Shown here: positions 1 through 64,000 of the stretch, in pieces
How the letters are laid out: every line of letters starts with the position of its first letter
How positions within the stretch are numbered: position 1 is the first letter of the stretch
DNA from: Chrysomallon squamiferum
Lineage: Eukaryota; Animalia; Mollusca
Assembly (NCBI GenBank): GCA_012295275.1
Contig: CM022665.1
Span: 5,704,001-5,768,000 of the forward strand
Length of the DNA: 64,000 bases
Reading direction: 5' to 3'
The notes under the pieces: model-generated
What the model was told of the DNA's origin: nothing
The model's database searches: none
Seen by the model: the letters and a program-made list of their open reading frames with translations, nothing else
Program-made: the position numbers and the translations under genes

Positions 1-8
1 TATCATAA

Positions 9-40
<32 letters not shown>

Positions 41-46
41 CTCTAG

Positions 47-16199
<16,153 letters not shown>

Positions 16200-16697
16200 A
16201 AGATGTCAAACCAAAATGTTCAAGATTATTTTTGCAGTTTTCAATACATTACTAAATGATCAAATATTGAACTGAATATATTGAAGAATTAGACAGAAAA
16301 AAATGCTCAATATTGTGTTTTACAAACATAACTCAGCATGTTGCTGCTACCTTTGAATTAGTACAAGACCACCGATAGATTTATCATATATTTTTTGAAA
16401 ATACATGTACTAGTACAGAAGGGTGTGGATACAGATTCAGGCCAGTACATTTCTATGTTAGTATTAAGTAATTAATTTTAACTTGATCCCTATTTTATAC
16501 ATACAGAGCTGTTTTTTGGCAATTATTTTATCACTAGTTGAAATTTCAGTTATAAATGAATGTGTGATTTTTAGCATAAAATTGTGAGTATATGTGGATA
16601 ATCTTGCAAGCTAATGTCTCATGGTCAGTGCACTGAATTTACAATAACCAAATACATGTAAATATTAATATTTATTCATCAATATAGACAACTACAT

Positions 16698-17043
16698 TGT
16701 GTGACTGTCAGTACAGACCTTACACTACACAATTACAATATGTGACTGTCAGCATATTCTTACACTACACAATTAAAAGTGTGACTGTCAGTATAGACAT
16801 TACACTACACAATTAAAATGTGTGACTGTCAGCATATACATTATACTACACAATTACAATGTGTAACTCAGTACAGACATTACACTACACAATTACAATG
16901 TGTAACTTGGTACAGACATTACACTACACAATTACAATGTGTGACTGTCAGCATGGTCATTACACTACATAATTACAACGTGTGACTGTCAGTATAGACA
17001 TTACACTACACAATTACAATATACATTACACTATACAATTACA
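16698..17043. repeat. Minisatellite, ~40-bp unit x ~8.5 (GTGTGACTGTCAGTACAGACATTACACTACACAATTACAAT)
   Basis: Directly visible tandem copies of 39-41 bp. Confidence 0.95.
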
Positions 17044-19696
17044 GCCTATGTCTGTCCAAATGTTTATCCCACCAAATTTATTATCCACCACATATTGATA
17101 AAAGTGATTATGTCAAAAGCTTAATAGTCTGAATGTAATTTTTAAAAATATAAAATATTTAGAATATTTTAGTTACAAAATTAAAAATGTTTAGCATTTT
17201 ACATCTTTTAGATAGGAAATGATCTGATATTGTTAATACAAAAATACCACTGTTGGAAATGTTAGATGTCTTTGTTAAACAAGCTGAACTATGTTACTAT
17301 AAATGTATTACATTAAGGCTCCTGACATTTTTAAGCATCTATTAAATTAAGATTCCACAAAATGTCATAAACTGATTACATTAAAATATCAATTATTTTA
17401 TTAAAACCTCAAATTATCAAAGATCTGTTCCATTAAAGTATTCAAGATTATCATAACTACTTCATTATCCAAGTAAAACATTATCAAATTATTTGATTAT
17501 TATATAAAACTGATAAAACAAAACATTCCTTACATCGTCAAGTACTGATAATTTATTTTGTATTCAGCTCCTCACTTGTCTCCACATCATGATTAAACTT
17601 GTTTTATATTTTTGGAAATTTTACCACATATGTGTTGTTGGTGCTTGTTGGAACTGAAAAAAAAAAAAAGAAGTAATATCTATAATTATATATATATCCA
17701 TATATGTATATAATGTAGTATCAGTAATATCTGTTACCATCTATGATGGTGTTGAATACTCACTGGTGTAACACCTGCTGGTGTGATATATGTATATATT
17801 TTAGACTTTAGAGTGAGATTACTCTGTTAATTAATGTACTTAAGAAGAGAGATTCTGAATACTCAAAAGGTGAATCTACTGGTTGTGATTTTTGTATGTG
17901 CATTTATATTACTTTATATAAATATATGTCTCTGTCTCTCTGCCTTAAGTGAAAACAAAAATACACAACTGAGTAAAAATGTGAAATACTGAATATCAAG
18001 ATACAAATAATATATATATATTATATATATATCTATATTACATATTATATAAATATACAGCACTGATGCCACAAACTTAATTTTAATGTTGTTTTTAATT
18101 ACTATCATATTTTATATTATTACTGTACATAGATACAAATTTTTGACTGTATATTTTGAAACTTTTATGCTGTTTTTAAAACATTACCAATTGATTTTAA
18201 GCACATATTTTATTCATATTTGTGATATTTTATCTGTCTTTGAATGTAATATAAAATGTATTATTTCTGTGTATGGTTTAGTGTTCTTGAGTTTTTGGTT
18301 TTGTAGCTTAGTTATATGTGTTGAATAATACAAATTTTGTTATTAACTGTTTTTTTTTTTCTTTTTCTGTTATAAAAACATAATTGGTAGAGGTCTCTGA
18401 AAAAAAACATGTCTTGGTAACAATCTTAAATGTTTAAAATATATATCTAAAACATATGTTTTAAAAAAAAAAAAAAAAAAATAAAACTTAGTAAATGTGT
18501 AAATAAAATGTCTTTGTAAATATTTAAAATAAAATGTCTCTGTAAAAGTTTAAAATAAAACTAATCTTAATAAATTATCATAAATAAAATATCTTGGTAA
18601 AAGAAATATCTAAAACCAGAGGCAAACTTAAATAAATACCTGAGACAAAAAGTATAATTAAATTAAAGGTCTCACTTACTTTGTTCACATTTATCATTCA
18701 TTTTTTTTATGCTAGTCAGCAAACTTTTATACATAAGTAGTATAAGCTGAATTTACAAAACCTGCATTGATCTTAAATAACAGTAGCTATATATTTACTA
18801 TATTTAAAACACCAGATTTTAAGATATAAAGGCTTTGTAAATTTGGCCCAAGTTTTTAAACTGCAATATTTATTATGACTATAGATTTTATACATTTATG
18901 TTGGGCATTTAGAAATTAAGAGCTGAGTTTATATTATATATAATAGTCAGTAATCTAGACTATTTGCAGGTTTTTTTTCTTTGTATTTTTAGTTACAGAG
19001 TATTTTGTGTTCTATAAAACCCTGAAAAAAAAAATGTCTTAGTTGTAATATGTATGTTTAAAACAGTTATTCATAAAGAATTATAAAAAAAAAAAAAAAA
19101 AAAATAATAATAAAAAAGGAAAATTAAATCTCATATAGGACTCTGATGTATTACAATACAGAACAGTGTAATAATAGCAAGTAAAATAATTAAATATAAA
19201 ATCTTGTTCCATATGTTTTAATTCAAAAATTCTTGCATAACTTAAACTGTTTATCAAAAATATTCATATTTGTACATTTACATATTGTATGAATTAATTT
19301 AATTAACCTTTTTTTAAAATTAATAATTATAAGTGAATTTAAAAAATACAATCATGATATTCCACATCTATTACTCCATGTACATTACTGTTTTCATTAT
19401 TTCCCTAATAATTATTTTTATTTTTCATAAACATTTTCAATAATATTTTTACAACAATACTCAAACCTTTTTTCTACATTCCTAATTATAAACCATCTGT
19501 AAGTTATTAAAATTATCTCATCAAAACTATCACTATCTTTTTCCATTTGGAGATCACATCTTTTAATCTCTTCTTTTACTTCGAAAAATTATATTTTATA
19601 GCCCTAAAAATCATGTGGATCACACTGAAATTTTTAATTTGTTTTAATATGAAATCTTAAAGATTAATGAATGCAGATGAGAAAATAAATTGTTAT

Positions 19697-19729
<33 letters not shown>

Positions 19730-21131
19730 TAGGAAAACTAAAAAGTTAACAAATTTCTAAAGATGATGTTCAAAATTTTGCTAACTTTGTAATGGAAAGA
19801 TAAATTCTTAAATATATAACTCCTTTTTAACCATAGAAATTTCTGTAATATGGTAATAAATATTTAATTTTTTATTTATTTATAATTATTATTATTATAG
19901 CTGGTTTTGGATGCATGAAAGTTTACTCCAAAGAATAACGAAAAAGGTGTATATTAACAAATTTGGCAATTACACTGTAAATTTGTTCAATGTTTCTATT
20001 CAGTTTATTTTATATACTTTAATAATGCAAGATAGCAAATTCACTATGAATTCATTTATTGTTAATAGCTTATGCATTTTATAATATATTGCAAATAGAT
20101 ATTCTGTGATGTTTCTCCACTATGCAATTTCAGAAGTTAAGATTTGATACAAAGATTTTGTCTACACTTCAAATGGGTACATAATTATTTAACTTTACCC
20201 ATTTATACATACATACATCCTATACACACACACACACACGCACGCACAAAAGCAGAATGCATTACACTCTGAGGCACACAAAAAGATAAAAAAGTATCCA
20301 TTTAAAGTTAAACAATGGGTTTAAGTTTAACAGTTATCTTTACTATTATTAGGATGATTAGTATATTAATTGAAGATAATTTTCTGATAAAATAATAACA
20401 TTTCTGCTTGAATTTTAAGCTGATTTTATTATTATTATTGGTGTTTTATTTAAAAAATAAAATAAAAATCTTTATTTAATTATTTATTACAGATTGAATT
20501 TTTAAAACTTTAGTCATGCATTCCATGTTATATCTTTATCTTATCTAAAACAAATGTTTTCAAAATACTGTCACAAAAAGAAGGATCTCTATTTTATACC
20601 GCATAAACAAATCTTTATTAACTATACGTTATTTCTTGTTCAATAATAATAATACTGTCTTCAAATAAATAAAATATCAGGATTTTGTTGTCTCAAGAAA
20701 CCAATATGGCACATCAAAATAGATCTACTTAATGTTAATATGTATATGTATACTAAACATACACCAAGTATATTTTGTCATTTTTACATAAGCTTATGGA
20801 AAATAGCTTGGTGATAAAATAATAAATATTTTAAATCGTTTTAATGAAAATATTTAATATATATTACTGTTATATATCGCAGTGTAGATTATGCATTAGC
20901 AATATTAATATTTGTACCTGGAGATAACTGTTAAATGCTTATGTATACACAAAATATTCTGTTACTTGTGTGAATGCAAGTATCACTGAAATTCATATAT
21001 ATTTCTCATTGTTTGTTAACATGTGAGATAAAATGAAATATATTGTTATGAGTTTTATTTTAATTTGGGGAATGAAAGTTTTTTTTTTTTTTTTTTTAAT
21101 TATAGCAAATGTATAGTAACGTATTTTTCTG

Positions 21132-21137
21132 AATAAA
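21132..21137 (+). terminator. Candidate polyadenylation signal AATAAA
   Basis: Last AATAAA before the CpG-poor to CpG-rich transition; downstream U/GU-rich element. Confidence 0.4.
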
Positions 21138-22393
21138 CTACAAAATCAACATTACATCTTTGTTTTAATTTTATATATATAAGACTGATTTCTTTAAAAA
21201 AAAAATTAAAAAATTAATATGAACATCAACATGAATACTAAAATACAATGAATTCGATTAATTTGTTACCTCGTCTTTGTAAGAAATGTTAAACGAGTTA
21301 TTCCCCTTTTTAAGTTAATTCCACCGATTTGTTTCATGTCTTACAAAAACAATATCAGCCTTAAATTATCTGACTTCTATAAAATTCTGATTGCCCAGAA
21401 TATTGTCGTTTGTGATAATTTCAATGAATTAATCCGAAGACAGATATTTTTACTTTTTAAATTGGTTTATGGTGTTATCGATAAACTTCTGAAAGTTTGG
21501 GAAGGTAGTTAATAAAAGTTCATAGAAATTATAAAAAAAATGTGGTCTTTTCCGTTCGATTATTGCCCATTTGTGGACTACGTATACATAAATATGGTCT
21601 GAAAAATCGTTAATTTTTAAATTAGTTTGTAAGCCCGTTCCAACTAACTGCCCATTATTTGCATATCAAAGATCATGATATACACTTCTGTTCCGTTACA
21701 TTTCAGGCAATGATGATGATTATTATTGTTTTAAAGTAAGAGTAACCCTTGAAGTGGCGCCTATCAAATTATTGTCTCAGTCTTTTTAGTAGTAGTAGTA
21801 ATAATAATAAGAAAGAAATTAATCATATGACCTGCTAAAGTTATTTTCAAAATAAACTGATGTATCATGTGACCTTAACAAAATTCGTTCATTTTTCGTT
21901 CATTCTATTGCCTCAGTCACTCTTTCATTCATTCGTCCGTTCAGAGTATACGTTTGTTCATTATCCAGATCACTCACCGATAAAACAAACTCTCACTGTA
22001 AATTACTCTAATAACAAACAAACCATAGTTTAAAAATATGTCCCCCAAAATACAAAGACAGACAATAAGATCCCGGACGGGCGGCCATGTAGGTCTTTTA
22101 AATTGTGAAACAATATACATGTAATTACTGTTTATTTTCTTCACCACATTCCTCGCGGCTGTAAATCAAACCAATTCTGGACGAAGTATTTTCTGGAATG
22201 TAGGTACGTCAACAACATGAATTATCGTTAAGCCCATCCTGTGACCAGTGAGTGGCCCATTCCGTTTCGTTTTGGTTTATAGGCGGAAGATTTTCATTTA
22301 GTATGTATTTTTTATTATTATTTTTTTTTTTTTTGGCCTTCTGTTTTTGTTTTTAATTTTGTTTTTATTTTTTACCCTTTTCTTTATTTTTGC

Positions 22394-22431
<38 letters not shown>

Positions 22432-24943
22432 TTTTTTTTTTTTTTATTATTTTATTTTACTTTTATTCCTCTTTTTTTTTTTTTTCTGTGTGTGTTTTTT
22501 GGCAATGGTCTAAGATTATTATTATTACCAAATACTTTTCATCGTCTGAATATTTTATTATGCATATAATCAATATATAGGCCCATAATATATTTATAAC
22601 ATTATTCTAAATATATAATATTTTCACTATCCTAATTCTTTATGACTGTCAGCTGCATTGTGTTTTGATTTATACGCCACAAAATAAGGGATTTTGTTAC
22701 TATAATGTAATCATCTACAACCATGGTATACCATCTGATGATTTTATACGCACCTACAAAACGGATACTACGACACTGATAAGGATCTTCCCTAGTTTCA
22801 TTTTCTGTTTTTTTTTGTTGTTTTTTTCTTCTTCTTTTTGTCTGCATTATTCAGGGTCTTTATTACACAAATGTTGGTATTGTTTATTGTTGAAAATTTT
22901 ATTCCGATTGTTTTCTAATCTCCTTCTCTCTTACACAAACCGGCGGGTCAGGCATTTTTTACAGGGAAAGAACAAACACACCCAACGACTATATAATAAC
23001 GAGTATCAAAAATGCCGAAATGAGAAGGTAAACCCCATAAACACCGATTCCTAGATCTGAGCTTCCTACTTGTATATGATAATAATATTATTAGCTTATG
23101 GATTATGCTTTTGTTTCAAGGTTTTAACAGGATTTTATTGTTAAAAAATGTTCCAAGAGTTTTAAATTTTATTGTTTCATTATATTTTCCTTGTCGGTTA
23201 CATCATACTTTCTCCCGTACATCATCGAAGTCCATACTCCATCATCCTTGTCGTAAAAAATAAAAATACCAATATCTAGATATTATCTATGTTTTCATTA
23301 TTATGGGTATTATATTCATATTGTTGATATTTATGCTCAGTATTAACCCTTAATATAATAGAAAGTATTAACTAGTAGTGGGTGCAATAATATTAATACT
23401 ACTACAGGCAGCAGTAACAAAAGTCGGGTAATAATACTTCAACTGCTGCAGAAGTAGTATTGTTAACAGTAATTAATCTGTTAAAAAGTGGTAATTAAAG
23501 GTAATATATATGTATATATAAAGGAAAGAATAAAAAGAAAATGAAAGATACATAGAAAGAAAAAGAAAGATCGAAAGAAAGAAACGAAAGAAAAAAGAAA
23601 GAAAGAAAGAAAATAAAAACATACACAATTTTTTTTTTTTTTTTTTTAATTAAAAAAATAACCACAAAAAACACGTAGAAAAGACCAGCAACTAGATACA
23701 AATGAATAAATCAAGCACTATGTAGCAATGACCTTCATGACCTTTTATTCCGTATCACTCTATATACCACATAAAAGTAATGGTTTTGGCCTTGAAAATG
23801 TGTGAAGCACAATTATAGTATCTTACCTTCTAAAAAAGCTCAAATTACAACCGACATTCTTTCTTATTTCTTTTTTCCCAGATCGATCTATGAGATTTTC
23901 AAATTTTTATATCATTTTTTTATGGTCAGACGAACACTTCACGTCTGCTGCGAATGGTCACGTGCTACAGTGATGGGTACATATATCAGATAGGCAGACA
24001 TGTGAATCGGGCCACGGTGAATGCGGATTACAGGTGAAAGGTATGGGTTTTGTAGGATTAGTTTGCACCTTCCTAAATTACACGCTTCTGGGTTATCTAC
24101 ATTCTTTATTTCATGTGACAATGTCCGTGCGGCATTAGATATGTATCTCACAGGCCGTTGTCATTTTTATGGGCGAAAAGTGTGTGTTTCTGTCAAACTG
24201 TGTCTTTTCGTTTGTACGTGTGTTTTGTGTGTCTGTCACAGAATGAAGGAAATAATGTGAAAGCTAGATCTGAAAGATGAAAAATGGAAAGGAATAAAAC
24301 AGGAGCAGAGAGAAATGATTTAATGAACGTTTTTACAAAACTTCTAGACATGTTTATAGTAACTGTTATTTTAACCAAATGCAATGGGTATTTTTTTCTT
24401 CTTCTTTATTTCCTTTTTTCCTTTTTTTTTTTTTTTTTCTTTTATTATTTTTTCCTTTTCTTTTGAGAAATGATAATGGAAGCTGAATCCCATTATTGAA
24501 ACTATATGAGCTTCTGTTTTCGATTAGAAGCAAGATTTTTAATTTTTTAATTTTTTTTTTTTTTTAATTTTGTACCACTCTGTCGATTTACATATTCATT
24601 TATCTATTCATACATATGTAAATTTATTTATTTCCTAAATGTTCCTAGTTCTGTTTTTTATGGGTTGACTTTAATTTAAATTAACGCTATAATTATTAAC
24701 TCAATTACTTTTGTTAAATGTTACCTACCGATACTCAGTATTAATAGTTATTCATTTATGTAATCACGGTATGAGAGTAAAAATGAAGTTTTGTCGGTGA
24801 TGATGAAAGTGTTGGTAGGGGTTTTATTATTTATTTATTTATTTATTTATTTTATTTTATTTTATTTTATTTTATTTTATTTTATTATTATTATTATTTT
24901 TTTTTTTTTCCAATACGATTTATAATTAATATTTTTTTTTTCC

Positions 24944-24996
<53 letters not shown>

Positions 24997-25899
24997 TAAT
25001 AATAATAATAAAATAAAATAAAATAAAAAAACATCACTTCAGCCCCTGCATAATCACACTTCTTCGGACAGGAATGTTCAATAGTTGGAACGAGAAAGAG
25101 CGCAAAGGTCGCACTGGAAAAGGATTGAAACGGCGATTCCTAGCTCTTCAGGAGTAGTATAATAAAAATAAAAAAAATGCAGAAAGACAAACGTTTTTAT
25201 TTGAATAAGGGCTTTACTGTCATCTGGATGACGAAATAATTCGCTAGTTATTATTTCATCAGATATCAAAACAGCACACAGACTTACATACATAGAAAAA
25301 AAAAAAAAATAATAATAATAGGCAATGACTGCTCAACAAACAAACGAATTTACATAACCAAGAAAATAATAAATAAATAATAATAGTTTATATATAAATA
25401 TATATATTTATATATAAACAACCGAGAAATAAACTAAGAAAACACAAAAAACAAACAGGATATCCATGACAAGGAAATCACGTAGTGTCACGCCAGGGGT
25501 CGCTAAATGTTAATTTTGTTTTTCTGGTTAGAAGGAGGAAGCCGTTTGCCATCTCACGTTTACCTCATTGTGTTTCTGTCGTTTTACATCAGGGTCATAA
25601 GAACCCATTAACATTACTCCTTACAGGTGTGTCTTATAAAATGTTTTCACTTAGCCTGTATTCATGACATCGTAGTGTTAACCAGAAGAGAAATGAATGC
25701 CCTCTTAGCTTTCAGAATAGCGAAATCATTTATTATTGTTAGTTTTTTTTTTTTTTTTCTTTTTTTTTCAGCTATTGAAATTCAGATGTTAAGTCACCTG
25801 GAAAATTATTTCAAGCCTTCAAAGAATTCTAACGGTACTTTATCTTTATAATGTTACGCCAAGTATTGCTTGCAATATGAGAACACAGTGCAATGGTTA

Positions 25900-26330
25900 T
25901 CATGTTGATAATGCAACCCTGTATTGCATTACGTGTCTTGGTAATAATGTAAGGATGAATGTGCTGATAATGTAAACATAATATTATGCAATACGTGTCT
26001 TGTTAAAAATACTAAATCTGTTGGTAAGACGATCATACTGTAACGGTAAATGCATTTGATAATGCAGTCATAATGTTACATACAGTAAATGTCTTAAAAA
26101 TATAAAGGTAATGCAACTGAGTATATCTTGATAAAGTAACAGAGAATGTGTTGATAACATAACAGTACTTATCTTGATAATGTAACTCTTAGTGTGTTGA
26201 TAATGTAACCATAAAATTACAGCATGTGTCTTGATAATGTAATTTTACTAATATTGATAATGTGAAGGTAAATATGTTGATAGTGGAATGTAACCACAGT
26301 GTACCTGTAGCTGTCGTGATAATGTAGTCA
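25900..26330. repeat. Degenerate tandem repeat with core (T)TGATAATGTAA
   Basis: About a dozen recognisable copies at 20-35 bp spacing. Confidence 0.7.
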
Positions 26331-26728
26331 AAATGATGTGTACAGAAGTAAACCTGCATTAAGAACAATTATTAACTATTTATAGTGCATTCTGCTACTT
26401 GGTGCTTTCATTCACTTGATCTAGATGAACACGTATGTCAGACAAAATGTCAGACAAAATTAGAGTTTTAGCTTAAGGCCACTTGCTTTTATTTTATCTT
26501 TGCCCACCTACCTTCCTGGTCCTTGCATATTTTACTCGAAAAATATTATTTTTGTTTTCCCTTAGGGAATTATTTTCTATTCTTCTTATTCTTCTTCTTC
26601 TGTTTTTTTTTTTTTTTTTTTTCTCTTTCTCACCTCCCGTTTCTCTGGCCCTTTCTCTCCTCCCTCTTTCTCTCTTTCTCTTTCTCTCTCTCTTAATTTG
26701 TATGTACCAAAACAAAACACAACACACA

Positions 26729-26776
<48 letters not shown>

Positions 26777-27090
26777 AATAAATAAATAAATTAATTAATT
26801 AAATAAAAAAAAATAATAATAATACAAAAATGAAAGCAAAATAATGTTAATTCTGGAAACACGTTTTGTGAATGAATATCGTATTACATTTGCACGTCTA
26901 AGATTATTTTAAATTCATAATGATCTTTGTACGTGAGGATTATGTTAACTGAATCCAGCATGTAATATGCAACTCACGCATAATTATAAAATAAAGTATT
27001 TTACTAACGTTTAAAACAACATCTAAAATTTCTGTCACTTTGTGAGCTCAATAAAAAAGAGGTCTAAATATAATCATAATTTCACCTAGA

Positions 27091-27230
<140 letters not shown>

Positions 27231-27602
27231 CACGCGAACGCGCGCACATTGCTACTACATACAGTATTGTTTACATGTTTTCGCAGTTACAGTAAGGACA
27301 ATATATTAAACTAAATTTCTGGCAAAACATTTCAGTTAAAGAAGGCTTTAGATATGTCACATTGCGATATAAACAAATACCGCACCGACAGACCCGTGTG
27401 TATTAACGCAATTAGCCACGTTATTAACGGATGATATTGTACAAGCGACTGTCAACCGTGTTATTAGTGTCTCGTGCTTGTTTTAACTCATCTAGCGTGG
27501 GAAACCGCGCACGAAACAATAACTAACCAAACAGTTAAGAACAGTAAATTACAGCTGGCCAACTTTTTTTTGTTTACCACATTTTTGTTGTAGTGTTTTA
27601 GT

Positions 27603-27605
<3 letters not shown>

Positions 27606-27683
<78 letters not shown>
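27606..27683. repeat. (GA)n microsatellite
   Basis: Perfect dinucleotide run. Confidence 0.98.
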
Positions 27684-27686
<3 letters not shown>

Positions 27687-28409
27687 TTAAATATTTAAAT
27701 ATTTAAATATCTCTCTCCTCTCTCTCTTAGAACTTTAAAAAATATTCATTTATTCATTCATTCATACATTTTAGAAGAACATATTTTTTTTTTTTTTTTT
27801 TTTTTTAAATCGGTTACTGCGAAGAAGCAAAATTAGTACTGTTTATCTCGGTGACATTTAAATATTCGGCGTATTTTTTGCAGGAATTTGAAACTGACTT
27901 TTATGAGGCAGAGTGTAGGATGAACGTAGGTAGTCGATATCGTCAATCCCCAAATATTTCACATAGGTTAAAAACACACCAACTTTTTTTCCCCTTCTTT
28001 TGTCCTCTCTCTCTACTTATTCTGCTTCTTCTGTTAAAGGCTCCTTCACACTGTACCATAAATTGTACCGACTTTTACTATATGATTACATTATGCTGTG
28101 CGAATAACCAAAGCGCAAGAAATAATTCAGTCGTATAAGACAAGTCGCCCCTTTAGAACCTGAAGGATCAATAACGGAGACACTAAATATTAATAATGTC
28201 AAACTGTGAAAAACTTAACAGCTAATATCGTGTTCAAACAACCATTCCCGAAATGTGGAATAAACTGCCAGTATAAACATGATTGTTTTGTCCGGTTAAG
28301 TACAGTGTGAAGATCGGCACTGTGGTGTGAAAAATCACAGATTTAAAACGTTGTGTTTTGTATGGTGATAATAGTGTTGACGTTAACATAATGTCATCTT
28401 TATTTTAAA

Positions 28410-30628
<2,219 letters not shown>

Positions 30629-31981
30629 GATACTTTATTCTACTATCTCTTATTCTGTACTCTCTATTTTTCTACACATTTATTCACCCCCACTTTTTTT
30701 TCATTTTTTTTTTTCAAGTCATTTATTTAATTTATTTTTCGTTAGTAGTATATGTAACATTATAACATCCCTAGCATTTGTTGGAGAACATAGAAAAATA
30801 ATAAAAAGCTCGTAATGGCGAAACATATTACCTTCGTAAGCAATAAAACAAATTTTAATCACTGAGGCTTAACTTGGAGAGGATTTGTCCAGAAAGAAAT
30901 GTCTTTTATTTACGGTAAATGTCACTAAAAATCACATTAGTCTTTCTTCACGCAAGCTTGGTCTTTTCAAGCTAATTTTTCAGTGTGAGAAAACGTGACA
31001 GAAAGACAAATCCTGATCCACAAACTCGCTGTGCGGCTCGTGTTTTCTGTTCAGAACAGAAACTGCAGTCTGTGTCTCGTTTATTTGTTTTGTATGTTTG
31101 TTTGTTTATTTGTTTGCTTTTGCTTTCTTTTAGAATGGTAATTATATTTTTGCAGCTTTCCTTTCAGAACTGTAGGTTTACGCTAGAGTTCATGTTTTCT
31201 GTTTTGAATGGCAATTATAATTTAGTGTTTTTTTTTTTTTTTAAATTTTAATGTTGTCTGCACTTTTTCTTTCTTTGTTTCTTTTCACTTTTCTTTTCCC
31301 TTTAAAAAAAAAAAATAAAAAAAAAAATAAAAACTATAATGGTGATTCTATTCTTGAACTCGTTTTTTATTTTAAAACGATAACATCTAGAGCTCAAACT
31401 TTTCTATTTAAAGGAAACTTTAGTCTAAAGTTTCCAATTTTGTTGATCAGTTTAGTCTTGAGCTCATGGTTTGTTTGTTTGTTTGTTGTTTTTTTTTGTT
31501 GTTTTTTATATGGCGGTGGTGGTTGTTTTTTAAAGTTTTTTTTTTTTTTTTTTTTTCAGAATTGTATTTGTAGTTTAAAGATTATGTTTTAATTTTTTAA
31601 AAGGTAAGGGCTGAAATATTTAGAATTTTTCTTTTTGTTGTTGTTGTTTTGAATTTTAAAAGTAAATGTATTTCCAAGTTTTAATGTTATTTTTCCGAAT
31701 TTTTTCTTGACAGATCTAGATCAGATTTAACCATTTTTGTTTACACCAGTCATTAGCAGTTTGTCGTTATTATAAATACCTTTCAGCTCTCCCAAAATTA
31801 TTAATTTAATAATCATAAGGCTAATCTTTATTTCTGAGTGTGTGTGGTGTGTGTGTATAATAGGTGTGTATCTATGTAGGTACGTATGTATGTAAGTAAC
31901 TATGTGTGGGTATGTGTGTGTGTGTGTGATGAATTTATGTGTGTGAATATATATCGGTATGTATGTACTTACGTATGAGTG

Positions 31982-32014
<33 letters not shown>

Positions 32015-32247
32015 GTAAATACGTGTACATGTGTGTGCTCTGGTGTCTATATATGTGTCAATGAAGAAATGAGAAACTGCATTTATGAGTATTTACTATA
32101 TGTATATCCAGTACCTTAACACAAGTATCTCAATATGGCTATTAATAAAGATACAAAAATAAGCTAAATATTTGTCACACGTCAAGGTCATTAAACCAAA
32201 AAATTACAAAATTTCGACACTGTAATTAATATATAACCACCGCTCTA

Positions 32248-32291
<44 letters not shown>

Positions 32292-32842
32292 GCTTTTAAG
32301 CCAAACTCGAACTTGCAGGAAACTGTAACACAATCTTTGAAAAAAAAAAAAAAAAAAAAAAAAACATTTCTCTGAGACCCACCCCACGAAATAGAAAAAT
32401 ATCATACGCTAGGAATACTTGCTATTATAACTTATGTGTTCTGACCACACTATCTTACGTGATGAATCTGGGTCAGAGAGATAGGCGGAATGCCTCGCGG
32501 GCCCCTGTTAACATATCTCGAATACTTCGAGGACATTGAAAAGGCGAAAAGACTTGTATGTACATTTATTAATTTAGCGCGACCCGGGAACACCCGTGTG
32601 GCGCCAGAGAGCACGAGGCCAAGAGGAGATAATGAGACAGGTTATCGCCACGTCACATCCTATCCTGCTCATGAATAAATATTAATTAAAACCGCGATCG
32701 AAAACATTTTGGTGTAAAAATAAAGTCAGTTTGGTAGCGTTTAGTGCTGTTTTTGTGCATAATGTTGGTCAGGTGTTGTTTGGTGTTTGGTAGCTGTTGA
32801 TGCGCCATAGAAAATATAATGATGTAAAAACAAACTATGTAA

Positions 32843-32892
<50 letters not shown>

Positions 32893-33190
32893 CAAATAAA
32901 TAAATAAATAACAGCAATAGCAATAGCAGCAACAACAATGGTTAGAAAAAGAAAGAAAGAAAGAAAGAAAGTTTCTATTTCCAGTTACTTAATTATTATT
33001 ATTAAAAAATAATGAGCTTAGCATAATTAAAAAAAAATAATAATAATAAATTCACAAATGGGACACTTCAAAACAATTTTATTATTAATGATTGTTTGCT
33101 TTCATATATATATTTGTGTACAATGATATATGAAAGAGAACATATCGTATGAAATCACAGTTTGGTTTAATTATTCACATTAGTTAACAC

Positions 33191-33283
<93 letters not shown>

Positions 33284-33291
33284 ATTATTTG

Positions 33292-33406
33292 ACAAACCAC
33301 TGAATGGGCACTGGTTGGACCGAACAATAAACTAGTAAAAGCACTAAGAAGGTTTGATCTTTCCACCTATCATACCTCAAGCCAGTTCTGAACTACAGCC
33401 TGCCCT
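33292..33406 (-). mobile_element. Highly degenerate SINE 5' fragment (Nin-DC-like head)
   Basis: The minus strand reads GGGCAGGCTGTAGTTCAG...GCTTGAGGT...GATCAAACC...TCCAACCAGTGCCC...TGGT, resembling the tRNA head plus the start of the gastropod SINE body. Confidence 0.4.
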
Positions 33407-34310
33407 GGTGAGTAAATATTTGTTAAACATTAGCGTTTGTATCACAAGCATAACAAAGCTAATGTAGCTAGTACCGAAAGGTCACTTTTGAATCTGCCAC
33501 TGTGATATCGTGTATGTTTTGAGTATTAAGATATCTGTGATGTCTATCGGGTAAATCATTACAACGGTTAAATGTTTTGACGGGTCTGTCTGTCTAGATT
33601 TATTGGCATGTTTTTTTTCTTTTTTTTTCTTTTTGTTTTGTTTTGTTGGGGTTGTTTTTCTTTCAACGCTGTCATTTCTATTTATTATTGTAATGGTAAT
33701 ATCAGCAGCAATAGTAGTAATAGTAGTAGGAGTATGAGTAGCAGAAATAGTAATAGTTGTACTAGTAATAGTTGTGGTGATGACGGTAGTAGTTGTCTTT
33801 ATGGTAATAGTCGTGGTGGTGGTGGTAGTAATAGTAATAGACGTAGTAGCAACAGCAGCAGCAGCAGTAATTGTACTAGTAATAAAAGTAGTAGGTTTAT
33901 GTTTTTCTTATTTTGTTCTTTGTTTGTATGTACTTTTCTTTTTATGAGCTATAAATTACAATTCATAAAGATTATTTTTTTTTTTTCAGGACGTAGATTT
34001 TACAGATTTTCATTTATAGGTGGAGTCGAAAACAAATCTGTCAGCTCTGCTGTGAAAATGATTTGTATATTTAACTTATTTAAAATAATAAAACAAAATT
34101 AAAATTAAAAAAAAAAAGGTCCAACATAACGTGACCCAGGGATTACAAATGACAATATACACCTGATGAAAACTGCAAACACATGTAAATCAACATTCTT
34201 TTCCTTTCTGCACCGAGCAGGGTTAATTATTATTTATTTAACCTGATTACAGACGGGTCGTCAGTTATTGTGGTGCAAATAATTTCGATGAAATAAGCCT
34301 AACAATAAAA

Positions 34311-34588
34311 TTCATACATATATACATACACACACACATTCATACATTCATACATTCATACATACATACACACACACATACATACGTACACACACACACA
34401 TACATTCATACATACACACACACATACGTTCATACATACATTCATACATACACACACATACATTCATACATACATTCATACATACATACACACATACGTT
34501 CATACATACATTCATACATACACACACATACGTTCATACATACATTCATACATATATACACACACACTCACACACACACACACACACA
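34311..34588. repeat. Compound (TACA)n/(CA)n satellite with a higher-order unit (CACACATACGTTCATACATACATTCATACATA)
   Basis: Visible repeated compound unit. Confidence 0.9.
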
Positions 34589-34595
34589 AAAGGTT

Positions 34596-34770
34596 GTCTC
34601 GATGGCCGAACGGTAACGTCGTCCGCCTTCAGAGTGTGGGTGAATGGGTGTCATACGTTCGAGTCTCGTCAGCGGCATCTGACGGGTTTGTGAGGTCGTG
34701 ATTGGACTTTGTCCTGCGCCAGTGCGTTCCCGAATATTGTCTATGTTCTGAGTCTATTCAGACATACATA
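34596..34770 (+). mobile_element. tRNA(Leu-like)-derived SINE with a (TACA)n tail
   Basis: Head GTCTCGATGGCCGAACGGTAA...TTCAG resembles tRNA-Leu(CAG) GTCAGGATGGCCGAGCGGTCTAA...TTCAG. A box TGGCCGAACGG, B box GTTCGAGTC (34657-34665). The stems do not pair as a tRNA; a ~90-bp unrelated body follows, then the simple-repeat tail. Confidence 0.75.
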
Positions 34771-35470
34771 AGACAGAGAATATTCAAAATCCTAAACTAC
34801 ATTCGTACATACATACACACAAACGTGCATACACACACACACACATACATACATACACATATAAATAATTCCGATGAAATACTTCTCATAATAAAATACA
34901 TACGTACATAATTTTTATACACATACATACATACATACATACATACATACATAATTTTGTATATATTTGTTTTTCTCTTTTTTCAAAGGAAACAAGAAAA
35001 TAAGTAAATATGCAACCAAGCATCCTAAAAAAATGGTAAAAATATTAAAAAACGAAGAATAGAGTACCTATGTACCTTTCACGTGTTACCAATGAGTGCA
35101 TATATATATATGTAATGCACTTTGTACGAAGAACCTTGTTTACTCTATTCTGGTCACATGGAGATTATGTTGAGAGACAAAGTTATGCGAAACAATGCGT
35201 GTGTCAATAGGTTAGCGACCTTTCAATTTACACAGTGCATGTCTCTGCAACTAGACTGTCACTTTCATATCATTTATCTCCTGTACATCGTCTGTCATTC
35301 TGTCGTGTAAAACACATGTAATATATAACTGGTCGTTATCTACATGTATTATATGTGTATGTGTAGTTATCTGTGTGTGTATGTGTGAGTGTTTGTATAT
35401 ATATATATGTATGTATGTAATATTACGTATGTATGCAGATAAGTAACTAGGTAGGTATACAAGCACATGA

Positions 35471-35501
<31 letters not shown>

Positions 35502-35559
35502 GTATGTGTATGTATATATATATATATGAATGTGTGTATTGTATATGTTTGTAAATATG

Positions 35560-35659
35560 TATGTATGTACGTCTGAATAGACTGTACATAGACAATATCG
35601 GGAACGCACTGGCGCAGGAGGACAAAGTCCAATCAGAACTTCACAAACCCGTCAGACGC
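35560..35659 (-). mobile_element. 5'-truncated second copy of the same SINE (body and tail only), inverted
   Basis: The reverse complement TCTGACGGGTTTGTGAAGTTCTGATTGGACTTTGTCCTCCTGCGCCAGTGCGTTCCCGATATTGTCTATGT...AGTCTATTCAGAC aligns with 34678-34763. Confidence 0.85.
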
Positions 35660-37950
35660 ACACACGCACACACACGCACACACACGCACACACACACGCA
35701 CACACACACACACACACACACGTATCTCCTCTACACAACACACATATATGTATTCATGATGAGACAAGCACTAATACTCACATATAATTATGTACAAAGG
35801 GATTACGTATTTAAATATAGCTGCAGACAATACGATGCTTAAAGTCTGAAACATCTCATTCGCTGGCCAGGTGATTACAGGTATTTCTGGAATGATAACG
35901 TTTTTTTTGTTGTTTTTTTGTTTTTTTTTTTTTTTTTTTTTTTTTGCTTTTAGCCAAACAACACATTAGAAGCAGATGAAAGTAAATCTAAAACAAACAG
36001 AATACACTTTCTGTGTTGACAAACAAGCAACTTCTGCTTGCAATCCGTGCGTATGTCACTGTAATAACGAATGTCTTGCGTAAGTTTCTAAAGGTGTGTT
36101 AACACATGGCGATTTGTTGTAACGAGCTGTTATGTTAAATCACTCCTGAGACCGCGCTAAATTCTTTGCTATTATGAATAGCTGGCTTTTTTTTTTTTTT
36201 TTTTTTTTTTGTTTGTTTGTTGGTTGATGGGTTGGTTGGTTGATTGGTTTTACTATTATTTTATTCCCATTTCATCGCCATTTTTATAAATAACTGACTT
36301 ATAGTTACTGGATACCTTGCTGATCTTAAACTACGTAATCATGCGTCTTTAAATGAAATATTAAAATATCACGAAGCTTTCTGTATTTTTTTGCGCGAAA
36401 CAAAAATTCCGGAAATGATGTCACGCTTTTCAATATACCACCCCACATAATAACTATACCCCTAAAGGACAGCCTGTAATGTCTAACTATGCCCACAGCT
36501 ATCCGCTTTGTCTACATGCTTCTAAGAATGCATTGTGTTTGGGTTATCTTAACTCATCAAAAATAACCAGCAGCAGGCAGACAAAAACTTTGACCTTAAA
36601 AGTTCACCCGAGACGGCAGCAAATTGTGGCCGCTAGGTAACTGATGTACAGGACATTTACCTCTCAGGCCAAAAAACCTTTACAAAATACTCATTTCAAA
36701 AGTAAAGAAACAAACATCTTTTAATAAAAAAATAAATAAATAAACAAAGTAAAAATAAAAAAATAAATAAATAAACAAAGTAAAAATAAATAAATAAATA
36801 AATAAACATAAAATAAAAATAAATAAATAATAAAGATAAAATAACAAAAATAAATAATAAACATAAAATGAAAGAATAAGTAAATAGATAAAATAATTAG
36901 CAAATAAATAAATAAATAAATAAATGTATGAAAGCATTAGAAATCATTGTAGTTTTGTCGTGGATGAAATGTGATTTCATCTCTTTGTCGTCTGTATTAA
37001 TACTGATGTAGCAAGGGTCTGTCGTTACTATTATATGCATGTAATATGGACATGTATGTAATGTGTATCTTACCCTATATCATATATCATGCACATATCT
37101 TGATGCTTTTTATGGTGATCATATTTTTCTATCAGTATTTCAAGCATCCCTCTAGTTCAGTTGACTACTGTGTCTTTGACAGAAATCCGTTCTCTTGTTA
37201 TTATCTCTCCATTTTAAATGTATCTACATTATTCATAATGTTGTTGTGTGAAGATTATGTCGGTCGTGAAACTAAATTGTTGAGATCTTTAATTATGATC
37301 TGAAGTCATGAAAAGAAATTTTACCACATAGATATATATCTATGTATCTATATATTCGCACACGCACACACACACACAAACGCACATGCACGCACATTCA
37401 CACTCCATAACTGTACGTGTGTACGTGTGCCTTTTTGTGCCTGTGCTATCATCAGATTAAACCTATAGCATTTTCATACACCTTCATATACCTTCATTTA
37501 TGTTTCTGTAGTTAAGAATGTTAAGTTTGTTAATTCGCGTTTTAAAATCTGGTTTAATGATTCCGGCTTTTGCGTCTCACACGAATATCTAACGTTTCTA
37601 CGATGAAAATTGATTCTTTGTGAGAAATGTTTTTGAGCAAAAATACGTCATATATAAAACTATAAATTCTGTTATTAAGATGGAAAAACAAGTTTAAAGT
37701 CTTTATGGACTTACTGTTTTTAAACAGCTTTTGGTATCTGTTTTTTGTTCTCGTTAATAGACCTGGCGATCAAAGTTCACAATGTTATCCGTGGTAATCT
37801 CCGTTTATACATTTTATTATTTTGCCCAAAGCATCGTGAACTATTGTTGTTGTCCACATAAAAAAAAAAAAAAATGAAAACAAACAGATATACATGTAAA
37901 TAAAAATACAAATACTATTTTTTCATCTTTTGTTTTATTTCTTATTATTG

Positions 37951-37997
<47 letters not shown>

Positions 37998-38788
37998 TAT
38001 TTGTGTTTTTATATTTCTCGGAGGCATGGTGTGCCGCTGGAACTATTCTCCTCACTGGACATCATTTGCAATATCTCGTTCCACCAGTCTGTCTCAGTCG
38101 CTCTCTCATCTTTCTTTCTAGGTCTCTCTTTCTGTCGATGTAATCTCTCCACATCTGTCTTTGTTTCCGTCTGTCTCTCTGTTTATCTATCTTCTGTCTG
38201 TCTGTCTGTCTATTTGTGTACGTGTTTGTCGATCTGCATGTCTGTATCTGTCTGTCTATCTGTTTGTCTATCAGTCCATCCATCCCTCGCTCATTTTCTA
38301 TTCATGTGTGTGTGTGTGTATATCTTTTAGGTGTATGTTTTCTTTGAAAATTAACTTTCGCACTTTATGAAATCAACCTCATTTCCACTTAATTATTGTA
38401 TCTCTTTTCTGAGACTCTTTTAATATGACTTTTAATGCACCTGTTTTTTTGTTATTTTTTGACCACTTCGACTTAACATGCCAAAACATCAACAATGAAA
38501 ATTTTATCTCACTGCAAACTGACCCGCTACTCTCTTTAAACAAACCTCCTTTTGTACAAAAGAACGCCAGTCATTTGAAACATAAATTCTATCATACTGC
38601 TATAAAGCCTACAGTGTATTTTAATTCTCGGGTATGAAATTTCCATTAAATGCAAACCATTGTCTAAGATTACCGATCGTCAGTTTTCTGAAAACCAACA
38701 CCATACTCGACTGAAATAAAAATCCGAGGTGTGGGTGTCACGTGATTCAGGTATACGATTGTTTACTATTCGGGTGAATAGTTAACCT

Positions 38789-38819
<31 letters not shown>

Positions 38820-39412
38820 GTGTGTGGAATGCGTAGAAATGTTTTATTATACAACCCCCATATGGCACAAATATATGAAAGATTTGTTATTGTGGTCCTA
38901 GTAAAGGGGACGCGACCTTCATGGTGAAGCCCTACCTTGTGAAAAACGTGTCTTAATGAAAAAAAAAAAAAAAAAAAAAAAAACATACACTGTCAACAGA
39001 ATCTGCGCACGGTTGGTCGTATTGTCAGAAGTAAAATATAAAGACGACAAATGAAAAATAAAAAAATTACTTCTGGTTTTTCTACGAAGTTTTAAAAATC
39101 TTTCGTTAGTGAGTAATTAGTAGTCTCTGTGTAAAGATAATGAAAAGGTTAAAAAAAAGAAAGAAACAAATTTCAGTTGAATTTCAAACAGCCCAAACAT
39201 GCAAAAAAAAAAAAAAAAATCCACACAAAACAAGCATTGTGTTAAAGTATTTTTTTTTTCCAAAAGAGGTTTTTTTATATTGATTTTTATGTATTTATTG
39301 TTCTTGTTGTTGTTATGATAATGACGATAATGATTACTACTGCCACTACTACTACTACAGATATTACTACTACTGCTGCTTCTACTACTACTACTACTAC
39401 TAATAATGATGA

Positions 39413-39457
<45 letters not shown>

Positions 39458-39829
39458 CATCATCATTATTTATATTTATTCTCCAACGAATTAAAATAAA
39501 ATAAATAAAAATCAAATAAATCTTTGTTATTTATATAACGAATTATAATTAATATTAACACAGCAGTTATTTTTTATTAACTCGCACTTAGAACATAGAA
39601 ACGTTATTTCGTACCTCCTGCAGTTCAACTCTGGTTCATTTAAAAAAAAAAATAAATAAATAAATATCACATGTTAAAAGCGGCTATCATCAAACCGTCA
39701 AAAGTGCTTTTCAACAAATATGACCAGCCTGCGAAATGCATAAACATAGAGAGTCAAAAAAAAAAAATAAAAAAAAAATAAAATAAAATAAAAAAACCCA
39801 TTTCAAGCAATTGTGTCGCATCCCTGTCT

Positions 39830-40160
39830 ACCTGACCGTGACCCGTATGTCAGTTTTACACAGCGAGACGTATAAATCACTTTTCAGCGCAGGCAACGCG
39901 AGTCCGGTAAAGCTACGTCACGCTAGTTGTGAGTGGACGTAAGCAACGATTACCTGTAGAGTTTCAGCTGCGATCGCCAGGTGAGAAAGGCTGGCCAGTG
40001 AGAAGAGGGAGGAGGATAACCGAAGTAAAGTTTTAAACGCCTCTTGTTCTGTAGCGTCAACGGTCGAAGCTTTTTATTCATGTAAACGTCAAAAAAAAAA
40101 AAAAAAAAAAAAGAGTTTGTGGATACCTTTTATACAGTTGACAGCTCCTGGTGCACTCAG
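39830..40160 (+). promoter_or_regulatory. CpG-rich candidate promoter and non-coding first exon (distal) of the downstream gene
   Basis: GC/CpG island in AT-rich DNA, TATAAA at 39871, CRE-like TACGTCAC, ending in donor CAG|GTAGGA at 40160/40161. Confidence 0.4.
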
Positions 40161-40250
40161 GTAGGATTCGATAATTTACTGATCTTTATAGTTAAAGCGT
40201 TTGTAAATATGTAGTGCTTTTTACTGTAGTTGTTAGGTCTCTCTGTAGTT

Positions 40251-40252
<2 letters not shown>

Positions 40253-40308
<56 letters not shown>
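40253..40308. repeat. (TC)n microsatellite
   Basis: Perfect run. Confidence 0.95.
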
Positions 40309-40312
<4 letters not shown>

Positions 40313-42592
40313 TCATGATTTTACCTCCTAAATTCACCTGAATAATTTAATTTTATGCATATGTTTCAGCTGTGTCACCTTTTCTTTTTCTAGTATTTCT
40401 ATTTAAATGTATATTTTAATATAAGGGATGTTTTACGTTATTGTTGTCATTGTTATTATCATTAGTAGCAGTACTACTAGTAGCAGTAGAAACAGCTGCA
40501 GTTTTCATACAGCTGTCTTAACAATATAAAAAGTATATAAAATGCTGTATTAGAACTCTTATTTACTTAATGCATTTTTTAAAGTGAATCATTAAGAAAT
40601 AAATTGTTTTCGTATCCTTTAATAGGATGTACGAAAGAAAACCACAGTGATAAGTTATGATAAAACGTAAACTATTTTGTATCACTCTAGTCTGTAATAT
40701 ATAAAGCACACCACGATATCGTTATTTTAATAAGAAATAGATTTTTTTTAAAAAGAGTAATATTTCCGCGTTTTTTTATTGTTTTCGCTGATTTAAAACT
40801 GATATCGCCTTAAAATATTATTATTTAATTAATGTTGACATGTGTGTAAACCTTTTTTTTTAATCACAGTTTTACAAAACGCAGTTAAGGTAATACAAAT
40901 ATTTTATAAATGATTAGATAAATTCGTTGATTTATCATTAAAGATAATTCTACGTAATCAAAGTGTGTTACAGAATTAATTGATTTGTCGTCAGCTGTAA
41001 TTGATATATTGAGTTTCATTACGTTACGACTTGCGTGACGCTCGCTTCAGTGTTAATAACCTGACATGTTATGATTTATTATTTGTTCAAACTGATTTAT
41101 CTGGAGTCCTGGCCTAATAAAAATTAAAGTAAAAAAAATGCAAAAGCACGTATACTAATTTACACATACTGCAGCGCACACTAACGTGATGTGGAAAAGC
41201 ATCACAAGTATTAAAGATAACGTTAGCATTGTAATACATTTATCTATCCTTTATCTTCTTATATTTATTTTATTTTTATTTCTGACAACTGGTTTTGGGT
41301 TTTTTTATTTTTTATTTTTTTATTTTTTTTTAACGAATTTCATTTAATATTACAATTTCTACAAACTGGTATTACCTCCTTTTCAAACACTCTAACCGTC
41401 GTTAACGACTAAACAAAGAAACAACGTAACAAAAAAAAAAAAAAAAAAAAAAAATACAAAGCAAAAAAAAACAAATCTTTAATTTTCAATGTCGATTAAC
41501 GGTAACCAAGAGAAAGAACGGTAAGCCATTAGAAATAACGGTTTCGCTGCAGTCGCAAAACACACACACACACACACCGCATTCCTAACATCGTTGACCT
41601 ATTGAAAATTAATACACGTTTGTAAATTCTCTCTCATTAGCTGTGATTGCATGGGTGGGTCGCCTCCCATTGTGAACGTTCCCAAATTTCACACAGCGAT
41701 GGCGCAACAGCCATTAGTAAAATATGCGCCATTGTTTGAAGAGCTTAAACGCCGTATCGACATCTGTTATCTGATGCTTTTGGAACACTCCTATTGAAAT
41801 TAAAGTGTTTGTTTGGTTGTTATACTACTTGTAGGAGCTATAAGCTACACCCCCTCACCCCCTGTGGGGCCAGCTGAAGGAAGGCAAGAGATTCTGTAAA
41901 CTTGTGACATAAGACGTAGTTAATTTTGTTAGATTTTGGCAGCTGGTTAAAGATGTATGATAAATATGTTCTAAACCGAAACAAGCCGGGCAACTTGTGA
42001 AAAATATTGCGTGGTTATTTTTATTACCAACAAGATTTTATTTATTTTCTATTCCATTTCTATTTTATTCTCTCTTATTCATTTATTTATTTATTTATTT
42101 ATTTTTCATTCTTATTCATTTTTATTCAATATTTTTCTCTGTCTTTTAAGTCGAATTATTAGTAAATGTAAGTTACAATATACAAACAATCAAATCAAAG
42201 AATCATTAAATCAGTGCATTCAGTAAAAACGTCCAGATTTGGTATCGAGCCAAAACGAACGACGCACACGCTTGCGTTTGATGCTTACACACTAAACTCC
42301 GCCGCTGAGCTATTTTGTAACCAATTGTGACCGCAAGTCTGACGTGACATTTCGGCTTTTCTCGTTTGGCTGCAACTTGGCTAATCCGAGGATAATGCAG
42401 AACCTTTGTGGGGTGTCCTGTGGAAGCCGCTGGATGCCTCGGATAACACACCCACGTGCAACATTCACCAGCGGTACGTCCGCGCAGAACTGGGACGTCT
42501 TTTTAAAACTCCACAGACTGATGTGAAGAAGAAGAAGAAGAAGAAAACGAAAAAAAAAAAAAAAAAGAAAGAAAGAGAACTGAGAGTCTTCA

Positions 42593-42624
<32 letters not shown>

Positions 42625-43578
42625 CTCCATCACAGTTTAAAAGACTATAATTATATTTACGACGCTACTTTCCATGAATTAAATTTTTTCCTATGTACAG
42701 TTTTTAATAAAATAATCCTTCCCCATAGCCATCATTATCTTCATCATCATTTTTTTTTTTTTAACTTTCATGACACGTATTGTCTTTCTCTATATGAGCT
42801 CTTTGTGTTGTATTTCGTTTCAACCAGTACTCAACGAACGGTGTATCAAAATGGTAATACAAAAATGTCATAAAAATAACCATATTCAGGTGGTGCGCTC
42901 TCCCCTATCATGTTTGATCAACCTTCATTTTTTAATTAATGAAAGTCATCTCATATTAATTTTAACGTGTTGATGGCGCTCCTTTTTTTTAATTATTTTT
43001 TTATCGTCCTTGTGTGAAACAGCTTGTAAATAATAACCTTTAATGCGCGTATACCTTTTAAAATGTTTTTACGTGTCCTTAAACTAACCTGAAAGCATTC
43101 ATTAAAAAAAAAAAAAAAAAAAAGGCTGTGGGAAGGGTAGCAGACGGCTATTATTTACTTCATCCAGTGCTAAAAATATGTCTTTGAAATGCGAAGTTCA
43201 AGCAGACTGTTTTGTTACACAATGCCAGAGTCTAAGATGCATGTTTAAGCTGACTTTTAGTAAGTTAGTCAGAAAATCACAGCTTCACAAACTGCTGTTA
43301 AGACGAGTTGTTTTATTACTGCGCCGTACAGACTGGTAGTTCCTTAAACATGCTTTCACAAACAATGTGACACAAATAATTTCCTTTTGGCCAAACGCTT
43401 TTATGTATTCTTAACACGGCAAAGTATTCTTTTTAACTTTTAGTTTAAACCTTTTAATGTTGAACCTCTGTTGTTTAGTTTTGTTTTGTGTCGTTATAGT
43501 TCTTATTTTATTGTTATTGTTGCTGTTGCTGCTGCTGTTGTTGTTATTGTTGATATTTAAAATACTTTTGATGCCCTA

Positions 43579-43611
<33 letters not shown>

Positions 43612-43665
43612 ATCAACAATTGTTTCGTTAATATACGAATTAAAATAAAAATCATAATTTTCATT

Positions 43666-43697
<32 letters not shown>

Positions 43698-45644
43698 TGC
43701 ATAATTATCTGATGATTTTTACACCCCACAAAAAAAAGTCAACAACATAATTCCTGTGATTATAATCAGTTATTTACATTTCTTACACCGCAAAATACTA
43801 CTTTTTTTCTCTTTTAGAAAAAAACAAAATGTTTAAATACTTTCATGTCCCGTTAACCTCGGCGACATTTAACAATAGAAAACAACCCAGAATGTCAAAG
43901 CCTTAAAAAGAAAGAAAGAAAGAAATCTAGTTTCTTTTGTTGCAGCTTCTCTTCAGAAGTCCTCACTCGAATTATTTAGACTATTGCTCGATGACTCAGC
44001 TCTCGAAGTTCAGTGAATGGTTTCGTTTTTTTGTGTTTTTTTTTTTACAATCAGCGAAATCCCAGTCTTTGTAACGACAGTTCAGGCACAAATGTCGAGA
44101 TGTCATCTGAATGCGTTTGAGAGAGAACACTGTGTAGCAAATAACTGCCTAATGACTAATGTCAAACAGCATGTCACAATGTATTCATTCGTTTCACGAG
44201 AGTGTTCGACAATAAGGGTAGATGTAAAGCAGTCAGAGACGTCTGCATCTCTATTCACAACGTGAAGTCTTCAAAGATACTCAAAACGTAAGATAAGATG
44301 ATTCAACGCGAAGTGTTCAGAAATACTCTCTGAGCGATAAGATGATTCGAGAATATTTCTTCTTTCTTTCTGTCTTTCAAGCTTTTTCTTCTTCTTCTTC
44401 TTCACATTCTTTCAATCATTCTGTTCCGTGCTATTCTGCTGATTGTTGTTGTTGTTGTTCTTCATCATCATCATCATCATCATCATTTTCTTCTTCATCT
44501 TACCATTCTTATTTTCTCCATTATTTTAATCACCATCTTCTTCTTTTTTATTGTTATCATCATCATCATCATTATTATTATTATAAAGGACTTATTATAA
44601 TTATCACAGAAGGGAACTCTAGAACTTTCGCTATCTGTTCAAAACACTGTTAAGGTTAGTATTTCAGAGAGTTAATTAGAAAAGAAGAAAAAAAAATAGA
44701 GCTCTATAGTGTGGTCAAACATTTGACCAGTTTGACTAAAGTTTTGATAGCTATATTATGTGAAACTTACAACAGACTGGACCATCAAGGTCACAGACCA
44801 TGACAGATTGTGTTTAAACAAGCACTGAAAACAGTTCCATGTGAATGCATGGGTGAACAGCGACAAACAGAAATGATTAACGGAATCAGCGTGTGAAGTA
44901 CACGAGGTGAGACATTTCTAGATGTGTGTCACGGATTTCATTGTAGTTTCAGTTCAGCAGTGCAGTCATCAAGTCAGAATTTTTACAACACTTTCAACAA
45001 CTGTACTTTCATTCAGTTTAAATCAACGTATTTCTAAACGAACACTTCTCTGTCTAAACGTGAAGAAAAAAAATATTCAAAATCTTCCTCTTTTTTTTTC
45101 ACTTTTGTTCGTGCGTGCATGTTTGTTTGTTTATTTGCGCGTGTATTTCGTTTTTTTTTTTTTTTGTGTGTTTTTTTTTTGGTAGTATACCTTTGTATCT
45201 GACACTGACGCGCTTCTGACGGAAGCATATTTTATATATGACATGTTTTAATAAATCACGAGTATAATTAAAGAAGGTGACTTATAAGCGGGAAGTTGGT
45301 GATGTTTCTAACTCCGCCTACGCTGTGTGAGGTGACCTTCCAGAGCATAAAAGTGTGAAACATAAAAGTGATAATTTAATACCTACCCACGCACAAATTC
45401 TTCCACAATGCAGAAGAAGAAGAAAAAAAAAAAAAAAAAAAAAAAAAGAAATTCCCTAAAGTTTAGTTTACTGTGATTTGATGGATGTTGCTTTTATTTT
45501 ATTTGTTCTGTTTGCTCCGTTTTGTTTTTAGTCTAAGGTGCTTTAATGAAGTTTTTATTACCTTGTTTCGCTTGTTTTTAGTTTGTTCTCTTTTATTGCA
45601 TTGCAGCACTGTGCTCAGATTTGCATTCCTTTACCTTCAATATA

Positions 45645-45847
45645 TCTGTCTGTACATCTAACAGTCTATCTGTCTCTCTCTCTTTCTTAACGTCCGTTTT
45701 TCTCTCTGTCTATCTACTTACCTTCCTGTCTGTCTACCGATCTGCCTGCTAGTCTCTGTCTCTCTATCTGTCTGTTTACTTACCTTCTCTGTCTGTTTAT
45801 CTATCTATCTATTTATCTATCCATCTGTCTGTCTATCTGTCTATCTG

Positions 45848-45878
<31 letters not shown>

Positions 45879-45960
45879 GTCTGTCTGTTTACTTACCTTC
45901 TCTGTCTGTTTATCTATCTATCTATTTATCTATCCATCTGTCTGTCTATCTGTCTATCTG

Positions 45961-46007
<47 letters not shown>

Positions 46008-46179
46008 GTCTGTCTGTTTCTTACCTTTCTGTCTGTTTGTCTGTCTGTTTCCATCTGTCTGTCTATCTGTCTATCTTACCTTCTATCTATCTGTTTATCT
46101 ATCTATCTATCTATCTATTTATCTATCCATCTGTCTGTTTATCTATCTATCTACTTTTATCTATCCATCTGTCTGTCTA

Positions 46180-46215
<36 letters not shown>

Positions 46216-46280
46216 TCTATCTGTCTGTCTGTTTACTTACCTTCTCTGTCTGTTTATCTATCTATCTATTTATCTATCCA

Positions 46281-46351
<71 letters not shown>

Positions 46352-46483
46352 GTCTGTCTGTCTGTTTACTTACCTTCTCTGTCTGTTTATCTATCTATTT
46401 ATTTATCTATCCATCTGTCTGTCTATCTATCTATCTATCTGTCTATCTGTCTATCTCTGTCTGTTTATCTTTCTATCAATCCA

Positions 46484-46519
<36 letters not shown>

Positions 46520-46571
46520 TTTATCTATTACCTTCTCTGTCTGTTTATCTATCTATTTATCTATCCATCTG

Positions 46572-46608
<37 letters not shown>

Positions 46609-46631
46609 ATCTATCTGTCTGTCTGTCTGTC

Positions 46632-46663
<32 letters not shown>

Positions 46664-46705
46664 TCTGTCTGTCTGTCTGTCTTGTCTGTCTGTCTGTTTG
46701 TCTGT
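45645..46705. repeat. Compound (TCTA)n/(TCTG)n satellite with a recurring higher-order unit
   Basis: The marker GTTTACTTACCTTCTCTGTCTGTTTATCTATC recurs at ~45775, 45887, 46231 and 46364, plus variants. Confidence 0.95.
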
Positions 46706-47457
46706 TGACTTATTTTCTCCTTTTTTTTCTGATATAATCTATGAGCAATTACAAAAGAAAAGGCAAACCTCCCACCCAAAAAAAAAAGACAACCCCAGAT
46801 CTGTTCATTTACAAGTTATTTTTATATATATCTGAAATTTCGGTGACTAAGAATGCCTAATGAGAATTGTTTTTCTCTCTCTCTCTTTCAAATGGTTTAT
46901 GTTTCTTATTTATGTGACAGAGTTGTTTTCAGTTTCTGGATCACATTTAACAGTAGTCTAGAACGACAGGTAATTTAACTATAAGCAGAACAATCATGCA
47001 ACATTTCATGCATTGGATTTTGTTTTTCTTACTCATTATGTTGTTATGCGTATATTCGGTTTCATTTTGATCACCTTTTTTTTTTTTTTTTTCCTTTGTT
47101 AATTTCGCTTTAAAGAAATAACAAAGGCAGGCTAAAATTTCAGTTGCTGTCGTAAAGTTAATTTTATTGTAATTACTGTTTACAAAAAAAAAAAAAAAAA
47201 ACATTGTCGATAAGTACTATTAAATTTCTTTTAAAAAAAAAAATGAATAAATAAATAAATAATAAACAAATAAATAAAATGTACGTTGACTATATTACTT
47301 AAGGTAACGGTTCGGAACACATGACCTGTTTGCAGGAAATCAAAGGAAATGCTAGAAGAGATGATTGATGATGATAATAAAATAGAAATAATAATTTTAT
47401 ATAAATCAACTTTCACCTGAAAAAGACTTGACGAACATATAATTGTCTGTATTTTTA

Positions 47458-47604
<147 letters not shown>

Positions 47605-48136
47605 TCTTGTGTAAATAAGAGTACAAACATACATTTTCAAAAACACTCTTGCTTACTGACCTGTTTCAAGACAGCCTGGATAATATACTACAATTATTTG
47701 TTTCTTCACATGGCTCGCTGTATTTGACATGACTCAATGACTTCAGTTTTATCGGAAGACAAGATCTGTGTATTATTTTAAATTAATGTAGGCACACTGA
47801 GATACTCTGATAGCAACCCTGAAAGTAATAATAATCACATAGCCCCAAATCTGTAATTTCCTGTTTATGAAGGAAGGAAGAATTAAATGCGTACTGGAAA
47901 AGAACGAGAGAAAATCTCGCAAGACAAAAAGATGTGAAAACAAAATCCTGAGGCATTCGCCCAATAACGGGACACTAGAGCTGCTGCTGCTGCTGATGGT
48001 GATGATGATGACATAGATATATAAAAGTGTTAATATCTAAATAGTTAATAATTAACAGGATATGTCGTAGAACAAAATGATGTACGTTAATATCGTACAG
48101 GCTAACGAACTGTTAAAACTGATGATGATGCTATCA

Positions 48137-48176
48137 GTAGTAGTAGTAGTAGTAGTAATATTTTATTATAATTATA

Positions 48177-48238
<62 letters not shown>

Positions 48239-48273
48239 TATTATTACTATTATTATTATTATTATTATTATTA
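48137..48273. repeat. (GTA)n/(TAT)n trinucleotide microsatellite
   Basis: Visible run. Confidence 0.95.
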
Positions 48274-51200
48274 TAAATAAATAAATCCCCATTAACAGAT
48301 TAAGTCTTCAAACTGGATAAAACAGATTCTCAGAAAGTTATTTCATATACACGATTACTGAAATCTGACTTCCTATCACTGGTTTTAGTAGTTACTGAAC
48401 GGAATTCCATTCAGAGCTGTGGCTGATATCAAAGGTAAACATAAAGCGCTGTATTCTGTACCTTACATTTATTTAGCACTGATAAAATAATCTGTCCAAA
48501 AATTACGTAACAAATTAATACGACACAGGTGCGTATTTGTCCGTACACAGGGATACAAAATATATTGCGCAATACGTATTCTGTTATAATTTGAGACTAG
48601 ATAACCAAGTTAATATTATCTTATCTTGTCGTATTCCGCTTTGCCTTCTATTATTCAGTGACGTAATCAGACTTGTTATCAATACGATCGCCTTAGATAC
48701 AAAGTCCGACTCATTCTTGCAGAAACCGACAAGTGCGTAATACGTACGATAAGGCGCAAGATATTTCAAAACTTTAATACGTACATGCGTAAAAACATTT
48801 TTTCATTACATCCGTGCTCTGTTGTGATTGATTTTCTTCTGTTTCATATTAATTAACTTTTGCTTCACCTTCATTTCTTCTCCACTGACTAGGCTTTACT
48901 TTACTTCGGTTAATTTTGCTTCAGTTGACTGAAACTGGCTAAATGCTCCACATAAAATGAGGTTTACACGTTATAACAAATTTAAATATGTACGTATTAA
49001 ATTAATTATCATTTCACCGTGGATGATTTTTCTTAACGTGGTTGTGGTTTCTGCTTCATTTGTTATTACAGTCTGTGCTGTGGTGGTCGTCGTGGTGTTG
49101 ATGTGGTCATGTTTAGGATGGGCTCGTTTTCTTTTTTTTTTTTTTCATTGTATTCTATTCCTATTTTCTTCGCCACCGTTTCTGACAGAAATATAAACTT
49201 ATGGCTTCAAATTACAAGATCCGTTAACAAAACAGATCCCTCATGAGTATTATCTGTAAACGTGATACATCTAATGTCAACCGAGAAAGAAAACCCAACA
49301 CAGAAACAAACAAGTGAAAAACAAAGAACAAAGCTGACTGTTTCAAATCTGAGTTATTTGAATAATGTACATCTCACTGAAAAAAAAAAAAAAAAAAAAA
49401 AAAAAATGTCAGTCACCAAATACCAAGTTGATGTACTATTAAATTAAAGGGGACAAGTTCAGTAGTTTTGGGTACCAAATTTATATCCATTACTTCCATC
49501 TTTTTTCCTGTTTTCGTTTTGACTGTAAATGCTGAGAGGAGTTTAAGTGAATTTATGAAAAGAAACTTCTTTCATTTTTTTTTTTTTTTTTAAATTTTAT
49601 TTGCTAATATATATATAACTTAAAACGTTTATTCAGTAAATTCATTATTATAATTATTTTGTTTCCGACGTAATTTCCGAACAGAATGTAGGTCACAGCC
49701 GCTCTGACCTTGACAGACGTTTTTAATTTGTGTCGTAAACCCCGATGTTTACTCGTTCCTCGCCCAGTTCAAAGAGCTCACCAGACAATTTGTGCACCAC
49801 ACAGAGAAGGTCCGAGGACAATGGTCAAGTGCTCCAATTAATCTTACAGCACCCGGATTTTAAATCCAGCTTTTATGTCGATCCCGTGGTGAGGCAACAC
49901 CGGATGACCTCGCGACACGACCCCATCCCAGTAACCCGTAACCGACAAAGAGTTGTTAATGAGGTGCAAAGATGTGCATGGTTTGTTCACAAATACTTGC
50001 CAGTTCAATCGAGTCATCTTGATTTAATAACGAATTCTGTTTTTCTCTCATCGGTGGCTTTAATTTCGCACATTCCATTGATGAATGCCTCGTCCCCCGC
50101 TTCGGACCAGCTGGTCATCGTGTTAGATAGGCCATTAAGCTGACCTTTCAAGTCCAGTAGTAAAGACCTTTTGGAGACTGGTACGCTTTGTTTTCAAGTG
50201 ACGAGATTTCTTTCTCTTTCTTTTTTTTTTTTTTTTTTTTTTCTTTTTATGCTTGTGATTTCGTCTTAGATCTAAACCCAATGTCAGTTTAATTCAACAC
50301 CATCTTATTCAGTCAATATTGGCCTTACACAAAACTTTAGCTAACGTGATACGTTTTGTGTGGACTGTTACACTGTGAGAGGTTTTTGCCGTTCAGGTGT
50401 CTGTGTGTTTGTGTTATATCACCGAGACTGAAGGAAATACTTGTCATAAATAGATTTATTTTTATTTATTATTACTATTATTTATTATTATCATTATTTT
50501 TTTTTTTTATAATGTTATTAAAGTGAACCTAAACTATTAAGTCTATAATAACAGTAACAAAACTTTTAATACACACAAAACGTTTATAAAACCTCATAAA
50601 GGGATTATACCAACAGAACAGAAAGCAAATATCTGTTAAATAACTGACTTTTTTTATTTAACAGAAGAAGAATAAAATTTTATATTAATCTCCATAAAAA
50701 TTATTTCAAATACGTTCACTGCCATAACAGGCACCTTCAAAGGATGAAATAAAAAAATCAGAAAAATACGAAGAATAAAACAAGCATACATAAAACTCGC
50801 CTGGAAAATATCCTTCTTTGATAAGTTGTCTAGGCCTACTGAGAGAAGAGAGAGAGAAAAAAAAATATTAGACTTTTCCTTTAAACAACTACTCCGACAA
50901 GTACATGGTCGAAATGAATAAAATTTAATCTAAAAAAAACAAAACAACAACTACTGAACTAAAAAATACCTATTTAATGTTCCAGGTGTTTTAATTGTTA
51001 CAAGAAGTGATAATCGTTTTCTGTAATCGGGTTTTCTGAAGTACATGTATTTCCATGAATAAAGCAAAGGGTATTAAATATCCCTGTCTCCCGTTTAGGT
51101 CCTTAAACAAACATATCCTTTTCAGAGCCGTGTTTATCTGTTTATTAACATAATCAAACTAATAATCTGGTATATTTAATGACATCGTTTTTTTTCATCT

Positions 51201-52427
51201 TGCAACATAAAATAGTTTCACGATAAATCTTATTAATGAATTTTATTAAACAATCAATTTTTTGGCTTTGTTATACTACAACATTTTGAGTGTTGAGAAC
51301 AGTCGTGGGAAACTGAATGGCACACGAAAGTTAACGAGGAAATTTTGTATAAAACATTTTTTCTTTCTTTCTTTCTTTTTTTTTCTTTTTTTAAAATTTT
51401 TGTTGTTGTTGTTGTGCGGCCATGTCTTATGGGGCTTTCTTCTTGAAAAAGATCGTCCAAGCCTTGTTTAGACGTCAAGCAACATATCCATATTTCAACT
51501 TCTGACAAAATCAAAGTTAAAGCTTTTCGGGTTATCTATAAAATCAGGTTGTTTGTACCATCTTCGATCATATGAGGTTTTTTACTCAAATAAAATAAAG
51601 AGAATCTTCTAGAAATGAACAGGTTCTGTTCCGAGCGCTCGTTCGTAATTTCATTAGTTTGTAAATGCAACATATATACCCAGATAGGTTTTTTTTTACA
51701 ATACTGTACTATACGTAAGTGAACATCGAGAAACCTAGAGCTGTATTTATTGTAAATAATACGTGAATACAGGAAAAAAACACATCCTGGACCCAAATTT
51801 TAAAAAGAAAGAAGCAAATAAACAAAAATTAAAAATAAATAAATAAATAAAGTACAGTTAATAATAATTTGAATAACAATCGTGCTAAATTTCGACATCA
51901 TGGTAATTTCTCAGCAGGAATGTTTGTCTGAAGAGGACTCGCTGTACGCTAGAGAACATAATTAAGATTGCAATTTTTATATGGCGTGTTCGGTTTCTAC
52001 TTAGTTAAAACAGAAACACAATTTAAGAAGAACAGTTAATTATTTTGATAGACAGAAAAATACTTCTTGCTGTCAGTTTCAGGTGTGCTGCTCCTCTTTA
52101 TGCACACGTGTGGTAAACTGATATTTTGAAATGTCTGACATTTAGAAAGTTGATGCTGATCTGTTTACGGAAACAGAACGTTCTTGCATCTCAGATTCCA
52201 CCATTTTTTTCCTCAAGTTTCACCGCCATTTTCAGAATGTCAAACAATGCCGCTGTTTACATCACCGAGGTTTTTATTTTATTGGTGGTATTGTTTTTAT
52301 TCTTTTTTTTGTTTGTTTTTGTTTTGTTTTAATCAAAGAGTTAATTAGTACTTGATACTGTAATTTTGAACCCATATTGTTATCTACAGTTATATGCTGA
52401 ACATTATATGTGCTAATCTGGGGTGTT

Positions 52428-52482
<55 letters not shown>

Positions 52483-53405
52483 TTGCTGGTTATTTTTCTC
52501 TTGTTGCCTTGATGATTATGCTAGTTTTCTTTCTTTCGCCTTCCTGTCATCAGTTAGATTATTGTTTCTTTCTAAACGGAACAATAAAAACGAAGGAAAA
52601 ATAGAAGAAATAAAAATATATTAGATCATTTGAAGTTCTCATGTATGAAAACACCTTTAACCAATTTTTTTTTTAATTTTTTTTTTTATTTTTCATTGTT
52701 GTCGTTGTTGTATGACTCCATTAGTAAATATTAAAAAGGTATTTTATTATAAACTGCCAAACAAACACACTACAGGAATTCGGTTAATGCTCCGCGGCAT
52801 GGCATGTCTATTAATAAACGACCCGGATCAGTCGAAAAGTCAATATTTGTACGAAACTGTGCTTACGTACTGCTGCATTTTCCGATTTATGTCGATACTT
52901 TTTATCCTTAATACCGCTTCGACATTTCCACTCTGCTGAATTCAGTGCAAACGTTGTCTCCGCCGTCAAATTATTAGTAAAGAGGTTTCGCGTGGATTTG
53001 TCGTAAAGCTCTTTCGGATTAAAACACAATAATCGTATGTCGACATTAATGGCATAGTTTTGGCGATTAGTGGTTACGTAAAATAGCGAATGTCTCCGTT
53101 CGGACACGATTATTGTGTTTCGTACATTAGACATCGCGGTGATACCTATTACAGAAGTATTAATATACCAATCCAGCCATGCATGTCCACCCTTTCTGCT
53201 GTTAATATATGAAATATACACACATTATGCCCCAGAGTCAAAACGAACAGGTCAGTGGTTTGACTCGATGTTTACGTATTACAAGCCAGAGTGTCTGGAT
53301 GATCTAGATGATATAACCGCACATATGTAAATGTTTAAATACTAGTATTTATAATCTTAATGTTTCGATCTTGTGAGACGTGTTTTGTCGAGAATAGAAT
53401 TAGAG

Positions 53406-53408
<3 letters not shown>

Positions 53409-53495
<87 letters not shown>
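53409..53495. repeat. (GA)n microsatellite
   Basis: Perfect run. Confidence 0.98.
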
Positions 53496-53496
<1 letters not shown>

Positions 53497-54398
53497 ATAA
53501 ACTTGGCAGCTTTTTTTTTATCGCGCTTCATGAAGTTTTTGTTTTCATTCAAAATTACCGATTATCTATGACATAAACTTTTTAAAAAATGTGTATTTAA
53601 TTAAAAAAATTGAAAATTAATGATTCACAACACATCAACAACAACAAAACAACAACAACTAAAAAAGGTTTCAAGAAAAATGAATACGAATGAAATGTAG
53701 GAAATAATATTTTAAGACGTGTGGCGACCTTGTGTGTTTCCGTTGGGCACCAATTAACAAACGGAAACCTACGAGCATTAACGTCTACTTTCGTCAGTTT
53801 TCATTTTAGCATATTAACATATTAGCAGCATCTCTCGTGAGTCTTGTGATTGAGTTATCTGTCATGATTAAGTAACATTAATATGTGTCACCCTGTAGAA
53901 TGTGACAGGTAACGTAACAGCACTGAACATTGCGTGGAATTCCGAAATGACACGACAGCAATAATTCCCAAGTGAATCTGGTACAGCAAGCCAGCCTGCA
54001 AACTGTACTCAGGTACGGTGATGTACAAGCGAGCTGATATCATAATAATAATATATGTTAATACGTTGTTCCTTGCTACAGCACGGTTAGTCGTGTTGTG
54101 TCAATTCAATTACGAACTAAAACGGAAACGCCTGTCGCTAAGTGCATTTTCTATTAGGACCGAAGATCGTTTGTTAGTAAGCCTACTAATTTCAGTTTCA
54201 TTTTCTGTCAGATGGTGTTTATTTGATAAATAGACTTTCAGAAGATTTGTTTCGTGTAACGTTGTAACATGTTCTTCTAAACGTATTATATAACTCGGAA
54301 CAGACCGTTTTTATTTAAGGAAGAAAGTTTTTTGTATGTAAATAAAACTTATTGACAAATTTTTGCGATTGAAATAAGAATTAAAGTAATTATCTTTG

Positions 54399-54566
<168 letters not shown>

Positions 54567-54879
54567 GGATATTTATATAAGTTGAAGAAAAAATGTTCAA
54601 GTTAAGTAAAATATTTCATATTTATATTTCCCATATTTTATTAGTATTGATGTACACTTGCGAATTCATTGTCTGGAATATCTGACATTTTCAAAGACTA
54701 CACTGATCCCGGGAAACACAGTGTTTTTCTTTATCAGATTTTATAACCTTTATCTCCATTTTCAGAACGTGAAACAATGGAGTCATTTTATTTGTCTTCA
54801 AAAAAAAAAAAAAAAACGTGAGCTCACTCGGACTAATTTGTTTTCCGCGTTCTCGTGATACCGAAACCAAACTTGCTCT

Positions 54880-55312
54880 TCCCTGAAAGCTCCCTTTTTT
54901 CCTCCCTTCCCCCTTAAAAACCTCCCCTAAGACAACAAACTGTGGCAGATCGCACACCGAGGTACCCAACACGGCGCTTCACACAGTCCATTCCCCTCGA
55001 TTCGTTTCAGACAATCAGGATTCGCTGGCCAGACTCGCTGGACCTTCGGTGTATGAAAACAAACACTTGATGAGGTGTGTGGCATGGCTCCGCCCACCGC
55101 CAGGTAAATGCCAGCTCTCCTTTCAAGCGTGATCTCATTGTCGTGCTGAACCAAGACAATGGGTCAACATTCAATGGCCAAGTCTTTCGAGAAGACTAGT
55201 ATTTTTAGTAACTAAAGGATACCACTGAAAGTTTTCTTTTTCTTTTCGATCAGAAATCTTCGATACGTTTTTTTTTTTTAAGGATAATTACTTTACTCCT
55301 GCAGTTTCTCGA
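54880..55312 (+). promoter_or_regulatory. Candidate promoter and non-coding first exon of the downstream gene
   Basis: GC-rich block with GC box CTCCGCCCA (55088), Inr-like TCATTG (~55135) and donor GA|GTAAGT at 55312/55313; second possible donor CAG|GTAAAT at 55103. Confidence 0.5.
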
Positions 55313-56361
55313 GTAAGTATAATTATTGATATTTCTTTTTAAAAAAATAATTTTTATATGTGATTCGTTTGCTTGGTACAAGTTTGATTTGTCATGTTTC
55401 TGTTAGATCTTAATTGTCATTGTTTGATGTTAATTTTAATTTTATTGATGATAATAAGATTGTGTGTATATAATAGTATATTTATACATTTTAAAGGGTT
55501 CGCAATTAATTATCCAAAATATTTCGAATTAATTATCGATAGTTCACTATATTTTTGTTTTTAGATATAGGATTATATACATATGCATATATATAAAACA
55601 TTATTGTTAATTCACAGAGTAGTTTATGTTAATACATTATTGTTAATTCTAATAAAAGTTCGTATTAGTATATCATTATTACATAAAAAATGATTTATCT
55701 TAATGCATTATTATTATTAATTCACGTAACAGTTTAAGTTAATCGTCTGATACATTACACAACACAGTCTGTACACTCACGCAGATTATTGCTTTGTCTC
55801 GGTTTAACTTAAATTAACAGGGACGGTCAGCACAGCAGTTGTTTATAAACTCTTAGTGCTACAGCGAATTATTTATTCATTTTTCTGTCGTCTTTTTTTT
55901 TTCTTTTCTTTTATGATTGAAGATGTTAGGTCTATTTTTTTCGTTATACGATAACTTACCAACAGTTTTAATTACGCTTAATTTTATTCAAATGTTTTTC
56001 GAGTAAATGTATATCCCAGTATTGCAGGTTGTGTAATAAGTTATAACGACAAGACTTCGGACTGTTTTAAATGTTTTGAACAAAGGACACACAGTATATT
56101 CAGTTCTGAAGTTGTGAAAATTTTACCAGATATTCTTTGGTTCTAAAAGCTACGGTAATACAAGGAAGGTGATGTACTTTAAAATACAAGGAAGGTGATG
56201 TGCTTTAAAATACCTCCGACCTCCGACTTATTTTCTGTATAACGAATTTCGTATCGTATCGTTTCGTTTGGTGAAATTCTTGGTATCTCTCTGTTTTGTC
56301 ATCTGATACTGAATTTTAAGTCCGAGACAACAGCGAGAAGAAACCAGATATCATTTAAGAA

Positions 56362-56392
<31 letters not shown>

Positions 56393-56697
56393 GTTTTGAT
56401 GCTAGAGCGTGAAAGTATCTTTCTGATCAAACAGTATTTACAGCCAAACAGTAACGATAACTTTTAAAACAGAAATAACTTTTGTATGTATACAAAATTA
56501 AAAGGTGCGCGAACCCAAACGTAAATACATTACGATTATTTATCTGGTTTTAATGTAATAAGTGGGTCATCCAGAATACGTAACTTAATCATACTCCTTA
56601 AACTTTGCTCTCTGAACGAAGGAACTTGAAACAGACGAAACTCTGCTGTATAATTTTGAGTGATTTAAATTTTCCTCTTTGTGTATGACTTTTGGTA

Positions 56698-56735
<38 letters not shown>

Positions 56736-57269
56736 AGCGCACACTCATTTTAACAAATGACTCTCTTCAGTTCACTGATCTTAAACATAGTGAAAAGTTG
56801 AAAGGTGTGTATCCTCATTTATCAAAATATATGTCAGCACTCCACAAACCCGCCCTCATGCAGTTTCGTTCATCCATGCAAGCATTCTTTAGCTGAATGA
56901 ACTCCATTATAAATAAGTGTATGTGTCTGTGCGTATGTGTACCTGGGTGTGTACGTGTGGGTGTGTGTGTGTGTGTGTGCGCGCGCGCGCGTTTATGTAG
57001 AGGAAGACATGTAAGAAATTAACCTGTACATTCATTCAGTGAAACAACACGTAACAGGTACAATTAATTCATCTGTTACATATAATCTGATACACTCTGC
57101 GTGATTCGAGCTGTACCATGATTTATGTTTCTCTCTCAGTTGCGTGTCAGTGAACGAGTTGTTTAGAAATACACGGGATATCACGTAACAGGAATTCAAT
57201 ACTTAAACAGGCCACAGTGAGACGCTAACTGATCATGTTACTGTTTGTGTACAAGTGTTGCTGCTGATT

Positions 57270-57985
57270 TAACATACTACTGTTTATACAGTAATAATTT
57301 TATTTTAACTCTTTATACAGTTATTACTTTTGTTTTAACTCTTTATACAGTTATTACTTTTGTTTTAATGTATGACTACTATAATATTTCTTAGCTTTAC
57401 TCCTGTCACTGCAGATATTATGTGTAACTCTCACAACATTTATGACTATTACTGTTATTTTAATGTATTACTATTACAGTTCTTAGTTTTAGCACGGTAA
57501 CAATTACTACAGTTATTACTATTACTTTTAGTTTAAAATATATTATTATTAGTTTTTAGGTCTACTACAGCTACTGTTATTTAAGTAACTGTTGATATAA
57601 TTATTACTACTGCTGTATATTCTGTTGTAATTATTGTTACCACTAAACTTTCTATTTCTATAGTTACTTCTGTTAGTATAGTTATTACTATTACTAAAAA
57701 TTATGATGCTCCTGTATAATGAACATTTTTTCTACCACTGTTACTGCACTACTACTGCTAGCTACTTCTACTACAACTGCTATACTACTGCTGCTACGAC
57801 TACTTCTTCTACTTCACTACCACGAGCAAGAGCTGCTATCTCTGCTGTTTTACCTTTTATTTCACTACTGATACAGTTTCTACGACTGTGACCGATGCTG
57901 CTAATTTTACAACTTCTGCTACAACCGACATAACTACTTTGAATATTGCTAATACAACTATTATAACTGCTACTAGTACTTCTAA
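57270..57985. repeat. Degenerate (TAC/TAT)-rich low-complexity region, including a 30-bp tandem duplication at ~57303-57366
   Basis: TTTTAACTCTTTATACAGTTATTACTTTTG x2 and many TACTAC variants. Confidence 0.7.
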
Positions 57986-58364
57986 TATAAGATCATTTCG
58001 CGGTTTGATGAAGCAAGTTTGGATATAACAAACTGTAGGTTTTTTCTTTTTTGTTTATTGTAAGAGCTTCTTAAAGTATACCGGGGTGTCTAGAATGAAA
58101 AATGTCTTCTGTGAAATACAGTGTTAAATTTTGAGATCGTTAAGTGTGCAAAGCAAAATTCTGTTTTGGTCTAGATCATTACCTTCGGAAAAGGCGGTAT
58201 CCTTTTTCTTATGTTTAAGTTTGTTGTTTAAATAAGCATAGTATTTAAGAAATGCCGATCATTCATATACCAGAAGTTTTATTTGCTGATCACCCAAATC
58301 GTCATCTGTACACTCTTTTATTTATTTTTATTTTTTTTATTTATTTAATTTTAATTTATTTATT

Positions 58365-58405
<41 letters not shown>

Positions 58406-60056
58406 AATCCAGAAATTAAAAAAAAAAAAATTAAAAAAAATTAAAAAAACACTTTCTTCTAACATTTTCGCCTGAGAAATAACTGAACGCATAGCTTGTT
58501 ACGGGTCATGTTATGTCATTCATTTACTAGTCTTCTTTTCCAAGGCCACGGTGTGAAAAGAAATTCTTGGTCCTTTCATGGCTTTGTAAAAACATATCTT
58601 AATATGATCTCTGTGTGGGTGAGCGATTCACACTTTTTTTTTTTTTACCATAGTATCTTCAAATGATCGTTCGAGCTCAGGTTTCCTGATACGTTTATGT
58701 AGAGTTGTTAGACTGTAAAGTGTAACAGCTCACGAATTACAAGTGCTGTCTGCAGTTTGTCTGTGGTTACATCTGCGTACTGTGTCGACCTGCCACAAGA
58801 TCGTCCTCTGTGTTTGATTCTGTTAGAACTTACTGTGTATTGCTGATTCTTTGATAATCTTCTTCTTCCGTTACTTCTACTATTACCAATACCGCTACTG
58901 ATATTACTGTATGACTGTATGACTACCGCTTCTACTGCTACTTTACTACTACTTAAAACTACTACTACTACTACTACTACAACGTCTACTACCACCATCA
59001 TTATCACCACTATTGTTAATACTATGTTCTATTTCTAATAGTGTTAATAATAATTAATAAAATGTCTGCAAAGCTTCTGTTGCAGTTAACAATATACTAC
59101 TTTTTTTTTTACAACCTACCACCATCTGATGCTTTTGTTCTGTTATGTTCTGCTGTTGTTATTTGTAAAACTTCCACATCTTCTTCAGTGTTATACTTTT
59201 TTTTCTTGATTCTTTATGAACGTGTCATAAAAACTGAACGGTAAGTTCCGAAATGAACGAATATTTGTTTTTAATGAGACTTTAACTCAGTTTAATATTA
59301 ACGCTTGTTAGATATATTTTTTTTCTTAGTTTATCATGAAAGAGAAAATCTGATGACGCCATTTTATAGGGTGCGGGGTATCGTGAAAGATATTTTCAAA
59401 ACGAAGTCTGGAGTTTCAACCAGTAACTCTACCTTTCTACGCATTTATTTAACACCAAACGTATTGACTCACAAACCAAATGTTATAAATAGTTTATATT
59501 TCAAGACCAACAGTCCTATTTATTTAAATAAAACATGGGCTTTTAAAAAGATTTAGATTTTAACTGTTTTCTAAATTAGTATTCAACCTCCGGTTAAACT
59601 GATGTAGCAAGCACACAACACAAAGGTTAAATTATAGTTCAGTATTTCGACAGAAATGTTTTCTGTGGTGTATTTTCTATTTGACAAACATTACGTACAT
59701 TATGCATAGCATTAATAGGATCTTAAGAAAGTAAACGTAAAAGCTTACTTCTAATACTTTGTTACAAGATATTATCATGTTTCAGTACAAGATATCATGA
59801 TTTCAATAATTACTGGTTCTAGCTTTGCTCTTTTTTTTTTCGTTACAGTCTTGTACTGACATCACGTTCCATTATTATTTATGATAAGTATCTTCCCTCA
59901 GCAGCATAAGTTTCAAAAAATAAATAAACACAAGTATAAAAAGTACGTTCATTTTTTTAGAAGTATAAAAATTATATTGCCTCAAACTCAGATGAACAGG
60001 CTTTATTCAAAAAGATTTTTCTTCTTTTTCTTCTTCTTTTATATATATATATATAT

Positions 60057-60091
<35 letters not shown>

Positions 60092-60385
60092 TTTTATAAG
60101 TTTATTATTGTTTTCTTCTAAGCCCGTATTTATGACACAACCCATAAAACCGTTAACAGTTAGCCAACCGTGGCTACGAGCTTTCTATGGGGGATAATTA
60201 CAAAACTCGTCACGTGAACTCAGAATCTTACCTGTTTGGTCACGGTGTGTGAACTTGCTCAGGTGTTTCGGATTTGTTTATTTACCTGTACTGTTTAAGT
60301 AAAGATTGAAATACAATACAAACTGTTTTCAGTTTATTTCATCTTATACGTTGTTTTTTTTTTTTTTTTTTATTTTTTACTTCAG

Positions 60386-60457
60386 GTGATTACAAAATTT
60401 GACTGGAGGCTTCGTTTTATTTCTGTGGAGATTACGAAAAGTGAAGTATGGGTCAAG
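60386..60457 (+). CDS. Start-codon exon of the second gene (5' UTR 60386-60447; coding 60448-60457, M-G-Q-)
   Basis: Long T tract plus ttcag|g acceptor, perfect donor AAG|GTAAGT, Kozak-like agtATGg with an in-frame TGA at 60442; phase 1 matches the next exon. Confidence 0.82.
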
Positions 60458-60842
60458 GTAAGTTAATTGTTTTTGGTTTTTTTTTAAAAAAATGTTTACT
60501 GTTTTAGTGTTACCTGTGGAGAAAAAAACGTCTGTTGATATAGGGATATAAAGTTTACTTCTTTCACTAAAATATTTTACCGTGATATACATTCTTAACA
60601 TTGTTTTAATTAACTCTGATTTACAAAGACATTAACGTTACCTTTTAAAACTCAAATTTCTAAATCTACATTGTATCTCAAAAATAATTAAGTATTGCGT
60701 TAAATTAACATTTAGTTTTCTTACAAACACTAATTAAAATACGATATTTTTTTAATGTTTTGAAATAGAGTGTAATTTATTTATTTTTCTTAATTTAAAT
60801 TCAGGTATTCATATTTCCTTGTTTTATATGTCCGTGTGTGTA

Positions 60843-60901
<59 letters not shown>

Positions 60902-61836
60902 CTATTTATAAGATCGTAAAAGCAGACACAGAGAGAGCGAGAGTTAGGGTAGGAAATTTAAATATATTACTAACAGACTGAGGTTTTTCTTTCTATAATT
61001 TCAATATTTATTTAAATGGAAGTTTTACATTATTACCTTTATCATCATCATTACCATATGATGATAATCATCATTACCAATCATTATCGCGATATATCCT
61101 TGACGAATAACCATTAAGTGTACCATCTCGGTCTAATACAAATTCAAATATCTCATGAACAACGTTTAAAAACTGAATCTTTTACTCACGTTAACAATTT
61201 AATTATCAAACAGCCAGTATTAAAATAATCGAACAACTTCTAATCAGTAATTTATTTCTGTCCAACAATTCATTAATGGCGTCCGTTTTCAGGCCAGACT
61301 TCCCAACTGCTTTGTCTCCTCTCTCTCTCTCTCTCTCTGCCATATATAATAGGATTAATTGCGCTGTTACGTAAGCGTTCATTTACAGTCTGTAATGAAG
61401 TGTAAGTATGAAGCGGCTGTTTTTGGTAGCCCACGAACAGATGTGTGTGTGTGTGTGGGGTGTCTGGAATGCGCGAGGTCACGGCACAGTAGGTGGGCTG
61501 TGATCGCTGATGCTGCTGGCTTGTATTCTGTTTCACGTCGCTGCCTCTTTCAACTGAGCACCCAGCTGTGTAGGATCGTGTAGGACGTAGTAGCTGCTGC
61601 GTACAATGGACGTTGGCGTCGTGCCACGTTGGGTGGATGGATGGAACAGCATTTTTTTTTTTTTTTTATTTTATTTTTTTTTTTTGTTTACATTTGCCTT
61701 GTAAAACGAGGAAATACACCTCAGCTTCATGATGATTTTCGTTTTGATATACATGTACAATCACGCCTGTGAGGAAAGATAATGTAAAAGATGGGTTTGC
61801 CACATCATGCATCATCTTTCTGTGGTTTTCGTTCTC

Positions 61837-61870
<34 letters not shown>

Positions 61871-62329
61871 CTTTTCTTTATAATTCTCTTCATGAATGAA
61901 CCACAAATGTCGGTCACATTTTATAGAAGACTTTTTTGTTTAGTTTTTCGTTGTTTTCACACGTACATCTTTTGTCTTCTATACAATTCAAATTAATTTC
62001 TTAAACAAAGTATTTTTTTTAATAGAATCTGAAACCTGTTTGTTAAAATGAGTCGTTCATCTTATAATGTTTATTTGTTTTTTTGTTTGTTTTTTTGGAT
62101 GCGCAGTTCGACAACCATTAATCAAAAATAAAATAACAAAAACAAAACTCACTTGTATAATGTACAAGTATATACAGTTTAATTTGGCAAGTTTTACTGT
62201 ATAATTTCCTTATAAATAAACCGTGAACACTATAAACTTTTGTGATGTGGCCAAAGATTTCAGACTTGAAATGTATTTGATTTCATTTCAGTTATCTTTG
62301 AATACCCACCCTGTTGTTGTTGTTGTTGT

Positions 62330-62401
<72 letters not shown>

Positions 62402-63963
62402 AATAATTTTAATGTGTAAACAATTTTCATAAATCAGTTTTTAAAATTTCCCTGGCTGTCTTTTTGTTAAATATTCCTTCAGCATCTGCAGACAATAAAC
62501 CGTCACCAAACAGTTAGAATTCCAGACTGACTCCCTTTAATTCATTTTAAACAGAATAACTAACTAGTCATTGATCAAATAAGCGAAACTTTAAAATTTC
62601 AATTTTTTGGTGATATCATCAATACTTTGAAAAATGTTCCACTGGAATCTGGTAATATAAGAATTATGTGTATGACTGTTATTTTTTATTAATATTTAAC
62701 AATATTTGTGTTGTATCATCAGTCCCAGTGGCTAAATGATTATTATATCCTGATATGGCTCCTATGTAAGACCATTTAAGCATCTGTTCTCTCTGATTAA
62801 TCATCTAACACTGATTAAGACATAGAGTCAGAGCAAAACACCTGAATATTTATTGAATGTAAGCCTTTTTCAAAGCCAGAATGATTGATTCTCATACCTT
62901 TACGACACAGGCTCACAATTCATAATCCAAAATCCGAAACGATTACAAAGCCAAATTCATTCCATTATTAACGATCACTTGTATAATTACGTAACGCTCT
63001 GTCTGTTTTAATTTGTATGTGTTTTATGTTACGATGAATGACTTCCTTACAAATGAACAACTATGAAAGCTGCGAAAATACATTTTATTATTCTTCTTCT
63101 ATTCAGCGTTGTCGAGGAAGCGGTTTTCGTACACGCCGGGGACGACGTCACCAAACGGGGAGATTCCCAGTTTGAAGCCACAAACAAACGGATCGGCTAG
63201 CAAAGATTCAGAAGGAAACGTCGTGGTCATTGCACCCTCTGATAAGGATGACACGACGACGCCAACAGAAGAAACGACAACATCGCCAAATACAACTACC
63301 ACTGCCTCCGATACGGCAGACGCTACGGTTGCATCCGATACGGCAGACACTACGGTTGCATCCGATACGGCAGACACTACAGTTGCGTCCGACGCGGCCG
63401 ACACTACGGTTGCGTCCGATGCTGCAGATACGACGACATCGGTAAATGCTTCCTCGTCCATCGTTACAAATGAAGGATCGCCAAGTGAGTTTGGAATATT
63501 TCGAATAAAACTGGAGAAATTAAACTGTTTCCCCAGTGTCTGATATTACACACAGCATATTTTGCAAATACTGGTTCAAACTGTACACAATTAATTAATA
63601 ATGACCTTCTAAATTTGAAACCTACACAAAGGAAACAAATAAAAACACAAAGATCTGAAGAAGGTATTAAAAAAATATATATATAAGCAGATAAATACTT
63701 ATGCATCTTCTGTTTTATCACAGAAATATAGATATTGATGTATTATATTTTTCTTTCTTTCTTTTCGTTATAATAATAATAATAACCTTTTTTTTAAAAA
63801 TTATTATCTGCAGCCAAAAAGGAGAAGAAAAAAGTGAAGAAACTATTCACCTTCAGTTTGAAACGGTCAAGACCCGGATCAGGCAGAAAGAAATCGAAGA
63901 AAGAAAATGGCTCCACAAGTCTGACATCTGCTTCTGACACCAGCAAAGAAGAAAACAGACAAA
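60448..63963 (+). CDS. 3'-partial gene for a predicted N-myristoylated acidic protein with a polybasic/aromatic effector-like segment (MARCKS/Akap200-like architecture): join(60448-60457,63107-63484,63814-63963)
   Basis: Three phase-1 exons join in frame (179 codons): MGQALSRKRFSYTPGTTSPNGE...(ASDTADTTV)x5...EGSPTKKEKKKVKKLFTFSLKRSRPGSGRKKSKKENGS...; the gene continues beyond the window. Confidence 0.72.
60846..60898. repeat. (TG)n microsatellite
   Basis: Perfect run. Confidence 0.95.
62313..62400. repeat. (GTT)n/(TTA)n microsatellite
   Basis: Visible run. Confidence 0.95.
63107..63484 (+). CDS. Second gene, coding exon 2: basic N-terminal patch and acidic T/S/D/A-rich linker
   Basis: ttcttctattcag|cg ... 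a|gtgagt, 378 nt open, GC-rich, with synonymous variation among repeat copies. Confidence 0.85.
63304..63438 (+). repeat. Coding minisatellite, 27 bp x 5 (ASD[T/A]AD[T/A]TV)
   Basis: GCATCCGATACGGCAGACACTACGGTT-like units. Confidence 0.93.
63814..63963 (+). CDS. Second gene, coding exon 3: polybasic segment
   Basis: ctgcag|cc ... a|gtacgt, 150 nt, phase 1-1; the reading frame differs from the ORF-track entry 63701-63937. Confidence 0.8.
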
Positions 63964-64000
63964 GTACGTCCACAACGTCGTTCAGACATTTTAAATATTT

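What the first reader, a model, noticed from the sequence alone, without database searches (positions are those of the whole stretch)
60448..63963. Hidden MARCKS/Akap200-like protein: myristoylation signal, acidic linker and K/R/F/S effector-like domain in an invertebrate
Seen: a 10-nt coding piece (ATG GGT CAA G) splices to two further exons, giving MGQALSRKRFSY..., then an acidic low-complexity linker, then SPT-KKEKKKVKKLFTFSLKRSRPGSGRKKSKK (15 K/R and one acidic residue in 29 aa, with two Phe and several Ser/Thr). Established: M-G-x-x-x-S-(K/R) is the N-myristoyltransferase consensus. Vertebrate MARCKS (KKKKKRFSFKKSFKLSGFSFKKNKK) and Drosophila Akap200 pair a myristate with such a domain, which binds PIP2 and Ca-calmodulin and is switched off by PKC. 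Inference: this is a lophotrochozoan counterpart, homologous or convergent, of a myristoyl-electrostatic switch protein usually described as vertebrate-specific. It is invisible in the ORF track and would likely be annotated as uncharacterised.
Basis: partly seen in the sequence, partly recalled or inferred. Interest (0 to 1): 0.8.

Follow-up and report, generated by a model that had tools for sequence, protein, structure and literature searches.

The report
Snail MARCKS-like membrane scaffold, database-mislabelled
This spliced gene, likely from a snail, encodes the start of a long protein predicted to be floppy; its fat-attachment signal and positively charged patch are conserved in abalones, so it is likely a membrane-clinging signalling scaffold that would work like vertebrate MARCKS, although databases label its relatives mucins or adhesins.

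Summary
RNA contigs from 3 of 3 RNA runs laid (one study) show both predicted junctions and a fourth coding exon beyond the window. An in-frame stop fixes the start codon. The gene is the ortholog of a 903-aa Gigantopelta 'mucin-22-like' protein and of 1,109-1,243-aa Haliotis 'adhesin-like' proteins. These have no Pfam domain of any plausibility, no signal peptide or transmembrane segment, and are predicted disordered and acidic. Between the two gastropod subclasses the myristoylation-type N-terminus (8 of 9 residues) and the basic/Phe block (19 of 29 invariant, including two PKC-type serines) are conserved, while the linker between them is 10% identical. Best reading: a myristate-plus-polybasic membrane scaffold, likely switched by PKC or calmodulin (about 0.55; untested). 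No homology to MARCKS, Akap200 or BASP1 was detected, and no relative outside gastropods. A PKA-anchoring helix is unsupported. Akap200 is already an invertebrate precedent. Verdict: a new member of a known functional kind, not of the MARCKS family.

The parts
60386..60447 (+). 5' untranslated part of the first coding exon; AG acceptor just before 60386, so further non-coding exons are likely upstream; in-frame TGA at 60442-60444
   Evidence: the 70-letter loose ends in runs X2 and X3 match in length the exon stretch from 60386 (only their last 30 letters are shown)
60448..60457 (+). coding exon 1 (10 nt): Met-Gly-Gln plus the first base of codon 4; Gly2 is the predicted myristoyl acceptor
   Evidence: junction from loose ends in 3 of 3 RNA runs; the only ATG-GGN-NNN-N|GTRAG pattern on either strand of the window
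60458..63106 (+). intron (GT..AG, phase 1)
63107..63123 (+). rest of the N-terminal motif (residues 4-9: Ser6 followed by three basic residues)
   Evidence: residues 1-9 identical at 8 of 9 positions between Gigantopelta and 4 of 4 Haliotis species; window and Gigantopelta identical over 1-9
63107..63484 (+). coding exon 2: N-terminal motif, paired Asn-Gly segment, acidic Thr/Ser/Asp/Ala linker
63154..63192 (+). paired Asn-Gly segment at the position where MARCKS has its MH2 region (lead only)
   Evidence: two NG dipeptides here in 6 of 6 proteins examined, but spacing is 11 versus 9 and my motif regex matched only 2 of 6
63303..63435 (+). 27-bp tandem repeat (4.9 copies, 87% matches) that lengthens the linker; variable between runs, not present in Haliotis
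63485..63813 (+). intron (GT..AG, phase 1, 329 nt)
   Evidence: joint in 3 of 3 RNA runs
63816..63902 (+). basic/Phe block (29 aa, 15 K/R, 2 Phe): candidate effector domain with invariant PKC-type sites in F-S-L-K-R and S-G-R
   Evidence: 19 of 29 positions invariant across window, Gigantopelta and 3 Haliotis proteins; site scan
63814..63963 (+). coding exon 3
   Evidence: 88% identical to the Gigantopelta ortholog
63964..64000 (+). donor and start of the next intron; the gene continues beyond the window (3,132 nt of the X3 contig lie downstream, unseen)
   Evidence: the 30-letter loose end, read by hand, encodes the same residues as P0001 153-163

Best explanation
The window holds the first three coding exons of a spliced gene, likely from a gastropod, whose product is inferred from its orthologs to be a roughly 900-residue, predicted disordered and acidic protein that is likely N-myristoylated and would cling to the inner plasma membrane through a conserved basic/Phe patch, likely released by PKC phosphorylation or calcium-calmodulin as in MARCKS. 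Steps: (1) splicing and reading frame: shown. (2) Length, disorder and acidity: shown or predicted for orthologs, inferred for this gene. (3) Gly2 myristoylation after Met removal: inferred from consensus plus conservation (about 0.85). (4) Myristate plus the basic/Phe block (net +13 to +15) and a second Lys block (+14) bind acidic lipids such as PIP2, with the Phe residues inserting: inferred by analogy (about 0.7). (5) Phosphorylation of the invariant serines in F-S-L-K-R and S-G-R, or calmodulin binding, lowers that attraction and releases the lipid or the protein: inferred (about 0.55). (6) The conserved downstream motifs (acidic-Phe block, two R-V-[S/T]-L motifs around a short basic helix, a PPPRK motif) would recruit partners to the membrane: inferred, partners unknown. 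It probably arose independently of MARCKS.
For: Junctions in 3 of 3 RNA runs; start fixed by an upstream in-frame stop. Orthologs: Gigantopelta at E 2.1e-13 from exon 3 alone, Haliotis rubra at E 5.8e-11, four Haliotis species and one unnamed ORF. Identity of P0001 to 4 Haliotis species: residues 1-9 0.89, linker 10-100 0.10, basic/Phe block 0.71, R-V-S-L block 0.88, R-V-T-L block 0.67, tail 400-903 0.18. The basic/Phe, R-V-S-L and R-V-T-L blocks (best 15-residue windows 0.90, 0.93, 0.73) exceed all 30 shuffled realignments (maximum 0.67). 5 of 5 full-length orthologs tested fit the N-terminal myristoylation pattern (pattern recalled; MGXXXS/T consensus in PMC6478813). The basic/Phe block is the most or second most basic 28-mer in 5 of 5 and holds 2-3 of only 7-12 Phe per protein. 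No signal peptide, transmembrane or GPI-like hydrophobic stretch; mean pLDDT 35.8 and 32.4. GAP43, MARCKS and BASP1 share this mechanism with unrelated primary structures (PMC6478813), and fly Akap200 has it too (PMC5831198).
Against: No biochemical or localisation data exist here. The block has 2-3 Phe against 5 in the MARCKS effector domain, and none of MARCKS' four serines lines up with a serine in the best ungapped match (by hand, from the sequence in PMC5403188). Its invariant core R-P-G-S-G-R-K-K has no MARCKS counterpart. A second +14 Lys block with almost no aromatic residues might keep the protein on the membrane after the first block is phosphorylated. The best-conserved block is not the effector-like one but the R-V-S-L block, which the MARCKS analogy does not explain. 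In the 15-residue window test the N-terminus (0.53) and acidic-Phe block (0.53) do not exceed shuffles; the N-terminal case rests on 8 of 9 identity at a fixed end. The polybasic blocks also fit nuclear localisation signals. The window's own downstream exons were not seen.
Confidence: 0.55

Rival explanations
1. Fixed membrane anchor without a switch: myristate plus several basic blocks hold the protein on the membrane all the time, and its real business lies in the downstream conserved motifs (two R-V-[S/T]-L motifs, short basic helix, PPPRK, acidic-Phe block).
For: Second Lys block of +14 in 5 of 5 orthologs; R-V-S-L and R-V-T-L in 7 of 7 aligned proteins; the only segment predicted helical in both models is the one after R-V-S-L.
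Against: Both PKC-type serines and both Phe of the first block are invariant, more than a plain charge patch would need; the second Lys block is far less conserved in sequence (0.32).
Confidence: 0.2
2. It is also an A-kinase anchoring protein like Akap200L or gravin, binding PKA regulatory subunits through the helix at P0001 599-637 (an addition to the best explanation, not an alternative anchor).
For: Overall layout (myristoyl signal, basic domain, long acidic tail). AlphaFold draws a helix at 599-637, at pLDDT mostly under 50; it has the top hydrophobic moment in P0001; 24 of 25 residues are identical between P0001 and P0003 against 56% overall.
Against: The AKAP-register score is reached by 29 of 200 shuffles of P0001, 58 of 200 of P0003 and 165-184 of 200 for Haliotis. 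No match to a recalled RII consensus in P0001, P0003 or P0002, and only scattered matches in the other three. No F/Y-A start as required for type I anchoring (PMC12083921). No helix at the equivalent place in the Haliotis model; a neighbouring block is as conserved (23 of 25); no RII_binding Pfam hit and no AKAP peptide hit in the PDB.
Confidence: 0.15
3. Mainly nuclear or nucleolar: the basic blocks are localisation signals or nucleic-acid-binding patches, and the N-terminal motif is incidental or only governs shuttling.
For: The block reads as a bipartite basic signal; R-P-G-S-G-R-K-K recalls minor-groove-binding linkers (recalled, untested); MARCKS and BASP1 effector domains double as nuclear signals (PMC6478813).
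Against: Gly2 and Ser6 are conserved in all six N-termini seen although residues 10-100 are 10% identical; a conserved pair of Phe inside the basic run.
Confidence: 0.1
4. True distant homolog of vertebrate MARCKS or fly Akap200 rather than a convergent look-alike.
For: Same order of parts (myristoyl site, short segment near residue 20-40, effector domain). The ungapped by-hand match to the MARCKS effector domain is 11 of 25 for the window and 10 of 25 for Haliotis in the same register (sequence). Paired NG dipeptides sit where MH2 would be (the MH2 sequence itself is recalled, not seen).
Against: 8 of the 11 identities are lysines, and about 6 are expected from composition alone (hand estimate). 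No MARCKS, BASP1 or WSK Pfam hit in 7 of 7 proteins at E up to 10. Only 2 hits among 1.84 billion representatives, both gastropod. MH2 is 23 of 25 identical across vertebrates (PMC3636281), whereas this segment is poorly conserved even among gastropods. MARCKS has a sole intron inside MH2 (PMC8101130); here introns fall in codon 4, before the basic block and after it.
Confidence: 0.1
5. Secreted or surface mucin/adhesin, as the RefSeq names of the orthologs suggest.
For: Names given by the sources: mucin-22-like, serine-rich adhesin-like, GPI-anchored adhesin-like; Ser/Thr-rich repeats.
Against: No hydrophobic N-terminus (best 9-mer hydropathy 0.09-0.10), no transmembrane or C-terminal GPI-like stretch in 5 of 5; the names differ between orthologs, as expected of low-complexity matches.
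Confidence: 0.02

Closest known systems
Drosophila Akap200 (L and S forms)
   Same: Invertebrate; N-terminally myristoylated with a polybasic MARCKS-like domain carrying PKC sites near residues 132-137 (PMC5831198 passages); here the block lies at residues 131-159 of the window protein. A long acidic tail in Akap200L is recalled.
   Different: No sequence relation detected. Akap200L has an RII-binding domain; here a PKA-anchoring helix was not supported. This family has a second Lys block and R-V-[S/T]-L motifs.
Vertebrate MARCKS / MARCKSL1
   Same: MGxxxS start, acidic unstructured body, basic run followed by F-x-F and PKC-type serines (PMC6478813, PMC5403188 passages).
   Different: About 900-1,240 aa against about 32-35 kDa; Ala only 5.8-7.8%; 2-3 Phe against 5; no recognisable MH2; different intron positions; no Pfam MARCKS hit.
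BASP1 (CAP-23/NAP-22)
   Same: The N-terminus has the same G2-x-x-L5-S6-basic run as the BASP1 peptide printed in PMC7053243; by hand 6 of 12 positions are identical to the window protein.
   Different: BASP1's Lys4, implicated in calmodulin binding in that paper, is Ala or Val here; the Tyr12 match is not kept in Gigantopelta or Haliotis; BASP1's effector domain is the N-terminus itself; no Pfam BASP1 hit.
AKAP12/gravin (features recalled, no call)
   Same: Myristoylated, long, acidic, with several polybasic domains.
   Different: No WSK or RII-binding Pfam hit; PKA-binding helix unsupported.

Membership tests
MARCKS family | N-terminal myristoylation consensus MGXXXS/T | tested here: met
   Sequence pattern met in the window and 5 of 5 orthologs; the modification itself was not tested
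MARCKS family | MH2 region, near-invariant across vertebrates | tested here: not met
   No Pfam MARCKS hit; the equivalent segment keeps only paired NG dipeptides with different spacing; no direct alignment to MH2 could be run
MARCKS family | 25-residue effector domain with 13 basic residues, 5 Phe, 4 Ser | tested here: inconclusive
   14-16 basic residues, 2-3 Phe, 3-5 Ser/Thr in 28 aa; 11 of 25 by-hand identity, mostly Lys (sequence)
MARCKS family | Sole intron within MH2 | tested here: not met
   At least three introns, in codon 4, before and after the basic block; MARCKS feature from PMC8101130
MARCKS family | Detectable sequence homology | tested here: not met
   phmmer of P0001 1-188 against 1.84 billion representatives: 2 hits, both gastropod; whether MARCKS is among those representatives could not be checked, since the library holds no names
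GMC-type functional class (GAP43/MARCKS/BASP1, Akap200S) | Fatty-acylated N-terminus | not testable with these tools
   Consensus met and conserved; needs labelling or mass spectrometry
GMC-type functional class (GAP43/MARCKS/BASP1, Akap200S) | Intrinsically disordered, acidic chain with a cationic effector domain containing PKC-type serines | tested here: met
   pI 4.7, net charge -71 to -123, pLDDT 35.8 and 32.4, invariant S-L-K and S-G-R sites
GMC-type functional class (GAP43/MARCKS/BASP1, Akap200S) | Binds PIP2, calmodulin and actin, reversed by PKC | not testable with these tools
AKAP (Akap200L, AKAP12) | 14-18 residue amphipathic helix that binds the PKA regulatory D/D domain | tested here: not met
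   Candidate helix not above shuffles (29 of 200), no RII consensus or FA motif, not modelled in Haliotis; sequence tests only, binding untested
BASP1 family | N-terminal effector domain with Lys4, Leu5, Ser6 and Lys7-10; family-level homology | tested here: not met
   Leu5, Ser6 and basic 7-9 present, Lys4 absent; no Pfam hit
Mucin / GPI-anchored adhesin (RefSeq labels) | Signal peptide plus transmembrane or GPI signal | tested here: not met
   Hydropathy scan in 5 of 5 orthologs; a proxy, not SignalP

The most novel reading that the evidence does not exclude
This gastropod family, fly Akap200 and vertebrate MARCKS descend from one ancestral bilaterian myristoyl-electrostatic switch protein whose sequence has diverged beyond routine detection; the paired Asn-Gly segment is the remnant of MH2 and the basic-F-x-F...G...KK block is the effector domain. 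Molluscan neurons and epithelia would then have an overlooked PIP2/calmodulin buffer filed as 'mucin' or 'adhesin'.
Probability: 0.1. Interest if true: 0.7.

Novelty: new member of a known kind. Interest (0 to 1): 0.45.

Why it matters
MARCKS-type proteins couple PKC and calcium signals to PIP2 availability and cortical actin. My ten paper searches listed no molluscan example (the five ortholog accessions searched occur in 0 papers), though the library lacks most subscription journals. If the mechanism holds, gastropods have such a switch under misleading database names, which gives a concrete, cheap-to-test candidate PKC substrate in molluscs and a further case of convergence on this design. 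The surprise is moderate, because Akap200 already shows the design in an invertebrate and such short motifs arise repeatedly. The conserved pair of R-V-[S/T]-L motifs is an unexplained feature that none of the known examples accounts for.

Tried and rejected
No whole genome is held for this window, so its own downstream exons and gene neighbours on that side were not seen. Read evidence covers only 62405-64000, so upstream non-coding exons and expression relative to other genes remain open; contig depth was not used to rank expression. Pfam on exons 2 and 3: 0 families; on P0001: 0; on P0002 and the 7-member alignment only implausible hits (TrpBP in 2 of 7, best E 1.5e-4, just over its cut-off in P0002; LicD). 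PDB sequence searches gave nothing usable. ESM Atlas: best feature score 0.77 for CRACD/CARMIL-type clusters, under the tool's bar; the capping-protein motif (recalled) is only half matched by the T-x-x-R-P-K stretch and Haliotis has Lys for Arg, so it was rejected; no usable hit for P0002 1-190. The word-index search with P0001 1-175 returned only P0001 and missed the Haliotis ortholog later found, so that tool's blanks are weak evidence. Two metagenome scans: 83 and 590 pattern matches, 0 confirmed. Three look-ups of earlier findings were empty. No fold search was run, because both models are low-confidence. The AKAP helix was tested and not supported. The idea that these exons belong to the upstream receptor phosphatase was rejected: its catalytic exons end near 11,960, and the finding has its own start behind an in-frame stop. 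P0011 and P0012, clustered with a Haliotis ortholog, do not resemble the proteins by eye and were dropped. The original Akap200 paper (PMID 10480936) is not held; only its title was seen, in a reference list. No supplements were read.
Full report
1. Observation. The ATG lies at 60448. The three pieces 60448-60457, 63107-63484 and 63814-63963 each end in phase 1, are bounded by GT donors and AG acceptors, and give one open frame of 179 codons. The codon two places upstream of the ATG is an in-frame TGA, the exon's 5' part has no other ATG, and the context is A at -3 and G at +4, so Gly2 is the second residue in this transcript. The basic segment has 15 K/R, 1 E, 2 F and 5 S/T in 29 residues (counted). 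The linker is net negative and built on a 27-bp repeat.

2. Transcript evidence. Five public runs hold part of the stretch: four RNA runs from one study and one run of unrecorded kind. I laid three of the RNA runs and the unrecorded run on 62405-64000. The joint 63484 to 63814 appears in 3 of 3 RNA runs and not in X5, which covers little of that part. Loose ends before 63105 in 3 of 3 RNA runs are the exon-1 sequence, which shows the first junction; their 70-letter length in two runs matches the distance to the acceptor at 60386. Loose ends behind 63965 are identical in 3 of 3 and continue the frame. One contig of 3,734 nt carries these exons at positions 71-602, so 3,132 nt lie downstream and were not seen. 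These are assembled contigs from one study: they show presence, not expression level.

3. What the gene is. Exon 3 alone finds one protein among 282 candidates: Gigantopelta aegis XP_041352136.1, 'mucin-22-like', 903 aa, 88% identical, E 2.1e-13. Its residues 1-9 equal the window's, and its residues 153-163 equal my hand translation of the downstream loose end. A phmmer search of its first 188 residues against 1.84 billion representatives gave 2 hits, itself and Haliotis rubra XP_046560470.1 (E 5.8e-11). A search with residues 330-395 gave 7 of 21 candidates: P0001, an unnamed 758-aa ORF, and five proteins from four Haliotis species. Gigantopelta is in Neomphalina and Haliotis in Vetigastropoda; that this split is several hundred million years old is recalled. 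The window's organism is therefore inferred to be a gastropod close to Gigantopelta. Nothing outside gastropods was found, but sensitivity for short motifs in disordered proteins is low: one search missed the Haliotis ortholog.

4. Anatomy of the full protein, from orthologs. They are 903-1,243 aa, net charge -71 to -123, Ala 5.8-7.8%, with no hydrophobic N-terminus, transmembrane segment or GPI-like tail in 5 of 5 scanned. Pfam shows no plausible domain in 7 of 7, the PDB no relative, and AlphaFold gives mean pLDDT 35.8 and 32.4. The RefSeq names are thus most likely low-complexity artefacts. Identity of P0001 to four Haliotis species (one row per species; P0006 and P0003 left out) is 0.89 for residues 1-9, 0.10 for 10-100, 0.71 for the basic/Phe block, 0.50 for the acidic-Phe block, 0.32 for the second Lys block, 0.88 and 0.67 for the R-V-S-L and R-V-T-L blocks, and 0.18 for the tail. 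In 30 shuffled realignments of the P0001/P0002 pair the best 15-residue window reached at most 0.67 and mean identity was 0.217. Three blocks (0.90, 0.93, 0.73) exceed this; the N-terminal, acidic-Phe and helix windows (0.52-0.53) do not, and the tail is barely alignable. In the basic/Phe block 19 of 29 positions are invariant over the window, Gigantopelta and three Haliotis proteins, including both Phe and the serines of S-L-K and S-G-R.

5. How it most likely works. The N-terminus fits the MGXXXS/T myristoylation consensus (PMC6478813 passages) and is followed by three basic residues. Myristate alone is a weak anchor (established knowledge); MARCKS adds a basic effector domain that binds acidic lipid and PIP2 and is released by PKC or Ca-calmodulin (PMC5964646, PMC4602126, PMC8101130 passages). 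The gastropod protein has a conserved +13 to +15 block with clustered Phe and invariant PKC-type serines at a variable distance from a conserved myristoylation site. I infer the same mechanism, at about 0.55 for the whole chain and about 0.85 for myristoylation alone. The second +14 Lys block and the downstream motifs suggest a scaffold that brings partners to the membrane. None of these functional steps was tested.

6. Rivals. A fixed anchor (0.2) is favoured by the second Lys block and by the fact that the best-conserved block is not the effector-like one. An AKAP role (0.15): a helix at P0001 599-637 is modelled and is 24 of 25 identical in P0003, but its register score is reached by 29 of 200 shuffles, it lacks a recalled RII consensus and the FA motif described for type I AKAPs (PMC12083921 abstract and passages), and the Haliotis model has no helix there. 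A nuclear role (0.1) cannot be excluded, since such blocks double as nuclear signals. A secreted mucin (0.02) is contradicted.

7. Comparison with known families. By hand, the last 25 residues of the window's block match the MARCKS effector domain printed in PMC5403188 at 11 of 25 positions without gaps, and Haliotis at 10 of 25 in the same register. Eight of the 11 are Lys, about 6 are expected from composition (hand estimate), and no serine aligns with a serine. MH2 is 23 of 25 identical across vertebrates (PMC3636281 passages) and surrounds the sole intron; here the corresponding segment keeps only paired NG dipeptides and the introns lie elsewhere. So it is not filed as a MARCKS family member. 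The N-terminus resembles the BASP1 peptide (PMC7053243 passages) in Leu5, Ser6 and the basic run, but lacks Lys4. Fly Akap200 is myristoylated with a polybasic MARCKS-like, calmodulin- and actin-binding, PKC-phosphorylated domain (PMC5831198 passages): it is the nearest precedent in layout and shows that the design is not vertebrate-only, but no sequence link was detected. GAP43, MARCKS and BASP1 are themselves unrelated in primary structure, so the kind is functional, and this protein is best called a probable new, convergent member of it.

8. Literature. Ten searches were run and read as listings. None listed a molluscan MARCKS- or Akap200-like protein, and five ortholog accessions occur in 0 papers. 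PMC6224180 and PMC2198821 mention MARCKS only as a vertebrate protein or general PKC substrate in the passages seen; PMC12203939 has 0 occurrences of AKAP200, gravin or molluscs. No paper was read whole and no supplements were read; most subscription journals are not covered.

9. Verdict. Observation confirmed; interpretation partly supported. A real, spliced, conserved gastropod gene that likely encodes a myristate-plus-polybasic membrane scaffold, mis-named in databases. New member of a known kind; interest 0.45. The boldest open reading, deep homology with MARCKS and Akap200, has probability about 0.1.

Noticed in passing
window 1-11964 (+): 3' part of a receptor protein tyrosine phosphatase of the R3 type (Fn3 repeats, PTP_tm, Y_phosphatase). 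The last coding exon I read (about 11863-11964) carries a Tyr-x-Asn tail motif (label recalled). A separate gene about 48 kb upstream.
   Followed up: partly
orthologs, P0001 338-386 (beyond the window): The best-conserved region has R-V-S-L and R-V-T-L 25-26 residues apart in 7 of 7 proteins, flanking a short basic helix seen in both models. They resemble PP1-docking R-V-[S/T]-F motifs with Leu for Phe, and basophilic kinase sites (recalled).
   Followed up: partly
orthologs, P0001 153-163; first codons of the exon after window 63963: Conserved acidic-Phe block F-x-[DE]-x-F in 5 of 5 orthologs; in Haliotis it fits the AP-2-binding FxDxF pattern (recalled). It could also fold back on the basic block.
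   Followed up: no
Haliotis P0009 versus P0004, at the junction equivalent to window 63963/63964: Isoform pairs differ by four residues exactly at this junction, suggesting a conserved intron position with alternative splice sites.
   Followed up: partly
window 63303-63435: The coding 27-bp tandem repeat shows several variant letters between runs, some changing residues; part may reflect a different copy number or mis-laid copies.
   Followed up: partly
P0003 (unnamed ENA record): A 758-residue protein matching the C-terminal three quarters of P0001 (about 56% identity) and lacking the N-terminus; it may be one very large exon called as an ORF, possibly from a close relative of the window's organism.
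   Followed up: partly
P0001 220-258: Long Glu/Lys-rich helix, the only part modelled above pLDDT 70; not modelled in Haliotis.
   Followed up: no
window 45662-46832: About 1.1 kb of short-unit simple repeat that keeps frames open for 348-360 codons in all three + frames; looks like microsatellite, not a gene.
   Followed up: no
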